From an uncultured Thermoplasmata archaeon (GTDB lineage: Archaea > Thermoplasmatota > Thermoplasmata > UBA10834): a DNA stretch of 64,000 bases. Positions 1 to 64,000 of this stretch are shown here, one piece after another. The stretch lies in the NCBI GenBank assembly GCA_963719945.1, contig CAVRDX010000003.1, forward strand, positions 64,001 through 128,000, read 5' to 3'. Numbering within the stretch: position 1 is the stretch's first letter; the number at the start of each line of letters is the position of its first letter. The notes under the pieces were generated by a model that saw only the letters and a list, made by a program, of their open reading frames with translations, was not told the origin of the DNA and ran no database searches. Made by a program: the position numbers and the translations under genes.

Positions 1-1145
1 AACGCGACATTACCCTCCTTCCCTCTGATTTCACCGACTATGATGTAATTCGGTCTCGATCTCAGACCTGATTTGAGCAGCGCAAAAGTATCCACTCTGC
101 TATCCTCGGGGCCGAACTCTCTCGTGGACAATTGCTGCCAGACTGCATGAGGTGGCTGCACCTCCAAGGTGTCCTCTGCGGAGAATATCTTCTGATCATA
201 CCTTATGAATGGGAATATCGCATTGAGCAGCGTGGTCTTACCCGAAGCCGTCTCACCGCAGACGAACACGCTCATTCCGTTCTCGAGACATAGCCAGAGA
301 TAGGCCGCTTGCTGTGGCGAGATGGTGTTCCACCCTGAGAGTTGTGCGACGCTGAGTGGTTCGGTGGAGAATTTCCTGATCGTGAATGTGGGGCCGTTGA
401 CGCTGACGTCATCTGCATAGATAATGTTGATACGCGATCCATCCGGAAGGGCACCGTCGATTATCGGTCTTGAGATCGATGCAGGTCTCCCCATCCTCTC
501 GCTCATTCCTTTTGCGTATTTGTCCAATTCCGCCAATGCGTCGAATCTGACGTTCGTCTCCACCATTCCCATGACCTTATGGTATAGATTGACCTTTCCA
601 AGACCGACACAATGGATATCTTCTATGTACGGGTCTCTGAGCACTGGCTCGAGCGCGCCGTTCTGTAGAATGTTCCTCTTGATATAATACTCGATTATCT
701 CGAAATCACTTTCTGTCATGTAGATTTTGCTGTTCGGTTTGAACAGCTGTGCGATCTTGGATGGAGGTCGCCCTTCGGTGACTTCCACGATCTCTCCAAG
801 GAGCTTATCGAGCACTTCATTGAATTCAGCATCCGTGGTATGGGTCTTCTCATTTCCAGACTTGATGAATATCTGATTGACAGCACTGTCATAGAGTTTC
901 GTCAGCTCAGGGGTCAGCAAGGGTTGTATGGTGTCGTACTTATGCCCCTCATCCTTTGAGCCATGCAAGTGTATGAATATGGGATCTCCCACAGGATACA
1001 CGACATCCACAGTGGCCTCCTTGCCGAGATCTCTACTGAGTGTGTCCATGAACTTCGGGGTCTGCGTCGTGTTCTGGGCGTACTCCTGGAGATACACGTT
1101 GAGATGTGGGTTGCGCTCAAGTACTCTGCTGAATTTGGGAGGCAT
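1..1145 (-). CDS. arlI: Archaellum motor ATPase ArlI/FlaI (5' part; 3' end runs off the window)
   Basis: Manual translation from ATG at 1145 gives MPPKFSRVLERNPHL...YPVGDPIFIH, and Walker A VFVCGETASGKTT lies near 230-270. It follows arlH directly and is missing from the ORF track because there is no stop in the window. Confidence 0.93.
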   Translation of the reverse strand, partial: MPPKFSRVLERNPHLNVYLQEYAQNTTQTPKFMDTLSRDLGKEATVDVVYPVGDPIFIHLHGSKDEGHKYDTIQPLLTPELTKLYDSAVNQIFIKSGNEKTHTTDAEFNEVLDKLLGEIVEVTEGRPPSKIAQLFKPNSKIYMTESDFEIIEYYIKRNILQNGALEPVLRDPYIEDIHCVGLGKVNLYHKVMGMVETNVRFDALAELDKYAKGMSERMGRPASISRPIIDGALPDGSRINIIYADDVSVNGPTFTIRKFSTEPLSVAQLSGWNTISPQQAAYLWLCLENGMSVFVCGETASGKTTLLNAIFPFIRYDQKIFSAEDTLEVQPPHAVWQQLSTREFGPEDSRVDTFALLKSGLRSRPNYIIVGEIRGKEGNVA

Positions 1146-1155
1146 CGTCGCTACC

Positions 1156-1854
1156 TCACACAACTGATGTGATCTCAATGACCATTCCGACGTTCGGCTC
1201 TATCCTGAATCCAACCACTGGCGATACCCTGAACTGTGTGCCCCCGAATCTCTTCACCATTATGCTCCTCGATATCATTCCGCCAACCTGCGAGACGACG
1301 ATGCTCAGGTAGACATGACTGTCAGATTCGAAAGGAGCGAGTGATTTCGCTTCGATTTCCTGCGGGTCGACTGTGATGACGATGCTCTTCCCCATCCCTG
1401 TCAACTTCTTGAAGAATGAAAGGACCCTTATGCTGTTATCTCCTCCTTGGAGACTGTTGCTAACGAGGCTGGAAAAGGTGTCGATTATCGTTATGTCGCT
1501 CTTGTACAATTCCTCCGAACTCATCAACATGCCCAGGAAGTCCTTTCGGCTATTGCCTGTCCCTACCAGAGGGTATACGGGCACGAATTTGAGTTTACCA
1601 TTCAATAGCCACGATGCGATGGGATAATCCAAGGAATACATCTGGTTGATGAAATCCTTGACCGTCAGCTCCGTGGAAATGCAAGTGACTGAATACTGGT
1701 TCGATAGGAATCCGTAGATCATACGCTGTACGAGGGCGCTTTTCCCATTGCCATGAGCGCCTTCGATCAGAGTGATAGTTCCCGCAGGGAGACCTTGACC
1801 TAACTGATCATGCAGGTCGTCTCTTGGTATCTGGAGCTTATAGGTCTCTCCCAT
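1156..1854 (-). CDS. arlH: Archaellum KaiC/RecA-like ATP-binding protein ArlH/FlaH
   Basis: 232 aa with Walker A GAHGNGKS, the STELT motif and C-terminal FRIEPNVGMVIEI; lies between arlG and arlI. Confidence 0.95.
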   Translation of the reverse strand: MGETYKLQIPRDDLHDQLGQGLPAGTITLIEGAHGNGKSALVQRMIYGFLSNQYSVTCISTELTVKDFINQMYSLDYPIASWLLNGKLKFVPVYPLVGTGNSRKDFLGMLMSSEELYKSDITIIDTFSSLVSNSLQGGDNSIRVLSFFKKLTGMGKSIVITVDPQEIEAKSLAPFESDSHVYLSIVVSQVGGMISRSIMVKRFGGTQFRVSPVVGFRIEPNVGMVIEITSVV

Positions 1855-1869
1855 TGGAGAGCCACCTCA

Positions 1870-2316
1870 CTAGATCCGGAAGCTGAGTCTGTCCATTATG
1901 CCGTTTTCCGTCGTGATAGTGACCGTGTGATCACCAGATGTCAGAGTCTGGTCGATGGTGATCGATATCACGCTAGACGGATCCCAAAACGACGATGTGT
2001 TTCCACTCAGCGAAAGGGTGTAATCCGTGACCACCATGCCATCCAGCATTACAGTGATATAGTTTTGGTTTAGAACCGTATTGCCGAGGTTCTTGGCATA
2101 TATCCTCACCGGATCGTTAGGCACGTTCGTGGGATCGTTGATGATCGCTATGTTCGTCAGCATCTCCTTTTCGATATTGTCGCTCTTCTGATTGATTCCA
2201 CTCGTGATGCCATATACGCCGTTGGCAGCTACTGCCACGACAGCGGACGCTACCATGATGGCTGACACGAAGAATATCAACTGTGTCGACGCACCGCTTG
2301 CGCCCATTATTCCCAC
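1870..2316 (-). CDS. arlG: Archaellum stator protein ArlG/FlaG
   Basis: N-terminal TM helix STQLIFFVSAIMVASAVV, IINDP motif, YAKNLG and TENG near the C-terminus. The true start may be the ATG at 2307. Confidence 0.9.
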   Translation of the reverse strand: MGIMGASGASTQLIFFVSAIMVASAVVAVAANGVYGITSGINQKSDNIEKEMLTNIAIINDPTNVPNDPVRIYAKNLGNTVLNQNYITVMLDGMVVTDYTLSLSGNTSSFWDPSSVISITIDQTLTSGDHTVTITTENGIMDRLSFRI

Positions 2317-2319
2317 CTC

Positions 2320-3513
2320 TCAGAGCATGATGATATCTGATATTCCATTCTCCACCACCACCTTCACGCTCGTACCGAGTCTCTCGATCACGAGCCCATT
2401 CACACTGTCTGACACGAATATCTTGCCCGTTGCGTCCACCCCCCATACCGAATCGCTGAGTCCATCATCTATTGTGCCTCTCATCGTTCCGTTCTCATAG
2501 AAGACGAGTATCTCGTCGCTGTTGTTCGCTACGAACAAGTTCCTTTCGTCGAGAGCGTAGGCACTAGCGGATATGTCCGTTGTCGATGAGAGCATGTTCG
2601 ACCCGATTATCTGAGCTCCTTCACTTCCGTCGAGTCCGTATCTGTCCATATGGTTGCTTCCGGAGCTGTTGTCAAGGACGAATATGTATCCGCCTACGGA
2701 GATGTCTATCGGGCCAGTCATCGTGCCTCCGTTGGCGATTAGTTGATCGACGAAGACGCCAGTCGATTTGTTGAATCTGTCAATATGGTCGAAGTTGTCG
2801 ATAACGTAGATGTAATCCGAATCGACTGCAAATGATGTCGGTGATGGCGCGTTCGTTCCATCCGAGATGAACACATCTATCCAGTTTCCGTCTGTGTCGA
2901 ATCTGTCAATGTGTGAAGCTTCATCTAGAACGTATAGATACTCACCGAATACCTTGACATCACTGGGCGCCACCATATGTGTGGCGTCTGTGATTGTGAA
3001 ACTGAATGTGCCAGTTAGTGTGAAAACCTCAATGCTGTTTCCGTCGAGGACATATGCGCATTCGCCCACCGATAGACTGGTCGGCGAGGAAAGTCGGGCA
3101 TCGTTCGCAACGAGGTTCCTTAGACCTACGTCAGGATCGAAATCAATCGATGGGTCGTTGACGGTGATTGTGAGTACCTCTAGTGGCAGCCAGATATCTG
3201 TCGTCTTGCCTTCGATCGCTGTGGTGAATGATGACAAGAACAGGCCGTCGATGAGGAGATTCGATTCGCTTATCTCAAGAGCGATGCTTCCAGTATTCTG
3301 TACAAGGACCTCGAGCTCATTCGTGTCGCGATAGTAATTCACGTCGATTATGCTGATCTGAGTCTGCGATCTTTCACTCATATCATCGTATCTTTCGTCC
3401 AGAGATACGGTTACTTTATCAAACGCATCGGTTACCGAGGCGTAAAGAATAGAAAAAAGAACGAGAAAGGCGGCGAAGAAAATCGCCATTGTAGCCGAGA
3501 CACTAAACCCCAT
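2320..3513 (-). CDS. arlF: Archaellum stator protein ArlF/FlaF with an inserted NHL-like beta-propeller
   Basis: MGFSVS...TM N-terminus, VQNTGS, LIDG, WLPLE and C-terminal VKVVVENG strand match ArlF. About 240 aa of six ~40-aa repeats interrupt it. Confidence 0.85.
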   Translation of the reverse strand: MGFSVSATMAIFFAAFLVLFSILYASVTDAFDKVTVSLDERYDDMSERSQTQISIIDVNYYRDTNELEVLVQNTGSIALEISESNLLIDGLFLSSFTTAIEGKTTDIWLPLEVLTITVNDPSIDFDPDVGLRNLVANDARLSSPTSLSVGECAYVLDGNSIEVFTLTGTFSFTITDATHMVAPSDVKVFGEYLYVLDEASHIDRFDTDGNWIDVFISDGTNAPSPTSFAVDSDYIYVIDNFDHIDRFNKSTGVFVDQLIANGGTMTGPIDISVGGYIFVLDNSSGSNHMDRYGLDGSEGAQIIGSNMLSSTTDISASAYALDERNLFVANNSDEILVFYENGTMRGTIDDGLSDSVWGVDATGKIFVSDSVNGLVIERLGTSVKVVVENGISDIIML

Positions 3514-4687
3514 GAAAGCCCTCCAGACTCTCCTTGAACTTCGATATATTCTGTTCGAGGGAGTTTAGCCTATCCTTGTCGACTTCGAGCCCTGCGATCT
3601 TCTGGACGAACAGGAGAGACTTCAGATGGTCGTCGGCTGACAGGCGCCAGTCTTCGACCTTCTTGTAGGGTGCGGCTTGTGGCGGGGGTAGATCCCTGAA
3701 GACATCCTCACGGACCTCTTCTTGGCCCATGTATTTCGTGATGTCTTGCATCTCACCGCGTGCGTAGGACATGATTTCTGATTTCACATCCTCGCTGATC
3801 CATCCTACGTCAACATAGTAGTCAAGGACGAGCGATATCTTGTCTCTCGTAACGCGCTCGAACAGGAATTCTATCCAGCGCATGACAAGGACGAGTGTGA
3901 GGTAATCGTGTGGTATGTATGCGAGCAACGGTTTCTTATTGTGCTTGCTCCTCGCTGCCGCACGTACCTGTCTCTCATATCTCTCGTCGGTCGATGTCTT
4001 ATCCATCGTCGGTGGAGTCTCTCTCCTTTCTCCAATAGATACAGTCCCCAAGGGCATTGTCGACGTCCCTGGCTCCCACGGGGTGGCGTCCCTACTTTTC
4101 TTTGATGCCGCGCTCCTAGCTGAAGATGGCGTTTCGATCTCTCCTTCGCCAAACGGTCTGAACTCTGGGATATCTCCGTCGAGTTCGATCGTTCCGAACG
4201 AGATCTCGTCAGCTGGTTTCTCCATCTGCTTCTCCGCCGGTTTGGGAGGAGACTGTTCCTTCGGAGGAGCTTCTTTCTCTGACATATCAATGAACGGGTT
4301 GAACTTCGCGGAGACGACTTCGTATACTGACAGGAGCTTTCTGATGTCCTGGTCCATCTGGGTGAGTTTGTCTCGGACCTTCGAGTTCTCGTTCCGCTCA
4401 TTCGTCAGAGCGGAGTCGATTCTCCCGATCTTGTCTTCGATCTCTTCCAGGCGACCAAGGAGCTCGCTGAGCTCCTTCACACCAGTAAGTCCTCCGGCAC
4501 CCGAACTATCGTCTTCGAGGTAGTCCTCCTCGTCTGTGGGCGACACTATTTCTGATCCGTCGCCCCCTTCTGCTGCGTCATCGAAAGTCTCCTCTTCCGT
4601 ATCATCGAACTCGTCCTCGAAGTCTTTCAACTTCCTACGAGCTGAGGAACCATCTTTTCCAGGTTTCTTGCGGAACAGGCCGGCCAT
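3503..4687 (-). CDS. Archaellum switch-complex protein, ArlC fused to ArlD/E
   Basis: Coiled coil ending LLSVYEVVSAKFNPF (ArlC-like) plus C-terminal WIEFL...YYVDVGWIS...LSADDHLKSLLF (ArlD/E-like). An alternative start is at 4726. Confidence 0.88.
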   Translation of the reverse strand: MAGLFRKKPGKDGSSARRKLKDFEDEFDDTEEETFDDAAEGGDGSEIVSPTDEEDYLEDDSSGAGGLTGVKELSELLGRLEEIEDKIGRIDSALTNERNENSKVRDKLTQMDQDIRKLLSVYEVVSAKFNPFIDMSEKEAPPKEQSPPKPAEKQMEKPADEISFGTIELDGDIPEFRPFGEGEIETPSSARSAASKKSRDATPWEPGTSTMPLGTVSIGERRETPPTMDKTSTDERYERQVRAAARSKHNKKPLLAYIPHDYLTLVLVMRWIEFLFERVTRDKISLVLDYYVDVGWISEDVKSEIMSYARGEMQDITKYMGQEEVREDVFRDLPPPQAAPYKKVEDWRLSADDHLKSLLFVQKIAGLEVDKDRLNSLEQNISKFKESLEGFHGV

Positions 4688-4729
4688 TTTCGATACACCT
4701 AACCCCGTGCAGTCATGGGAAAACATCTT

Positions 4730-4757
4730 CCCTCACCTCTTAGAAAAGAGGTGAGGG
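4730..4757 (-). terminator. Perfect 12-bp stem hairpin between archaellin and arlCDE (terminator, attenuator or mRNA stabiliser)
   Basis: CCCTCACCTCTT-AGAA-AAGAGGTGAGGG, 44 nt after the archaellin stop. Confidence 0.6.
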
Positions 4758-4800
4758 GGAGAAATCTCCCCAAATTGGGATTGATTGAGCTAGTGTCTCT

Positions 4801-5421
4801 CTACTTGAGCACCACTACGCTGCTAGCCTCGAGGGTCGCAGGAGCGGTTATCTCCAGGTATGTCGGCACACCGTGCTTGGGCATCAACAGGAGCGTCAGC
4901 TGTTCTTGTGGGTCGAGCTCCATTGTTATTCCCGTCGCGGTGGTGAGGTCGATTTGTACCTGGAATACATCTCCGGCGGTCATCATGACTGCAGCTGTTG
5001 CTGGGTCCATGTCTCTGAGCTCAGTTGCGGTGAACTCTGTGGCGGATGCTGCAGCTGCGTATGAGAGCGTGATTTCAGACGCTACTCCTCCGCCGATGGT
5101 CTGCGTAACCTCAATTATCGTGTTCTCGAGGTTGATCCCAGGGCTACCAGCGATCAAGGCTATCTTGATGTAGATCGTGTCGATGGCTGGAGTCGCATCT
5201 GTCGATCCCCATACGGCAAGGACCTTGAATCCACAGGCAACGTCCTGCAGAGCCTCGTCACCAGTCGACTCGGCCTGCTGTTGCAGCTTGTATGCAGTCT
5301 GGACCAAGACACCCGCTGCCACAGCGGCAACGATTATCATGGCAATGAAGATAAGAAGGGTTCCAACACCCATCTCGCCTTCCTCTTCCATTTTTCTCTT
5401 TTTCCACGCTAGTTTGTTCAT
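4801..5421 (-). CDS. arlB: Archaellin (ArlB/FlaB), copy 1
   Basis: Class III signal peptide plus GVGTLLIFIAMIIVAAVAAGVLVQTA, AGSPGINL and C-terminal PKHG motif; GGAGG RBS. Confidence 0.96.
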   Translation of the reverse strand: MNKLAWKKRKMEEEGEMGVGTLLIFIAMIIVAAVAAGVLVQTAYKLQQQAESTGDEALQDVACGFKVLAVWGSTDATPAIDTIYIKIALIAGSPGINLENTIIEVTQTIGGGVASEITLSYAAAASATEFTATELRDMDPATAAVMMTAGDVFQVQIDLTTATGITMELDPQEQLTLLLMPKHGVPTYLEITAPATLEASSVVVLK

Positions 5422-5754
5422 TGTTTCTATTCCTCCAACTTCGCATCTCTTCTCGAGTCACGTACCCGAGGGACGTTCGGCACCCTGCCGACGAGGAGAT
5501 CTTCCGAGCCGATCCTAGCTCTCCTGCCTATTGACAGGACATCGAGAGCATCCGCTACCCGATGGTTTGTCCAAAAAGCACGGTTTTTCAACGCCCGCCG
5601 TGAATCTTGTCTAGCACTGGGGCGATTACACAACTCCTGGCGACAGCCAGACCGTTCCATCCTAACTGGTCTTCTCGCCTCACCTCCGATGGCAACCGCC
5701 GCCGTGCCCTGCAGCGGGGAGTGAGAGAGATGCACCCCTCAAGGTTGTGCTTGA

Positions 5755-5782
5755 GAGGCACTATCCACAGGGCATGTAGACC
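5755..5782. repeat. 28-bp repeat copy A (reverse complement of copy B)
   Basis: + strand GAGGCACTATCCACAGGGCATGTAGACC is the exact reverse complement of 7752-7779. Confidence 0.95.
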
Positions 5783-5803
5783 TCTCTCGAGTCTACTATC
5801 CAG

Positions 5804-5865
5804 AATATATATCTTAAACATTAGTATACAAATGTCTAGAAAAATTATGAGAAGTGATTCTCATA
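5804..5865 (-). promoter_or_regulatory. Putative promoter of the arlB1-arlCDE-F-G-H-I operon with a palindromic operator
   Basis: Minus strand TTTAAGATATATATT (5818-5804) is TATA-like; palindrome TATGAGAA-GTGA-TTCTCATA at 5846-5865. Confidence 0.6.
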
Positions 5866-5890
5866 GGTGATTTGCGCATTCGTCAAATCA

Positions 5891-7612
5891 TCAGACGAGA
5901 TTCACATATCTGTAAGCCCCAAGATATGGGATTGTACAGTCCTCTATCGTAGGCTGGCCTATGCTCGGAATGAATTTCATCGAGAACGATGATTCGGCGT
6001 GAAGGTTCAGTCCTATCTCGCCGGCGTCGACGAATATTTTCACGAGTCCTCCATCCGAGAGAGAGAATGTGCTTGCGAATTCGCTATCTGGATCCCTAAG
6101 TATCTGGACAGAGAAGCTGTCAGCAGTCGCCCCGGCTGGCCCGAATTCTGCAGCATTGAATGCCAGCGTGACATCCTTCTCCCCGTCAGTGATCTCTATC
6201 ATCAGAGACGTGAACAGGATCGGCATGCTTCCAGGCACTGTCTTGACCTTGATCTCGATCATCTGGATGGTGTTCGATGGTATCACTGGTTGTGCATAGT
6301 TGTCTGCCGCATCCACAGCTACTACGGTATAGTAGTACAGGGTTCCAGACACTCCTGAGTAATCACAGTACTGGGTCGTGTTGCTGCTGACCGATGCGAT
6401 GGGGGTGGAGTTCCTCAACTCCTCGACGCTATCGAGCGCGGACATGCTGGTACTCCTGTAGATTAGGTATTCACCGATGTACGTCTCACTATCGGACGCT
6501 TCGTTCCAGTTCATCTCGACAGATTGTATATATTGCGTAGCACCAAATGCCTGCACTGCGGACGGAGCGATGGAATCCACGACTTCAGCATTGTATGTGA
6601 GCGTTCCCAATGAAACCTGGTTCCCCGCTCGGTCTTCGACTATTACATAATACGTATAGGTCCCCTCATCACTAGGGGCGTCAGAATAGCTAGACGCAGT
6701 GGAATTAAGTGCCGCAATGAGCTCCGCTCCGATCGATATGGAGATGACCCTTCGTCCATCGACCATCTCGCTAGATAGCGACCCAACCGATACGGTGCTC
6801 CTATAGAGCAGCTGCTGGTCGACGCCACTGCCCGCATCGGTGGCTGGAACCCAGAAGAGCATGACAGAATACTCATCAGGTCTCGATGTGCTCGTCATGG
6901 ATCCACCTGCGGGTATGGTCTGATCCTCATCATGACTTGCTGCATCCGTGGATGCAGAACTGTCAATCGGAGTATAGAGGGCACGGTTTCCAGCTGCGTC
7001 CACTCCGACTATTGCATACGCATATGACGTGGAATTATCGTCCCTGGCGGTATAATCCATATACTGTCTATCTGACCCGAAGCCAGTTGTCAACGTTGCC
7101 AATTCATAGGATGGATTGAGTTGATCGAGTGTCAATAATCGATTCCTTGCGATCTGTTCGTTGAACGCGGCAGGATTGGTCGGGTCATATACCGAGGTCC
7201 TGTAGATGATCTCCTCAGCCAACCCAGAGCCATAATCAATGGCGGAGGTCCAGTTCAGAACTATTCGGAGTGGTGCAACTCCGTCGTTTGAAGCAGTTGC
7301 GTTCCATAATATGCCACCAGTCGGCGGTTGATCATCTCTCGATGGCATATACCCGGAAGCGATTGAAGAATCTGCACCGTCAGGGTTCCTGTCGCCTGCG
7401 ACATTGACGACGGTAAGTCCTCCAGAGACCTCTGAAACGGCATCGTCGACAGTTCTCTGTGCCTGTTGCTGCAGCAACGCTGCAGCATAAAGTATCAATG
7501 ACGCTGCGATTGCAGCGACCAGCACCATCGCAATGAAAATGATAAGTGTACCTATACCGACATCGGCTTCTTCATCCGTCTTGATGCTCGTTCTTGCTTT
7601 TTTGAGCCCCAT
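5891..7612 (-). CDS. Large archaellin (573 aa) with three inserted fibronectin type III-like domains
   Basis: N-terminal VGIGTLIIFIAMVLVAAIAA. Three repeats of pattern W-x-x-A-x-D...YR...Y-x-Y-x(4)-D-x-A-x-N follow, then the archaellin core resumes at IEIKVKTVPGS. Confidence 0.88.
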   Translation of the reverse strand: MGLKKARTSIKTDEEADVGIGTLIIFIAMVLVAAIAASLILYAAALLQQQAQRTVDDAVSEVSGGLTVVNVAGDRNPDGADSSIASGYMPSRDDQPPTGGILWNATASNDGVAPLRIVLNWTSAIDYGSGLAEEIIYRTSVYDPTNPAAFNEQIARNRLLTLDQLNPSYELATLTTGFGSDRQYMDYTARDDNSTSYAYAIVGVDAAGNRALYTPIDSSASTDAASHDEDQTIPAGGSMTSTSRPDEYSVMLFWVPATDAGSGVDQQLLYRSTVSVGSLSSEMVDGRRVISISIGAELIAALNSTASSYSDAPSDEGTYTYYVIVEDRAGNQVSLGTLTYNAEVVDSIAPSAVQAFGATQYIQSVEMNWNEASDSETYIGEYLIYRSTSMSALDSVEELRNSTPIASVSSNTTQYCDYSGVSGTLYYYTVVAVDAADNYAQPVIPSNTIQMIEIKVKTVPGSMPILFTSLMIEITDGEKDVTLAFNAAEFGPAGATADSFSVQILRDPDSEFASTFSLSDGGLVKIFVDAGEIGLNLHAESSFSMKFIPSIGQPTIEDCTIPYLGAYRYVNLV

Positions 7613-7751
7613 CCCAGTCCTCTCCGGTGTGCGAGGGCATGGAACGTAGCGTTGTTGAGCCTAGAGCATCCGCTAACTCATGGCACCATCAGAAATTATC
7701 CCGACTTGTTGAGCCGGTAATATATTACTCGTCAGAAAGACGAGAGTCTAC

Positions 7752-7779
7752 GGTCTACATGCCCTGTGGATAGTGCCTC
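7752..7779. repeat. 28-bp repeat copy B
   Basis: GGTCTACATGCCCTGTGGATAGTGCCTC, inverted relative to 5755-5782. Confidence 0.95.
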
Positions 7780-7797
7780 GAGATGCGTTGGAGGCTA

Positions 7798-7849
7798 GTG
7801 ATTATCATGCGTTTGAAGATTATATAAGACAACAAGCCGTGATTTTCAT
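7798..7849 (-). promoter_or_regulatory. Putative promoter of the large archaellin
   Basis: TTATATAA at 7820-7827 is flanked by GTGATTATCAT (7798-7808) and GTGATTTTCAT (7839-7849). Confidence 0.55.
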
Positions 7850-7978
7850 GCAAGATAATCAGATTATTTGAATCAAAAATATCAATTGTAAGGGGTTTCT
7901 TTGGGATATTCCCAGACGCTGATATGCCCTGTTTGTCAGTCTCTCTCAATTCTCGTTGTTCGGATCAACCATCGCCGG

Positions 7979-8461
7979 TCATACTCTGTAATAATCGGCA
8001 AGGCTGGTCTCGAATCGACCGATCCGTTCCTGCACTTCACACCAGATGTTCTTGTCAACATCGATGCCCGCCAGCTCCATGACGAACATCCAGGACTTCA
8101 TATGGTCTTCCGGTGTGAGCCTCCACTCCTTCTCCTCCGTCGCAAGCGCGAGGGCATCCAAGGAGCTTTTCCTTCCGGGCCGTTTCTTGGTCACTACGAG
8201 ATTGTGGTCTATGATCTCATCGTCCAGGATCGCCTCTGCCATCTCCGGTTCGGCTTTCTTTGTGCCTTGAGATACAGATGCCAAGTACTCTGCGATGTCC
8301 TCTCCTATCCATCCTATTCTGCTATAGAAGCTGAACAATCTGGGAATGGCTTCGATGTCTATCCTGTCCATCAGGAACGACATCCATCGCATGATGATCA
8401 TGTTGGTTCTGGAATCTATGTCGAAACTCTCCAGTGCCGAGTACCGTTCTTCTGGATCCAT
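7979..8461 (-). CDS. Stand-alone ArlD/E (FlaD/FlaE) domain protein
   Basis: MRWMSFL...FYSRIGWIG...WRLTPEDHMKSWMF parallels the C-terminal domain of 3503-4687. Confidence 0.85.
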   Translation of the reverse strand: MDPEERYSALESFDIDSRTNMIIMRWMSFLMDRIDIEAIPRLFSFYSRIGWIGEDIAEYLASVSQGTKKAEPEMAEAILDDEIIDHNLVVTKKRPGRKSSLDALALATEEKEWRLTPEDHMKSWMFVMELAGIDVDKNIWCEVQERIGRFETSLADYYRV

Positions 8462-8490
8462 GCACGTTCCTCCTTTCTTGAGATCCCTCT

Positions 8491-9135
8491 TCAGGTCAGT
8501 ATCTCATATGTGTTCGACAGGACCGAAGGTGTGGTGATTAGCACATAGGTCGGTATCCCGTGCTTCGGTATCAGGAGTATCGTAGCGTCCTGCTGGGTGA
8601 CGAGGCTCATGTCCGTAGGCAGTTGTTCAGCCAGGTCGATGTGCAACAGCGCAACATCTCCCTGAGTGATTCCCACATCTGCTGCGGTCCATGCAGCGAT
8701 ATTCAAGGGATATGTGTCCCTCAGACTCGCCACATCGAAAGTGCCATCCGTGGATGCGACAGTGTAGTCTGGACATGATAGCGTCTCATCTGCCTCTCCA
8801 TTTGATATCTCGATTATCAATGTGGCCAGGTTGATCACCGGGCTGCCCGCTGTCAGCGCCACCTTCAGGTACACATCAGTGATGACCAATGCACCCGTGC
8901 CATCATCCGCCGTCATTCCATATATCGCCAACACTTTCAGACCCGTTGCTACTTCCTGCAATGCCTGGTCGCCTGTCGCTTCTGCCTGTTGCTGTAGTTC
9001 GTATGCGGTTTGGACTAGGACGCCAGCTGCTACGGCGGCGACTAATATCATCGCTATGAAGATCAACAACGTGCCGACCCCCATCTCCCCTTCCTCACCC
9101 ATACGAATCCTTCTGGGCTTGGGTATCTTTTCCAT
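8491..9135 (-). CDS. arlB: Archaellin (ArlB/FlaB), copy 3
   Basis: GVGTLLIFIAMILVAAVAAGVLVQTA, AGSPVINL and PKHG motifs; GAGGAGG RBS. Confidence 0.96.
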   Translation of the reverse strand: MEKIPKPRRIRMGEEGEMGVGTLLIFIAMILVAAVAAGVLVQTAYELQQQAEATGDQALQEVATGLKVLAIYGMTADDGTGALVITDVYLKVALTAGSPVINLATLIIEISNGEADETLSCPDYTVASTDGTFDVASLRDTYPLNIAAWTAADVGITQGDVALLHIDLAEQLPTDMSLVTQQDATILLIPKHGIPTYVLITTPSVLSNTYEILT

Positions 9136-9303
9136 CTCTTTCCCTCCTCTGTGGTCGCGGAGAGGTCAGTCATCCAAAATCCAGACTGCATGAGTTGAGA
9201 ATGTCGTGTGCGGCGTGGAGCGCCCACTCTCAATTCTCAATCATCACCAGAATCATGGTGCCTGGCCTATCCGCGTAGTGTGATTCTCTTTCACTCCCGA
9301 GGT

Positions 9304-9331
9304 AGGTCTACAATTGCCCTGTGGATAGTCC
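9304..9331. repeat. Degenerate repeat copy C (2-nt insertion)
   Basis: AGGTCTACA-AT-TGCCCTGTGGATAGT-CC, same orientation as copy B. Confidence 0.85.
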
Positions 9332-9509
9332 AAGCGTCTTTTCTCTCGAGTGCGTTAGTGCCGCCTCTGAGAGCTATATCTGATTCTCATGTATGATAAA
9401 AATGGTTGTGTCGTGATTCTCTTTTTAGAAAATGACAAAATCAGTCCGAAAAGAATAGAACGTGAAATGGAGGGGAGTTAAAAGGCCCCCTTAATTTAGG
9501 AAAGGTTAT

Positions 9510-9836
9510 TCAGAGCTCGCCTCTTGGTTTCGGCGTAGCCATGTTCTGAACTATCTCCAGCGGTGCGGATCTGTAGTTCATATCCACTTTCATGTGCAGC
9601 GTGCCTCTCTCGTAGACAAGGGTGACGCTGCCTATTCGGGACTTGTATACCTTGTATCTTTTCCCATCCGCCGTTAACTCGCTGCCTTCCTGTTCGATCA
9701 GACCTGCCGCGGACAGCTCTCGAAGTTTTCGATAGCAGCTCGCAAGCGGTATGTCGAACATGAACGCGAGTTCTCTTGCGCTCCTAGCTTTATGGCTAGA
9801 CGCTGCAAGGATGTTCATGTTGTATTGGTCCGTCAA
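9510..9836 (-). CDS. Winged-HTH (ArsR-like) transcription regulator; true start probably upstream
   Basis: SARELAFMFDIPLASCYRKLRELSAAGLI HTH; paralogous to 10139-10507. Confidence 0.85.
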   Translation of the reverse strand: MTDQYNMNILAASSHKARSARELAFMFDIPLASCYRKLRELSAAGLIEQEGSELTADGKRYKVYKSRIGSVTLVYERGTLHMKVDMNYRSAPLEIVQNMATPKPRGEL

Positions 9837-10138
9837 TATCTGAGCGATGCCGAGCTTAGCATGCGCTATATCTGTATCGGTGGCCGTTTTATCCCCTCAC
9901 ACCAGGGGGGAGTTAGAGCTATATCCCGTCCCTTATCCTGGGGAAACTAATTCTAGGATATATATAATTGTCTTTTTGTTTCTAAACCATGAGAATCATT
10001 CGTACTCCTCAGATCGTAGATCTGTCGTTCGATTCTAGAGCATCCAAGTGAGGGGACCACTATTGATGATCATGCTCGACTTATCGTCGGTGATATTCTC
10101 TGATTGGAATTGAATGAGATTGTTTATGAACAGTTATC

Positions 10139-10507
10139 ATGAATGTAATGCAGGAGGCTCCCCCTTCGATGAATGCCTACGAACTGTCGAAACTCTTGAT
10201 CGACGAGTATTCCGCGAAGATACTCACGTATGCCAGAGACAAACCTCGATCAGTTCAGGACATGTGCCAGAGGCTCGACATACCCGTGACGCTCGGATAT
10301 CGGAGGGTCAACACACTTCTTAACGAAGGCCTCCTGAGTTGTGAGGGGAGATCCCTAACTCAGAGGGGCAAGTGGACCAAGCTGTATGTTTCTCAGGTCC
10401 GACGAGCCCAGATCTTCTTCGATGATGGTAAGGTGCGTCTGAAGTTCGAGTTCAAGACGGGTCAGGTTCGATGGTCGGATGATTGGGAAGCTGCCCCGGC
10501 CGTATGA
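10139..10507 (+). CDS. Winged-HTH (ArsR-like) transcription regulator, divergent paralog
   Basis: SVQDMCQRLDIPVTLGYRRVNTLLNEGLL HTH; the start may be the internal MNAYE. Confidence 0.85.
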   Translation: MNVMQEAPPSMNAYELSKLLIDEYSAKILTYARDKPRSVQDMCQRLDIPVTLGYRRVNTLLNEGLLSCEGRSLTQRGKWTKLYVSQVRRAQIFFDDGKVRLKFEFKTGQVRWSDDWEAAPAV

Positions 10508-10561
10508 TCATGGGCAACTGGATCTATTCAATCCAGAGATACTGATAATCATATCCGAGAT

Positions 10562-11839
10562 TTGACCGGAAACCTATTTCATGGCTTCCGACGATGCCCC
10601 CTGCATAGCCTGCCTTTCCGCTGTTTGGGTTGTCATAGCCCAGCGCGTGCCTGGCCTGGTGCGGACATGAACGCGCAACAGAGTAGCCAGAAGGATCGGG
10701 GTCCCACAGACATCGACCTCGCCAATTACGCAAAGGCCTATATGGCCGCTTACATGAGCGCTGTACAGAGCGAGAGCCCTGAACATATCCCTCAGTTCTA
10801 CAAGAATCACCCTTACGGTGTCGAAGTCTGCTACATGCCGAATGGCAGTTTCTGCATGCTTTTTGAGAGAGCCGACAGGCCCACGATAGCCGTCTCAGGC
10901 CAGGAATGGGACTATGTCATGGGGAAGATCATGTCTGGCGTGTTCTATCTGGCCACAGTATATTCACACGAAGGAGTCTCGGTCGAGGACGCTTCCGCGA
11001 GGGGCCGCCGGGATGCGATACGGGACATACGAGCGATGGAGAGCTCTGACATCGTGGACGCCACTCGTCAGCTCGAGAGCATTGTGCGCGAATTGAGCGA
11101 CGTGAATCTATGGATGAAGAATCCGGTCAAGATGGCCGACAATGCAGTGGCGAGACTCGAGCCATTGAAGCAGATGATCGCCCGCTCCGGCCCGATAATG
11201 GACAAGATGTCCATGGTGGATGGCCTGAGACGATGTCCTTCCGGGCCATCGGAGATGAAGCTGGATTCAGACGGAATTGAGATGCTCTCGACCGTGGTGA
11301 AGCAGATGACGGACCTGTCGGAGCTGCTCAGGGACGTGAAACTACAGGGAGAGAAGCTGGAGGAAATCGAAAGCCATCTCAGAACCGAGGTCCACGACTT
11401 CAAGATAGAGCTTGACAAGAAAGTCGCGAAAGGCCTAGGTGTGATACTGTCCACCACGGATAGGAAGATCGACAAGGCGTTCGCTTCCATACAACCTGGT
11501 CAACAGGAAGATGAAAGCGACGATTCATTGGATGATCTGTACGATGAGGTGAACTCCCTCAGGGAAGCGGTTGATAAGCTGCAGGCCGAAGAGAAAGACG
11601 ATACCGACGAAAAGATAGCTGCCCTTTCCGATGAGCTGCTGGCGCTCAAGGATGCGCTCAGCAACATCAAGATCCCGGTGATCGAGCCTCCGGTTATGCC
11701 TGAGCCAAAGATCCCTGCGGAACTGCTCATGGGGATCAAGGATGTCCGAGGAGATGTCGGCAAGATCAATCTGCGAGTCAAGAGGATCGAGGAATATCTC
11801 ACCGCTCTTTCGGCGGCGAGGCGGTCATCCAACAGATGA
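10562..11839 (+). CDS. Hypothetical protein with a long coiled-coil C-terminal region
   Basis: Long ORF with heptad-rich helices and no recognisable catalytic motif; likely start at MNAQQ (~10667). Confidence 0.7.
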   Translation: MTGNLFHGFRRCPLHSLPFRCLGCHSPARAWPGADMNAQQSSQKDRGPTDIDLANYAKAYMAAYMSAVQSESPEHIPQFYKNHPYGVEVCYMPNGSFCMLFERADRPTIAVSGQEWDYVMGKIMSGVFYLATVYSHEGVSVEDASARGRRDAIRDIRAMESSDIVDATRQLESIVRELSDVNLWMKNPVKMADNAVARLEPLKQMIARSGPIMDKMSMVDGLRRCPSGPSEMKLDSDGIEMLSTVVKQMTDLSELLRDVKLQGEKLEEIESHLRTEVHDFKIELDKKVAKGLGVILSTTDRKIDKAFASIQPGQQEDESDDSLDDLYDEVNSLREAVDKLQAEEKDDTDEKIAALSDELLALKDALSNIKIPVIEPPVMPEPKIPAELLMGIKDVRGDVGKINLRVKRIEEYLTALSAARRSSNR

Positions 11840-11840
11840 T

Positions 11841-12311
11841 TCAGAGCTGAACCGTTATGTCTTCTTTGATCCTGTCGAGGATCAGATAGGTATTGCTTCT
11901 TTCGACCTCGTCTATCTTTATGATCGAATCGATTATGTCCTTCAACTCCTCTCTTGAGGACGCTCTCAGAAGGATGGCGAAATCTATGTTCCCGAGCAGA
12001 AAGTAAGCTGCCCATACTCCAGAGATCTTGGATATCTTCTCACCGATCTTCTTCGAGTAATCTGGACCATATCTGCCAGTGATCAATGATATCGCCAGGA
12101 TCTCCTTTCCGACCTTGAGGGGGTTCACGCACGCCTTGAATCCGGTGATCACTCCTTCTTCGACCAGTCTGTTCACTCGGTAGTGGACTGTGGATGACGA
12201 CAACCCAGTCTTCTCTCCGATCTTCTTCAGACTCACGTTGCAGTCGTCTTGAAGCATTTTCAAAATGATCCGATCGCTCTTGTCAAGTGTCGCGGGATTC
12301 TCTTTCTCCAA
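11841..12311 (-). CDS. Lrp/AsnC family transcription regulator
   Basis: LDKSDRIILKMLQDD...GLSSSTVHYRVNRLVEEGVI with a RAM domain; TTG start at 12311 after GGAGG. Confidence 0.92.
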   Translation of the reverse strand: MEKENPATLDKSDRIILKMLQDDCNVSLKKIGEKTGLSSSTVHYRVNRLVEEGVITGFKACVNPLKVGKEILAISLITGRYGPDYSKKIGEKISKISGVWAAYFLLGNIDFAILLRASSREELKDIIDSIIKIDEVERSNTYLILDRIKEDITVQL

Positions 12312-12513
12312 ACGAGGCGCCTCCCTCAAGACGTTCGAAAAGGTAAGATGAAATTCGGATAGATAACGCTTTCGTTGACTCATACTTGAATCGAAAGGGA
12401 ATCGAAGCTTTTTGAATGTGATGAGCCACCACATTGTACAGATATGTGTCTCCACTTGGAGTCTCGACACATGCATATATGGACCATCGGCAGACCCATT
12501 CGCAGATGGTGTA

Positions 12514-13719
12514 TCAGATGAAAGCTCCGATGGTGGGCAGGTCGAGAAGGTCCATGTCGAAGAAGATTATCCCTTCCCTCACTTCATCACGTCCGAGCGT
12601 CTGTCTATCTCTCAGTTGCGCAAGGAATGATGATCGCCACCATAGGTCCACGATGGTATTCGCCATTGCGCCTAGATAGACCTGCCCGAAGTTGTATTCG
12701 TAGCCGTCCTCGTCACAGAGATATGCGGCGTGACCGAGGAAGCAATCCCTCGAGTTCACCAGCATCAGATATCTCTCCATCTCCTTCTTGCCATCTTCCG
12801 ATAGCGGCAGCAACGAGATGCCCATAGGATCAACTTTCACGAACTCGTTTAACGATCCATCCTCCGAGAGGTCATATCCAACGATGTTTCTTCCGCTTAG
12901 TTGGAAGACCCTCCAATCCAACCGTTCATCGACATAGACTGGAAGGTAGCTCAGGTCTGGCAGGTCGAACAGTTCCGTGCCTAGCAAAAGGGCCAGTTCT
13001 TCGACGTTCGTCTCTGGCTCTGATATCCTTGCCCTCCTCGCGATGTCCTGTGCAGTGGAGTTCTGCCTCGTGTTTCCGTGTTCGGCATAAGTCAGTACCC
13101 TGCTGAGGCCGATCTCGTCGAGGAGGTCATCTGAAAGGAATCTGCATGCGTCGCGTACAGAACCAGCCGATTGGATGGTCTTGGTATCCTTTGCGTTATT
13201 GGAGAATTGATAGAACACATTCCGGGCCGATTCGAGCTCCTCATCTACCCTTGTCCCGCCTATTGCGTCGAGTATCTCGATACCATGATCTGCCAGGCGC
13301 TTCCCAGGCAGTCCTATCCCTCTGCAGGATAGGTTCACGTTCAACTGTATCCTCCATCCAGCGAAGACACTTATGGGGAATGCCTTGCAGAAATGGAGTC
13401 GGTTATCATACACGCCGCATCTCCTTTCCTTCAGGAAATGGCATGCGCCATGCGCTCCCTGCAGTTTTATGGCGGCCCCGTCGACCTCTGGAGATATATG
13501 TTGGTCAGTGACGCCTGACATCAACTCTGGATCGCTACGGAACTTCTTCTCTTCATTTGGGAGCAATTCTGGCTGACACAGGCAGCAGAGGGCACAACCA
13601 TCGATGCATTCGTAGGTCGTATCGCCCAGTTCAGATAGATCCAGTTCGGTCTTGTATGATGATTCGCTTCTATTTGCCAATGACTTCCCTTCCCATCCGG
13701 TCCCCTGACTGCGATCCAT
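12514..13719 (-). CDS. YkgJ-family (CxxCxxCC) cysteine-cluster protein with a long C-terminal extension
   Basis: YECIDGCALCC...ACHFL...CGVYDNRLHFCKAFP; the true start is probably ~13680. Confidence 0.8.
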   Translation of the reverse strand: MDRSQGTGWEGKSLANRSESSYKTELDLSELGDTTYECIDGCALCCLCQPELLPNEEKKFRSDPELMSGVTDQHISPEVDGAAIKLQGAHGACHFLKERRCGVYDNRLHFCKAFPISVFAGWRIQLNVNLSCRGIGLPGKRLADHGIEILDAIGGTRVDEELESARNVFYQFSNNAKDTKTIQSAGSVRDACRFLSDDLLDEIGLSRVLTYAEHGNTRQNSTAQDIARRARISEPETNVEELALLLGTELFDLPDLSYLPVYVDERLDWRVFQLSGRNIVGYDLSEDGSLNEFVKVDPMGISLLPLSEDGKKEMERYLMLVNSRDCFLGHAAYLCDEDGYEYNFGQVYLGAMANTIVDLWWRSSFLAQLRDRQTLGRDEVREGIIFFDMDLLDLPTIGAFI

Positions 13720-14941
13720 CTTCCATCATGAGTTCTCCTCCGGCAAAGACCGCTTTCGGGAATATACAGGGCATCCCGTCGAACGCGCTCCATCCGCACT
13801 TGGTGAGGAGTCTGTCTCCCCTTATCTCGCTTCCTTCCATGAAATCCACGACGACTAGGTCCGCATCATATCCAGGCTCGATCTTGCCCTTCGGTATTCC
13901 GAATATCTCACCAGGTCTTTCGCACATCGCTCTGATCACTGTGGCGAGGGCTAGATGTCTCTCCCTGACCAGCTGTAGCATGAGCGGATACATGGTCTCG
14001 ACACCCGGCATTCCACAAGGTGCATACTGGAAATCCTCACTCTTCTCGGCCATCGTATGAGGTGCATGATCGGATGCGACCATGTCGAACCTGCCCTGTT
14101 TGAATGCGAGGTACAGTGCCTGCCTATCTGCACGTGACCGGAGCGGGGGATTCACCTTCCCCAGAGCTCCTATCGGTCGATCCTTATCGAGCAACAGATG
14201 ATGTGGTGAGACCTCGGTGGTCATGTTCCTCTGCCCAGTCACCAGTGGTATGGATTCCCTGGCTGAGACATGACAGATATGCAGCCTGCAATCCGGAGCA
14301 GCATCTGCTATCTTTCTTATCGCGCTAGTCTCGCAATCATTGTTCCTTGCTGCGAGATGGTCGTGCAAGTTCTTCTCGTCTCGTTCCTTGTCCCTCAACG
14401 ACTCGTCCTCTGCATGCACCGCGAGTATCTTGCCACATGCGCCGATTCTTGAGAGTTCAGATGCGATGGACCCAAGTGATGGAGCCAGCAGGTTGCCTGT
14501 GGTTCCTGCCATGTATAGCTTGAAGCCTATCGCTTTCTCAGCCAACCCCTCGACATCTATCCCTGGCTGGACTCCTACAAAGAGTCCGAAATCCACAAGT
14601 GATCTCGAGAGTGCGATCTCTCTCTTCCCATTCAGAGAGTCAATGGTGGTCGTAGGCGGTTTGGTGTTGGGCATATCGAACACGCATGTGACGCCTCCGT
14701 GGAGTGCGGCGAGCGATCCGGACCCGAAATCCTCTTTGTGAGTCATCCCAGGGTCACGGAAATGGACATGAGGATCGATCGCAGCAGGTAGTATCTTCTT
14801 GCTGCCGAAGTCCATGCGTTTGTCGCAGTCGATGCTCTTCGCGACCTTGACGATTCTGCCATTATCTATCCCAATCTCGAGGTGTTTGAATTTACCATGC
14901 AGATAGCAGTCGCCTGCGATGACCAGATCCATTTCATTCAC
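13670..14941 (-). CDS. pyrC: Dihydroorotase (type I amidohydrolase)
   Basis: IDPHVHFRDPG, DMPNTKP, KVNPPLR and SDHAPH motifs. Confidence 0.9.
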   Translation of the reverse strand: MNEMDLVIAGDCYLHGKFKHLEIGIDNGRIVKVAKSIDCDKRMDFGSKKILPAAIDPHVHFRDPGMTHKEDFGSGSLAALHGGVTCVFDMPNTKPPTTTIDSLNGKREIALSRSLVDFGLFVGVQPGIDVEGLAEKAIGFKLYMAGTTGNLLAPSLGSIASELSRIGACGKILAVHAEDESLRDKERDEKNLHDHLAARNNDCETSAIRKIADAAPDCRLHICHVSARESIPLVTGQRNMTTEVSPHHLLLDKDRPIGALGKVNPPLRSRADRQALYLAFKQGRFDMVASDHAPHTMAEKSEDFQYAPCGMPGVETMYPLMLQLVRERHLALATVIRAMCERPGEIFGIPKGKIEPGYDADLVVVDFMEGSEIRGDRLLTKCGWSAFDGMPCIFPKAVFAGGELMMEDGSQSGDRMGREVIGK

Positions 14942-15536
14942 TCAGTCTTCTACGTTTGACCTTCCCTCTGGGTGATTCTTCCGAGAATACCTCTGCTGTG
15001 AACTTGAAGACCTTCGTGTCCCCATCGAGCCAGGTATCTGGTGGAAGACCTGCCTTGACGCAAGTCTGCGACAGGAACTCCCGCGCATCCCACCCCCATT
15101 CTACTGGCACCTGTGGGAGCAACAGGCCGCGATTCCATCCCTTCTGGACGATCAACCCATCGTCTCCAATATGAACCTGATTCGGCAGGTCCTGACATCT
15201 CTTCGCTTTGATCTCTTCGGGTGGAGTCAACAGACTGACTTCCACCTTGATCTCCCCTAGTTCATGCGCTTTCACCGGGGGGAACCTGGGATCCCGCGAA
15301 CTCGCACTTATTGCGGAGTCCTTGAGCGCATCTTCGAGCGGGATAATCGGCTCAGGGTAGCCTATGCACCCCCTCAATTCATCGTGGGGGTGTGTCGTCA
15401 GTGTCACGAATACCCCCATCTTGTTCTTGAATGACTCCGGAAGGCCGAGATCAGAGATCTTCTCCCTCTTGACATGACTCTCGACGACTCTCCTCGCAGC
15501 CGTCACGGCCAGTTCGCCATCTTCATCGGAGAACAT
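14934..15536 (-). CDS. AMMECR1-domain protein (TIGR00296-like)
   Basis: GVFVTL, LRGCIG, DPRF and GLLLPQV motifs. Confidence 0.93.
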   Translation of the reverse strand: MFSDEDGELAVTAARRVVESHVKREKISDLGLPESFKNKMGVFVTLTTHPHDELRGCIGYPEPIIPLEDALKDSAISASSRDPRFPPVKAHELGEIKVEVSLLTPPEEIKAKRCQDLPNQVHIGDDGLIVQKGWNRGLLLPQVPVEWGWDAREFLSQTCVKAGLPPDTWLDGDTKVFKFTAEVFSEESPRGKVKRRRLSE

Positions 15537-15695
15537 GATGGTATTCCCTTGGTCCTAACGAATCTGGTGGATATAGACTTTTCAACAGGTATGAGCGTCC
15601 GATCGGCCTTTTCGGCCAAGAATCCCCCATCGCTGGCCTGTGACTCATGAACCAAACCTTAAATATCCTCAATACGAATCCATAGACCGGATTAG

Positions 15696-16106
15696 ATGAA
15701 GTTCGTCAAGCTCTCCCAGTCCGAGTTCGAGGAGATACGGAAGCTGTACGAAGGTGTCATGTCTCAGGCATGCCACGGGCTGTTCTTCAGAGAAGGCATG
15801 ATCCTGGGAGAGGAGATCTCCAAGATCGCACTTCAGGAGCCTGAGAAATACTTCGAGATATGTGGCAATCTGCTCAGGGCGCGAGGCTGGATCGATAATA
15901 TCGTCTTCGAGGAATCCACGGCGACAGCAGAAGGGTCCGTCGAGGCGACCCAATCGGATATCCCGACTTGTCACAGGCTGAGAGGTATTGTAAAGAAGGT
16001 ATACGAGGCCAAGACTCACAGGAGATTCCACTGCGACGAGATCGAGTGTGTGAGCAAAGGCGACAAGCACTGCGTTTTCAAGGTAGAACAGGTAGGAGGG
16101 GACTGA
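15696..16106 (+). CDS. Stand-alone V4R-domain protein
   Basis: PTCHRLRG...EIECVSKGDKHCVF is the V4R C/E/C/C pattern. Confidence 0.85.
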   Translation: MKFVKLSQSEFEEIRKLYEGVMSQACHGLFFREGMILGEEISKIALQEPEKYFEICGNLLRARGWIDNIVFEESTATAEGSVEATQSDIPTCHRLRGIVKKVYEAKTHRRFHCDEIECVSKGDKHCVFKVEQVGGD

Positions 16107-16107
16107 A

Positions 16108-16455
16108 TTGGAGCTTAAGCCAGCCCTCAGGGCGTTGAGGGAGAGTTGCGGGGCAATAGCATCTGCGATCATAAGCAGGGACGGACTCGTCATTGCAGCT
16201 GATCTGCCCGATGGTGTATCTATGGACACATTCGCTATCATGTGCGCTACTCTCATCGGCGCGGCGTCTACTGCCAACTCTGAGCTGAGAGTCGGCACGC
16301 CGCAGTCCGTGGTGGTCGAGTGCGAGGATGCGAAGATGGTCGTCGTCGGCGCCGGAAGAAAGGCTCTCGTCGTCACAGTCATCTCCATAAAGAGCGACGA
16401 ATCGGTCGCGAAGAAGGAGCTGCTGAAGCTAGCGGATTCCATCAAGATGATCTGA
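16108..16455 (+). CDS. Roadblock/LC7 (MglB-like) protein
   Basis: SAIISRDGLVIAA, FAIMCATLIGAA; ~115 aa. Confidence 0.9.
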   Translation: MELKPALRALRESCGAIASAIISRDGLVIAADLPDGVSMDTFAIMCATLIGAASTANSELRVGTPQSVVVECEDAKMVVVGAGRKALVVTVISIKSDESVAKKELLKLADSIKMI

Positions 16456-16518
16456 TTCCAGAATCTTCGAATCCGTCTCGACTCATTCACGTTTTGAGAA
16501 ATCATAAGGTGTTTCAGA

Positions 16519-16545
16519 GGGTCAGAGCGCGAACCGCCCTGACCC
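16519..16545. terminator. Hairpin between the convergent Roadblock and AOR genes
   Basis: Minus strand GGGTCAGGGCG-GTTCG-CGCTCTGACCC forms an 11-bp stem with one G-U pair. Confidence 0.55.
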
Positions 16546-16571
16546 GGTCTGGTTTAGTTTCCAGCAAAGGC

Positions 16572-18407
16572 TCAGACGATCTCCAGTTCCTTGAGCTTCT
16601 CCGGGGTGGGTGCGCCATCAGAGGTCCAGCCGCGGACAGCCATGTAATCGTCGAGCATCTTGTTCATCTCCTCGACGGTTATCCTGGAGCCCTTGGACGG
16701 TCCCTCGGGGATCGGGTCTTCGAGCACTCTCGGGGGCAGGAGCCAGTCCTTCCTGGTGACTCCATGCTTCACATTGAAGTCCCCCTTCATGTTGTGTAGG
16801 CGCTCGCCGATCTTCAGGAGTTCTTCTTCCGTGAACTGCAGCCCGGATATCGCCTCGATGACTTCCCTGAGCTTATCGATCAGGAAGAAGCCTCTCGAGA
16901 ACTTGCACAGGCCGACCGAATCGTAGACGCACATGAAGTTCTCCATCGTGGCGACCTTCTCGCCCTTTCCTTCAGTGGAGAACCGGTCGATGCCCTCCCA
17001 TCGCCAGAACTTGCCCACGAGCTCAGGCGCGTACATTCCGGCCCTTAGGTGGCAAGCGCCACGGGTGGATGTCATGAAAGAGAGTCCATGCCCCTTCATG
17101 CCTCTGACATCGTATGCGGGAGGCTCCATGCCCTTGGTGTGTATCGCATATCTCTCAGAGCCCTTGCCGATCTTCTCGGCGGCCCTCTTGACGCCTTCGG
17201 ACAGGATGTCTCCGAATCCTTCGCGCTTTCCGATCATCTCGCACATCTTAGGCACGGAGTCGGATGCATTGTCCCAGGTCAGCTTCAGACCGACTTCCTC
17301 CTCGGTGATTATCCCTCTCTGGATGAGTTCCATCGCGAATCCGATGGCCACTCCGGCGGAGATCGTATCGATACCTACCAGGTCACAGACCTCGTTGGCC
17401 TTGGCCACGGATTCGATATCGGCGTTGCCACAGTCTCCTCCGAGTGAGTAGAGCGTCTCGTACTCCAAGCCATCTATCGCGACTCCGGAGAACTTGCCGC
17501 TCTTGATCTCGAACAGCTTGCCGCAGGGCTTAGTGCATGCGAAGCACGCCTTGTTCTTGCTGACATACTTGGGTGCCCAGTAATACGGGTCGATCTGCTC
17601 CCTCTCCTTGAAGAAGCCTTCCTGCCAGTTCCTGGTCGGGAACACTCCCTTCTCCTTGTTGATCCAGCCTAGGAACTCGCCAGTACCGTATTTCGTATCC
17701 TCGTTGAACGATGGAGCGGCTTCCATTATCTTCTGGTATCTGAGCGCAATCTCCAGCAGTTTCCCTGGGTCCGCAGGTTCCAGATCCCCGGTGCCTCGGA
17801 CGACGATGGCTTTGAGGTTCTTTGACCCCATGACTGCTCCGAGGCCAGCTCTGCCCGCCTGCCTGTCGTCACAGTCTATGCAAGCCATCCTGACGAGTTT
17901 CTCGCCAGCGACGCCTATGCAAGCTACCTTGACATCCCAGCCATGCCTCTTCTTGAGGATCTCGGGAACCTCTCTGGTATCCTTTCCCCAGATGTCCTCG
18001 GCTTCATTGATCTCGATCTTGTCGTCCTCGATGAAGATATATGACGGCTTCTCGGCGACTCCGAATATCTCAAGCGCATCATAACCCGCATGTCTGAGCT
18101 CAGCACCGATGGAACCTCCCATGATGCTCTCAGCCAGCGTGTTGGTGGCCGGAGACTTCGCAGCGAAGGCGGTCTTGCCGCCCGTCGGCACTGCAAACCC
18201 GTCGAACACTCCCGGAGCCATGGCCAGCACGTTCTCGGGCGAGAGCGCGTCTGCACCATCGGGGACGCCGTGATATACGAGTTCTATCGCGAACCCTGAT
18301 CCTCCGAGGTACTTCCTCACGTATCTCTCATCGGTCGATTTGATGGAATCCTTGCCAGAGCTGAGGTCTATCTTCAATATCTTGCCTGAAAAGCCCTTCA
18401 TGCTCAT
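16572..18407 (-). CDS. aor: Tungsten-type aldehyde:ferredoxin oxidoreductase family protein
   Basis: KSP, AGRAGLGAVMGSKNLKAI, CFACTKPC, EYET, GIDTIS, RGACH and GLCKF motifs. Confidence 0.93.
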   Translation of the reverse strand: MSMKGFSGKILKIDLSSGKDSIKSTDERYVRKYLGGSGFAIELVYHGVPDGADALSPENVLAMAPGVFDGFAVPTGGKTAFAAKSPATNTLAESIMGGSIGAELRHAGYDALEIFGVAEKPSYIFIEDDKIEINEAEDIWGKDTREVPEILKKRHGWDVKVACIGVAGEKLVRMACIDCDDRQAGRAGLGAVMGSKNLKAIVVRGTGDLEPADPGKLLEIALRYQKIMEAAPSFNEDTKYGTGEFLGWINKEKGVFPTRNWQEGFFKEREQIDPYYWAPKYVSKNKACFACTKPCGKLFEIKSGKFSGVAIDGLEYETLYSLGGDCGNADIESVAKANEVCDLVGIDTISAGVAIGFAMELIQRGIITEEEVGLKLTWDNASDSVPKMCEMIGKREGFGDILSEGVKRAAEKIGKGSERYAIHTKGMEPPAYDVRGMKGHGLSFMTSTRGACHLRAGMYAPELVGKFWRWEGIDRFSTEGKGEKVATMENFMCVYDSVGLCKFSRGFFLIDKLREVIEAISGLQFTEEELLKIGERLHNMKGDFNVKHGVTRKDWLLPPRVLEDPIPEGPSKGSRITVEEMNKMLDDYMAVRGWTSDGAPTPEKLKELEIV

Positions 18408-18853
18408 TCCTCCGCCTTGAGAAGCTTTCTGACGGCCTCGTACTGCTCGGGTTTGGGCTCCTCATACTTGATAGCGCCCATCGAGCAGAACTTCACGCAG
18501 GTCGGGTCCCCTCCGCAGAGGTCGCACTTGAATGCGGTGTCCTCCATCCTCATGACCCCGAATGGACAGACCTCGACGCATGTTCCGCAGGCAGTGCATT
18601 CATTCTCATCGACGCGCACGATCCCATCTTCGATCTTGATCGCTTCGACGGGACAGGCGGTCACACAGCATTCGTCCTTACAAGCTACGCAGTGCGTACA
18701 AACGGACGGGAAATCGATCCTGACGTCGCGCTTGTGCACCTGCAACCTCGCGTCTGCGTGGTTGATCTTACCCTCGTGATACAGAGTGCAGGCCATCTCA
18801 CAGAATCTGCACCCAGTACACTTGTCCGGGTACGGTACTAACATCTTTACCAT
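18404..18853 (-). CDS. 4Fe-4S dicluster ferredoxin-like subunit partnering AOR
   Basis: Four Cys clusters (CTGCRFCEMAC, CTACGTCVEVCP, KCDLC); overlaps the aor start. Confidence 0.92.
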   Translation of the reverse strand: MVKMLVPYPDKCTGCRFCEMACTLYHEGKINHADARLQVHKRDVRIDFPSVCTHCVACKDECCVTACPVEAIKIEDGIVRVDENECTACGTCVEVCPFGVMRMEDTAFKCDLCGGDPTCVKFCSMGAIKYEEPKPEQYEAVRKLLKAEE

Positions 18854-18943
18854 ACGGTAATACCCCCTGGTGGTCTTGTCTGTGTGAGGTAATGGGGTCT
18901 ATGTAAAAAAGCTGTGCCCTGTGACCACTTCAATCTCGGAGCA

Positions 18944-19276
18944 TCACTTCGATTTCCGCTTGATCTCGACCTTCTTGAGCTCGGACTTCTGCTTGGGCAT
19001 CTCCTTGTCCACCTCTACGAGGATCGCGTCTATGAAGCTCCTCGCGGCCAGAAGGACCTCCTTCTCGGCCCTGTGGATCCTGATCTTCGTCTCCTCCGGC
19101 ACGTCCAGATGCTTCATGGCCGAATTCGCAGCCTGTACGACCTCCATGCCTGCGTTGACGAAATGGGTCATGGTTTCCTTGGTCGTGACCTTGGTCGCTA
19201 TCTCCTCAATGTGCCTTTCGAGACGCTTTGCTGCCTCTACCCCTTTTTCTACCCTTCTTCCTGCCAATTTCCTCAC
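18944..19276 (-). CDS. Small helical hypothetical protein coupled to the ArsA-like ATPase
   Basis: HRAEKEVLLAARSFID...KKVEI; overlaps the 3' end of the ATPase gene. Confidence 0.75.
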   Translation of the reverse strand: MRKLAGRRVEKGVEAAKRLERHIEEIATKVTTKETMTHFVNAGMEVVQAANSAMKHLDVPEETKIRIHRAEKEVLLAARSFIDAILVEVDKEMPKQKSELKKVEIKRKSK

Positions 19277-20441
19277 CTTCGAACCTGACTTTCAACCAGG
19301 AGCCATCCAAGTCGGCACCCAGTATCTCTTTGCTTGTAAGAGCGTATGGGAGCACAATTGATTTCTTGAACGCCCCCAACTGCACTGTTAGAACATCCTT
19401 GCGTGTATATAGCTCTAGTTTCTGATTCATCACGAACGGCATCTTGATGGCGAATACGCTTGCTCCATCCTCCTCGTATACTTTCATCGGGGATTCTGTC
19501 GAGTACACCTGGGTAGGGTCATCGTCCCCGAACAGCTGAAGGGCTAGCGACTCAAGGGATCTTCCTCCGAGCACCTCTCGAGGCATCAACGAAGCCTTGA
19601 ATGTCTTCAATGGCGCGAATATGCTCTCTATGGTAGCCAGGTGCTCTTTCTGCTCCTTGAGCTTTCCATCGAAGAACTCATCCGACAGCCCCTCGGGTAT
19701 GATCCTGTTTATCACCAGACTCTCGACGGTGTATCCGTACATGCACAGGTACGTGTATGCTCGCTGGGTCTCCGTTATGACCATCTTCTCCGGGTTCACC
19801 ACCAGCCTCACGGAGGTGATCTCGGGGTCCGTTAGGAGGTCCCGGACATATCGGAGCCGCTCCCTGAGGTTCTCCAGGTCTTCGAGGAATTTGTCAGAGG
19901 GCAGCGGGGTGGACACTATCTTCCCGACCGTCACCCTAGCTATCTTCAGCACATTCCTGACCATGTGGAACAGGTGGTCGAAGTACCAGCTCGCGATGTC
20001 GGGGAATGAAAGGAGCCTGAGCGTGTCCGCCGTTGGGGCGGTATCGATTATGACAACGTCATAGGCGTCCGATTTATGGAACTCCTCTACATAGAACAGT
20101 GCCGACATCAGTTCCATGCCTGGGAAGACTGCCATCTCCTTCGCTGTGACGCCATCCATGCCCTGCGACGCCAGGAAGTCTGATAGATATGTCTGGATCT
20201 CCTTCCAACGCGTCTCGAGCTCGAGCTGTATATCCACCTCTAACCCGTCGAGGTTCTTCCGTATCCGCTCTATCTTCCCGGACAACGGTACCTCGAGGGA
20301 ATCGGAAAGGCTGTGCGCAGAATCGGTGCTCACCACGATCGTCCTGTGGCCTAACACGGCCGATCGGAGCGCTGTGGCAGCGGCAACGGAGGTCTTCCCC
20401 ACGCCCCCCTTGCCCGTATAGATTATCACTCTCATATCCAT
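19206..20441 (-). CDS. ArsA/GET3-family ATPase with a C-terminal HSP20-like domain
   Basis: GKGGVGKTS, STDSAHSL, DTAPT and NPEKMVITET motifs, plus a beta-rich C-terminal ~80 aa. Confidence 0.9.
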   Translation of the reverse strand: MDMRVIIYTGKGGVGKTSVAAATALRSAVLGHRTIVVSTDSAHSLSDSLEVPLSGKIERIRKNLDGLEVDIQLELETRWKEIQTYLSDFLASQGMDGVTAKEMAVFPGMELMSALFYVEEFHKSDAYDVVIIDTAPTADTLRLLSFPDIASWYFDHLFHMVRNVLKIARVTVGKIVSTPLPSDKFLEDLENLRERLRYVRDLLTDPEITSVRLVVNPEKMVITETQRAYTYLCMYGYTVESLVINRIIPEGLSDEFFDGKLKEQKEHLATIESIFAPLKTFKASLMPREVLGGRSLESLALQLFGDDDPTQVYSTESPMKVYEEDGASVFAIKMPFVMNQKLELYTRKDVLTVQLGAFKKSIVLPYALTSKEILGADLDGSWLKVRFEGEEIGRKKGRKRGRGSKASRKAH

Positions 20442-20480
20442 CCCTCGAAAGCGTTGCTAGAATACACTCTCGCTGGATAA

Positions 20481-20588
20481 TGGTGTCGGGGACGGGAATC
20501 GAACCCGTGACCTCCGGATGTCCTAGGAGCATCTGGTCAGAAGAACTCCCTATGAGTCCGACGCTCTACCAGGCTGAGCCACCCCGAC
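20481..20588 (-). tRNA. tRNA-Met(CAT), probably elongator, with a 31-nt intron at 37/38 (20520-20550) and encoded CCA
   Basis: GTCGGGG acceptor stem, TCGGA-CT-CAT-A[intron]A-TCCGG, GGTTCGATTCC T-arm and ACCA end. Confidence 0.92.
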
Positions 20589-20625
20589 ATGGTCCCCATC
20601 GTCATGAACGCGGGGTATGTGTGCC

Positions 20626-21393
20626 CTATTCCTCTTTCTCTTCCTTGGATCCGTCCTCGGACTCGGCGGGCTGCTCATCAGATGCCACTTCTTCCGTCGG
20701 TGCTTCTGCGGGCTTCTGTTCCTCCGTCTCTGCGACGCTCTCGTCCTGGGCGGGTTCTTCAGCAGGGGCGATGATCGGCTGTTCGTCCGGTTCTGGCATC
20801 TTGCCAGCTCTCAACACCTCGCTCTTGCCGATCTCTATCTTCTTGATGGGCACAATGATCTTCGATGCGTCGGAGATCGCCTTCGACATGTCCCCCATGA
20901 TTATCTTTCGGACAAGGTCGCTGATAGTGGATTCGGCCGCCATCTTCGCGACGGACTCCTTCATGATATTCCTTATGGCGGTTTCCTGCGATGCCTGGAT
21001 CCTCTGCTCGGACACAGCCATCGGCTTGACGCGGACTTCCCAGCCATCCTTTGTGATGACATCCACGACGGTGTCGGTCTTCGTCCTCTTCCTCCTGGTG
21101 AGCCTCCTGACATAGTCGCTTGTCAGGTTGTGCCCCTCATAGAGGGTGAACGCGTCGAAACCTCTGACGTCGTGAACCTTGAATCTGAGCTTGATATGCA
21201 TCTTGGAGAAATCACCGGTCAGGTCCTGCACGGTCGCCTCGGCGATCCTTCCCATAACACCTTCGGATGCGTTGGACGGTGTTTCCCCGAGCTGCATGCG
21301 GCTGAACATATCAGGCGCGTAGATCTTGTACCATTCCTTTGCACGCCACCTGTCTTTGATCTTCTTGGCAGCAGCCCTCGCTTTCTGAGCCAT
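20626..21393 (-). CDS. rps3ae: 30S ribosomal protein S3Ae (eS1) with an acidic C-terminal tail
   Basis: KDRWRAKEWYKIYAP and DYVRRLTRRKRTK motifs. Confidence 0.96.
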   Translation of the reverse strand: MAQKARAAAKKIKDRWRAKEWYKIYAPDMFSRMQLGETPSNASEGVMGRIAEATVQDLTGDFSKMHIKLRFKVHDVRGFDAFTLYEGHNLTSDYVRRLTRRKRTKTDTVVDVITKDGWEVRVKPMAVSEQRIQASQETAIRNIMKESVAKMAAESTISDLVRKIIMGDMSKAISDASKIIVPIKKIEIGKSEVLRAGKMPEPDEQPIIAPAEEPAQDESVAETEEQKPAEAPTEEVASDEQPAESEDGSKEEKEE

Positions 21394-21461
21394 CTAATAC
21401 CTCTGGTTGACTGATTAGGATGCTCGATAACAGATTTCTATATTAAAAGCTTGCTGTGGAA

Positions 21462-21485
21462 AATGAAATGGTTGAAAGGGGTTTG
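21462..21485 (-). terminator. Pyrimidine-rich terminator-like motif after dppC, near-duplicated at 23546-23568
   Basis: Minus strand CAAACCCCTTTCAACCATTTCATT versus CAAACCCTTTCCACCATTTCATT. Confidence 0.5.
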
Positions 21486-21496
21486 GGTGGTCTCGA

Positions 21497-22447
21497 TCAC
21501 CTCTTCCTGAGCTTGGGGTTCAGAACCTCATCCATCGCATACCCGATGAATGTGAATCCTAGCACCACCATGACGATGCACAGACCGGGCATGATTATGA
21601 ATGCATACGGTCCACTCGTCGCGGCATGCCACGAATACGCCTCATCGAGCAGTCTGCCCCATGTCTCGACATCCTGGGGTCCCATCTTCAGGAAACTCAG
21701 GGTGCTCTCAGACAGGATTGATATCGCAATTGTCAGGATGGCATTTGCGAATATGAGGGGAACGACATTCGGGAAGATGTGCTTCTTGATTATGTGTAGA
21801 TCCCCTGCTCCTATCGCCTGTGCCCTCTCGATGAACTGCCTGGTCTTGATGGACAGCACCTGGGATCTGACGATCCTTGCCGTGGTCGACCAACCAGTGA
21901 CTCCTATGACCAAGATGACCGCTAAGAGACTCCTGGCGTTCAAGACGGACGATATGACCAACATCAGGACCAGCCACGGAATGGACAGGAAGACATCGTT
22001 GACCCTCATGATCACTTCGTCCTTCCAGCCGCCCCAATATCCTGACAGTAATCCTACGCCTGTACCGATACCCATCGAGATGGCCATGGCGACGAATCCC
22101 ACGGTCAGGGAAGCTTTAGTCCCGTGAAGGGTCCTTGTCAGAACATCTCGTCCGATCTGATCGGTTCCGAACGGGTGCTCCCATGAGCTTTCCTCAAGGA
22201 TGTCCATGGTCGAATAATATCGATTATAGGGCACGAACAGTTCCGCGTAGATCACTATGCAGAGGAAGAATATGATTATGGCCACTCCAATCTTCCCCAT
22301 CCATGTCTTCAGGAATAGATCGGTAGTCTTGCCAAAGTTCCTGGCCGAGAGACCAACCTTGTCCGAGAGTATAGGATTGAATTTGAACGCCCGTCTTCCC
22401 CACCTCTCGAATCTTGCCTCGAATCCGGATTTCTTCTTGTGTACCAT
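21497..22447 (-). CDS. dppC: Peptide/nickel ABC transporter permease (DppC/OppC-like)
   Basis: HPFGTDQIGRD and the EAA loop FIERAQAIGA...KHIFPN. Confidence 0.92.
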   Translation of the reverse strand: MVHKKKSGFEARFERWGRRAFKFNPILSDKVGLSARNFGKTTDLFLKTWMGKIGVAIIIFFLCIVIYAELFVPYNRYYSTMDILEESSWEHPFGTDQIGRDVLTRTLHGTKASLTVGFVAMAISMGIGTGVGLLSGYWGGWKDEVIMRVNDVFLSIPWLVLMLVISSVLNARSLLAVILVIGVTGWSTTARIVRSQVLSIKTRQFIERAQAIGAGDLHIIKKHIFPNVVPLIFANAILTIAISILSESTLSFLKMGPQDVETWGRLLDEAYSWHAATSGPYAFIIMPGLCIVMVVLGFTFIGYAMDEVLNPKLRKR

Positions 22448-22459
22448 TGTGATGCCCCC

Positions 22460-23446
22460 TTACGTTATGCTCACCCTCGGATCGAGCTTCAAGATGACTA
22501 TATCCGCAATCAGGTTCGCAATGACCACTGCGACCCCTCCTATGAAAAATATGAATTGCAGCATAGGGAAGTCGTACTGCCAGATTGCCTCTACTGTCGT
22601 CCAGCCCAGACCTTTGTAGCTGAAGACGACCTCGACTTGGAATGCGCCGCCTAATATGAATGCCGTATCCATGGCGATAGTCGTCACGACCGGAAGTCTG
22701 GCATTCGGTGTCGCATGTCTCTTCAGCACCTGCTTCTCCGTCAGTCCCTTCGCATAAGCTGTCACGATGTACTCTTCGGTGAGCACATCGACGAGCGAGT
22801 TACGTTGGATCAATATGATTCCTGCAAGAGATCCGACCACCAGTGTAGTCGCAGGAAGCGTCATGTGCATCAGTACATCTATCACCTTGTCTAAAGTCAG
22901 AGGAAACAGGGTCGTACCAGATTCCATGTATCCTGCGCCAGGGAATATCTCGAATGTGCTGACGAATATGACCATCAGGACGATGCCGAACCAGAATATC
23001 GGCATGCCATAGAAGAACAGGCCGAAACCCGTTATCGCCACATCGGTCGGCTTCCCGCGCCGAAATGCCGCCATCTTGCCGAGGACTATCCCCACCGCGA
23101 AGGTGATTACCGATGAGACTCCAAGTAATAATATGGTCCATGTCGCAGCAGTCGAAAGAACCTCGGTGACCGGTTTCTCCCAATAATATGATATTCCCCA
23201 GTCTCCGGTGAACGTCCCGATGAAGTACTTGTATAGCTGGACATATAGCGGCTGATCTAGTCCCATTGTCCTGATGTTCTTCTCATAAATCACGGACATG
23301 TCTACTCCCGGCACTCTGGGTGACATCAGGAGCGCGGGGTCTCCTGGCATGACCCGGAACAGCAGGAAATTGACAAGCATGATGAGCAATATCGTAATGA
23401 TTGCATTGAATACTCGTTTGGTCAATATTTTTCTGAAAGAGGCCAA
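22460..23446 (-). CDS. dppB: Peptide/nickel ABC transporter permease (DppB/OppB-like)
   Basis: MPGDP, GLDQPL, EEYIVTAYAKGL and LDPRV motifs. Confidence 0.92.
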   Translation of the reverse strand: MASFRKILTKRVFNAIITILLIMLVNFLLFRVMPGDPALLMSPRVPGVDMSVIYEKNIRTMGLDQPLYVQLYKYFIGTFTGDWGISYYWEKPVTEVLSTAATWTILLLGVSSVITFAVGIVLGKMAAFRRGKPTDVAITGFGLFFYGMPIFWFGIVLMVIFVSTFEIFPGAGYMESGTTLFPLTLDKVIDVLMHMTLPATTLVVGSLAGIILIQRNSLVDVLTEEYIVTAYAKGLTEKQVLKRHATPNARLPVVTTIAMDTAFILGGAFQVEVVFSYKGLGWTTVEAIWQYDFPMLQFIFFIGGVAVVIANLIADIVILKLDPRVSIT

Positions 23447-23593
23447 ATGTCACACCGTCCAAATAGTAATTTCATCTCATCGGCCACATTTGCCCGTTCT
23501 GGTTCAACTCATTCGTGTGTTCTGTCCGGTTTCCCCCATTCAATTAATGAAATGGTGGAAAGGGTTTGATTTGGTTTTCACTGTATGACGTGC

Positions 23594-26500
23594 CTATGCC
23601 TGCGGTGGTGGAGGTTCTTCCGCGAGAGCCATGCCTTCCATTCCGCTCACGCTCTCCATACCATCAGCGCTGCCGCCCTTCTTCTTGCGCTTCATCAGCA
23701 ACACCGCGGCCACTATGGCAGCGATCACGGCTATTGCGATTCCTCCGATCAGCGCAAGGCTGATACCCTTCTTGTTGACGGTGATGGTCTTAGTGTCCAT
23801 CTTCAGGGTGGTGTTGGAGTGGCTCTGGCCATCGTCTGCGGTCGCGTTGACGACGAATGTGCCGCTCTCTTCGAAGGTGTGGTTGAAGAATACCACGAAG
23901 TACGAGGTCGTCCCGAACTTGACGTTCGCAGTGCCAGTGGTACCGTCGCCGTATGAGATGGCTATGGTGACGTTGTCTTTCTCGAGGTCGGAGACATTCA
24001 CGGTGAACATCACAGACCCTCCGGTCGTAATCTCATACAGATCCGCCTTGAGGGAAATGCCAGTTCTCTGGTTCGCCTCACTGACTGTCACGGTCGCCAC
24101 ATCGCTGACGTTGTTACCCATTCCGTCGTCGGCATACACGGTCAGAGTGAATGTCCCTGTGGCCATGTATGTGTGCACGGCCGCGTATGCCTCGTCCACG
24201 TCGCCACCCATCGTCCATGCCGATCCGTCGCCCCAATCGTACCATACAGTTATTGTGTCATCCTCTTCATCGGTGAGAGAGACTGGCTGGTATGACCTCT
24301 CCACATCGTACAGTGCGGAGAATGTCGACTGGACCTCTAGCACCGGCGCAACGTTAGGGACAACCTCGACTGTGAATTCAGCTGATTCGTTGTATTCACC
24401 GTCGTATGCGTATACGGTCACCGTGTATGTTCCCTCGGCTACGTATGTGTGCTCAAACTCGGCATATTGGGTCTCCGTGGTTCCGCCAGCGGTAGTCGCA
24501 GAGAGCAGGTCACTCTCATCGCCAAAGTCGATGGTCAATACGAGCACGTCTTCATTCGCATCGGATGCGCTCGCGTTGAATGTCGTTGCGACATCGATGT
24601 ATGTCGGGTATGGTGTCAGGACGAGTTCGAACGATCCCGGAGCCACATTACCTTCCGCGATGACTGCAACGCGAGAGGCCGTCTCGTTGTGGTCGTTTCC
24701 ATCATCCACATATACATTCACAGTGTAGTTGCCTACAACATCCCATGTGTGCGACACAGTTGATGTCACTGTCGCGCCCACTGAGCTTGGTGTCAAGGAC
24801 TGCACAGTGTATGTGCCGTCGTCCCATTCCCAAGTGAATTTCAGTGTGTCAGGGTCCACATCCGATGAGCTGGCCTTGCAGGTCACTGCACTACCCGGGA
24901 TTCCATTCATTGCTTGGATGGCCGGTTCGGTCGGTGGCTGGTTGACTTTGATCGTATATTCTCTGTCCGTCGAGACATTTAGGCTCCCCGTCTCCAGACC
25001 ATAGTTTTCATACACCCAGACTGTCACAGTGTATGTACCTACGCTGGTCCATGCGTGGGTCGCGGTGTCCGTGACCTGCGTCCCAACCGGAGTTGGTTCA
25101 TTGACATCATATGTGCCGTCGCCCCAGTCCCATGTGACCTTGGCTCCATTTGGCCAAGACTCAACATCCGTGGCCGTTACGGTCCATGTGGTTATCTCGT
25201 CGACATATTGTGAGCTCGATGGGGTGCTGACCAGACTGATAATGTCTGGAGCCTGGTTGACAACTCCCTGGACTTCGACAGTTGCTGATCGGACTATTGG
25301 GTCTCTCAATCCAGTCACGGGGTCGACATAGTTGTCGGTCACAGTGACATTGAGCTGATAGACGCCCTCAATCGAGTAGTGGTGCGAAGAAGACACAGAT
25401 GTCTCCGTGGTCGCATCGAGGATGGATTGTGGTGGGTCCTCGTTGCCATCGCCCCATTCGAACACTACATCGAGAGGATCTCCCTCTGAATCCGAGACCC
25501 CAACTATGATCTCAAGGTTCTCACCGTCACTGGTGAATGTGAGGTACGAATCATCTGGGACTGTATTGAATACAGGCGCCCTGTTCGTGACCTCCTTTAC
25601 ATTGAACCATATCCAGAGCAGATCGGATGCGACGTTAAGACCCGAGTGTCCAGAGACATCTCCCCAGTTGTCGAAATTGGCATCAGTGTATCCATACAGG
25701 CCCAGGTCGTAGTATGGTGGGTTCTCACAGTACGAGTCATACACCATCTGCTGGAGCTTGTCAACGATGAGCTTCCTCGCATCTTTGTCGAGGGTGGTCA
25801 TCGCTTCGCTAATGTTCTGGTCATAGGACGACCAGGCTCCGGTGAGTTCCCACTCTGCGGGAGCGTCCGTGTAATTCACGTTGTCATACCACCATTCACC
25901 CATGGGCATCTGACAGTTGTCGCCGCCGCCCTCTATCTCGGAGGTCAGCCAGCAGCTGAGTGCGCCGCCAATCGGCTCAGGGCCCCAGCCCCAGTGCCAG
26001 ACCCATATGTCGTAATCTGCCTTGTACCATGCGATGTTGATCATGGTGATCTCAGATTCCGTAGAGGATGTGAATCCAATTCCGGCTTCGAGTGCCCAAC
26101 CCTGCCACATCTCCGTGATTGCGCCATAGGTCGGATCGGTGTCCGGTGCCTGGCATCTTATGCCGGAAAGCTCCGTGCCTGCAGGCACTCCATAAAGGTT
26201 GCCCGCTTCCGCTTCTAGGTATGCATCACCATCTGCATTGGCGCTCCATCCGTGGTCCATGAGCCATTCTCTAGCTTCAGCGGTGTCGAATGACACTTGG
26301 TTCTCGATGGTCGCCTGCCAGAATCCTGGTTGCACTACGGACGATCCTTTCTGGGCGTATCCCTTCAGGGGACCGTTGACTATGCTGTCCTTATCAAGGG
26401 TCATCATGATGGCTTTTCTGACATTCGGGTCGTTCAGTGCAACATGGTGGACTCCGTAGCTTCCCTTCTGGAAGCTCGCTGGAATGGCGTTGATTGCAAT

Positions 26501-27442
26501 ATCGCATATTCCGGGTTCCTGGACCGCCGCCTTGTAGACATTGACACTGGCTCCATCACCCAGTTTTCCATCGAAGGATGGCACATCGCCAGTGAGAACG
26601 ACGAAATCCTCATCTCCACTGTTGACGGCCGAGCACAATGCATCCGTGGATGTGTATACGGTATACAATATTCCGTCAATGTTGACGGTACGTTCTGCAC
26701 CGTAATCTGTCGATCCGTGGTAGTTATCAGCCCTCAAGAATCTGTACCATGACCCCTTGTAGTAGTCATCGAAGATGAACGGTCCGCTGCCGACGATATC
26801 CTCAGGATCCATCGAAGCAAGCGCATTGGGGTAGGTCTCCCAGATGTACTTGGGAACGATTGGCAGGGATGCGATATCATCAATCAAGGTCGCCTTCTCG
26901 TAAGGTGTGTCCATGGCGAACATGAACATGTCCCCAGTTTCATTCGGATCATATCTTATGTTGTCTACTTCGAGTAGGTACCAGTCAAAAGCTCCTCCGG
27001 AGTTGTCTTTCATGGTCTGGAACGAGAATGCGACATCCTCTGCGGTCAACTGGTGGGATTTGTCGCCTGGGTTGGCCGCGTTCCTGAAGTATGCATTTTC
27101 TGTGATGCTGATGTATGTCGTCATCACGCCCGTATCTTCATTGATCTCTTGGTAGAGGCCAGTCGCCAAGTCCGGGATAGGTCCGTTCCAATCCTGGTCG
27201 TACGTGAAAAGCGCACTGTACATCAGATAGCAGACGACGTAATCTTCTACCATCTCCATGGCCAGTGGATTCCAGTTGACGACTTCGCTCAACCATCCTA
27301 CTCTAACAATACCATCTCCATCGGCCGCACTCGCTTTGCCGGCCGCAGGAGACCCGGTGAGTAGCACTGACATGGCTGACACGGCCAGTACCATCACTAT
27401 CATAATCGCTAGCACACGTATAGCTTTTAGACTCATTTTCAT
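23594..27442 (-). CDS. Family-5 ABC substrate-binding protein fused to six PKD-like domains with a C-terminal membrane anchor
   Basis: Signal peptide, LTAEDVAFSF and VGSGPF, six W/F/Y-G/D-D-G/E-type repeats, and a TM helix followed by KRKKK. Confidence 0.88.
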   Translation of the reverse strand: MKMSLKAIRVLAIMIVMVLAVSAMSVLLTGSPAAGKASAADGDGIVRVGWLSEVVNWNPLAMEMVEDYVVCYLMYSALFTYDQDWNGPIPDLATGLYQEINEDTGVMTTYISITENAYFRNAANPGDKSHQLTAEDVAFSFQTMKDNSGGAFDWYLLEVDNIRYDPNETGDMFMFAMDTPYEKATLIDDIASLPIVPKYIWETYPNALASMDPEDIVGSGPFIFDDYYKGSWYRFLRADNYHGSTDYGAERTVNIDGILYTVYTSTDALCSAVNSGDEDFVVLTGDVPSFDGKLGDGASVNVYKAAVQEPGICDIAINAIPASFQKGSYGVHHVALNDPNVRKAIMMTLDKDSIVNGPLKGYAQKGSSVVQPGFWQATIENQVSFDTAEAREWLMDHGWSANADGDAYLEAEAGNLYGVPAGTELSGIRCQAPDTDPTYGAITEMWQGWALEAGIGFTSSTESEITMINIAWYKADYDIWVWHWGWGPEPIGGALSCWLTSEIEGGGDNCQMPMGEWWYDNVNYTDAPAEWELTGAWSSYDQNISEAMTTLDKDARKLIVDKLQQMVYDSYCENPPYYDLGLYGYTDANFDNWGDVSGHSGLNVASDLLWIWFNVKEVTNRAPVFNTVPDDSYLTFTSDGENLEIIVGVSDSEGDPLDVVFEWGDGNEDPPQSILDATTETSVSSSHHYSIEGVYQLNVTVTDNYVDPVTGLRDPIVRSATVEVQGVVNQAPDIISLVSTPSSSQYVDEITTWTVTATDVESWPNGAKVTWDWGDGTYDVNEPTPVGTQVTDTATHAWTSVGTYTVTVWVYENYGLETGSLNVSTDREYTIKVNQPPTEPAIQAMNGIPGSAVTCKASSSDVDPDTLKFTWEWDDGTYTVQSLTPSSVGATVTSTVSHTWDVVGNYTVNVYVDDGNDHNETASRVAVIAEGNVAPGSFELVLTPYPTYIDVATTFNASASDANEDVLVLTIDFGDESDLLSATTAGGTTETQYAEFEHTYVAEGTYTVTVYAYDGEYNESAEFTVEVVPNVAPVLEVQSTFSALYDVERSYQPVSLTDEEDDTITVWYDWGDGSAWTMGGDVDEAYAAVHTYMATGTFTLTVYADDGMGNNVSDVATVTVSEANQRTGISLKADLYEITTGGSVMFTVNVSDLEKDNVTIAISYGDGTTGTANVKFGTTSYFVVFFNHTFEESGTFVVNATADDGQSHSNTTLKMDTKTITVNKKGISLALIGGIAIAVIAAIVAAVLLMKRKKKGGSADGMESVSGMEGMALAEEPPPPQA

Positions 27443-27761
27443 ACAAACAGTCCCCTTGCTGTCTTACTGTTCCCCAATACGTTTGATAGGGGTAAACACC
27501 ATTATCTGGCCCCCCATATCGCGGGGATTAGACTTGATGCTATATAAATGATTTGCGTGCGGGCGCGTCGTGGCTGAACATTGTCTAAATGATACTGCAC
27601 ACATCGGGTCATCACGATGTCTATTGGGGGTTTCGGAGATGCCTCGGTAGTTGGATGCTGGGTAGCATCTGATGATGAAAGTCTGCGGCGGAGAGTTTTC
27701 TACCTGTTCGAATAAAATACAATCCCTGCGGAATTCGTACGAGTCGTCGGATATTTTACAT

Positions 27762-29171
27762 CTATACACGCTTCGACGAAATCTCGAAGTATTTCCAAAA
27801 CACCGTTATAACACTCTTCTCGAAATCCTTCATTCCCTTTACGACCGCGAACTCGTTAGGTGCATGAGCTCGTCCACCATGTCCTAGTCCAGCACAGGTC
27901 CACGGAACCCCCAGGACCTGATCGAAGAGATAGTACGGTGCCGATCCGGCATGCATCGGCCACACCTCCGGCTCCTTTCCATGATATCTCATCGTCTCGA
28001 CGCACGCTCTGGAGACATCGGCGGTCGGTGATACTTTCGACCAAGGATAGTCCTCATAGTTCCTCATCTTGATGTCCGTGAACCCTCTCCTCTTCAGATG
28101 TCCCATGACCTTCGCCCTGGTCTTCTCGATGGTCATGTCCGGGACTATCCTGATGTCGATCTTAGCCTTGGCCCTCGGCGGCAGCACCGTCTTCGTGCCA
28201 TCCTCGGTGAACCCTGCGAGTAGCCCGTCTATGTTGACCGAGGGTTCGAACAGATACTTCCTGAGCATATCCTCCTTGCTGCCATCGGCCTTGAATTTGC
28301 TCGCTCCCAGATCCTTCATGTATGCATCAGGATCGAACTTCTTCGCGAGCTCCTTGACCAGCTCCAGATCCTCGGAACTCGGAGAACGCACGTCATCCCA
28401 TAATCCGTCGATCGTAGGCTGCTGATTCTCGTCGACCATGGTCGATATGGCATGCACGAGCCTCCACACGGGGCTGTGTATCCACACGGCCTCGCTACTG
28501 TGTACCTCGCCTTCCATGGGACCCCCTGTCTGCTTCGTCCCTTCGGCCTCGAGGTCGAAATATACGCACCCCTTCATCCCGAAGGCTATCACTGGAACCC
28601 CGTCAGCATTCTCGCCATAATCGAAGGTGAACGCTGTGTCGGCCTTCGACAGCTTCCCCTTGTTCTTATTCACGTATTTAGGTAGGCTGAGTCCGCCCAG
28701 TTCTTCCTCGCCTTCTATAAGGAAATGAACGTTCATGGGCATCTCATCATTGTCCACCATCGTTCGGATGGCAAGGAGGGACCCAGCGAGCGCACCCTTT
28801 GAATTGGCGACTCCTCGATTCACTAGAATTTCCCCGTAGGGTTTCTTCCGGACTATAGTCGCCCCGAACGGTGGGTGATCCCATTCTTTGATGTCTCCCA
28901 CAGGCATGACATCGTACATTCCGTACACGAGAGCGGTCTTCTCTGACCCCACATCGAGATATCCCGTGACCAGTGGGTGGCTCTTCTTCCCCGCCCTGAA
29001 AAACTTCGGTTCGGCGCCGAGTTTCGAGATCATATCTCCTACAGCGTGAGCGCTTTCTTCGATCCCCTCACCTGTCATCGAGACGCTCGGTATCTGCAAC
29101 AATCTCCTTGTCTCGCTCAGATGCTGGTCCCAGGACTTGTCTATCTTGCCGTGAAGTTTCTTCAGAGTCAT
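27762..29171 (-). CDS. M20 family dipeptidase/metallopeptidase
   Basis: YGMYDVMP, RGVANSKG, EGEEE and AHAPNE motifs. The start is reassigned to MTLKK (29171) to avoid overlap with the upstream small gene. Confidence 0.9.
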   Translation of the reverse strand: MTLKKLHGKIDKSWDQHLSETRRLLQIPSVSMTGEGIEESAHAVGDMISKLGAEPKFFRAGKKSHPLVTGYLDVGSEKTALVYGMYDVMPVGDIKEWDHPPFGATIVRKKPYGEILVNRGVANSKGALAGSLLAIRTMVDNDEMPMNVHFLIEGEEELGGLSLPKYVNKNKGKLSKADTAFTFDYGENADGVPVIAFGMKGCVYFDLEAEGTKQTGGPMEGEVHSSEAVWIHSPVWRLVHAISTMVDENQQPTIDGLWDDVRSPSSEDLELVKELAKKFDPDAYMKDLGASKFKADGSKEDMLRKYLFEPSVNIDGLLAGFTEDGTKTVLPPRAKAKIDIRIVPDMTIEKTRAKVMGHLKRRGFTDIKMRNYEDYPWSKVSPTADVSRACVETMRYHGKEPEVWPMHAGSAPYYLFDQVLGVPWTCAGLGHGGRAHAPNEFAVVKGMKDFEKSVITVFWKYFEISSKRV

Positions 29172-29215
29172 CGACCCAACTCCCCCAGGACGGAGTATAT
29201 GCTGCAATGTCCGTT

Positions 29216-29356
29216 TCAGTTGCCCAGGAACCTTGGCTTGGACGCCCTCTCGTTCTTGGCTATCTGCTGGACGGGTCCGTTGTGACACTTCACCGCGCTC
29301 TGCTCATCAGAATAAACCTTGCCGCATGTGAAGCACTTATACATGGTCTGAGTCAT
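29216..29356 (-). CDS. Small (46 aa) zinc-finger-like protein
   Basis: YKCFTCGKVY-x8-CH with a GGAG RBS upstream; fills the gap in a co-oriented gene run. Confidence 0.7.
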   Translation of the reverse strand: MTQTMYKCFTCGKVYSDEQSAVKCHNGPVQQIAKNERASKPRFLGN

Positions 29357-29438
29357 GTGGGCATCTCCTAGACTGGTCTCCGTGTCCTGCTGCTTCCGCA
29401 TCAGCGACATGGATAATTAATCTTGTCAGTTACAGCCA

Positions 29439-29708
29439 TCAGGATAGATGCTTCGCCAGGGCGTTCCTCGCCTCGGCCGTGAGTTCTGCATCCTGTTTCC
29501 CCAGGGTCTCCTCTAGAGTGGCCAATGTGACCGGGGCTTTCAAGAATACAGGGATGTAGCTCGTGGTCGTGTCGATTACGAGTACCGCCACTAACTCGTT
29601 CTCTTCCAGCTTCCTTTCTTCGATCATAGCCTTGAACTCGACGAAAGGTCGGATGTCCGGAGGTACATTCTTCACCTCCGTGATGGTCACAAGGTTAGCT
29701 TTGTACAT
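29439..29708 (-). CDS. DUF749-like protein (HdrB-associated)
   Basis: MYKANLV...PFVEFKA...TTSYIPVFL directly downstream of hdrB. Confidence 0.75.
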   Translation of the reverse strand: MYKANLVTITEVKNVPPDIRPFVEFKAMIEERKLEENELVAVLVIDTTTSYIPVFLKAPVTLATLEETLGKQDAELTAEARNALAKHLS

Positions 29709-29728
29709 CTCCGGACACCTCATGGTTT

Positions 29729-30580
29729 CTACAGGTTTACCTTGGTCTGGTGCACTTCCAGTCCGAGTTTCTCCTTGTCCATGCCGAAAGCAAGTCCCAG
29801 GAGCTGTGACAGGTGCAGCACCGGCGTGTGGTATTCCTTCAGCTGCATCTGACCGACATCGTACTGTAGGTGACAGAACGGACAGCAATCGACGATGACT
29901 TCCGCTCCAGCGGCCTTCATGTTGTCGAGGTTCTCTTTAGTCATCTTGAGTGCGACATCAGGTGTCCTCGCCCTGACTCCGCCGCCTGCTCCGCAACAGG
30001 TGCCCTTGTCCTTGTATGGGACGCTCGTCATGCCCGCGGCCTCGACTATATCGTCGAACACATGAGGTCTTTCCGCGTCATCGATCTTCTTGATGTTGCT
30101 CGGCTTCAGGAAGTGGCAGCCATAGTGGACGGCGGCCTTGAGGTTCCTCCCTCCCTTCACCTTCGCTCTTACAGCCTCGACGCCGATGTCTTTGTAGATG
30201 AGTTCGACGAAGTGCCTGACGTTCACAGTGCCGTTGTATTCCATGCCCGTCGCGTCCTTCAATATCTTGTTGACCTTCTTGCGGAGCTCAGGGTCGTGGT
30301 TGAGCTTGTGTGCGACCTCGAACAGCGTGTCGAAGCATCCGTTGCAGATGGTGAGCACGTCCATGCCCATCCTCTCGGCTATCGCGAGGTTCCTGGCACC
30401 GACGCTCATCCAATACATCTGGTCGAACGACCTCATGACACCGGGAGCTGGGCAGCAGCTGGCCCCTTTCATATCCTCGAGTTCTACGCCCAATGATTCC
30501 AAGACCTGTCTCGTGGAGCTCTCTATCCCGGGATATCTGAGCGGCATGATGCATCCCAGGAAGAATGCGTACTTCGCCAT
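29729..30580 (-). CDS. hdrB: Heterodisulfide reductase subunit B
   Basis: FLGC, SCCPAPG, TICNGC, HYGCH, CCGAGGG and CPFCHLQYD (two CCG domains). Confidence 0.96.
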   Translation of the reverse strand: MAKYAFFLGCIMPLRYPGIESSTRQVLESLGVELEDMKGASCCPAPGVMRSFDQMYWMSVGARNLAIAERMGMDVLTICNGCFDTLFEVAHKLNHDPELRKKVNKILKDATGMEYNGTVNVRHFVELIYKDIGVEAVRAKVKGGRNLKAAVHYGCHFLKPSNIKKIDDAERPHVFDDIVEAAGMTSVPYKDKGTCCGAGGGVRARTPDVALKMTKENLDNMKAAGAEVIVDCCPFCHLQYDVGQMQLKEYHTPVLHLSQLLGLAFGMDKEKLGLEVHQTKVNL

Positions 30581-30581
30581 T

Positions 30582-31103
30582 TCACTTGCCTCCTGTCACT
30601 AGCTTGTCGAATCCGCACAGCGCGCTGATCTTCTTCACTTCCTCCAGAGCCTTTGGGTCGGAGAAGACCGTCGGTGGGGTCTCGAGAAGCCCGAGTTTCT
30701 TTCTCAATGCCTTGTCCTCGTCCCTGAGGGACACTAGGTGGCCTGTCTTCGATATCAGTTCCGCGACCTTCCTGTGCGGCTCTGCCATGTATCCCTTCCT
30801 GACGGCCATGTTCCTGAGGGCCATTATGATATCGACGATCTCGACACCCCTTGGGCACCTCTCATAGCACGTGAAACAGGTAGTGCAAAGCCAGAGATCA
30901 TCGGATGGCAATACATCCTCCTCGAATCCCAGCTGCGCCCTCCTGACGACCTTCCTCACCCTGAAGGCGGTCTGCCTTCCGGATGGGCAGCTGCCAGTGC
31001 AGGTGCCGCATTGGAAACAGAGATTGACTGTCTTGCCTCCCGCTTCTATTACCTTACGTGTGAATTCCGGATTGGGTTCCTTAGCTTCCGCCAAAAGACT
31101 CAC
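30582..31103 (-). CDS. hdrC: Heterodisulfide reductase subunit C
   Basis: CFQCGTCTGSCPSG and LWLCTTCFTCYERCPRGV. Confidence 0.95.
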   Translation of the reverse strand: MSLLAEAKEPNPEFTRKVIEAGGKTVNLCFQCGTCTGSCPSGRQTAFRVRKVVRRAQLGFEEDVLPSDDLWLCTTCFTCYERCPRGVEIVDIIMALRNMAVRKGYMAEPHRKVAELISKTGHLVSLRDEDKALRKKLGLLETPPTVFSDPKALEEVKKISALCGFDKLVTGGK

Positions 31104-31158
31104 CGGGCGAGGAACCGATGCCGCCGTATATGAGGGTTTTGCTGAAATGGGTCATGCA

Positions 31159-31980
31159 TTATCCTTTGGGATAAAGCCCTGCTCTCCTGGCCTCATCGAT
31201 GAACGCGGCGACATCCGCATGGTCCGAGAACGGGATCGCCATGATCGAATGAATCGACCATCTCTGCTCGGTCGCATCCTCCGCCTTCACTATGCCTCTC
31301 CTGACTAGACTCCGGTTGACGAAGTAGCTCAGTTCGGTATAGTCGAGCATCGCGGGCTCGAATACCTTGAAGACGACTTGGTGTTCGACCTTCTTCTCTT
31401 CCAGATGTCGGAACCCCAACCTCTGCGCTCCGAACGCCAGATTCAGGTATCTCGGACCGGAATCTCTGTGCAGGAGCAGATCGCTGCCAACCTCAGTCCC
31501 AACGACCTCCTGGGACCGCTCCATTGCGAAGAGCGCATCGTCCAGGACCATGCAGTCCATGATTCCCTGATCCGCCATCCTCAGATTCTCATCGTCGGTC
31601 GAGATCCATATGCTGCAATCGATCCCCTTCTTCGAGAGCGCCGTGGCGGCGGTCAGGAGGCAGCTCTCCGAAACGAGGGTGCCTGCGACCTTTAGCTGCG
31701 GTTGGTCGTCGAGCCTCTTCTCATACGATGCGAATCTGTCGATGAGTTCCATGCCTTGAACTGTCAGTTTCGATCCTTTACTGTTCGATTCGACGAGCGA
31801 TACCCCGATCTTCGCTTCCACTTCTCTGATATACTTATACAATACAGGTGTCGATATCCCCAACTCTTCCGCGGCCTTCTTCATGCTGCCCCTTCTCTTC
31901 AGGGCGGATAACGCTACCAATTGTCTATGGGTGATGTTCTCGCCATCGACCACCAATGCTGCGCGCGCTCGCACATTCAT
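31159..31980 (-). CDS. ModE/LysR-type HTH transcription regulator
   Basis: GSMKKAAEELGISTPVLYKYIREVE...GSKLT N-terminal HTH followed by a PBP-like region. Confidence 0.8.
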   Translation of the reverse strand: MNVRARAALVVDGENITHRQLVALSALKRRGSMKKAAEELGISTPVLYKYIREVEAKIGVSLVESNSKGSKLTVQGMELIDRFASYEKRLDDQPQLKVAGTLVSESCLLTAATALSKKGIDCSIWISTDDENLRMADQGIMDCMVLDDALFAMERSQEVVGTEVGSDLLLHRDSGPRYLNLAFGAQRLGFRHLEEKKVEHQVVFKVFEPAMLDYTELSYFVNRSLVRRGIVKAEDATEQRWSIHSIMAIPFSDHADVAAFIDEARRAGLYPKG

Positions 31981-31983
31981 GGC

Positions 31984-33141
31984 TCATCTCCTCCTTCTGA
32001 GGCCATATGTGCTCAGAAGCAGCATCGCAGCAGCGAAGCAGATCAAGACCGTGACCTCGGGCCATACCTCTCCTATTCCCCAACCTCTGATCATGATGGA
32101 CCTGCACCCCTCGACCGCGTAGGTCAAAGGTATGAAGTTCGAGACGGGTCTCAGGAGGTCAGGTACCGCCTCGATGGGCCAGAACACACCGGCCAAGAGG
32201 ATCGAAGGGAATAGTATGAGCGGCATGAATTGAACTGCCTGGAATTCGTTCTTGGCTATGGATGACAGGAGGAATCCAAGGCCTTGATTCCCGACACCCA
32301 ACAGGAATACCACGAGGAGCACCAGGAGGGCGCTGCCGACTATCTGCACCTGGAACAGAAGGATCGCAGTGGAGAGTATCACAAGCGACTGGATTAGCCC
32401 TACGACCCCCAGTGCGATAGCATATCCTGCGACTATCTCCCCTTCTGTCAAAGGCGTTGTGAGCAATCGGTCGAGGGTCCCCGTCGACCGCTCGTGCACG
32501 AACGATATGATTGATAGCATGAATGTCACCATCATCGCGGCGAGGCCCATGACACCGGGTGCGAAGAAGTCTATGAATTCCGCGCCCTCTCCGTATACCA
32601 TGTTTTGGGAGACGATCACCGGTGATGCGATATCGTATTGGGTTAGCAGGACCTGTTGCACTGTTGTCTGGACTTCGGTGATTATCGCGCTCGCAATATT
32701 CGGATTGCTCGCATCGATATAGATCATCAGTATGCCATGGATGCTCGACAAGTGATCCGCAGGTCCATCGATTGCCGATTCCACATTGCTCGAGAAGTTC
32801 TGCGGGAAGACGATCACGGCCCATGCGTCTCCGTCCCTCACATTGCCTACAACGCTGTCGACTGATTGGGCATATCCATCCGGCAAGGACGGTTCGAGGA
32901 TCCTCAGGACTTCCCCTGATTGTAGTTCATCGATTATCGAGGCAGATGTGGAACCGTTGACCGTTCCCTCGTCGAGATTGACGATGTATACGGAAATGTC
33001 CTTCAGCTCTCCACCAAATGTGTAGCCGAAGATGGCTATCATGAAGAGTGGCATGAGTACGAGGAATCCCGCGGTCCTTCGATCGTGCTTCAACGACCTC
33101 AGCGTCTTCCTAGTGACCGCCATCACACGTTTGAATTTCAT
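31984..33141 (-). CDS. ABC-2 type exporter permease
   Basis: ERSTGTLDRLL and PLTYAVEG motifs; multiple TM helices. Confidence 0.92.
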   Translation of the reverse strand: MKFKRVMAVTRKTLRSLKHDRRTAGFLVLMPLFMIAIFGYTFGGELKDISVYIVNLDEGTVNGSTSASIIDELQSGEVLRILEPSLPDGYAQSVDSVVGNVRDGDAWAVIVFPQNFSSNVESAIDGPADHLSSIHGILMIYIDASNPNIASAIITEVQTTVQQVLLTQYDIASPVIVSQNMVYGEGAEFIDFFAPGVMGLAAMMVTFMLSIISFVHERSTGTLDRLLTTPLTEGEIVAGYAIALGVVGLIQSLVILSTAILLFQVQIVGSALLVLLVVFLLGVGNQGLGFLLSSIAKNEFQAVQFMPLILFPSILLAGVFWPIEAVPDLLRPVSNFIPLTYAVEGCRSIMIRGWGIGEVWPEVTVLICFAAAMLLLSTYGLRRRR

Positions 33142-33920
33142 TTCACTACCCCCTTCGAGAATGTCATGAATGCATCCTCCAAGTTGGTTGTCGATGACCT
33201 GTCCATCAGGTCTCTAGGTGATCCTTCGGCTATGAGTTTCCCCTGCCTCATCATCCCGACGACGTCGCATCTCACGGCTTCGTCCATGTAGTGTGTTGTG
33301 ATGACGACCGTCCTTCCTCGAGACTTGAGGTCATCAAAGTAATGCCAGAAACCCATCCGCAGCTCCGGGTCTACACCGACCGTAGGCTCATCCAAGAACA
33401 GAACCTCCGGATCGTGCATCATCGCACAGGCCAGCGATACCCTGTGCTTCATTCCCCCACTCAGTTGGGATGCGAGGCTATCTCCACGGTCACTGAGGTC
33501 GACCATGGAAAGTAGCTCCTCCTGCCTCTTGAGCAGTCCCTCTTGGTCCATGGAGTAGATGCTGCCGAACAGTTGCAGGTTCTCGGACACTGTGAGGTCT
33601 GTGTAGATCGCCATTTCCTGTGGCATGTACCCTATATCCGAAACCTTCACCTTCAATGGGATGCGCTCGCCGAGAACCTCCGCAGTTCCCGAGTTCGGCT
33701 TGAGCAGACCCACAAGCATCTTTATCGTTGTCGTCTTGCCAGATCCATTCGGCCCGATCATGCCATATAGGGTCCCTTTGCCGATCATGAGGTCCAAATC
33801 ATCCACTGCGACAAGGTCGTCGAACTCCTTTCTAAGCTGATGAGTCACGATAGCGTGTTCTTCGTGGGACGAGCTCTCATCGCGCGTGCCTCCCACCATC
33901 TTCACACTCCTTCTCTTCAT
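33138..33920 (-). CDS. ABC-2 type exporter ATP-binding protein
   Basis: GPNGSGKTT, LSGGM, LDEPT and TTH motifs. Confidence 0.95.
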   Translation of the reverse strand: MKRRSVKMVGGTRDESSSHEEHAIVTHQLRKEFDDLVAVDDLDLMIGKGTLYGMIGPNGSGKTTTIKMLVGLLKPNSGTAEVLGERIPLKVKVSDIGYMPQEMAIYTDLTVSENLQLFGSIYSMDQEGLLKRQEELLSMVDLSDRGDSLASQLSGGMKHRVSLACAMMHDPEVLFLDEPTVGVDPELRMGFWHYFDDLKSRGRTVVITTHYMDEAVRCDVVGMMRQGKLIAEGSPRDLMDRSSTTNLEDAFMTFSKGVVK

Positions 33921-34543
33921 CTCGCCACCTTCTCCTCCAACCTGACGCCATTGACGAATACAGATGCGAAACCTCTGATGTAGATCTCATCCCCGACGGG
34001 GTCAAGGTCATCTCCTCCGAGCATGTACCGTGTGATGAAGTATCCCTGGACCATGCCCATCAGTGCCCTTGCAGCCACCTCTGGCTGAATCTCACGTATC
34101 CTTCCTTCTTCCACGAGCCTTGTCATCATCGCCGTGAGGAATTCGATTCCTCTTTGCATGACGGTCTCGGACAACATCTTCCTACTTTTCGGATATCGCC
34201 ATGCATCTCCAAGAACGACCATGAACAGATGTCTGTTCTTCTTAAGGATTGAGAGCACCGTTCTCACGTTGTGCACTATCAGCTCTTCGAGTGGTGCATC
34301 GTCGTCGAACCTCACATGCCCGGCGATATCATTCAGGACCGACTTCTCTGCAATGACTGCGGAGAAGAGTGCATTCTTCGACTTGAACTGCCTGAAGACC
34401 GTCACCTCATTGACTCCTGCACGTTCGGCGATCTCCTTGGTGGTGGCTGCAGTGAATCCTTTGCTTCCGAACACCTCCAATGCAGTCTTGAGTATCCTCT
34501 CCCTTGAATCTGTGGATCTCAAGCCTTTCGTTCGCCCTCTCAT
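33917..34543 (-). CDS. TetR/AcrR family regulator
   Basis: GFTAATTKEIAERAGVNEVTVFRQFKSK; heads the ABC-2 operon. Confidence 0.93.
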   Translation of the reverse strand: MRGRTKGLRSTDSRERILKTALEVFGSKGFTAATTKEIAERAGVNEVTVFRQFKSKNALFSAVIAEKSVLNDIAGHVRFDDDAPLEELIVHNVRTVLSILKKNRHLFMVVLGDAWRYPKSRKMLSETVMQRGIEFLTAMMTRLVEEGRIREIQPEVAARALMGMVQGYFITRYMLGGDDLDPVGDEIYIRGFASVFVNGVRLEEKVAR

Positions 34544-34550
34544 CAATGAG

Positions 34551-34568
34551 TGCAAGTACTTACTTGCA
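34551..34568. promoter_or_regulatory. Probable TetR operator
   Basis: Perfect inverted repeat TGCAAGTA-CT-TACTTGCA immediately upstream of the tetR ATG. Confidence 0.7.
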
Positions 34569-34703
34569 TATATTCGTTACTGACCGCCATGTCATATTCG
34601 ATACGACAGTCGACTCGAATGTATGGGCTGGACTGGTTATCATCAGTGAGATTCCTGGTCTGAACGATTATATAGACAAGGGATTATTTCCAAAGCGTTC
34701 TGA

Positions 34704-35216
34704 ATGCCTTCAAGAAAGTACATACTCAAGCTTTGTCTCCTCGGTGACGGTGCCGTCGGGAAGACGAGCCTTGTCCGAAGATATGTTCATGATTCTTTCG
34801 ATGACAAGTATCTGATATCTTTCGGAACCAAAGTGTCCAAGAAGACCGTCACGGTCTCGGAGGCGGACGCCGATCTTATGATATGGGATATTCTGGGACA
34901 AAAGACCCACGAATCCCTCCATTCCGCGTACTACAGAGGCGCCGCAGGCGCCTTCGCTGTATGTGATTTCACCCGAAAGCCGACGGTCGAATCCGTGGCC
35001 ACTTGGATCGACAGCCTCAGAGAGGTTGTGGGCGACATCCCGATCATAATGCTCGCCAACAAGTGCGACCTCCCGAAGGCTTTCCCGTCTGAAGAGATAC
35101 GTTCCATTGCATCATCGAAAGGCTGTGATATGATGGAAACGAGCGCCAAGACGGGAGAGAACGTCGAAGAGGCCTTCCTAGCATTGACCCGGAAGATCCT
35201 GGAGGCGAATCCATGA
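34704..35216 (+). CDS. Small Ras-superfamily (Rab-like) GTPase
   Basis: G1 GDGAVGKT, G3 WDILGQ, YYRGA, G4 NKCD and G5 TSAK; 170 aa. Confidence 0.93.
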   Translation: MPSRKYILKLCLLGDGAVGKTSLVRRYVHDSFDDKYLISFGTKVSKKTVTVSEADADLMIWDILGQKTHESLHSAYYRGAAGAFAVCDFTRKPTVESVATWIDSLREVVGDIPIIMLANKCDLPKAFPSEEIRSIASSKGCDMMETSAKTGENVEEAFLALTRKILEANP

Positions 35217-36145
35217 AGCAGATCCCGTTCTTCGTCATGCCCGGGATCGCACTCTCCCACCTGCGAGAGGAGCTCGAGATCGTCGAAGGTGAGCACCGGG
35301 CTAAACTGATGCTGTACCGATACGGTCAGAGGTGCGGTCGAGCATTGGTCCAGAGCTATGCCATGACTTGTTCAGGTTTGCTCGAGGTCAGGGCTGTGAT
35401 CGAGCCCATATGGATGGAAGCAGGTCTGAGCCGGATAAAGGTCGATTCCGCGGAGGAGTCCGACATGGTCGTGAGCCTCGAGGATTCGATAGAGGCGAAG
35501 GAGGGCAAGACATGCGAGTTCGCGAGAGGTTATCTGTCCGGCATCGTCTCCGAGCTGACCGGCAAACGGTTCGAGGTCGATGAGGTGGAATGCGCGAGCA
35601 CGGGATACATCGCATGTGTTCTCCAGGCCTACGAGGTCGTTGACAACCTCAAGCCTACCAAACAGGTCGAGGCGGAGACCGCGCGGAAGTACAATCTGGA
35701 ATCCGGCTATTCATATCTGATAAAGGAAGAGATACCTGACCAGGCGTTCGACATATTCGTCGACTCTGCAAAGCATGGCGTCCCGTGCCTTTGTGTCACG
35801 CGTGAATACCCTGAGAAGGTGAAGGAGCGGTGGGATCTGAAAGGTACCCCATTCCTTTGGTTGTCGATGGATCAGGAGAAGACATATTCCAGGGAGCCTT
35901 CGAACCTGGCTCTACTCTACTCTGACATGAAGACGTTCATCACGGAAAACAGCAACTGCGCGGTCCTCCTGTCCGGCATCGAATATCTGATCTCACAGAA
36001 CGGTTTCCAGAAGGTCCTGAAACTGCTGCAGCATCTGAACGACAAGATCGCAGTTTCAGATTCCACACTCTTCGTCCCGATAAGTCCGTTGACCGTTTCG
36101 GAACCGGAGTTGAAGATGCTCGAGAAAGAGATGAGGTCCTTCTAG
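35213..36145 (+). CDS. V4R domain fused to a DUF835 (degenerate KaiC-like) domain
   Basis: N-terminal CEFARGY...EVECASTGYIAC and C-terminal LCVTREYP, FLWLS, GIEYLISQNGF, LEKE; ATGA overlap with the GTPase gene. Confidence 0.85.
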   Translation: MKQIPFFVMPGIALSHLREELEIVEGEHRAKLMLYRYGQRCGRALVQSYAMTCSGLLEVRAVIEPIWMEAGLSRIKVDSAEESDMVVSLEDSIEAKEGKTCEFARGYLSGIVSELTGKRFEVDEVECASTGYIACVLQAYEVVDNLKPTKQVEAETARKYNLESGYSYLIKEEIPDQAFDIFVDSAKHGVPCLCVTREYPEKVKERWDLKGTPFLWLSMDQEKTYSREPSNLALLYSDMKTFITENSNCAVLLSGIEYLISQNGFQKVLKLLQHLNDKIAVSDSTLFVPISPLTVSEPELKMLEKEMRSF

Positions 36146-36178
36146 ATGATCATAGATCTTCCAGCGGTGGGATGAGTT

Positions 36179-36631
36179 TTGAGGTACGCAGTAATCGTCT
36201 GCCCAAAGTGCAACAAGGCAAAAGGAATCGACACGATCAAGAAGACGACTACATGCCCTTGTGGAAGGGAGATCGTATTCGCGCGGGCCAAATTCTATTT
36301 CGAGACAGACTCGCCTCTCGAATTGGCCGGTGCCGTCGCTGAGGCCAATGCGCAACTGGGGGATGGGAATGTCCCTAAGATCGCCAAGAAACCCAGGAAG
36401 AGGGATGCATATTCATCCATATCTGAAAGGGTGCGGTCCATTCGCGACCCAGTCGAACGAATGCGGGTCATCGCATCGGAGCTCACAGAAGCGAAGGGTG
36501 AGTTCTGTCTCGAGGATGTCAAGCGCGTCCTGACATTGACGGGCAAAGACGCTCCGGAGGACATCATCACAAAACTGCAGAAGCTGAACCTGATCTACGA
36601 GGTCTCGGAAGGCAGGTTCAGATCGGTCTGA
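36179..36631 (+). CDS. Zinc-ribbon plus winged-helix hypothetical protein (DUF1922-like)
   Basis: YAVIVCPKC...CPCG N-terminus and a wHTH-like C-terminus. Confidence 0.7.
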   Translation: MRYAVIVCPKCNKAKGIDTIKKTTTCPCGREIVFARAKFYFETDSPLELAGAVAEANAQLGDGNVPKIAKKPRKRDAYSSISERVRSIRDPVERMRVIASELTEAKGEFCLEDVKRVLTLTGKDAPEDIITKLQKLNLIYEVSEGRFRSV

Positions 36632-36634
36632 TGC

Positions 36635-37357
36635 TCACTTCTTTTTCTTGAGTCCTCTGATAGAGTCTTCGACGAGGTTGGGTAGCGACTCCCTGTATAT
36701 CTTCAGATATGCGTAAATCACTACAGCCGATGCTGCAGCCAGCCCTATCAGGTTCAACGGTGGCTCGACGATTTCGAACATGAAGAACGGTACCATCAAT
36801 AGGTTGTATCCGAGATGGATCAGAAGTGCCTCGATGAAGTATCCCTTCACCTCTCCCCTCGCGACTCCCACTCCTATCAGTGTGGTCGTGGCGCCGTGGA
36901 GCAGAACGAGCTGTAGGCCGAGGAGTGAGTACGCGATCATGTCTACAGCCTGTAGGTTCTCCACACTAACCGCGCTCGCGAATATCGTAGCGAACGTGAA
37001 AGTCGCAGATATCCCAAGCCCTAGGGATAGTCCGTAGAACGCGGTATCGATCTTCCGCTGGAACCGTGGGAAGTTCAGGATGATTACCTTGAAGAGTTCC
37101 TCCATGACTGCAAAGCCGACTATGAGTGCCAGTATGGTCTCGACAGAGGACATCATCTGGCCCCAAGATTCGAAGGCGAACATGATCATCCCCAGGACTA
37201 TCCCCAGGGCGAAGAATGCGAAGACCTTCCGGTCATCGAAGAACGGTTTCTCCACCTTCGGGAAAGTGTACTCATTGAGGGTGAAGAACATCAGGGTGAG
37301 CGCTGGTGCAAATCCCGCGATTGCACTGGCGACGGTTATCATGTCTACCATGGTCAT
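36635..37357 (-). CDS. PrsW-like intramembrane metalloprotease
   Basis: EELFK, H in LLHG, and HLGYN in a multi-TM protein. Confidence 0.75.
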   Translation of the reverse strand: MTMVDMITVASAIAGFAPALTLMFFTLNEYTFPKVEKPFFDDRKVFAFFALGIVLGMIMFAFESWGQMMSSVETILALIVGFAVMEELFKVIILNFPRFQRKIDTAFYGLSLGLGISATFTFATIFASAVSVENLQAVDMIAYSLLGLQLVLLHGATTTLIGVGVARGEVKGYFIEALLIHLGYNLLMVPFFMFEIVEPPLNLIGLAAASAVVIYAYLKIYRESLPNLVEDSIRGLKKKK

Positions 37358-37432
37358 CTTACTGTATTCCTAGGACGTTGATAACTTTATAGGGTGTAGC
37401 TATGGTGACGGGATGGTAGGGAGACCGATTTA

Positions 37433-37690
37433 ATGGCTAGATGTTCGCGATGCGGGAAGGATATCGGCCCAGCGTCTCAATGTCCGAGCTGTGGATATCC
37501 CCCGAGTCAGAGCGTGGTAGGCAAGAGCATCGACAAGGCGGCCGTCGTGGCTGGCGAGGTCATAGAGAAGGTTGTGAAGGAGGCAGAACCCGTATTCAAG
37601 AAGGCGATCGATCTCGGGACGAAAGGGGTCTCAATAGCGAAAAGCAAGACCCTCGAAGTCGCTAAGGATCTGAAAGAGATGGATCAGTGA
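37433..37690 (+). CDS. Small zinc-ribbon protein with an amphipathic helical tail
   Basis: CSRC...CPSC followed by K/E/V/A-rich helices; GGGAG RBS. Confidence 0.7.
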   Translation: MARCSRCGKDIGPASQCPSCGYPPSQSVVGKSIDKAAVVAGEVIEKVVKEAEPVFKKAIDLGTKGVSIAKSKTLEVAKDLKEMDQ

Positions 37691-37691
37691 T

Positions 37692-39623
37692 TCATCTCTT
37701 CCGTTTCTTCTTCTCAACCTTCTTGGCAGGCTGTTCCATGTTGCCCGCGAGTTTGTCGAAGTAGTGTGCTACGACGCAGCTGTCCGCACACTTTCCGCAT
37801 CTCGTGCATTTCTCAGAATCCACAAATATTCCGTTGTCGACCTTTATGGCGCCCTTGGGGCAAGCTCTCACACAGATGCCGCATGAAGTGCACAGGTTCG
37901 CCCTGAGCACGGCCCTCGCAAGCTTATCGAACAAGATCGAGGATTCCTTGGGGCTGTCGGCAACGGAGCTTATCTGGCCAGCGGCGAAGACCTTTCCTCT
38001 ACCCCGGTTGGTATCGACCATGGCGACACCGAAGTCCTCCATAGTCCGCACATCACCGATGGTCTTCAACACCTCAGCTACTTGCTCGAACCCACGGGAT
38101 TGAGGCGTATCCAATACGGCCTCGATCGAGTATCCTCCCGCTATGCATGGACTGACGCCTTTCACAAGCCTCAGCGAGAGAGTGTCCGCTCTCTTCATCT
38201 CGATCTTTATCCCCAACCTTTCGGCGAGCTCCCTCATCTTGGGCGGGAGTTCTTTCCATCTCCAGAAGCCATGTGCGACGAATTCTTTGGGTAGGTCGTG
38301 CTGGTCCGCCCAGGAATTCAGTCTCATCTCCCACACCTTCGCTAGATTCGGGCTGATCCTGGATATCTCCGCACACTCGCTCGCAAGCGCTGACGGACAC
38401 ATCCAACACCCGACTCTCTCGATGTCCTCGTCGTACAATGCATTATACTGGAGCTTCCTCCAGATTATGTATAGCCAGACATCGAGGCCTGTCCAATCCC
38501 TTATCGGGTTGACGATCACCTGTCCAGGCACGAACGGATTACCATCGACCAGCTCCAGTCTGGATCTCGCGAACGATTCCAGCTTCCTGTTTCCCTCGAC
38601 TGTGATGGTACCCTGCGGAAAATTCTCTTCGATGACTTGAGACACTGGAGCGAGCTTGCATACCTTGCAGCACCATCTGAAATCTTTCGCGGGTGGACCG
38701 AATGCATCGAAATGCTCGTCAAAAGCGTTCCCGGCAGATGCAGTTATCAATCTGAGTGATAGTGAATGCCTTATCTTCTCCACATATTCCCTGGTCTGTG
38801 GATGTTCGAGACCAGTGTCGATGTAGATGGTGGTGAAATCGTTAGTGATCGAACGGACCATGTCGAGAACGACCAGACTATCCTTTCCCCCACTGAAGGA
38901 AATGGTCAAGGGCAGGTTGTGTTTTGAAAGCACATCCTTGATTTCATGCTCTGCCTTGGCCTTCTTGGCCGAGAGATACTGTTCGTTAGCTCTGACGACT
39001 GCCTTCGTCCAAGCGCGCTTGCCTGATCGGAGCGGCCCGAATTTCGCAAAATCCCTGACGCGCACTCCCTTGGGGTTGATCTTGAGCTGGGACGCATTGA
39101 CCTTGGCTGTGCCGCATCCGATGAACTTGCCCATCTGGATCACGACCTCGTCGCCTTCTCGGATGCCGGGGTCGTAGCTCTCTATGTATTCCGGGGGCAG
39201 ATGCTTTCCCTTCATGTGCCCCTCCGCCTTGCTGAGCTTGATCAACTTCTTCGTGTTCCTGGCAGCGAGCATCCTGGCGCCATCGAGTCTGAGCGTGAGC
39301 GAATAATCCTTCTTCTCCAGGTCGTAGGCGAGCTTCGCGACCCTTCGCCCATCTATGATGACCTCGTCTGCCCTGTCCTCACCCGAGGTCTTGTTGAGTA
39401 TGACGACCTCGGGCACTATCTGCTGGACCCCGAACTGCCTGAGGAAGAGGTATCTCAACCTCCTCTTCGTCCCTTCGAGCGCGAGTCTGACCTCTCCTGG
39501 CGGGGCGAGGTCGACAAACTCACCATAGTCACCGCATTTCCCGCAGTATTTCCCTATCAGTGGAACATTGCACCTGTCGCACCAGAGTAGCGGGTGTTGG
39601 GAATCGCTATGGTATGGGCTCAC
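37692..39623 (-). CDS. PAPS-reductase-family protein with Zn-ribbon, PUA-like and 4Fe-4S domains
   Basis: SFSGGKDS PP-loop, RWCCKVCK, RVGCWMCP and two C-terminal CxxCxxCxxxC motifs. Confidence 0.88.
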   Translation of the reverse strand: MSPYHSDSQHPLLWCDRCNVPLIGKYCGKCGDYGEFVDLAPPGEVRLALEGTKRRLRYLFLRQFGVQQIVPEVVILNKTSGEDRADEVIIDGRRVAKLAYDLEKKDYSLTLRLDGARMLAARNTKKLIKLSKAEGHMKGKHLPPEYIESYDPGIREGDEVVIQMGKFIGCGTAKVNASQLKINPKGVRVRDFAKFGPLRSGKRAWTKAVVRANEQYLSAKKAKAEHEIKDVLSKHNLPLTISFSGGKDSLVVLDMVRSITNDFTTIYIDTGLEHPQTREYVEKIRHSLSLRLITASAGNAFDEHFDAFGPPAKDFRWCCKVCKLAPVSQVIEENFPQGTITVEGNRKLESFARSRLELVDGNPFVPGQVIVNPIRDWTGLDVWLYIIWRKLQYNALYDEDIERVGCWMCPSALASECAEISRISPNLAKVWEMRLNSWADQHDLPKEFVAHGFWRWKELPPKMRELAERLGIKIEMKRADTLSLRLVKGVSPCIAGGYSIEAVLDTPQSRGFEQVAEVLKTIGDVRTMEDFGVAMVDTNRGRGKVFAAGQISSVADSPKESSILFDKLARAVLRANLCTSCGICVRACPKGAIKVDNGIFVDSEKCTRCGKCADSCVVAHYFDKLAGNMEQPAKKVEKKKRKR

Positions 39624-39745
39624 GGGCCGTCCTAGACCTGATGCGGTAATTAAACTGTGCGGTCCATAGCCATCCAGGTCCGCCTAACCAATCATTTAGA
39701 GATTAGGCAATCTATAATTAGACGGTTCATCTCATTCCGTCTCCG

Positions 39746-40432
39746 ATGCGCAGGCGGCATGATGAGGCGTACACAATCGTCGAGCCAAACTACTCCTCAA
39801 GCTATACGATCGATCCCTACGGTGTGAGTTACATAGCTCCTCGCAGACCGTTCTTCAGCAAGACCGAATTGAAGAATATCGCACTTGCAGTCGGCGTCTT
39901 GATACTCGCACTCACCCTCGTTCTATGGAACAGGGACATTGTCTCACTACCATTCACCGTGACGTTAGCCATCATGGCAGTATTCCTTGGGTTCTTCTCC
40001 CATGAGATGGCTCATAAGGTTCTTGCACGAAGGTACGGGTGCTGGGCAGAGTTCAGGGCCGACATCCGCGGCCTCGGATTCGCGTTGCTCCTATCGTTTC
40101 TCGGATTTCTATTCGCGGCACCTGGTGCGGTATATATCATGGGTCGTGTCTCAAAGGAACAGAACGGCAAAATCAGTATAGTTGGCCCCGCCTCCAACCT
40201 GGTGATAGCACTAGCCTGCTTGCCCTTCTTGGATTTATGGGGCTTCGGCCTACCAGGAGTTGTTGCGAGCATCGCGTTCAGTCTATACTTCTTCAACACA
40301 TTCCTGGCGGTGTTTAACATGGTGCCCATCCCTCCATTGGATGGGTCGAAGATATGGATGTGGAATAAACCAATCTATATCGTCTGCATGACGGCCGCAG
40401 TCTTAATGTTCATCCTTGCATGGATTGCATGA
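39746..40432 (+). CDS. Site-2 protease (M50) family membrane metalloprotease
   Basis: HEMAH, GPASN and FNMVPIPPLDGSK motifs. Confidence 0.93.
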   Translation: MRRRHDEAYTIVEPNYSSSYTIDPYGVSYIAPRRPFFSKTELKNIALAVGVLILALTLVLWNRDIVSLPFTVTLAIMAVFLGFFSHEMAHKVLARRYGCWAEFRADIRGLGFALLLSFLGFLFAAPGAVYIMGRVSKEQNGKISIVGPASNLVIALACLPFLDLWGFGLPGVVASIAFSLYFFNTFLAVFNMVPIPPLDGSKIWMWNKPIYIVCMTAAVLMFILAWIA

Positions 40433-41872
40433 ACAGTCATTCGTCTCTTCCAGGAATGCAGGGTATCTGAGCTCGTAGATTATGCTGCCCTCCCAGTCGA
40501 AGATCTTGCCCGGGTTCATTATGTTCTTTGGATCGAGCGCATGTTTGATCGCTTTCATTGCGCCGAGGGAATCCGCCCGTTCCTTCTGCATGTAAGGCGC
40601 CTTCGTGATGGACACTCCATGCTCGCCGGTGACGGTCCCTCCCAGTTCCAGGACCTTGTCATAGATCATTCCTACAGCCTTCTCTCCGGCTCGCCAGCTC
40701 TCTTTGGAATAGGGCTCCACAAGCATCTTCGTGTGCAAGTTCCCGTCCGCAGAGTGACCATATGTTCCGACGACGACCCCATTCTCCGCAGCGATCTTCT
40801 GGAAAGCGACGACCGCTTCCGGTATTCTTGAGATTGGCACGGACATGTCGTCCGCAAGCGCTACCGAGACGAACTTCTCGCCGTATCTGCTGAGCGACGG
40901 CATTATCGCCTTGCGGGCCTGGGTCCACTCATCGATCTTCTTCTTGTCCCTGGATTTCTCCGTCGAGACCGCGCCCGTGCTCCTGCAGATCTCTTCGACC
41001 GTGATCATCTCTTCATCTACTGCGACGGGATGGCCGTCAACCTCTATCATGCATAGAGCTTCGCAATCAGGAAGTCCTATGTTCATGCACTTGTTGATTG
41101 CCTTGATGCACACGGAATCCATCAGCTCAATGGCCGATGGAAGTAGTGGCTTCGCGATTATGTTCGAGACGCATTGGCCTGCGTCCTTGAGTGATTTGAA
41201 TGCTGCGACGGTCATCCCCGAAGCCTTGGGCTTTACAGTGAACCTCATATTGATCTCCGTGATGATCCCCAGGGTCCCTTCGCTGCCGACCATGAGTCTG
41301 TCAAGCTGGTATCCCGAGGAGTTCTTCAGGGTTCTTGTGCCGGTATGAATTATCTCCCCCGTTGGAAGTACGACCTCCAATCCGAGCACATAGTCCCTGG
41401 TCGCCCCGTACTTGATCGCCCTCATACCAGAGGCGTTCGTGGCGACCATGCCACCTATCGTGCATGCTTCACCGCTACCAGGAGTCGCCGGGAACCAGAA
41501 ACCACGCTTGCCGAGTTCTGCGTTCAGTTTATCGTAAATGACTCCGGGCTCCACAACGCAATATAAGTCCTCGACCCTGAGTTCTTTGATCTTGTTCATC
41601 TGGGTCATGTCGACGATTATGCCGCCTTTGACCGGTACCGTATGTCCGCACATGGCAGTGCCAGCGCCTCTCGGCACTATCGGCGTCTCCGTCCTGTTCG
41701 CCAGCTTGACGATCTCCGATACCTGTTGAGCGTTCGCGGGTCTGACGACTGCATCGGGCGTGACATGGTGTATGGATGCGTCGAAGCCGTAGACGTAAAG
41801 GTCCGCGATCTCGGTTGACACGCGTTCCTTGCCTACTATCTTCTCTAGCTCTCCAACGACCTCGTGCTTCAT
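40403..41872 (-). CDS. FAD-linked oxidoreductase, GlcD/D-lactate dehydrogenase family
   Basis: PRGAGT, GSEGTLGIITE, GHSADGNLH, GEHG and DPKNIMNPGK motifs. Confidence 0.92.
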   Translation of the reverse strand: MKHEVVGELEKIVGKERVSTEIADLYVYGFDASIHHVTPDAVVRPANAQQVSEIVKLANRTETPIVPRGAGTAMCGHTVPVKGGIIVDMTQMNKIKELRVEDLYCVVEPGVIYDKLNAELGKRGFWFPATPGSGEACTIGGMVATNASGMRAIKYGATRDYVLGLEVVLPTGEIIHTGTRTLKNSSGYQLDRLMVGSEGTLGIITEINMRFTVKPKASGMTVAAFKSLKDAGQCVSNIIAKPLLPSAIELMDSVCIKAINKCMNIGLPDCEALCMIEVDGHPVAVDEEMITVEEICRSTGAVSTEKSRDKKKIDEWTQARKAIMPSLSRYGEKFVSVALADDMSVPISRIPEAVVAFQKIAAENGVVVGTYGHSADGNLHTKMLVEPYSKESWRAGEKAVGMIYDKVLELGGTVTGEHGVSITKAPYMQKERADSLGAMKAIKHALDPKNIMNPGKIFDWEGSIIYELRYPAFLEETNDCSCNPCKDEH

Positions 41873-42026
41873 GTGGACCGGACGGACAAGTGTCCAGGCT
41901 GGATAAAATTGTTTTCACAAACAATGGGTCTGTGCATTCGCGCAAGCATCAGCCGAAATCCAAGCGATTGCAGTCTTGCGACCATCAATCAATAAATACA
42001 GCATTCTCATTGTGTCGGCTGATACA

Positions 42027-42668
42027 ATGCTGAAGTTGATCATATTCGGCCCGCCAAGCGCAGGAAAGGGCACGCAGGCTCAGAGGCTTTCCAAGGAGTA
42101 CGGCATACCACAGGTCTCGACAGGAGATCTGTTGAGGGAGGCAGTCGCGAAACAGACGCCTCTCGGGATCAAGATCAAATCCTATCTTGACACGGGGAAG
42201 CTGGGTCCTGACGATCTGATAGTCCAACTCATCAAGAATCGAGTGTCCCAACCTGATGCAGCGAAAGGGTACCTTCTCGACGGGTTCCCGAGGACCATCG
42301 GACAGGCGACGGAACTGGACAAGATGACTGAGATCGATCTCGTTCTGAACATCGCAGTGGATCCCGAGATGCTGGTAGAGCGCGCAGTCGGCCGCAGGAT
42401 ATGCATGAAGTGCAACGCCGTCTACCATGTCAAGTTCAATCAGCCGAAGAAACAGGGTATATGCGACAAGTGCGGTGAGATGCTCATCCAGAGAGATGAT
42501 GACAAGGAGCAGACCGTCAGGAACAGACTCAAGGTCTACCAGGAACAGACCGCGCCCCTCATAGAGCACTTCAGAAAAAAGGGGAATATCGTCGACATCG
42601 ACGGCTCGAAGGGCATCGATGGCGTCTACTCTCAGATGACCCGCGCGGTCAAGGGACTGAAGAAGTGA
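42027..42668 (+). CDS. adk: Adenylate kinase (bacterial type, Zn-binding LID)
   Basis: GPPSAGKGTQ, STGDLLR, LDGFPRT and CxxC...CxxC LID. Confidence 0.95.
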   Translation: MLKLIIFGPPSAGKGTQAQRLSKEYGIPQVSTGDLLREAVAKQTPLGIKIKSYLDTGKLGPDDLIVQLIKNRVSQPDAAKGYLLDGFPRTIGQATELDKMTEIDLVLNIAVDPEMLVERAVGRRICMKCNAVYHVKFNQPKKQGICDKCGEMLIQRDDDKEQTVRNRLKVYQEQTAPLIEHFRKKGNIVDIDGSKGIDGVYSQMTRAVKGLKK

Positions 42669-42881
42669 CCACTGGGGTCTCTCTCAGACCCACGCCGACA
42701 CCAGTACTTTCCAGGTTCCAGAAGTCTCAATTGGCGCCTATGAGCATGCAGGTTCTGTCTTTGATTGCAGGATGGTCGATAACATGCACGCTTCGAGCGG
42801 GTGCCATGTCACGCCAGTGTTCTTAATATAGCACAATAGCGCTCCGATTCTCGTTCGAAAAAGAGAATCGGGGGAATCGAA

Positions 42882-44480
42882 TTGTTTGGATCTCGTAGTA
42901 CCATCGTGTGCACAGTGATGGCATTGGTGATATTGGTATCGAGCATCGCGTTCTCGTTCGACGTCTCGGGTGAAGGGGACACAGTCTCCGGGGCGGACCT
43001 GACGGTTTTCGACGTCATTTGGGTGGATATGTATGGGACGGCGGAATCGACAGGATCCACGCTGACATCTGGTCAGCCGTTCACCGTGCTCGCAACCATT
43101 GAGAACACAGGGACGAAGGATGCCATTGGTTTCTCCACGGACCTATACATCGATGGCACACTGCTCGGCAGAGTGGCGACCGTAGACTGTCTGGCGGCTC
43201 ACGAGACGATGAGCGTCGCCTGGACCGGGGTGATCATATCCGAGTGCCGGCAACACGAAGCTCTGATAATCGCAGATTCAGAGGACCAAGTCCAAGAGCT
43301 CAACCCGAAAGGCACTGCTGAGTCGAACAATAACATGGCTGAGGTGTTCGATATCGTCCAGGCGGAGTGGACATTTGCGTTGTACGCCGATGGCGACAAC
43401 AACCTCGAATACTACGCATACCTGGACTTCCTTGAGATGGCTCTCGTGGGAACTTCCTCCGAGGTCAATCTTGTGGCTCAGATCGATAGAATCCCTGGAT
43501 ACTCCAACGACTCGGGTGATTGGACGGATGCCAAGAGGTTCCTTGTGACCCAGGGGATGGAGCCCTTGGCAGAGAACGCGTACGAGGAGCTCGGAGAGGT
43601 CAACATGGGCGACGGGGCGGAGCTTGCTGACTTTGCGACCGACACATTCACCAGGTTCAGAGCCAAACACACGTGCCTGGTCCTATGGGACCACGGCAAC
43701 GGCTGGTACGGAGGATGCTGCAGAGACCAGACGTCATCCAACGACTCCCTCAAGACCTATGAGATGAGGTTGGCTGTGTCCGAAGCCGTGAGCAACATCG
43801 GAGCCAAGATTGACATCATCGCTTTCGATGCGTGCGTCATGAGCTCCATCGAGGTCTGCTACGCCTTCGAGGACCTGTGCGAGGTTTTCGTCGCTTCAGA
43901 AGGTCTCCTCGCAGGGACGGGCTGGCCATACGACGCCATACTCCAGAGACTGGTCGAATCGCCGCTGACTAGCGCGGACGAGTTATCCGAGATCATCACC
44001 ATTGAGCACGTAGCGGAATACCCCTCCTCATCCATAGCGACAATGTCCGCCTTCCGGGTGGATGCGGTATGCACCGAGGTGAGGGAGGCTCTATCGGAGT
44101 TCGCGGAGAGTCTCATCGCGGGACTTGACAGATACGAGAATCAGATCAAGGCGGCCAGGAACGCGGTCTTCGGCTTCGACATCATCATGATCTCGCCGTA
44201 CATGGATTCATACAGCGCGGACATCTACTCCTTCGCGGAGGAAGTTGCCTCGCGCGTTTCGGATGATACGATCAAGACTGCTGCTGCGAACCTGATGAGT
44301 GCGCTCGAGGACTCGCGGATCGCCTTCGGGCTGCACGTGACCTACCAGCCATATGGTTCCGTCTTCGGAATCATGGTCTTCTGGCCCGATGTGAACGCCT
44401 ATCTCGAAGAGTATCAGTTCGAGCGTCTCTCAATCGACACCACTTGGGACGAGTTCCTACAATCATACTACATAGGATGA
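42882..44480 (+). CDS. Secreted clostripain-family (C11) cysteine peptidase with an N-terminal CARDB-like domain
   Basis: Signal peptide, ESNN CARDB end, YADGDNNLE, catalytic WDHGNG and FDAC. Confidence 0.9.
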   Translation: MFGSRSTIVCTVMALVILVSSIAFSFDVSGEGDTVSGADLTVFDVIWVDMYGTAESTGSTLTSGQPFTVLATIENTGTKDAIGFSTDLYIDGTLLGRVATVDCLAAHETMSVAWTGVIISECRQHEALIIADSEDQVQELNPKGTAESNNNMAEVFDIVQAEWTFALYADGDNNLEYYAYLDFLEMALVGTSSEVNLVAQIDRIPGYSNDSGDWTDAKRFLVTQGMEPLAENAYEELGEVNMGDGAELADFATDTFTRFRAKHTCLVLWDHGNGWYGGCCRDQTSSNDSLKTYEMRLAVSEAVSNIGAKIDIIAFDACVMSSIEVCYAFEDLCEVFVASEGLLAGTGWPYDAILQRLVESPLTSADELSEIITIEHVAEYPSSSIATMSAFRVDAVCTEVREALSEFAESLIAGLDRYENQIKAARNAVFGFDIIMISPYMDSYSADIYSFAEEVASRVSDDTIKTAAANLMSALEDSRIAFGLHVTYQPYGSVFGIMVFWPDVNAYLEEYQFERLSIDTTWDEFLQSYYIG

Positions 44481-44633
44481 TGGACTCCCGGTGGTTCCCA
44501 GACACGCGTTTCGGAAGTGTCGAACAACGGAGGTTGGTGCCGTCCTAGGTCCCGCGATATCTCTATATAGATACGTCTCGCTTCTTTGAGGTAGTATCAT
44601 CGGTCGATACCTACAGGATCTATCCGTTGTAGG

Positions 44634-46049
44634 TTGATATGGGGGAATTGGATGGCTGAATTTAGGCCTAGGATAGTGCCAGCGATATTCGTATTGATCT
44701 TCATGACCGTCACGACGGTCTTGGCTCCATGTGCGATAGGGTCGAGCCTAACGACTCTGTCTTCTGGTGAGCCAGTTGCCTCTGGGATGTGGTCGTCAGG
44801 TCCGTACCCGTACAGGGATTTTGCCACGGTCGTGGCAACTCTCGAGGAGACTGCAGCCGAACATCCCGAGATATCACGACTGGTGGATATCGGAGATGGT
44901 TGGGAGAAGACTCAGGGAATCGCCGACAGGGACATCCTGGCGATGCGGATTACGGACAATCCGGATGCGGAGGAGGATGAGCCAGACGTTCTGTTCATTG
45001 CGCGCCAGCATTCCGATGAAGCGACCCCAACGGAGATTGCACTGCAGTTGATCGAGAACATCACCGATCAGTACGGATTGGATGCCAGGATCAGCTGGCT
45101 CGTCGACAATAGGGATATCTGGGTGATACCTGTCGTGAATCCAGATGGCATGGATTACTACATGTCGACGGGTGAGATATGGAGGAAGAACAGGCATCTG
45201 AATTACGATGGGTCCTACGGCATCGACCTGAACCGCAACTACGCCGGATCGGAGAACGGAGACCCGTTTGGTGCATGGGGTGGGGTCGGCACTTCATCCG
45301 AACCGTCAGACCCGAACTACTGTGGGGAGAGCCCATTCTCCGAACCAGAGACTCAGGCCGTGCGTGACCTCGCCTGGAGCCAAGGCTTCGAGGTGGCGGC
45401 CGACTTCCACATGTCTGGGGATGGGATAGCATGGCCTTGGGGATACACCATGGAGCCGACCGAGGATGATGCAGAACTCTCACACATAGCTGATGAACTA
45501 TCGAAACTGAACGGATACTTCACGTTGTTGTCGGCAGACATCAGTCTCACCACTGGCGACTCACTCGATTGGCTTTACGGAGGCGCAGGAGTCTATCCGT
45601 TTCTGTTCGAGGTCGGAGGCTGGGACGACTCCAACCACGCGGATGACGAGTACGACAATGTCTTAGGCCAGATCGAGGAGAACATCGCTCCATCACTCCT
45701 GCTCATCGAGATAGCGGGTGACCGTTCGGAGAAGAGGTTCGACATCCTTCATACCCCGATAGCCACTTCGAAGTACTCTGATGAAGGCATCGAGGTCTCG
45801 GTCAAGATACGGGCCGAGAGAGGAGTTGACCCATCTGGCCAGTTCATGAAATACAGGGTTGATGACGGCTCGTGGAATGAGTTGGCAATGATTCCGTCGA
45901 ATGGTATCGACACCTATGCGGCGTTGATACCTCCGCAGGCTGCAGGGAGCCTCATCGACTACTACATCGTGTCGCACGACAATGGTGGTGTCGAACTCAT
46001 GTCTCCCAGGTACGCACCATATGATGTCTACTCGTTCCTGGTGATCTAG
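44634..46049 (+). CDS. Secreted M14 zinc carboxypeptidase (carboxypeptidase T-like)
   Basis: HSDE, NPDG, WRKNR, DLNRNY, FSEPET, DFH and FEVG motifs; likely start at MAEF. Confidence 0.9.
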   Translation: MIWGNWMAEFRPRIVPAIFVLIFMTVTTVLAPCAIGSSLTTLSSGEPVASGMWSSGPYPYRDFATVVATLEETAAEHPEISRLVDIGDGWEKTQGIADRDILAMRITDNPDAEEDEPDVLFIARQHSDEATPTEIALQLIENITDQYGLDARISWLVDNRDIWVIPVVNPDGMDYYMSTGEIWRKNRHLNYDGSYGIDLNRNYAGSENGDPFGAWGGVGTSSEPSDPNYCGESPFSEPETQAVRDLAWSQGFEVAADFHMSGDGIAWPWGYTMEPTEDDAELSHIADELSKLNGYFTLLSADISLTTGDSLDWLYGGAGVYPFLFEVGGWDDSNHADDEYDNVLGQIEENIAPSLLLIEIAGDRSEKRFDILHTPIATSKYSDEGIEVSVKIRAERGVDPSGQFMKYRVDDGSWNELAMIPSNGIDTYAALIPPQAAGSLIDYYIVSHDNGGVELMSPRYAPYDVYSFLVI

Positions 46050-46213
46050 GCTCGATTGATACTGGCCATAACTCGACAGACCACATTGAGCCGTGACATA
46101 TGAGGCTGTGATCGGTCAGCGACGCAGATGCGATGCTTGTTCCGAATCTATCAGCGTCGCTACCGTCCTTATCTCTTAAATACAGGTAGCGAAATAGCGC
46201 CATCACCATACGA

Positions 46214-46307
46214 AGCCCCGTAGTGTAGTGGTCAATCATGCGAGACTCTGGATTGCGATCTCGCGAGGAGCGATCTTGCGACGGAGGTTCGAATCCTCCC
46301 GGGGCTA
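46214..46307 (+). tRNA. tRNA-Gln(CTG) with a 21-nt intron at 37/38 (46252-46272)
   Basis: AGCCCCG/CGGGGCT acceptor stem, CGAGA-CT-CTG-G[intron]A-TCTTG, GGTTCGAATCC T-arm, BHB helix CTCT/GGAG, followed by a T-tract. Confidence 0.92.
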
Positions 46308-46417
46308 CTTCCTCTTATTTTTTTGTAGTCGCTAGTGCTGGGCGGTGTCCTAGGCCTGTCGGCCACCGCCCCAATTGGTCGTAAGAATCGTCGATTGCAC
46401 GGAGACAACAATGCAGG

Positions 46418-46618
46418 TCAGACTCGGTCTCCTCTGAAGAATGTCAACATTGCAGGGTCTCGCTCCAAGGTGTCCTTCCACCATGCAGCCCTGACCCTCG
46501 GGTTGAGCTTTGACGCAGCTGCGACGTATTGCTTGAACCTCTTCTCGGCTGAATCGACTATGCCAAAATCGTCTAGTCTAGTCATCCCATCCCGATCGTT
46601 CATCCCTTCGCGCTCCAT
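46418..46618 (-). CDS. Possible small hypothetical protein
   Basis: Co-oriented just downstream of rnhA and followed by a GC hairpin at ~46340-46371; no motif recognised. Confidence 0.4.
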   Translation of the reverse strand: MEREGMNDRDGMTRLDDFGIVDSAEKRFKQYVAAASKLNPRVRAAWWKDTLERDPAMLTFFRGDRV

Positions 46619-46639
46619 TACCGTAATCGACCTGACTGA

Positions 46640-47062
46640 TTAGAAACCTTCCCCGTCCAAGGCCTCATTGACCAGTCGATCGGCTATCTGTATCCTCGGA
46701 TTCTCCCTCGGAACATACACCAGCTTGTGCCAGTGTATGTCGGCCAGTTCCTCTCTTATCTTGTCCACGAATGCCTTCAGATGCTCCGCTTTGACCTTGT
46801 ACACACCGTTCACCTGATGCACCATCAGCTCGCTGTCAGAGTGAAACTTCACTCGGTCCCGGGAGATCTTCTTCACTCGCTCGATCGCCAAGATCAACGC
46901 GTGGTATTCGGCCTCGTTGTTCGTATGGTTCCCTATGCATCTTCCTTCGCTCTCCAGGCAGCGTCCAGTTTGATCGAAGATCGCATATCCGATTGCTGCA
47001 GGTCCCGGGTTTCCCCGAGCCCCTCCGTCCGTGTAGACAAGTATTTCGAGTGGTTTTGTCAA
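46640..47062 (-). CDS. rnhA: Ribonuclease HI family protein
   Basis: YTDGGARGNPGPA, TNNEAEY, DSEL and ADRLVN motifs. Confidence 0.93.
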   Translation of the reverse strand: MTKPLEILVYTDGGARGNPGPAAIGYAIFDQTGRCLESEGRCIGNHTNNEAEYHALILAIERVKKISRDRVKFHSDSELMVHQVNGVYKVKAEHLKAFVDKIREELADIHWHKLVYVPRENPRIQIADRLVNEALDGEGF

Positions 47063-47240
47063 CCGCGCACCGCCGGAAACGAGACCTCTATCGAGCTTAT
47101 GTGATATGAAATTGCGGGACCATCGCCGATTTCGAAGGTACGTTATTGACTATCGTTTCCAGATGACGACGGCGTGCATCTGCCATTCCTGGCCGAAATT
47201 GAAATATGCAACTCCACTGTTTTCCATCGGGGAGCAGACT

Positions 47241-49871
47241 TTGGGTAGAGCGGCCACTCCGATGATGGAACAGTACTTTCGTATCAAGGAGCAATACACG
47301 GATTGTCTCCTGTTGTTCAGGCTCGGGGATTTCTACGAGATGTTCGGCGAGGACGCGGTAGTGGGATCTAAAGCTCTCGAGATAACCCTCACCTCCCGTG
47401 ATAAGGGGAAGAAGGAAAAGACACCTCTTTGTGGGATCCCATGGCACGCATTGGACTCCTACCTCCCGAAGCTGCTCAGCAAGGGCTACAAGGTCGCCAT
47501 CTGCGAACAGATGGAGGACGCCAAGTATGCGAAAGGTCTCGTGGACCGAGATGTCGTCAGGGTCGTCACTCCTGGAACGGTTCTAGAGAGTTCAGTACTC
47601 GACAGTAGTGTCAACAACTATCTCATGTCCATATGTCGATCGAATGCGATCTTCGGCATGTCGTTCGTCGATATCTCCACCGGTGAGTTCCTGGTGACTC
47701 AGATAGATTACGAGGATGCTGAGTCAAGGGTGCTGACAGAATTCGTCCAGAGATCTCCAAAGGAAGTCCTGTTTCGCGAGGGAGACCTCTCACCTGCACT
47801 GATACAGGAGTTCTCATTGTCCGAGACCACGATGACGAGACTGGATGATTTCGCATTCATGAAAGAATCATCCGAGCCGCTTCTGAAACGTCATTTCAAA
47901 TTACAGTCGCTCGAAGGCATCGGACTCGCGGACAGAGACGCTGCAATCTCAAGCGCGGGCGCGATATTGAGGTATTTGGAGAACACTCAGAAACGATCCC
48001 TCGATTTCCTGAGTCGACCGAAATACATCGAGACCTCAGAGAAGCTCATCCTTGACCAGACCACGCTCCGCAACCTGGAAGTCGCCAGGAATGTGAGGGA
48101 TGGAAAGCAGGCTGGTACATTGTTCTCCGTTCTCGATCGGACATTGACCCCGATGGGTTCCAGGTTGCTGAGGAACTGGATAATGGAACCCCTCCTGGAT
48201 GTTGAATCGGTCAACCTGCGGTTGGATGCGGTTCAGGAACTGGCCACGGACACGATAATCAGGACCGACCTTGCGTCTTCCCTTAAGAATGTCCGTGATC
48301 TCGAGCGCCTGATCTCCAAGACGATGCATGGCAGCGCGAATGCGAGGGATCTTATCGCGATCAAAGACTGCCTGGGGACTCTGCCGGAGCTGAGGGATGC
48401 GCTATCTGGATGCAATGCCTCACTGCTAGTTGAGCTAGGCAAAGTCATTGAATTCTCGAATGATATTCCGTCGTTGATCGATCGAGCGATCGCGGACGAT
48501 CCACCGCTGATGCTCAAGGACGGCGGCCTGATAAAGGACGGTTACGATGAGACGCTTGATGAACTCCGTGCATCCGCCAGGGGTGGGAAGAAATGGATCG
48601 CCAGTCTGGAAGAGAAGGAACGCGCTCGGACCGGGATCAGGACTCTGAGATTGGGCTTCAATAACGTGTTCGGATACTACATCGAGGTCTCCAAGTCCAA
48701 CGTGAAACACGTACCAGCTGATTACGAGAGGAGGCAGACCCTCGCTACTGGAGAGCGATACGTTACGCCGGAGCTCAAGGAGAAGGAGGGGATCATCCTG
48801 ACGGCACAGGAACGATCCCACTCCCTCGAGTATGATCTGTTCATCAAGGTGAGAGAAGAGGTCGCTCGCGCAGGTCCAGGGGTGCGTGAGGTCGCGCACG
48901 CGCTCGCTACTATTGACGCACTCCGCTCGTTCGCGGATGCAGCTGTGGCGAACCGATATGTCCGCCCTGAAGTGAACGATTCAGATTCGATAATTCTAAA
49001 GGATTCAAGGCATCCAGTTGTCGAGAAGACCCTGAGCGGATCGTTCGTCCCGAACGATGTCCATTTGGACACCAACCTAAATCGGTTGATAATCCTGACA
49101 GGCCCGAACATGGCCGGCAAGTCAACCTATCTCCGGCAGATCGCCCACATCGTCATCATGGCTCAGGCGGGCTCATTTGTACCCGCATCCGAAGCGAAGA
49201 TCGGTCTTGTAGATAGGATATTCACTCGCGTTGGCGCATTCGACGACCTCGCGAGGGGACAGTCGACTTTCATGGTCGAGATGACCGAGCTCGCGAACAT
49301 ATTGAACAGCGCGACGAAGAAGAGCCTCATACTTCTCGATGAGGTCGGCCGCGGAACCAGCACTTTCGACGGGCTAGCGATAGCTTGGGCCGTCTCCGAA
49401 CATCTGTATGACCACGGCAAGGTCGGAGGCAAGACCCTCTTCGCAACACACTACCATCATCTCACCGAACTCTCGGATACATTGGAGGGCGTCAAGAACT
49501 ATTCAATGGCCGTGCGAGAACAGGGTTCGGAGATTGTGTTCCTGCGCAAGATCGTCTCCGGACGGGCAAACAAAAGCTATGGTATCCAGGTAGCTAAGCT
49601 CGCTGGGGTGCCAGCCGAGGTCATAGGCAGGGCAAGGCAGGTACTGGACCGTATCGAGGAGGAGAACGTTCTCGAGGTCAAGGCAGGGAAGAAGTCTCAT
49701 AAGCAGGCCCTTCTCGTATCCGAAGCCGGGAACCTCGGAGATCATCAGGTGATAGTCGATGAGCTACGTTCGCTCGATCTCGCATCCATCAGCCCGATGG
49801 AGGCATATCTCAAACTCAACGAGTTGAAGAAGAGGATCGGTGGATCGAATGGGAAGAATAAGGGTGCTTGA
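47241..49871 (+). CDS. mutS: DNA mismatch repair protein MutS (MutS1)
   Basis: TPMMEQY, GDFYEMF, TGPNMAGKST, STFMVEM and DEVGRGT motifs; TTG start after GGGGAG. Confidence 0.96.
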   Translation: MGRAATPMMEQYFRIKEQYTDCLLLFRLGDFYEMFGEDAVVGSKALEITLTSRDKGKKEKTPLCGIPWHALDSYLPKLLSKGYKVAICEQMEDAKYAKGLVDRDVVRVVTPGTVLESSVLDSSVNNYLMSICRSNAIFGMSFVDISTGEFLVTQIDYEDAESRVLTEFVQRSPKEVLFREGDLSPALIQEFSLSETTMTRLDDFAFMKESSEPLLKRHFKLQSLEGIGLADRDAAISSAGAILRYLENTQKRSLDFLSRPKYIETSEKLILDQTTLRNLEVARNVRDGKQAGTLFSVLDRTLTPMGSRLLRNWIMEPLLDVESVNLRLDAVQELATDTIIRTDLASSLKNVRDLERLISKTMHGSANARDLIAIKDCLGTLPELRDALSGCNASLLVELGKVIEFSNDIPSLIDRAIADDPPLMLKDGGLIKDGYDETLDELRASARGGKKWIASLEEKERARTGIRTLRLGFNNVFGYYIEVSKSNVKHVPADYERRQTLATGERYVTPELKEKEGIILTAQERSHSLEYDLFIKVREEVARAGPGVREVAHALATIDALRSFADAAVANRYVRPEVNDSDSIILKDSRHPVVEKTLSGSFVPNDVHLDTNLNRLIILTGPNMAGKSTYLRQIAHIVIMAQAGSFVPASEAKIGLVDRIFTRVGAFDDLARGQSTFMVEMTELANILNSATKKSLILLDEVGRGTSTFDGLAIAWAVSEHLYDHGKVGGKTLFATHYHHLTELSDTLEGVKNYSMAVREQGSEIVFLRKIVSGRANKSYGIQVAKLAGVPAEVIGRARQVLDRIEEENVLEVKAGKKSHKQALLVSEAGNLGDHQVIVDELRSLDLASISPMEAYLKLNELKKRIGGSNGKNKGA

Positions 49872-51546
49872 CGAATCCACCATAAACAAGATCGCTGCCG
49901 GCGAGGTAGTCGAGCGACCCGCATCGGTGGTAAAGGAATTGATGGAGAATTCTCTGGATGCTGGTGCTGATTCGGTCAACGTATACATCGAAGACGGAGG
50001 TCGCCAGTCCATCATTATCCGAGACGATGGTTACGGGATGTCCAGGGATGATGTGGAGAAAGCGTTCACCAGACACGCGACCAGCAAGATAACCGATATC
50101 GATGACCTGAACTCCTTGTCCTCCTACGGATTCAGAGGTGAAGCGTTGTCCTCCATCGCCTCCGTATCCAGAGTCCTCATGAGGACGAGGGAGCACGGAT
50201 CCGCGGAGGGGACCGAGGTCCGGCTTGCAGGCGGTGTGGTCGAAGCCATATCCACAACGGGGTGTCCACCTGGCACCGAGATAGCTGTGACCGACCTGTT
50301 CTTCAATATACCCGCGCGGCGGAAGTCGTTGAAGTCGAGAGCGACTGAGTTGGCCCATTGCAAGGATGTCGTGATCGATTACTTGCTTTGCAGGCCTGGC
50401 ATATCATTCTCGTTCCATTCTGATGGGAGGGCCGAGCTTGTCCATTCACCCGGTGAGGGTATGAACGGTTCTCTCGCAACGGCGTTCGGACCGCGGATCG
50501 CGGAGAACATAATGGTGGCCGATGCAGATGATGACGGGATAAGAGTCCAATCATACGTGGCGCGTCTTGAACAAACGCGGTCCTCTCCATTGGACCTTAG
50601 ACTGTTCGTGAACGACAGACCAGTGCGCAGCTCCAGGCTCGTCTCTGCGGTCGTGCGTGCATTCGGCTCGCGTCTGATGAAGGACCGATATCCGGTCGGC
50701 GCGATCAGGATATTCATCGATGGCGGCAAGGTCGATGTGAACGTCCATCCGACCAAGCGAGAAGTACGGTTCAGTGACGAACACATGATCATCTCTGTTC
50801 TCGAGAGGTGCATCGAATCGGCATTGAGTGAGCCGGACCTGTCCTTCAGGTACGACCTCACAAAGTTCGCAGGCTCCTTTGAACCTTCAACCACGGCGAC
50901 ACCATCTGAGCGGGTCGAGCAGGTGCAATCGGTTCTGAAATTGGATGAGCGGAACGCTCATGAGAGCAAGGGTTCCCCGCATATCGTTCCTCTTGCCCAG
51001 ATTATGAACACATACATACTCGCTGAATCAGCAGGCAATCTGCTGCTGATCGATCAACACGCGGCTTCAGAGCGAGTGGTGTACGAGCGGGTCCTGGAAT
51101 CTATGAGGTCCGGAAGCGAGGTCTCTCAGAGGCTGTTGACACCGCTGGTCATCCGTCTCACCGCCTCGGAGACCAAGGTCTTCCATGACAACCGAGAACT
51201 GGTGGAGAAGGCAGGGTTCGACCTGGAATCATTCGGAGATGACGAGTATATGCTGCGTTCAATCCCAACTGTCCTTGGCGTATCCCTTGGCGAGGTCGCT
51301 CTGAGGAAGATCCTGGATGACCTCTCACAGATGCCTTCACCGAAGCAGCTCGGTCAGGAAGTCATTTGGCGGGTCGCTTGCCATACTGCCATCAGGGCAG
51401 GTGAAACCCTCACAGATGGTCAGATGCGGCAGCTCATCTCTGAGCTGATGAATACCGAGAGCCCGTATACCTGTGAACACGGTCGGCCGACAATGATTAT
51501 ACTATCACCCGCAGATCTTGAGCGATTGTTCAAGAGGCGGGTCTGA
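49849..51546 (+). CDS. mutL: DNA mismatch repair endonuclease MutL
   Basis: IAAGEVVERP, GFRGEAL, DVNVHPTK, endonuclease motif DQHAASERVVYE and CEHGRP. Confidence 0.96.
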   Translation: MGRIRVLDESTINKIAAGEVVERPASVVKELMENSLDAGADSVNVYIEDGGRQSIIIRDDGYGMSRDDVEKAFTRHATSKITDIDDLNSLSSYGFRGEALSSIASVSRVLMRTREHGSAEGTEVRLAGGVVEAISTTGCPPGTEIAVTDLFFNIPARRKSLKSRATELAHCKDVVIDYLLCRPGISFSFHSDGRAELVHSPGEGMNGSLATAFGPRIAENIMVADADDDGIRVQSYVARLEQTRSSPLDLRLFVNDRPVRSSRLVSAVVRAFGSRLMKDRYPVGAIRIFIDGGKVDVNVHPTKREVRFSDEHMIISVLERCIESALSEPDLSFRYDLTKFAGSFEPSTTATPSERVEQVQSVLKLDERNAHESKGSPHIVPLAQIMNTYILAESAGNLLLIDQHAASERVVYERVLESMRSGSEVSQRLLTPLVIRLTASETKVFHDNRELVEKAGFDLESFGDDEYMLRSIPTVLGVSLGEVALRKILDDLSQMPSPKQLGQEVIWRVACHTAIRAGETLTDGQMRQLISELMNTESPYTCEHGRPTMIILSPADLERLFKRRV

Positions 51547-51550
51547 CCCT

Positions 51551-53005
51551 TCACGCGTGCTTGAATATCTGGCTTCCGTCGCTGTTCAATATTCCGTATT
51601 TCGTGGTGACTTCTCCCACTCTCGTGGCAGCATCCTTTTCCAGCAGCGGTGGCAAGTGTGATTCGAGTATCGTTCTTACCTTCCTCTTCGCATGCTCGAT
51701 CATATCGTCTGTCGACCTGCTGACCAGACTCTGATCGTGATGCCCAGTCACCTGCGGGATGAGCAACTCTTTTCTCATATGCTTCAGAGTGTGTGGGTCC
51801 GATAGGAACGTGCCTCCAGGGCCCTGCCTCTGGATGGCATCGAATCCGATCCTGTCATCATCTATCTCGACCCCTCTTCTCAATCTCTCGAGCCATCTCC
51901 ACGCCTCGCAGTCCATCACGAGCTTCTCCTTGGATACGATCGATGCGCGGTCCATGCCACCAAGGCCGACCATGAGGTCCGAACCGGAAAGGATCGATGC
52001 CATCGAAGTCACCCCTGTCTGAAACCCTGACTCGAACATCAGGAAACGCGAGGCGTTGGACGGCCCGCCAGCACACGATGGCAATCCGTAATGTTTCGCC
52101 ATCTCGATTGCTGCGACATCCATTAGCACTCCCTCCGGAGTTCCACAGAGGAACACGCCTGATCTGAGATCGGTGACTCCAGAAAACGACGAGTATATGC
52201 AAGGCGCTCCTCGACTTGCGACCTGCGACATCGTGATACCACAGAGGTTCTCGGCGGCGATGATTGCCACTGATCCTGCAAGGGAGACCGGGGTCACCGA
52301 CCCTGCAATCGCCATTGAGAGATGTACGACAGGGACGCCTGCCTTCGCGAGGGTGACCAAAGCCTCTGCCTCGCCACGGTCGTATCTGAGTGGGGATATG
52401 GGGGTGCACACATCGGAGAATATGGGTCGCTTCCTGAGTTCCTCCTCTCCGCCGAGAATCGCAGCTGCGACCTCTATCTGGAACCTCGCCTCCTCGACTG
52501 ACGCAGCGCCATGCTGTATGTGTTTTGAACAGTGTGTGATCGCCGCGAGGAACTCATAGAACGAGGACCGGTCGGACGGCATATCCGTTGCGACGACCGG
52601 TGGCCAGACGAAATCGACCTCAGGGAGCGCATCTGCGATCAAGCACAGGTCTATCAGATCCTTGAGTTTCGATGATCTCTTCGTCCCTGTCTCAAGATCG
52701 AATATGGCAGGAGGTTGTCCATCGGTGGATATCAGTTGGACTCCATCATCCGGGATCTCGTAGTCAGTGCCCCTTCTGGAGCATATCCTCACCTTCTTCG
52801 GCGCAGATTGAAGGGCATCTCTTATGAGGGACTCTCCGAGGTGCGCCAGCTGTTTGTCTGGATCCACCTTCGCCCCGGCTCTGTCGAGCAGTTGAAGAAC
52901 TGCTGGACTTTCCACCCTCACCCCAGTCTCTTCCAGCACTCTCAGAGCTGTCTGATGTATGGTCTCCCTGTCATCTCTTGAGAGCACGCTCATGCTCGTC
53001 GTCAT
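51551..53005 (-). CDS. Trimethylamine methyltransferase (MttB) superfamily protein, non-pyrrolysine type
   Basis: IHQTALRVLEETGV, ISPLRY, AIAGSVTPVSLAG, GTPE and GPGGTFL motifs; no in-frame amber codon. Confidence 0.88.
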   Translation of the reverse strand: MTTSMSVLSRDDRETIHQTALRVLEETGVRVESPAVLQLLDRAGAKVDPDKQLAHLGESLIRDALQSAPKKVRICSRRGTDYEIPDDGVQLISTDGQPPAIFDLETGTKRSSKLKDLIDLCLIADALPEVDFVWPPVVATDMPSDRSSFYEFLAAITHCSKHIQHGAASVEEARFQIEVAAAILGGEEELRKRPIFSDVCTPISPLRYDRGEAEALVTLAKAGVPVVHLSMAIAGSVTPVSLAGSVAIIAAENLCGITMSQVASRGAPCIYSSFSGVTDLRSGVFLCGTPEGVLMDVAAIEMAKHYGLPSCAGGPSNASRFLMFESGFQTGVTSMASILSGSDLMVGLGGMDRASIVSKEKLVMDCEAWRWLERLRRGVEIDDDRIGFDAIQRQGPGGTFLSDPHTLKHMRKELLIPQVTGHHDQSLVSRSTDDMIEHAKRKVRTILESHLPPLLEKDAATRVGEVTTKYGILNSDGSQIFKHA

Positions 53006-53260
53006 AGGTCCTTCCTCCTCCGTCTATCGGGCGCCGCAGGATCCCCTGAGAAACTCACCTGCAGCGGTTAATCCAAGATGCATGATTACTAGATTAACGC
53101 TCCGGGCCCCCTTTGCTGACTCCCGATTTAGCCTTTGCGATATTCTTATCTTGGCTACTCTGAAACCTCGGCTCAGCCATCCCGACACGCGTTCGATGAT
53201 AATCACCCGAAAACTATTACTCCCTCGACATGGCTCACACCAACCTCAGAGGGTGCCCCT

Positions 53261-53989
53261 ATGGGTTTGAACATGGCTATCACTGAATTGAATTCAGAAA
53301 AAGCGCTGTGCAAGAAGAAGAAGATGACACTGGCCAAAGTGTATGTGGACGATCCCGCGAAGTGGGGTTCGTTGGTCGAGCTGGATAAGATCGTCGACCT
53401 GAAGAAGGCTGCCGCCAAGCTCGGACAGGACAAACTGGGCGAGATCCTGAAGAGGAGCCGGCTCAAGCCCGAAGGTGACGAGATCCACGCAGAGAAGGTC
53501 AAGGATGCCAACGACCAGAAGACGTTGGAACCATTCACTAGCGATGTGAAGACGAACTGGATCCTCATGGAGAAGGTGCCGGATTCTAAGAAGAAGGACG
53601 TGATCGCTGCTGCGAAGATGAACAACTCGGTGACGGAATGGGACCTCGTCGAGTTCGATGACATGTACGCGACCTGTGCCAAGTGTGGTCTGTCATGGGA
53701 CAACAAGAAGGGGTGCGTTGGTAATTTTGGTCCGAGTGGATCACCGGTTCCTGAACTCGCAAAGAAGAACGGATTGACTCTCCTGTCAAAAGTCAATGAG
53801 CACGCCGAGGGGAAGAAGGTGCTGACTTCGAAGGATGCCGAGAAGCTGCTGTCCGAGATCAAGGTGCTGAGGGAGAAGACCCCTGCTGAGGGTAAGATGA
53901 TGGTCCGCAGGATCGAAGGCACTCTCAACAGGCTCGAAGCCATGGCGAAGTGTGTCAAGGAATATGATGTAGGGTTCTACTTCTTCTGA
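53261..53989 (+). CDS. Hypothetical protein with a Cys cluster
   Basis: Long ORF with typical codon usage; CAKCGLSW...GCVGNFGP. Confidence 0.75.
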   Translation: MGLNMAITELNSEKALCKKKKMTLAKVYVDDPAKWGSLVELDKIVDLKKAAAKLGQDKLGEILKRSRLKPEGDEIHAEKVKDANDQKTLEPFTSDVKTNWILMEKVPDSKKKDVIAAAKMNNSVTEWDLVEFDDMYATCAKCGLSWDNKKGCVGNFGPSGSPVPELAKKNGLTLLSKVNEHAEGKKVLTSKDAEKLLSEIKVLREKTPAEGKMMVRRIEGTLNRLEAMAKCVKEYDVGFYFF

Positions 53990-53991
53990 GC

Positions 53992-55095
53992 GTGGGAAGT
54001 GACTTCTTGGGCCACGAGGACGTCCCCGACGATGTGATGCGGCCGTCTATCTTGCGTATCGATTCCCCAGAGGGGACGCTCTCGCTCGAGATAATGCCCA
54101 TCCGGCCAGGTGTCGGTCGGGCTTTCGTCAGAAATTCCCCCAGGACGCTCAGGCTGAACTCGACCAGTTCCAAACAACTCAATGATGCCTTGCTCGGGAC
54201 AGGACTTAATCGCATATTGCTGGCGGATAACAAGAAGAGGATCGTCCAGAGTGCGTTGTCTCCTTACGGATGGTCCACGAAGAGGGCGGTCGCTCCGATA
54301 GTGGACCACAAGTGCACTGTCTGCACGACCTACGACCTCCCTTTGGACGAGAACCTTCGCGATGACAATGGCGCAATCCCACAACTCCGAGAAACGAATC
54401 ACATGATGGGTATCGGGATCAACCTTGGTATTAGTAGGACTGCGTGGGGGTTCTATACGGACGACGGAGAGACTGCTAGGATCGTTTCGGAAGGGTCGCG
54501 GAAGCAGGGCATGATGGTGGCATCGAGCGAGGAGGACCTCGAGCGAGCCGCTGAATGCCTGGTCAGGTTCCTGGCCGCTTCCAGGAAGAGATGGGCCGTG
54601 TTCTCGACCAACATGGGCAGGTTCATTCGACCCTATGACCCGATGGTCATGTGGCGAATGGTGTTAGACGATCCGAAAGGTCACAATCATTCGGTTAGGC
54701 CACTCTCGAAGGACAATCGCAAGGCTATGACCAGATTGTTCTCCGAATACTACGATGAGGGTATGTTGTCGGCTTCGATGCGCCTCAGGCGAATGTCCGC
54801 TGACAAGAACTACTCTCAGTTCGTGACCGATGGCGGATTCGTCATTGTCCGCAAGGAAGGCGAGACCGGCCTCATATACGACATCTATGTAACGCCTTCC
54901 AGACAAGGTGAAGGTATAGGTGGCGAGCTCATGCGTTGTGCTCTGTCTTCACTGGCTGGACGTACCACATCGGTCTACCTTCACACCAGTTATCCGCGGG
55001 CGAAGGCGCTATATGAGAGGTTCGGGTTCAAAGCAGTCTATTCGCAGTTGGCGGTCAGACTGGACGAATTGGTCCTGGAGCCACCCTCAACCTAG
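53992..55095 (+). CDS. GNAT-family acetyltransferase (C-terminal GNAT domain)
   Basis: IYVTPSRQGEGIG and AKALYERFGF motifs. Confidence 0.85.
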   Translation: MGSDFLGHEDVPDDVMRPSILRIDSPEGTLSLEIMPIRPGVGRAFVRNSPRTLRLNSTSSKQLNDALLGTGLNRILLADNKKRIVQSALSPYGWSTKRAVAPIVDHKCTVCTTYDLPLDENLRDDNGAIPQLRETNHMMGIGINLGISRTAWGFYTDDGETARIVSEGSRKQGMMVASSEEDLERAAECLVRFLAASRKRWAVFSTNMGRFIRPYDPMVMWRMVLDDPKGHNHSVRPLSKDNRKAMTRLFSEYYDEGMLSASMRLRRMSADKNYSQFVTDGGFVIVRKEGETGLIYDIYVTPSRQGEGIGGELMRCALSSLAGRTTSVYLHTSYPRAKALYERFGFKAVYSQLAVRLDELVLEPPST

Positions 55096-55158
55096 AAATA
55101 TCAAAACCCCAATCACTCGGTCCGTGGCAGTATCGCCGACCCAAAGGGGGAGGTCCAG

Positions 55159-56316
55159 TTGATAGGCAAGGACAAGATTCTCAGCGTCCTAGAGAGCTAT
55201 GATCTGAAGAAGGCCAAGATCGGCATGGTGGCATCCCACTCTGCTCTGGATGTATGTGACGGGGCCGTGGAGGAAGGTTTCAGGACCCTGGGCATATGCC
55301 AGGCTGGCAGAGAGAAGACCTACAGCCGATATTTCAAGAGTCAGCGAGATGCAAACGGCAAGGTGGTCCGAGGCGTCGTGGATGAGTGCTGGGTCTTGAA
55401 GAAGTTCAATGAGATGATGGAACCCAAGTTCCAGGACAAGCTGAGGAAGGAGAATGTCATCTTCGTCCCGAACAGATCCTTCACATCCTATGTCCCCCTA
55501 GACCGTATCGAGAACGAGTTCGAGATACCGCTCATGGGCACAAGGAGCCTTCTGAGGAGCGAGGAACGCGGCGAGGAGAGAGATTACTATTGGTTGCTCG
55601 AGAAGGCCGGGCTGCCCTTCCCGAAGAGGATAAAGGACCCAAACGACATCGACCGTTTGGTCATCGTCAAGCTGCATCACAAGGTCAAGAAGCTCGAACG
55701 CGGGTTCTTCACCGCGGCTTCCTACAAAGAGTACAGGGAGAAGTCTAGAGCGCTCATATATGACAATGTCATCACCGAAGAGGACCTCATGGATGCGAGG
55801 ATAGAGGAGTATGTCATCGGTCCCGTGTTCAACCTCGATTTCTTCTACTCTCCTCTGGAGAGTAAGATGGAACGGATAGAGCTCATAGGTGTCGATTGGA
55901 GGTTCGAGACCTCATTGGACGGTCATGTCCGACTGCCTGCACCTCAGCAGATGACGCTTGTTGGTCAGCAGGCCACTCCGGAGTATACTGTCTGTGGACA
56001 CAATTCTGCTACCATGCGTGAGTCATTGATAGAGGGCGCCTTCGATCTGGCCGAGAAGTATGTGAACGCGACGAAAGAACATTATCCTCCAGGGATAATC
56101 GGTCCGTTCTGCCTCCAGACCTGCGTAGACAAGGATCTGAAGTTCTTCATATACGATGTCGCACCGCGTGTAGGCGGCGGCACGAACGTGCACATGTCCG
56201 TCGGGCATCCATATGGGAACACCACGTGGCGGACAAATATGAGCACTGGACGACGTCTGGCACTCGAGATCAGAAGAGCCATCGATACCGATCAATTGGA
56301 CAAGATTGTGACCTGA
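55159..56316 (+). CDS. purP: PurP-family ATP-grasp enzyme (FAICAR synthetase or paralog)
   Basis: ASHSALD, VPNRSF, ERGFF, IIGPFCLQ and RVGGGTN motifs. Confidence 0.88.
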   Translation: MIGKDKILSVLESYDLKKAKIGMVASHSALDVCDGAVEEGFRTLGICQAGREKTYSRYFKSQRDANGKVVRGVVDECWVLKKFNEMMEPKFQDKLRKENVIFVPNRSFTSYVPLDRIENEFEIPLMGTRSLLRSEERGEERDYYWLLEKAGLPFPKRIKDPNDIDRLVIVKLHHKVKKLERGFFTAASYKEYREKSRALIYDNVITEEDLMDARIEEYVIGPVFNLDFFYSPLESKMERIELIGVDWRFETSLDGHVRLPAPQQMTLVGQQATPEYTVCGHNSATMRESLIEGAFDLAEKYVNATKEHYPPGIIGPFCLQTCVDKDLKFFIYDVAPRVGGGTNVHMSVGHPYGNTTWRTNMSTGRRLALEIRRAIDTDQLDKIVT

Positions 56317-56469
56317 GTCCTATCGTCCTGACTAGTCTGGCCTGCTGGCAATATCTCTAATACGCGCGCGGGCCCCCTAAAGCTTATAAAGGGGCACTCT
56401 ATTCGCCGAAATACCTTTCTCACAAGGGGGTACGTTGGTTTGAAACCCGCGGAGAGGGGGGGCAATTGA

Positions 56470-59469
56470 ATGAAGACAGGTGCAATGAGTAAGCTATCAG
56501 CCAGCATCATCGTGCTGGTAATGGCGATGTCCGCCTTGATCATCCTTCCAGGATCGAACGAGGGCGCACTGCCAAGTGGGGTGAAAATATATGTGCCCGT
56601 ATCCGACGGGTCTGGAGTATCATCGGGTGTTACGGTCACCCTGACGAACGTGCACACTGGGGAGGTCATTCAAGCTCCCTACGCTTCGCCAGGTATGTTC
56701 GTTGCCACGAACGCTCCATCGGGATATTACAGGGTAGATGTGACCTCTGGCGATCATTGGGACCTTTGGGGTGCCAAGGAGTTCAGGTACGACGGTCTCA
56801 CCAACTATACTGTCACTCCCGTCATCACTTTGGATGCATTCCCGGACAAGGTCTATACATGGAATGTGACTGTCAGGGACGCATCGAGCAGTGCCAAGAT
56901 ATCCGGCGCGACCGTCGGGTTCTACGATCCGGCCCTGGACGAGATAGTCGCTGAGGCCACCACCGATTCGCTCGGTCTGGCCTCTGTGAACATGTTCAGC
57001 TCCGCGACGCCTGGAGATTATGCGCTGTTCATTAAGGCGAAGAACTACAGGATGTATTATGATGATACGGTCACGGTCACTTCCGACAGTTTCCCAAGCT
57101 TGACTGTTGTGAAATCTGTCAGAGTAACTGGTCTCGTGACTGATGAGGATGGCCCAGCGCCAAATGTTGTGGCGTACCTTCTCAGCAACGACACGTCCTT
57201 GCCATGGATTGAGCGCTTGATGAAGAGCTCGACTGGCGGGAGCTTCTTCGAATTCGATGCGGTTCCGGGTGACTATACCCTCTGTGTCGATGCAGATGGA
57301 GTATCCGCATACATGGAATATCTGACGGTAGGTGCAACCGCGATATCGCTGACTCTCGACCTCGATGCTCAGACGCAGAGGACCGAGCAGGTCGCGATGG
57401 AATTCGGTGCTGACTACAATACTTTCTCGTTGGGTCTCGATACCGTCTGGTCCTATGATGACGCATACCCTGGCCTGAAGTACGCCGACATCGGCAGCCT
57501 CAGGATGCAGATAGATTTGAGCGCTGGATCTCCTAACGGCATGATAGATTCAGGCGAGATCGTCGCATTCACTGCAATGGTCTCGACTCAGGCCGCGATC
57601 CATGTGTCGACCGATGCGCTCATTGAAGTGAACGATACAGTGTTCAAGTCTGCTACCTCTGTAACTGGTCTGGTCGTCGGATTATCGACGGGGCTGGTCA
57701 CTTCGACCGGTGGAGTCGCCTACTCGTATGATTGTGCTTACACATCCGTCAACACATTGGATGTCGGTGCTGAGGAGTACACCTCAACCGCATACACGAG
57801 ATACGATACTGCATCCGTGGACTACGTCTACTCGATCGAACTGCCTTCCGGATATGAACTCGTCTACAACAACACCGAGGAGACCGGGGAGCATGTTGCA
57901 TCCTACGGATATCTGACGGTGGTCCTTGACCCTGAGGAGTACGTCGGCACCATGCAGGCCGTGAGCCTGGTCTTCGAAGAATGGAAGATGCCTGACGCGC
58001 TCGGAGGAGTCGATGACACCAACGTCACATATGTGATGACCGATGAGGACGGCAATGTCACTGGATATGTCGTGCGTGTGGGTTCCGAAGCGACCTTCAA
58101 TGCGACGAGTTCCTTCGATCCGAACAGCAACCCTCTGGAGTTCACATGGACCTTCGATGATGGTACCTCTGAGACTACGAGCGAGCTGACTGTCAACCAC
58201 ACATACACGACCGCATCCGCGAGCAGGACCGTGATCCTGGAGGTCACGGACGTGTCCGGCATGGTCAATCAGACTGAGATCGAGATCATCTGCGATGCGC
58301 GTGACCCGACCCCGGTGTTGAGCGTCAAGGAACTCACGGTCAACGAGACCACCAACACGCTCAAGGTCGACCAGAACGAACTCGTATGGTTCAACGCGAC
58401 AGATTCGAGTGACGATGTAGTCTCCGCAGACGACGGGCTCGGAATGATCGAGTCGTTCCAGATCGAATATGGCGAGGGCAATGTATCCGACCGTGTCTAC
58501 ATGACCGAGGATGAGAAGAACGTCTCGTATTCGTGGGAAGACTCCGGCACATACACCCTGGTCCTGAATGTCACTGATGTCGTGGGCCACTGGAAGAACA
58601 CCACGATGACTGTCATCGTCAACGACACATCGAGTCCCGATCCATCCTTCATAGTGAAGAACGAGTCATGGGGTTCGAGCCTGATCGAGGGCGAAGTCAT
58701 CATATTCAATGCGAACGCGACCAAGGACAACATCGACAACAACAGTGCGCTGTACTTCTCTTGGTACTTCAACGACGACCTTGGTGCTGATTCGTGGCTC
58801 AACGGTACTGGACTCTGGAATGTCACGCACACCTTCGAGGTCAGTGGCAGCTACGCAGTCAGGTTGAATGTGACAGACAGCTCGGACAACTGGGACGGAT
58901 ACACCAAGACTGTGACCATAAGCGCTGGCCCGAGGCCCAATGTGATCATCGACCAGATAACATTCGATCCAGTCGAGTTCACCGAGGACTCTCAGGGATT
59001 CATCGTTGTGAACATCACGAACAGTGGCAGCGCAGTAGCCACCGATATCGTGGTGAAGTTCTACATCGAGAACGCAGATGGCACTGAGGACGAGCTGGGG
59101 ACATGGTCCACCATACTGAACCGCACAACAGGCGCGACCATAACCACACTCGAGATCGACGGCACGGCTGTCGTGAAGTTCCCGTACACCTTCAGCAGCC
59201 CAGGTACATACACGGTGAAGGTCAACGTGACCTCCGACAACCAGCTAGTGGTCGATGAGAACACCTCGGACATCACGGTCAAGGAAGCCGGGTGGAAGAA
59301 GATCGCCCTATGGGGCGGTGTCGCCGCTGTGATCATCCTGGTTCCGCTCCTACTCTTCCTGCGCGGCAGGTGGATGAAGAGGGACAAGAGAGGCCCGAGG
59401 CGCGAGAAGCAGAAGAAGGAGAAGCAGCAGAAGGAAAAGAAGCAGCAGAAGGAAGAAGAACAATCCTGA
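56470..59469 (+). CDS. Large membrane-anchored surface protein (carboxypeptidase-regulatory-like, PKD and CARDB domains)
   Basis: Signal peptide, FNATSSFDP/WTFDDG PKD repeats, many N-x-S/T sequons, C-terminal TM helix and charged tail. Confidence 0.85.
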   Translation: MKTGAMSKLSASIIVLVMAMSALIILPGSNEGALPSGVKIYVPVSDGSGVSSGVTVTLTNVHTGEVIQAPYASPGMFVATNAPSGYYRVDVTSGDHWDLWGAKEFRYDGLTNYTVTPVITLDAFPDKVYTWNVTVRDASSSAKISGATVGFYDPALDEIVAEATTDSLGLASVNMFSSATPGDYALFIKAKNYRMYYDDTVTVTSDSFPSLTVVKSVRVTGLVTDEDGPAPNVVAYLLSNDTSLPWIERLMKSSTGGSFFEFDAVPGDYTLCVDADGVSAYMEYLTVGATAISLTLDLDAQTQRTEQVAMEFGADYNTFSLGLDTVWSYDDAYPGLKYADIGSLRMQIDLSAGSPNGMIDSGEIVAFTAMVSTQAAIHVSTDALIEVNDTVFKSATSVTGLVVGLSTGLVTSTGGVAYSYDCAYTSVNTLDVGAEEYTSTAYTRYDTASVDYVYSIELPSGYELVYNNTEETGEHVASYGYLTVVLDPEEYVGTMQAVSLVFEEWKMPDALGGVDDTNVTYVMTDEDGNVTGYVVRVGSEATFNATSSFDPNSNPLEFTWTFDDGTSETTSELTVNHTYTTASASRTVILEVTDVSGMVNQTEIEIICDARDPTPVLSVKELTVNETTNTLKVDQNELVWFNATDSSDDVVSADDGLGMIESFQIEYGEGNVSDRVYMTEDEKNVSYSWEDSGTYTLVLNVTDVVGHWKNTTMTVIVNDTSSPDPSFIVKNESWGSSLIEGEVIIFNANATKDNIDNNSALYFSWYFNDDLGADSWLNGTGLWNVTHTFEVSGSYAVRLNVTDSSDNWDGYTKTVTISAGPRPNVIIDQITFDPVEFTEDSQGFIVVNITNSGSAVATDIVVKFYIENADGTEDELGTWSTILNRTTGATITTLEIDGTAVVKFPYTFSSPGTYTVKVNVTSDNQLVVDENTSDITVKEAGWKKIALWGGVAAVIILVPLLLFLRGRWMKRDKRGPRREKQKKEKQQKEKKQQKEEEQS

Positions 59470-59520
59470 TCTGTCTGAATCTCAAAACCTGCGAAACCTC
59501 TTAACCCTCCTTTTCATTTC

Positions 59521-60294
59521 TTGTCATGTATCAGCATGCGCGAACCATCTTGGCGTCTGGTCGACAGCGGCATAGTATCCCCTGCGATTTCTGGAGCCTT
59601 GGACGAAGCCATCCTGGAGGCACATTCCAGAGGACTGGTCCCAAACACCCTCCACTTCTACATACGTGCCTCGCCCACGGTATCAGTGGGCCATTTCCAG
59701 AAGGTGAACGAGACCCTGGATTTGAATGAGTGCAGGGATCGTGGAGTCAGCGTCATCAGGCGTCGTTCGGGCGGGAGTTCGATATATACAGATTCAGGAC
59801 AGCTGATCTATGCCGTCGTGCTCTCCCGCTCCGACATACCGGCGACACCGGAGAAGTCATTTGAGGTCCTGTGCACGATCATCTCCAAGGCCATATCGTC
59901 CTTCGGAATCGATGCCAGGTATCGGCCTGTGAACGATGTCGAGATCGGCGGCAAGAAGGTCTCAGGGAGCGCCCAGCTGAGGAGAAAGGGTTCGGTCCTT
60001 CAGCACGGGACCGTTCTTGTCGACACGGATTTCGGGGTCATGGACTCGGTGCTGAGGTTGGACCGAGAAAGGAATCCAGGACTATCCAGACCGTCTGATC
60101 GCATGACAACGCTGTCCCGCGCCCTTGGCATGACCCCAGATATGATGGACGTGAAGTCGCGAATGCAGAGAGCATTTTCCGAACATTTGGGATCCGAACT
60201 CGTTCGAGATGAATTGTCAAGGTTCGAAGCGGATCTTGTGAACGAACTGGTCGGAACCCACTATTCCAAGGATGAGTGGAATCTGAAGTTCTGA
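59521..60294 (+). CDS. Lipoate-protein ligase A family (catalytic domain only)
   Basis: LDEAIL, SVGHFQ, RRRSGG, NDVEIGGKKVSGSAQ and LQHGT motifs; the start is probably MREP at 59536. Confidence 0.9.
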   Translation: MSCISMREPSWRLVDSGIVSPAISGALDEAILEAHSRGLVPNTLHFYIRASPTVSVGHFQKVNETLDLNECRDRGVSVIRRRSGGSSIYTDSGQLIYAVVLSRSDIPATPEKSFEVLCTIISKAISSFGIDARYRPVNDVEIGGKKVSGSAQLRRKGSVLQHGTVLVDTDFGVMDSVLRLDRERNPGLSRPSDRMTTLSRALGMTPDMMDVKSRMQRAFSEHLGSELVRDELSRFEADLVNELVGTHYSKDEWNLKF

Positions 60295-60295
60295 A

Positions 60296-62014
60296 CTACA
60301 TTTCATCGGGCGCGTCTATGCCAAGGCACATCAGAACATTTCTGAGCGTCCACCTGCTAGCTTCTACCAGTGCGAGCCGGGCTTCCCTGTTTTCTCCTTC
60401 CGCTTTGAGGACCGGGATATATCTGTAGAATTGATTGAACTGTGCCGCGAGCTCCTGAGCGTATGCGGCGAGGGGATGTGCCCTCCTGTTCTCAGCGCAA
60501 TCCTCGATGATCGATGGGAAGCTCGATATGAGCTTGACCAAAGCCTTCTCATGGTCGGTGATCAGGTGCCTTGCATCGAACTTGCCGCTCAGTCCATCAG
60601 CCTTGTTCATGATCGAGCACGCACGCGCGTGTGCATATTGAACGAACGGCGCACTCGCGCCTTCGAAATTGAGTGCATCTTCCCATTTGAAGACTATCTG
60701 CTTCTCCGCCTGTATCCTGATTATATTGTACCTAAGCGATCCGACACCAACGACGCGCGCGATCCTCATCATCTTCTCCTCTGAGATGTCGGGCCTTCTC
60801 TTCTTGACTTCCTCGTACGCGCGATCGGTCGCCTCTTCGATCAAGTCGTCTATGTAGACGACCAGTCCCTTGCGCGTCGACATCCTGCCTTCTGGCAGGG
60901 AGACGAACGAATAGAACACGACATCGGGTTTCCTATCCACACCCATGATCTTCAGCGCGGCCGCCAGCTCCAGCATCCCGAGTTTCTGGTCTTCGCCAAG
61001 CACGTTGATCGGTATGTCAGTCCTGCTGAACTTGTCCAAGTGATATGCGAGGTCTCTCGTGGTATAGAGTGAGGTGCCATCGGACCTCGTGAACACCCAT
61101 TTAGTCTCTCTTCCGCTTATCCCGAAGCTCTCTAGCTCGAGGTGATACGCGCCATCCACCTCGACGCAGAACTCTGATCTCTTCAGCGTCTCGATCACTC
61201 GATCGACGCTGCCATCCTGGACGAACTTCGATTCCCAAGTAGTTCCATCGTATTCGATGTTCAATCTCTTCATGCTCTTCTTTATCTCTTGGAGCACGCG
61301 CTCGCAGTTCTCTCGTGCGATGGCGACGGTCTCCTCGTCCCCGTGCTCGAGCTTGAAGAGCATCTCGTCCATCTGTTTCAGGACTGCAGGATCTTCCTCT
61401 GCGCACTTGTTCGCCTTCTGGTAATATAGGACATAACGGTAGTGGTCCGCATCCCTGTCGGGCTCCTCATCGAGCTTGAGGTGTTTCACGCCCCAGGTCA
61501 TCACAACCACCTGTCGGCCAACATCGTTCACGTAGAATTCGGTGGAGACATCGTATCCCGCCATGCGCATCACTCGTGCCAGAGTGTCGCCGATGATCGG
61601 GTTCCTCGCCCGGCCCACATGCAGCGGGCCTGTGGGGTTGGCGCTCGTGTGTTCCAACAATATCTTCTCTTTCCTCGGCTCGCCAGCGCCATATCCGTCC
61701 TTCATGGCAAGAACGTCCTCGAGGACTGATTGGGCTAACCCCTCATATTTGACATGGAAATTGACATACCCGCCATTTGCCTCGACCTTGTCTATTAGGT
61801 CGCCAGCCGGGATCGATGAGGCTAGCTCTTGGGCGATGATGTTGGGCGCCTTCCTCATCTGCTTTGCCAATGGGAAGCACGGGAACGCTAGGTCTCCCAT
61901 CCCCTCAGGGGCCCTGTCGAGCACTATAGGTGAATCGACTCCAAACTTCGCGAATGCATTTTTCAAAGCCGTCGAAACCTCAGCTTTGAATCCGCTGAAC
62001 GGGTCTGAAACCAT
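60296..62014 (-). CDS. argS: Arginine--tRNA ligase
   Basis: EHTSANPTGPLHVG, MSTRKG and VQYAHARACSI motifs. Confidence 0.97.
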   Translation of the reverse strand: MVSDPFSGFKAEVSTALKNAFAKFGVDSPIVLDRAPEGMGDLAFPCFPLAKQMRKAPNIIAQELASSIPAGDLIDKVEANGGYVNFHVKYEGLAQSVLEDVLAMKDGYGAGEPRKEKILLEHTSANPTGPLHVGRARNPIIGDTLARVMRMAGYDVSTEFYVNDVGRQVVVMTWGVKHLKLDEEPDRDADHYRYVLYYQKANKCAEEDPAVLKQMDEMLFKLEHGDEETVAIARENCERVLQEIKKSMKRLNIEYDGTTWESKFVQDGSVDRVIETLKRSEFCVEVDGAYHLELESFGISGRETKWVFTRSDGTSLYTTRDLAYHLDKFSRTDIPINVLGEDQKLGMLELAAALKIMGVDRKPDVVFYSFVSLPEGRMSTRKGLVVYIDDLIEEATDRAYEEVKKRRPDISEEKMMRIARVVGVGSLRYNIIRIQAEKQIVFKWEDALNFEGASAPFVQYAHARACSIMNKADGLSGKFDARHLITDHEKALVKLISSFPSIIEDCAENRRAHPLAAYAQELAAQFNQFYRYIPVLKAEGENREARLALVEASRWTLRNVLMCLGIDAPDEM

Positions 62015-62016
62015 AC

Positions 62017-63243
62017 TCAGTTCACCCTGAATCTAAGTATGCCTGCGATGCCGCCGAAAGCCTTCTTCAACAGTTCGCCTTCTTCTGATTCTCCAGATAT
62101 GAATTCAACCTTAGTATTGTTGGCATCCGCCGTCTTGTGAAGCTCTCCGACGAGATCCTCGATGTCATCAGCTTTCATGACGGCCTGGCATTTATCGCAC
62201 TTGATATCATCTGTTGCATTCTGGGTCATCGCTTCCTTCTGGAATCCGCAGCTGGGACACGTGAGCTTGAGCCGTACCCTCCTCATATCCTCCGAAAGCA
62301 GGAGGGCATCAACGGCGCCGATCATCAGGGCGTTCCTGACATTTTCCTCGCCGTATATCGAGAGCCCACCATCCGGTTTCCTGATCTCCTCGAACAGCCG
62401 CTGCATCAGGTTCTTCTCCCTCATGAGGTCAATGTCCTTGAGGGCATCTCTTGCCTTTTCGACCAGTTCCCTGAGGCCGTACTCGTCCGTATAGCCCACG
62501 TCGAATGTGTCTATGACCTTCTTCTGGAGCTCATAATGAAGATACTCGCTCTTGACGAAATACTCCTTAGTCGGCCCAGGTCCTCCGATGAGCACTCCCT
62601 TCAGGTTCTTGTTCGTCAGAAGCGATTCGTTGACGACATCCGCTACCTTCTTGTAGAATTCGTGAGCCGCGATCTCGATCAACCGTTCGAACCTTCGAGC
62701 GGATTGACCTCCCCTGCCATGCTTGCTGGGGACCAGTGACGGTATGTTCTTGATCGGTATGATCCGCTTGCCATGCAGGAGCCCTATGGTCGCCTCTCCC
62801 CTGTCGATGACTATCAGTCCATAGGAATCCTTGTGCTCCAGCATCTGAATGAGCGGTTCTGTGAAGAAGCCGGAATCGCATCTGTATATGAATGTCTGGA
62901 CCGCATCCGGAGGTTCAAGGGTGTATTGAACCATCGACGTCTGGTCAGCAGATGTCGATTTGTGCCCCACGAAGAAGACAAGGCCGTTCTCTGGCGGCTG
63001 TCGCTGCCCCTTCAACCTCGAGAGGATCGATGATATGGCTGCTTGGACGTTCTTTCTCGTGCTCGCGCTCTTTATGTTCGAGGATTGAGAGTACTCATTC
63101 CTCAAATAGGCAGCAACATCAGAAATCTGCCTCGTAGGTGGTATGTACAGAGATATGAGTTCCGTGCCTCTACCGGAGATCTTCTCGACCTCCTCGAGGC
63201 TTCTCCTGAACTCGTATTTCTGCAGTTCCGTTAGCTCAGTCAT
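62017..63243 (-). CDS. prf1: Peptide chain release factor aRF1
   Basis: NIKS, YRCD and GGQS motifs with a zinc-ribbon minidomain. Confidence 0.97.
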   Translation of the reverse strand: MTELTELQKYEFRRSLEEVEKISGRGTELISLYIPPTRQISDVAAYLRNEYSQSSNIKSASTRKNVQAAISSILSRLKGQRQPPENGLVFFVGHKSTSADQTSMVQYTLEPPDAVQTFIYRCDSGFFTEPLIQMLEHKDSYGLIVIDRGEATIGLLHGKRIIPIKNIPSLVPSKHGRGGQSARRFERLIEIAAHEFYKKVADVVNESLLTNKNLKGVLIGGPGPTKEYFVKSEYLHYELQKKVIDTFDVGYTDEYGLRELVEKARDALKDIDLMREKNLMQRLFEEIRKPDGGLSIYGEENVRNALMIGAVDALLLSEDMRRVRLKLTCPSCGFQKEAMTQNATDDIKCDKCQAVMKADDIEDLVGELHKTADANNTKVEFISGESEEGELLKKAFGGIAGILRFRVN

Positions 63244-63299
63244 ACGAGAATCCAGTCCGAAGCTTTTTGTACGGGTTAGAGCGTTCGTCATTATAAAGG

Positions 63300-63989
63300 T
63301 TGACCATGATGGATGCAGTCGTTTTGTCCCTTGGCGGATCGATACTGGTGAGGGATCCAGACTCCTCTGATTTCATAAGGAAATTGTCCGAGATGCTCAT
63401 CGAAATCTCGTCGAAACACAAGGTGTACGTCGTGACGGGTGGCGGAAGGATCGCACGGTTCTACATCAATAACGGTCGAGCCCTGGGCGCAGACGAGAAG
63501 TCTCTCGACGTCATGGGCATCGAGACGACCAGGCTGAATGCGCGGCTGTTGATAACCGCGCTAGGGGCACACGCATCTCCCGACCCACCTCGGACCTACG
63601 ATGAAGCTGCAGTTGCAGGCATGGAACACAGCATCGTCGTCATGGGTGGTGTCAGCCCTGGTATCACGACCGATGCCGTATCGGCATATCTTGCGGAACG
63701 TGTCGGGGCGAAACGTCTCGTTAATGCCACATCTGTTGACGGCGCGTACACCGCTGACCCGAAGAAGGACAGCAACGCCAAGAAGATACCGAGGATGACC
63801 CACGAGGCGTTGATCGAGTTGGTCGGAACCGACCCTCTCGGAGCAGGTCCGAACATAGTGTTCGATCCCACAGGATCGCAAGTCATTGCAGAGAACAAGA
63901 TCCAATTGGCCATAGTGGATGGCACCGACATCGGCAATCTGAAGAATGCGCTATGTGGCTCGCACTTCTCTGGCACGCTGGTCGGGTGA
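63300..63989 (+). CDS. pyrH: UMP kinase (archaeal type)
   Basis: SLGGS, TGGG, PGITTDAV and DGAYTADPK motifs. Confidence 0.95.
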   Translation: MTMMDAVVLSLGGSILVRDPDSSDFIRKLSEMLIEISSKHKVYVVTGGGRIARFYINNGRALGADEKSLDVMGIETTRLNARLLITALGAHASPDPPRTYDEAAVAGMEHSIVVMGGVSPGITTDAVSAYLAERVGAKRLVNATSVDGAYTADPKKDSNAKKIPRMTHEALIELVGTDPLGAGPNIVFDPTGSQVIAENKIQLAIVDGTDIGNLKNALCGSHFSGTLVG

Positions 63990-64000
63990 TTCAGAGTAGC

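Follow-up and report, generated by a model that had tools for sequence, protein, structure and literature searches.

Complementary leader motifs and possible RNA pairing among archaellin messages in uncultured Thermoplasmata

What is a 28-nucleotide sequence that recurs, in both orientations, in front of three archaellin genes of one archaeon: a binding site in DNA, a site of recombination, or a working part of the messages themselves? We considered this question for a 64-kb stretch of DNA from an uncultured member of the Thermoplasmata (the window, which is the whole stretch of 64,000 nucleotides analysed here) and for the corresponding locus in its relatives. The original prediction was that the element acts as RNA, with the leader of the arlB1 message pairing in trans with the leaders of the two other archaellin messages and possibly serving as a strand-displacement switch on them.

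Three copies of a motif at an archaellin locus

The locus belongs to an assembly of 1.78 Mb that is 87% complete. It includes the gene for an ArsR-like winged-helix (wHTH) regulator, HTH1 (9510-9836, minus strand), and its divergent paralogue HTH2 (10139-10507, plus strand). These are followed on the minus strand by arlB3, which encodes a 214-aa archaellin (8491-9135; PF01917, E = 1e-25), an ArlD/E-like gene (7979-8461), arlB2, which encodes a giant archaellin of 573 aa (5891-7612), arlB1, with an archaellin of 206 aa (4801-5421), and arlC/D/E (3503-4726). A Pfam scan of the eight locus ORFs recovered archaellins, ArlC/D/E-like proteins, and wHTH proteins, the rest having no confident family match, and a search of Rfam across 4700-10200 on both strands gave no match at E <= 1. 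The large ArlB2 protein carries an Ig-like insert between its N-terminal helix and its C-terminal core (weak Big_13 and CbhB-like matches), and this insert is kept in every three-copy genome. An ORF of 102 codons within leader A (5427-5735) was considered as a coding gene and rejected, the open frame being shifted among close relatives.

Copies A (5755-5782, minus strand) and B (7752-7779, plus strand) form a perfect inverted repeat that agrees at 28 of 28 positions, where the chance expectation is 0 matches. Copy A has the sense orientation and sits at the extreme 5' end of the arlB1 leader; copy B is placed such that the arlB2 leader, on the minus strand, would bear its complement. Copy C (9305-9331) likewise has the motif sense on the plus strand, its complement falling in the arlB3 leader (minus strand), and B and C are direct repeats. 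Copy C consists of GGTCTACA (9305-9312), AT (9313-9314), the core TGCCCTGTGGATAGT (9315-9329), and CC (9330-9331). It has in common with B the exact 15-mer TGCCCTGTGGATAGT and the 8-mer GGTCTACA, which in C are split by the extra AT, and the two copies differ at the 3' end (CC-AAG in C versus GCCTC in B). The original description of copy C, as identical to B apart from the AT insertion and the 3' end, agrees with our check of the sequence, and its boundaries of 9304-9331 are correct to within one base. The motif also has partial dyad symmetry, TCTACA-N5-TGTGGA.

The 15-mer TGCCCTGTGGATAGT occurs at three sites only in the 1.78-Mb assembly. We set aside as probable chance matches a single site with one mismatch on contig 1, which sits in a 496-aa ORF, and two weaker matches in the window (37018 and 37197), which lie inside a 240-aa ORF. 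A fourth, degenerate copy of the antisense type is present at 7924-7932, with TCTCTCTC at 7940-7947 (in the gene sense, GAGAGAG..ACAGGGCA). It sits between the stop codon of the ArlD/E-like gene and the arlB2 promoter, and its 8-mer ACAGGGCA is kept in relatives; it could be another target for the UGCCC loop described below, located in the 3' UTR of arlB3-arlD/E, or a protein half-site.

With at most one mismatch allowed, the 15-mer was found in 18 of 61 related genomes, most of them with three copies inside ~3.6 kb in the same minus, plus, plus pattern. HTH1 was recovered from 19 of the 49 genomes of the order, including every three-copy genome, and the remaining genomes of the order appear to be without the locus; a metagenome scan with the HTH1 alignment supplied 45 further contigs. 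The three copies, their order, and their orientation are kept in ~30 related genomes and contigs, in which tblastn gave one gene order (HTH2, HTH1, C, arlB3, arlD/E, B, arlB2, A, arlB1, arlC/D/E) with all orientations constant. Across these relatives the 15-nt core is identical while the neighboring proteins diverge to ~65% identity in ArlB2, 40 to 50% in the ArlD/E-like protein, and 60 to 70% in ArlB3.

This constancy bears on the possibility that the copies are recombination sites for phase or antigenic variation, at which recombination between A and B would flip an arlB2 cassette and recombination between B and C would remove arlB3 together with the ArlD/E-like gene. The geometry is suitable, with A and B being perfect 28-bp inverted repeats around a surface-filament gene and B and C being direct repeats, but no inverted A-B segment was seen in the ~30 assemblies and contigs, where gene order and orientation are identical, and we rejected an inversion switch given the same synteny and orientation everywhere examined. 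Inversion would moreover part arlB1 and arlB2 from their conserved promoters, the eight locus ORFs scanned against Pfam gave no match to a recombinase family, and copy C has indels inside what would be the recombination core. The sense copy, in addition, folds as a covarying RNA hairpin and exists as a single copy too. We regard recombination at these repeats as highly improbable.

Single copies occur in five lineages (L077, L078, L093, L089, and L105), where HTH1 is followed by an A-type leader and arlC/D/E and no antisense copy is present on the contig. These lineages keep the fold of the leader, and their sequence differs at 1 to 6 of 16 core positions. In all five the A-type leader stands directly before arlC/D/E on contigs without an archaellin gene, which suggests that the 5' domain predates the three-copy arrangement and was probably in origin a part of the accessory-gene operon. 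G038, a member of another family with an HTH1 that is 75% identical, is at least as distant as the single-copy lineages and has CTGCATGCCCTGTGGA in all three copies. Two genomes of genus g5 (G037 and G039; 86 to 88% complete) yielded no archaellin gene by protein query or by PF01917; both have HTH1 and arlC/D/E, and the loop of their 5' hairpin is very different. A further 2.5-kb contig (G001:C140, L050) carries an extra HTH1 and a C-type copy whose GGTCTGCA variant is that of another genus, and is probably derived from a second strain in the bin.

Predicted transcripts, the arlB1 hairpin, and internal partners

Alignments of the three intergenic regions share a common layout, in which a TGATT..AATCA-type box (TGARAATCA) and a TATA-like box are followed by ~22 variable bases, after which conservation is seen again. 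The TATA-like boxes are themselves conserved and lie on the minus strand at 5811-5818 for arlB1 (TTTAAGAT), 7820-7827 for arlB2 (TTATATAA), and 9396-9403 for arlB3 (TTTTTATC; TTTTcTATC in the alignment of relatives). Transcription starts were predicted from the usual archaeal TATA-to-start spacing of ~26 nt, which places them near 5788, 7796, and 9374, respectively, and conservation returns abruptly at these predicted starts (cGAGAGAGG in A, aGCCTCC in B, and GCTCTCAG in C). Relative to them, the motif is offset in leaders A, B, and C by ~+8, ~+22, and ~+45, respectively. All three copies lie below conserved TATA boxes, and given the predicted starts, copy A would be transcribed as sense and copies B and C as antisense. 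The strand assignment of the original prediction is borne out to this extent, by the boxes upstream of all three copies and by the onset of conservation at the predicted starts.

Independent transcription of B and C in the motif sense was also considered and was rejected, the AT-rich TAATATATTA beside B not being conserved in relatives. Further along leader A, GAAAAACCGUGCUUUUUGG (5571-5593, minus strand) forms an A-tract/U-tract hairpin with a moderately conserved run of U4-5 about 200 nt past the predicted arlB1 start. Transcription could terminate prematurely at this hairpin and so release a 5'-UTR-derived RNA with the motif.

Nineteen distinct A-type 5' domains were aligned and then folded with RNAalifold, which identified a three-way junction with covariation at the 5' end of the arlB1 leader (5712-5789, minus strand). 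In helix P1, GAGAGAG is paired with CUCUCUC; P2 is the motif itself, a hairpin UCUACA-UGCCC-UGUGGA with the loop UGCCC; and P3 pairs CCUCUCAAG with CUUGAGGGG and has five covarying pairs. Over the domain, 97.5% of the cells assigned to pairs can pair, compared with 37 to 67% with slid partners. The covariation score is 0.217, versus 0.148 for shuffled alignments (reached by 0 of 500 shuffles), and 6 pairs have changed on both sides, versus 2.7 when shuffled (reached by 1 of 500). Departures within P2 are G-U pairs, five of its seven pairs having GU or UG cells, and these would be C-A mismatches on the opposite strand; compensated P2 pairs are found in L089 (GUCCAC...GUGGAC) and L105. The prediction that the element works at the level of RNA is in keeping with these results, since the sense copy is a covarying hairpin and its G-U pairs are present on the sense strand only. 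Folding of all 15 full leaders gave the UGCCC loop an unpaired probability of ~0.9, and a covariance model of the 5' domain, searched against 151 genomes of the class, found matches only in its own order.

Part of the motif was also predicted to have an internal partner in each of the three leaders, a claim that holds for leader B and for which comparative support is wanting in leaders A and C. In leader B, the Shine-Dalgarno sequence has the mimic CATGCCCT/CAUGCCCU (7624-7631, minus strand) immediately upstream. This mimic, a predicted pairing partner of the antisense copy, is conserved, being either invariant in relatives or altered by G-U changes only. A second mimic, GATGGTGCC/GAUGGUGCC (of GAUAGUGCC; 7683-7691, minus strand), is also real and conserved, and in the form GAU(A/G)GUGCC seen across relatives it is able to pair with the antisense copy's 5' half. 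With RNAalifold on 15 B leaders, GUC..CAUGCCCU was the partner chosen for the antisense copy's 3' half (AGGGCAUG..GAC), and GGAUG, at the start codon, was paired with CAUCU, which lies near the 5' end. Where pairs in these helices vary, most do so by G-U only, and single non-standard cells are seen at two pairs. When the B antisense copy was blocked in single-sequence folding of at most 4 of 13 genomes, there was no consistent change in Shine-Dalgarno accessibility. The partner proposed for leader A, CAGGGCA, is conserved only within the window's own genus. That proposed for leader C, GCGGATAGGCCA/GCGGAUAGGCCA (9253-9264, minus strand), is real and weakly supported: GCGGAUAGGCCA pairs at 10 of 12 positions in two genera and at 6 to 8 of 12, uncompensated, in g4, and RNAalifold on leader C did not choose this partner and found no covariation for it.

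The original prediction called for cofolding of the leaders, and the predicted duplexes proved stronger than those of shuffled sequences. Nucleotides 1 to 60 of leader A gave -74.6 kcal/mol with B and -66.1 kcal/mol with C, versus -39 +/- 4 kcal/mol for shuffled A. The gain on cofolding was 30.6 kcal/mol for A:B and 26.6 kcal/mol for A:C when nucleotides 1 to 130 of A were used. Against leader pairing stands the cost of opening both structured leaders, which is about 25 to 31 kcal/mol for each partner.

Change among the copies and what could maintain them

Maintenance of complementarity in related genomes was the comparative check named in the original prediction, and we found that it is retained through matched changes in L034, G038, L096, L086, and L087. 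In L034 and G038, an A-to-G change (GGTCTGCA) is present in all three copies, and a G-to-A change at the base before TCT is shared by the A and B copies of G038 and by the sense and antisense copies of L096. L086 and L087 have a C-type leader before the ArlD/E-like gene and an A-type leader before arlC/D/E. The sense copy of L087 contains CGTGCTCTGTGGA (10166-10178), the exact complement of which is found at 9454-9466; that of L086 contains CATGCTCTGTGGAAGG, the reverse complement of the antisense copy reads CATGATCTGTGGAAGGG, and GGAAGG is present in both. Complementarity in L086 and L087 was read directly from the sequence, RNAduplex having given long-loop solutions there. These matched changes across lineages indicate that the copies track one another and not a fixed consensus. 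Complementarity among A, B, and C reaches 35 to 40 nt and includes CGAGAG at the predicted 5' end.

Several features of the leaders are recorded here in their own right. L087 has two tandem antisense copies in one leader (9454-9466 and a weaker one at 9476-9491), which lies upstream of an ArlD/E-like gene without an archaellin in front. The tract CAUCUCUCUCACUCCCC in leader A of the window (5718-5735) complements GGGAGUGA(A/G)AGAG at 9283-9299, just 3' of copy C. In g4 an A-to-G change in the leader A tract stands opposite a U in C as a G-U pair, and the leader C tract also pairs with that leader's own 5' GCUCUC.

One-sided differences between A and B or C are mostly transitions, and by our own count ~10 of 11 are G-U compatible on the predicted transcripts; cases include g4 B position 9, L039, L041, G038 B, g3 B position 34, L096 (twice), the C copies of g4, and L087. 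Such events are few, and their bias toward wobble pairs could in part reflect strand-biased mutation (transcription-linked C-to-T and A-to-G changes on the non-template strand) or the internal helices of leader B, which weighs against leader pairing. Matched change, too, would be expected not only from RNA pairing; gene conversion would produce it, and so would a co-evolving protein that binds DNA.

Gene conversion forms part of an explanation without any trans function, in which the element serves each leader's own fold and the copies go back to an old inverted duplication and owe their uniformity to conversion from time to time. Conversion would give the matched changes, the sense hairpin is conserved in lineages that have no antisense partner, and leader B has internal partners for its own antisense copy. 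However, the A:B match of 28 of 28 far exceeds that of B to its own split mimics of 8 to 9 nt, and identity tracts of 28 to 40 nt that lie 2 kb apart are poor substrates for gene conversion. On the antisense strand P2 would carry C-A mismatches at the commonest sense G-U and U-G pairs, which argues that the fold itself is not what preserves B and C, and the A-to-G change of L034 further weakens the antisense hairpin, yet it is fixed in all copies. The sequence, moreover, is frozen only where partners exist. A role confined to the fold of each leader is, in our judgment, quite unlikely.

A co-evolving protein would correspond to an operator in double-stranded DNA, the 15- to 17-bp core being bound by HTH2 or an unlinked protein that represses the three archaellin promoters and for which orientation is irrelevant. 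Archaeal repressors typically bind just after the TATA box or the start site, and the motif occupies such a position. Two wHTH genes always stand beside the locus, and for a DNA site, one sequence occurring in both orientations is to be expected. The partial dyad symmetry of TCTACA-N5-TGTGGA is likewise operator-like and thus counts against leader pairing, but the departures from symmetry are of the G-U type on the sense strand. Fifteen contiguous invariant bases, none of them degenerate, are also unusual for a transcription factor site; the distance to the predicted start varies among the three leaders, the left half-site of C is either shifted by 2 bp or degenerate, and complementarity runs beyond the core to 35 to 40 nt.

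A different box, TGAGAATCA, is found at every promoter and in the regulators' own intergenic region, and this too argues against the motif as an operator. The box at 9381-9389 (minus strand) is a likely wHTH operator distinct from the motif, and other TGAGAATCA/TGARAATCA copies lie at 5855-5863, 7840-7848, and 9990-9998. The 64-kb window has four TGARAATCA sites: each of the three archaellin TATA boxes has one upstream of it, and the fourth falls between HTH1 and HTH2. Distant lineages keep the box as well. HTH1 and HTH2 have weak matches to HTH_20, TrmB, and Sta1, and their relatives are lineage specific. Residues 14 to 41 of HTH1, its HTH region, are invariant in all lineages, even where the motif has changed at 6 of 16 core positions, as it has in the course of drift in single-copy lineages. 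This invariance despite motif drift, together with TGAGAATCA at every promoter, indicates that the adjacent regulator likely has a site other than the motif. HTH1 is, as judged from these comparisons, better matched to the TGARAATCA box than to the 28-mer, and the TGARAATCA boxes are likely the operator set of HTH1 and HTH2. We consider it unlikely that the motif is itself an operator.

The extra AT of copy C had been central to the original argument, on the grounds that altered spacing is poorly tolerated by recombinases or dimeric repressors and amounts to a mere bulge in an RNA duplex. The weight placed on it is not justified. In the ArlB2 tree the +2 insertion is limited to the window's clade (WIN, G010, and G006; support 100/100), within which the inserted letters differ (AT in the window, TT in G010 and G006), and most relatives have a copy C without it. 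A separate net +2 change affects the same junction in L042, of genus g4, and an A-to-T change there has three origins (the L036/L080, L076, and L041/L071 clades), which makes five independent changes in all; the same junction showed no change in copies A and B of the relatives compared. In g4 the left arm of copy C is largely degenerate (gatcccgca, aaccctaca, and aattccgca). From this comparison, the insertion is young and not conserved, and the constrained part of copy C is its 15- to 17-nt core. Since the insertion is absent from most relatives and the left arm has decayed in g4, any binder of copy C would need only that core, and altered spacing excludes a protein only if the binder requires both arms. 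In RNA, the junction changes correspond to a bulge or mismatch in the duplex and to a loop of the antisense hairpin that goes from 5 to 7 nt. As we read it, the AT insertion is a bulge at a changeable junction, tolerated and not a conserved design feature. The decay of the left arm of C in g4, and an internal partner in C without covariation, are points against leader pairing.

Leader pairing and its relation to known systems

Pairing between the leaders of the arlB1, arlB2, and arlB3 messages is the best reading of this locus in our view, and we give it a somewhat better than even chance of being correct. Because the organisms are uncultured, the claim rests on comparative evidence; we infer that the leaders are transcribed as predicted and meet in the cell, and likewise the direction and sign of the effect. 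The motif would be an RNA element, the first hairpin of the structured arlB1 5' leader, presenting an exposed UGCCC on the stem UCUACA/UGUGGA within the three-way junction, and the leaders of arlB2 and arlB3, as separate transcripts, would bear its complement in what looks like an inverted duplication of the arlB1 5' domain. The 5' end of arlB1 would base-pair in trans with both, through 28 or more contiguous pairs in A:B and through the 15-nt core plus an 8-nt arm over a 2-nt bulge in A:C, and pairing would probably begin as a loop contact between UGCCC and GGGCA. In leader B, where the antisense copy is also predicted to pair with the CAUGCCCU mimic by the ribosome-binding site, the CAUGCCCU helix would be displaced on pairing with arlB1, which would alter the translation or stability of arlB2. 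The outcome would be a coupled output of the three filament proteins.

A broader proposal, which we advance tentatively and hold to be doubtful as it stands, is that the three archaellin messages form a sense/antisense network in which the 5' hairpin of the main leader kisses the hairpins of the inverted copies and sets the subunit ratio after transcription. Such a network may have evolved by duplication of a leader domain, with the bulge or mismatch at the C junction tuning the pairing. Co-evolving leader complementarity would represent a concrete, testable post-transcriptional mechanism for archaellin proportions, and the locus would show, in nature, how inverted duplication of a leader domain can make a regulatory RNA target. 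To our knowledge, what has been learned of archaellum gene regulation concerns transcription almost exclusively (EarA, the Arn network, and CsmR), and we know of no description of such mRNA-mRNA control for archaella or for any archaeal surface structure.

An archaeal comparison is with the EarA boxes, which read TACATA in Methanococcus and A(C/G)(C/G)TACA(T/C), lying upstream of the BRE by nine nucleotides, in Thermococcales (PMC10665913, PMC5512572). Both are short repeated elements at archaellin promoters, the left arm of the motif holds CTACAT, and copy B has a tandem GTCTAC-GGTCTACA. The EarA boxes are upstream of the BRE/TATA, whereas the motif lies downstream of conserved TATA boxes, and its conserved part is the 15-mer to the right of TACA. 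Family and relative searches detected no relationship between HTH1 and EarA, HTH1 matching HTH_20 and TrmB weakly.

Where flagellin phase variation depends on Hin/hix inversion, and FljA blocks fliC mRNA, inverted repeats likewise lie by filament-protein genes and a choice is made among filament subunits. Unlike that system, the locus described here shows no inversion in ~30 assemblies and no recombinase among the ORFs scanned, and its repeats are in predicted transcribed leaders.

Leaders that act in trans are familiar from bacteria. In Listeria the SreA riboswitch acts on prfA. Base-pairing RNAs derived from 5' UTRs include RhlS, from the rhlI 5' UTR (PMC6786874), and further 5'-UTR-derived RNAs of E. 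coli (PMC7815308). As in those cases, the leader of one message here complements that of another, and the predicted target is near the ribosome-binding region. The present case differs in being archaeal, in involving paralogous structural genes of one organelle, and in being a prediction from sequence, and its perfect complementarity of 15 to 28 or more nucleotides is much longer than typical seeds.

A further resemblance is to antisense control by kissing hairpins, as in CopA/CopT of plasmid R1, RNA I/RNA II of ColE1, and RNA-IN/RNA-OUT of IS10. Complementary hairpins with G+C-rich loops (here UGCCC and GGGCA), an mRNA 5' end as one partner, and long perfect pairing after a possible loop contact are common to those systems and to the archaellin leaders. 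Their pairs are encoded in cis, one partner on either strand of a single locus, whereas the putative partners here lie 2 to 3.5 kb apart, are co-directional, and derive from an inverted duplication.

Follow-up and report, generated by a model that had tools for sequence, protein, structure and literature searches.

Our analysis indicates that two overlapping genes of an uncultured Thermoplasmata archaeon, encoding a Rab-like small GTPase and a V4R-DUF835 protein, are kept together across the phylum and thus very probably make up an undescribed signalling module. Their domain identities, translational coupling, phylum-wide linkage and a natural fusion of the two proteins all speak for reading the pair as the core of a non-histidine-kinase signalling module, in which a Rab-like GTPase switch works with a dedicated V4R::pseudo-KaiC partner, and we put the probability of this reading at roughly 0.6. 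We know of no partners or functions for archaeal Ras/Rab-like GTPases outside the Asgard archaea. A 2014 census saw no conservation of gene neighbours in the archaeal Rup group (PMC4316618), and the GTPases of the Asgard archaeon MK-D1 have been hard to match to regulators because their genes generally do not share an operon with those for Roadblock, longin or TRAPPC3 (PMC10933270); in the present module, by contrast, GTPase/partner linkage is nearly obligatory. Here the genome layout itself points to the partner of the GTPase, and in some lineages to accessory proteins as well; the two to four proteins so defined can be directly expressed and tested. The module also joins small GTPases and KaiC/iKaiC "hub" proteins, two strands of archaeal signalling that have so far been treated separately, and offers an example, in a prokaryote, of genetic coupling between a Bet3-fold protein and a Rab-like GTPase. 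We found no description of it in the searchable papers, a body of literature outside which Makarova et al. 2017 (mBio 8:e01959-17) falls.

The pair lies in the window, by which we mean the whole 64,000-nucleotide stretch of DNA that was analysed. Both reading frames and the ATGA start/stop overlap that joins them had been described in an earlier note on this DNA, and all were recovered when the sequence was read again; the overlap indicates translational coupling. Upstream, a BRE-like element and a TATA box (TTATATA, 34668-34674) form a block that hardly varies among 13 aligned family loci, while the remaining intergenic region is not conserved, and judged by its sequence this block is probably the operon promoter. 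The TATA box ends 29 nt 5' of the GTPase ATG, and the transcript would therefore be leaderless or have a very short leader. Coordinates are collected in the table.

Features of the module and of related genes in the window. Residue numbers refer to the respective protein.
Feature	Coordinates	Strand	Details
Candidate archaeal promoter of the operon	34661..34675	+	TGAACGATTATATAG = BRE-like GAACG + TATA box TTATATA
Rab-like small GTPase gene	34704..35216	+	170 aa; Pfam Ras
G1 GDGAVGKT	34743-34766	+	residues 14-21; direct reading
Switch-I Ser39	34818-34820	+	aligned with Rab1a switch-I Thr
G3 WDILGQ	34887-34901 (DILGQ)	+	residues 61-66; direct reading
YYRGA of GTPase		+	residues 76-80; direct reading
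G4 NKCD	35058-35069	+	residues 119-122; direct reading
G5 SAK	35142-35150	+	residues 147-149; direct reading
ATGA overlap of the two genes	35213..35216	+	read as ...ccATGAag...
V4R-DUF835 gene	35213..36145	+	310 aa; Pfam V4R and DUF835
V4R domain	35213..35644	+	residues 1-144; AF2 model, Pfam V4R
V4R C101	35513-35515	+	candidate Zn or redox site; 33/41 orthologues
V4R E124	35582-35584	+	candidate Zn or redox site; 37/41 orthologues
V4R C127	35591-35593	+	candidate Zn or redox site; 33/41 orthologues
V4R C135	35615-35617	+	candidate Zn or redox site; 33/41 orthologues
DUF835 domain	35681..36145	+	residues 157-310; Pfam DUF835, VIA-align
Zinc-ribbon protein gene, DUF5817-like	36179..36631	+	150 aa; Pfam DUF5817 2.4e-6, below cut-off
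Solo V4R gene, first of V4R-Roadblock bicistron	15696..16106	+	136 aa; Pfam V4R 4e-11
Roadblock/LC7 gene	16108..16455	+	115 aa; Pfam Robl_LC7 1.6e-11

With motifs G1-G5 in a single G domain of ~170 aa, the GTPase belongs to the Ras superfamily (Pfam Ras 8.2e-39, 133 bits versus a cut-off of 21.6). The G1, G3-G5 and Rab-like motifs named in the earlier note can all be read directly in the sequence. Across 33 orthologues they are conserved, with G1, G3, G4 and G5, and in G3 D62 and the catalytic Q66, invariant. The Ser said there to replace the usual G2 Thr does align with the switch-I Thr of Rab1a; it is a peculiarity of the GTPase's own family and order (10/33 orthologues), and Thr is found in more distant orthologues and in the paralogues. 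The Rab-like label is borne out by the 60 best solved relatives by sequence, which are all Rabs, the closest being Rab1a, Rab21 and a Thorarchaeota Rab (E about 1e-30). RabF1-F5, reportedly defined by Pereira-Leal and Seabra in 2000, are IGVDF, KLQIW, RFrsiT, YYRGA and LVYDIT; read directly against these, YYRGA is a full match, xxxIW and xVxDxT are partial matches, and switch I (FGTKV) and switch II (HESLHS) do not match. By its C-terminus the protein does not qualify as a Rab proper, for it lacks a prenylatable Cys there, as had been pointed out before: its C-terminus is ...RKILEANP, and CAAX, CC or CXC motifs are absent from the orthologues, 0/33 of which have a Cys in the last four residues. 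Nor is it an MglA, in which Thr replaces the G3 Asp and the mglB (Roadblock) gene is adjacent (PMC4316618, PMC3000849); the G3 Asp, D62, is kept and invariant, the protein is Rab/Rup-like, and no Roadblock gene was found adjoining the GTPase gene in the window's genome. That genome encodes five Ras-like GTPases, of which only the one described here neighbours a DUF835 gene. A tree sets the operon GTPases of most families apart from the paralogues, with a weak basal node (50/77), and those of families f13, f16 and f28 lie outside the group that unites the other operon GTPases.

The N-terminal half of the partner protein matches Pfam V4R (PF02830, residues 86-137, 2.9e-12, 46.9 bits versus a cut-off of 31), and its AF2 model (pLDDT 89.7), compared by VIA-align and Foldseek, has a fold of the PoxR/MopR/MsvR/Bet3-TRAPPC3 type. 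In VIA-align superpositions PoxR scores Z 17.3, Bet3 Z 14.6, MJ1460 Z 14.1 and Thor-TRAPPC3 Z 13.4, and the values of 14-17 for the first three, over 130-143 residues, place it among the two-layer alpha/beta V4R folds. Among known V4R sensors, PoxR, MopR and DmpR recognize phenols and have a Zn site, and MsvR has redox-sensitive Cys residues. All share with the partner protein both the fold and an almost identical Cys/Glu/Cys/Cys spacing, but the output of the module is a pseudo-KaiC domain with a GTPase partner rather than an AAA+ or HTH transcription domain. The spacing of C101/C127/C135 is nearly that of the conserved MsvR cysteines C206/C232/C240, and MsvR is a precedent for a V4R Cys site acting as a redox sensor (PMC3729527). 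The Cys site is missing in 8/41 orthologues, however, so sensing through it cannot be universal.

The C-terminal half matches Pfam DUF835 (PF05763, residues 176-307, 1.4e-28, 99.9 bits versus a cut-off of 33.1), and residues 157-310 have a RecA-like fold (Z 12-14 over 139-149 residues), with FlaH/ArlH (Z 13.9 and 13.5), PH0284 (Z 13.2) and KaiC (Z 12.0) as structural neighbours whose scores are tied within about 1-2 Z. Walker A (GxxxxGK[ST]) was absent in 41/41 V4R-DUF835 orthologues searched by regular expression, and EEIPDQ stands at the P-loop position; the domain is thus a pseudo-ATPase. This agrees with its description in the earlier note as degenerate and KaiC-like, and with the name "iKaiC" given to DUF835 in PMC5847659; REC and 7TM sensors have it as their output domain, as reported there and as seen among our profile search matches. 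Besides the module's own locus, two loci of the window's genome have DUF835 genes adjoining KaiC-like ATPase genes, and a V4R > KaiC ATPase > DUF835 tricistron of this genome is conserved in 15 loci of 5 families. A search for longer, fused relatives also found DUF835 at the end of tRNA-synthetase-like giants.

Conservation of the pairing was assessed with 86 full-length V4R-DUF835 genes (30 same-family loci, 35 of the class's other families and 20 of other classes). A same-strand Rab-like GTPase gene lies within about 0.5 kb of 78 of the 86; the remaining eight comprise three genes with no GTPase (two of which adjoin a KaiC-like ATPase gene), one fusion, two whose GTPases are cut by a contig end, one start-call artefact and one that could not be assessed. 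The pairing asserted in the earlier note, which a lack of conservation would have undone, therefore extends far beyond the family. The GTPase stop and V4R-DUF835 start overlap in 40/70 pairs with the GTPase upstream, by 4 nt in 25, 1 nt in 10, 8 nt in 4 and 11 nt in 1. Linkage is kept where gene order is inverted (L098-L102), L085 and L086 carry the whole module twice, and in families f9, f18, f22 and f24 a further, long GTPase gene stands in front of it. (Reading this long GTPase as a Rag-like protein with a C-terminal Roadblock domain was rejected, its extension being a four-helix bundle.) At L084 the two proteins are fused naturally in a single 527-aa ORF (Ras 64.6 bits, DUF835 104.6 bits), whose V4R-like middle gives a full-length alignment to V4R-DUF835; the GTPase domain of this MAG-derived fusion has lost the catalytic Gln. 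No second fusion cluster was found by HMMER among 1.84 billion representatives with the fusion protein as query, the multi-stretch candidates being tandem-Ras or 7TM-DUF835 proteins, and looking for longer relatives with fused domains brought up no other GTPase fusion. The relatives found in a single-protein scan are all uncultured Thermoplasmata MAGs. Clustering of the neighbours found no third universally linked gene, and the presence of zinc-ribbon and membrane-protein genes nearby reflects lineage synteny.

A V4R-Roadblock bicistron, both genes of which score above their Pfam cut-offs as had been claimed, lies 18 kb from the pair in the window's genome. A solo V4R gene stands immediately behind V4R-DUF835 in families f37, f52, f55 and f71, which belong to other classes. 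Of these, f55 and f52, both from one such class, lend comparative support to the suggested connection with the pair: the f55 operon (L088, L091 and L094) runs GTPase > V4R-DUF835 > V4R > Roadblock, and at the one f52 locus compared (L095) the solo V4R gene is followed by a weakly Roadblock-like one. These were the only linked Roadblock or Roadblock-like genes at the loci examined. The window's Roadblock protein scores 60.8 bits against that of f55, and the genome's other Roadblock 47.4 bits; identity to the Roadblock of the L094 operon is 36% (E 4e-18) for the former and 29% for the latter. The solo V4R protein is thus a candidate accessory subunit of the module and the Roadblock/LC7 protein a candidate MglB-like regulator of the GTPase, although the four other GTPases of the genome could be the clients of the V4R-Roadblock pair.

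As a mechanism we suggest that the GTPase and V4R-DUF835 proteins would bind each other, and that the V4R domain may sense a small hydrophobic ligand, zinc or the redox state, which it would couple to the nucleotide state of the GTPase, acting either as a regulator of the GTPase or as its GTP-dependent effector. The solo V4R and the putatively MglB-like Roadblock protein would act as accessory regulators, and the pseudo-KaiC domain would serve for docking or output, probably through contacts with KaiC-like ATPases. That V4R and DUF835 go with an NTPase partner is suggested by the tricistron and by the KaiC-like neighbours of GTPase-less genes.

Other readings can be weighed against this one. 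The two genes might merely be co-regulated, for example by shared stress induction, and their products have no physical or regulatory interaction; but overlap, persistent linkage and natural fusion are classic signatures of interacting partners, and with overlap in 40/70 pairs, a linkage that has outlasted inversions, duplications and divergence at the level of the phylum, and the L084 fusion, we consider this improbable. A second reading makes V4R-DUF835, solo V4R and Roadblock an exchange complex for a membrane-acting Rab-like GTPase, homologous in parts to TRAPP, with the V4R fold as Bet3/TRAPPC3 and Roadblock approximating longin. The V4R domain superposes on Bet3/TRAPPC3 over 142 residues and also on 3cue_B, a Bet3-fold subunit of the Ypt1-activating TRAPP subassembly (Z 12.2), the GTPase's nearest solved relatives are Rab1a, Rab21 and Thor-Rab, a Roadblock gene is in the f55 operon and a weakly Roadblock-like one in that of f52, and that Bet3 descends from V4R is an established proposal (PMC2253512). 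However, the top structural match of the V4R domain is the bacterial ligand sensor PoxR, not Bet3; the Rab-binding surface of TRAPP is mainly the longin pair (PMC10933270), and no linked longin gene was found at any locus examined; the GTPase has no lipid anchor motif; and fold similarity does not show function. We therefore regard a TRAPP-like exchange complex as rather unlikely. The further idea that the four-part module is a working GTPase-exchange machine, with the folds of eukaryotic TRAPP/Ragulator but outside the Asgard archaea, is a longer shot still; if it were true, the Rab-type GTPase/Bet3-fold partnership would predate eukaryogenesis and be independent of it.

The earlier note had further, as a speculation, linked the module to the archaellum motor via ArlH; on this reading DUF835 would dock on ArlH and the module would switch the motor. 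An arl operon that includes a weak KaiC-family (ArlH-like) match at 1192-1815 does lie in the window as well, some 25 kb upstream of the pair, FlaH/ArlH are the best-scoring structural neighbours of DUF835, and archaellins, where present in genomes of the family, share a contig with the pair at a distance of 21-27 kb; in one f28 genome (G242) an archaellin-family gene is 1.4 kb from a divergent pair. The two other genomes of the genus do not show that adjacency, and as a structural neighbour ArlH is tied within 1 Z with non-motility KaiC-like ATPases. Above all, V4R-DUF835 is present in 39/39 family genomes (38 with a full-length orthologue) and archaellin in only 12/39. One genome that is a single contig and 98% complete (G040) has the pair, and no archaellin was found in it; no archaellin was hit among the sampled genomes of six pair-bearing families, f9 (0/13), f26 (0/4, all 99% complete), f18, f22, f24 and f13. 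Because most pair-bearing genomes show no archaellin, this link is not supported: archaellum control is already contradicted as the module's general function, regulating the archaellum is not the module's dedicated role, and switching of the motor through ArlH is very improbable indeed. Of the rest of the earlier reading, the Rab-like GTPase, the KaiC-like DUF835 and their pairing are supported, the connection to V4R-Roadblock has comparative backing, and the sensor, GAP/GEF and adaptor roles are putative.

The signalling module that we favour resembles several known systems in part. The KaiC-like "signal transduction hub" proteins of archaea, described by Makarova, Galperin and Koonin in 2017 (as cited in PMC5847659), are said to have iKaiC (DUF835) output domains. 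In those proteins DUF835 is attached to the sensor inputs REC, PAS and 7TM; here the input is V4R, and the partner NTPase is a Ras-superfamily GTPase. In MglA-MglB and in the conservon CvnA-D, as in the module, a small GTPase is encoded in one operon together with one or more non-enzymatic partners of its own, and the f55 operon, the fullest form, has a sensor protein, V4R, Roadblock and GTPase, four parts as in the actinobacterial conservon (the sensor CvnA, the Roadblock protein CvnB, CvnC, and the GTPase CvnD; PMC4316618). Unlike that of the conservon, however, the module's sensor is a soluble V4R::pseudo-KaiC protein and not a membrane histidine kinase, and unlike in both systems Roadblock is unlinked to the GTPase in the window's genome. 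Eukaryotic and Asgard Rab/TRAPP likewise combine a Rab-like G domain, a partner of Bet3/TRAPPC3/V4R fold (with Zn found in Thor-TRAPPC3; PMC10933270) and a Roadblock protein, but the module is without a longin subunit and a prenylation motif, and its V4R domain is fused to a pseudo-KaiC.

The zinc-ribbon gene downstream, preceded by a GGTGG box, starts 33 nt past the end of V4R-DUF835, and its stop codon is followed by a stretch rich in T; the gene is thus probably co-transcribed with the pair. Its membership in the module is doubtful, as it adjoins the pair in only part of the class. An arginine decarboxylase gene lies between the pair and the zinc-ribbon gene at L050 (f33), and homologues of that gene recur at seven other loci of the same group. 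In an atlas search, the look-alikes of the zinc-ribbon protein were Thermoplasmatota DUF5817 clusters.

The pairing of the Rab-like GTPase gene with the V4R-DUF835 gene is real and conserved. The genome that carries the window (1.78 Mb, 87% complete) is that of an uncultured Thermoplasmata archaeon and has as its relatives MAGs such as UBA10834 and RBG_13_57_23. We sought V4R-DUF835 proteins in 300 genomes from the class and 400 from the phylum; ORF scans of 85 loci retrieved from these gave the 86 full-length V4R-DUF835 genes on which the linkage counts are based. A Rab-like GTPase gene lies on the same strand no more than about 0.5 kb away from 78 of the 86, the nearest one being upstream in 70 and downstream in 8, so the pairing is kept far beyond the source organism's own family. 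The GTPase overlaps the start of its partner in 40 of the 70 upstream pairs; the overlap measures 4 nt in 25 pairs, 1 nt in ten, 8 nt in four and 11 nt in one. In the window, the overlap described in the earlier note is the ATGA at 35213-35216, which holds both the start of gene 2 and the stop of gene 1. The other genes comprise one start-call artefact of the ORF-scan script (L030), two with a GTPase truncated at the contig end (L034, L071), one that abuts a contig end, where linkage is not assessable (L060), one natural fusion (L084), and three that truly have no GTPase (L054, L056, L058). Each of these last three is a second copy: its genome has another V4R-DUF835 gene, either linked or fused to a GTPase. 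The fusion is one ORF of 527 aa; Pfam finds Ras and DUF835 in it, and the V4R-like stretch between them aligns with V4R-DUF835 over its full length. Linkage also survives rearrangement: L098-L102 have the reverse gene order, and L085 and L086 carry the module in duplicate.

Features of the window discussed in the text
Feature	Positions	Strand	Remarks
Weak KaiC-family (ArlH-like) match	1192-1815
Archaellins of arl operon	about 1882-9090
Solo V4R gene	15696-16106		V4R-Roadblock pair
Roadblock gene	16108-16455		V4R-Roadblock pair
BRE/TATA-like block TGAACGATTATATAG	34661-34675		nearly invariant in 13 family loci
Gene 1, GTPase, 170 aa	34704-35216	+	ORF reading
Gene 2, V4R-DUF835 protein, 310 aa	35213-36145	+	ORF reading

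All-against-all clustering of the neighbours at the fetched loci gave no third universally linked gene. The flanking genes, TetR and ABC-transporter upstream and zinc-ribbon and membrane-protein downstream, represent lineage-specific synteny; at L050 (family f33) the pair is separated from the zinc-ribbon gene by an arginine decarboxylase gene, which has homologues at seven other loci of the group. The BRE/TATA-like block ends 29 nt 5' of the ATG of gene 1, and the spacer surrounding it is variable across the same 13 loci. No T-tract was read between gene 2 and the zinc-ribbon gene, and a T-rich run follows the stop of the latter. An inverted repeat, GCAAGTA-N2-TACTTGC (34552-34567; region 34540-34575), is conserved across the family. 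On one side of it is a TATA-like ATATAT, on the other a conserved minus-strand ATG (34541-34543) that belongs to the divergent TetR gene. The repeat is probably the TetR operator, and the true start of TetR is probably that ATG instead of the TTG at 34555.

The protein encoded by gene 1 matches Pfam Ras (8.2e-39, 133 bits) and carries every GTPase motif originally listed for it (GDGAVGKT, YLISFG, LMIWDILGQ, YYRGA, NKCD and SAK); a reading of the sequence likewise bore out the absence of a C-terminal Cys. Across 33 aligned orthologues, G1, D62, G65, Q66, N119, K120, D122, S147 and A148 do not vary. The Ser noted earlier in place of the usual G2 Thr is indeed present, as S39, aligned with the switch-I Thr of Rab1a, but only the 10 of 33 orthologues that belong to the organism's own family and order have it; Thr is retained in the more distant orthologues and in every paralogue, so we regard the Ser as a local, conservative substitution rather than a novel type of G2. 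The best 60 matches among solved structures are all Rabs (Rab1a, 3.5e-30; Rab21; a Thorarchaeota Rab, 2.4e-29; then Rab2, Rab8 and Rab11), and the G3 Asp that MglA lacks (PMC3000849, PMC4316618) is present. Unlike a Rab proper, however, this GTPase lacks a lipidation motif and shows the Rab-specific motifs only in part, and we therefore call it Rab-like (Rup/RasL-type). It alone among the five Ras-like GTPases of its genome adjoins a DUF835 gene. In a maximum-likelihood tree the four paralogues are separate from a group, with a weak basal node, that holds the operon GTPases of most families but not those of f13, f16 and f28.

In families f9, f18, f22 and f24 (L059-L077) a second, longer Rab-like GTPase of ~273 aa lies directly 5' of the pair. 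Its C-terminal extension is predicted to form a four-helix bundle (pLDDT about 90) and not a Roadblock fold. The window's genome has an unlinked long GTPase of 302 aa, about 40% identical (C1:778671-779579; L019:7672-8580), and a 181-aa Rab-like paralogue followed 49 nt on by a 1426-aa protein with a Big_9 (bacterial Ig) domain (G000 C1:302805-307679; L016:6806-11680).

The partner protein has Pfam V4R (residues 86-137) and DUF835 (176-307) matches, both above the curated cut-offs, and from 41 orthologues AlphaFold2 gives a confident model (pLDDT 89.7, pTM 0.75). In this model residues 1-144 superpose on the phenol sensor PoxR (Z 17.3), Bet3 (Z 14.6), an M. jannaschii V4R protein (Z 14.1) and Thorarchaeota TRAPPC3 (Z 13.4). 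C101, E124, C127 and C135 are conserved in 33, 37, 33 and 33 of the 41 orthologues, respectively, an arrangement that presumably matches the Zn site of MopR. The gaps of 26 and 8 residues between the three cysteines are the same as those between the conserved, redox-relevant C206, C232 and C240 of the MsvR V4R (PMC3729527), and Thor-TRAPPC3 also binds Zn (PMC10933270). Modelled residues 157-310 superpose on FlaH/ArlH (Z 13.9 and 13.5), statistically tied with the KaiC-like PH0284 (Z 13.2) and KaiC (Z 12.0). Walker A is absent from this part in all 41 sequences, so it is a pseudo-ATPase, in agreement with the label "DUF835 (iKaiC)" of PMC5847659 and with the degenerate KaiC-like domain named in the earlier note.

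The V4R-Roadblock pair that had been assigned to the same circuit is also real. In family f55 of a sister class (L088, L091, L094) the genes of the operon run in the order GTPase, V4R-DUF835, solo V4R, Roadblock. A solo V4R gene also lies 3' of the pair in f52 (L092, L093, L095), f37 (L085, L086) and f71 (L087), and in L095, the sole f52 locus compared, the gene after it is weakly Roadblock-like. The window's Roadblock is closer to that of the f55 operon (36% identity, 60.8 bits) than is the genome's other Roadblock (29%, 47.4 bits). These comparisons lend support to, but do not prove, membership of the bicistron in the circuit of the pair. Elsewhere the genome holds a tricistron of V4R (138 aa), KaiC-like ATPase (224 aa) and DUF835 (169 aa) genes that abut or sit 8 nt apart (G000 C4:170918-172527; L145:2419-4028), kept in 15 loci of five families; it amounts to V4R-DUF835 in "split" form, with a true KaiC-like ATPase as the protein it would work with. 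Of the three V4R-DUF835 genes without a GTPase, two are divergent neighbours of a KaiC-like ATPase gene, and in other proteins, 7TM and REC sensors, DUF835 forms the C-terminal domain. Since V4R and DUF835 thus occur beside KaiC-like ATPases, and DUF835 on sensors, the simplest reading of the mechanism, which we infer, is that V4R would serve as input and DUF835 as a docking or output domain, both using an NTPase (KaiC-like ATPase or Rab-like GTPase) as the switch.

A link of the module to the archaellum, raised speculatively in the earlier note by way of ArlH, is not supported. V4R-DUF835 is found in all 39 family genomes (as a full-length orthologue in 38) and archaellin in 12; G040, a 98% complete genome in a single contig, carries the pair but yields no archaellin match. 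Among other pair-bearing families, archaellins occur in 0 of 13 f9 genomes, in 0 of 4 f26 genomes (these four all 99% complete) and in none of f18, f22, f24 and f13. This phyletic pattern speaks against a dedicated motility link. Family archaellins, where present, lie 21-27 kb from the pair, an arrangement that is one of conserved synteny rather than of a shared operon, and the che genes are on a contig other than that of the window. In one f28 genome (L080; G242:C29:2800-10800) the GTPase and V4R-DUF835 genes form a divergent pair, and an archaellin-family gene is located some 0.9 kb away from the GTPase, in divergent orientation to it; the two other genomes of the genus lack this adjacency.

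The module is apparently undescribed. The searchable literature on DUF835, on V4R with small GTPases and on V4R with Roadblock and GTPase, a coverage outside which the 2017 KaiC paper falls, does not describe it, and neither do the Rup census, the Asgard Rab/Roadblock/TRAPPC3 study or the Asgard Arf preprint. DUF835 has further settings in the window's genome: two KaiC-like ATPase genes lie directly 5' of a gene for a 1638-aa protein ending in DUF835 (G000 C1:525346-532175), and ~1400-aa proteins with class-I tRNA-synthetase and anticodon-binding Pfam domains have DUF835 at their end (G000 C1:497634-498281 and relatives; P0241, P0242), the latter being conserved in several families of the class.
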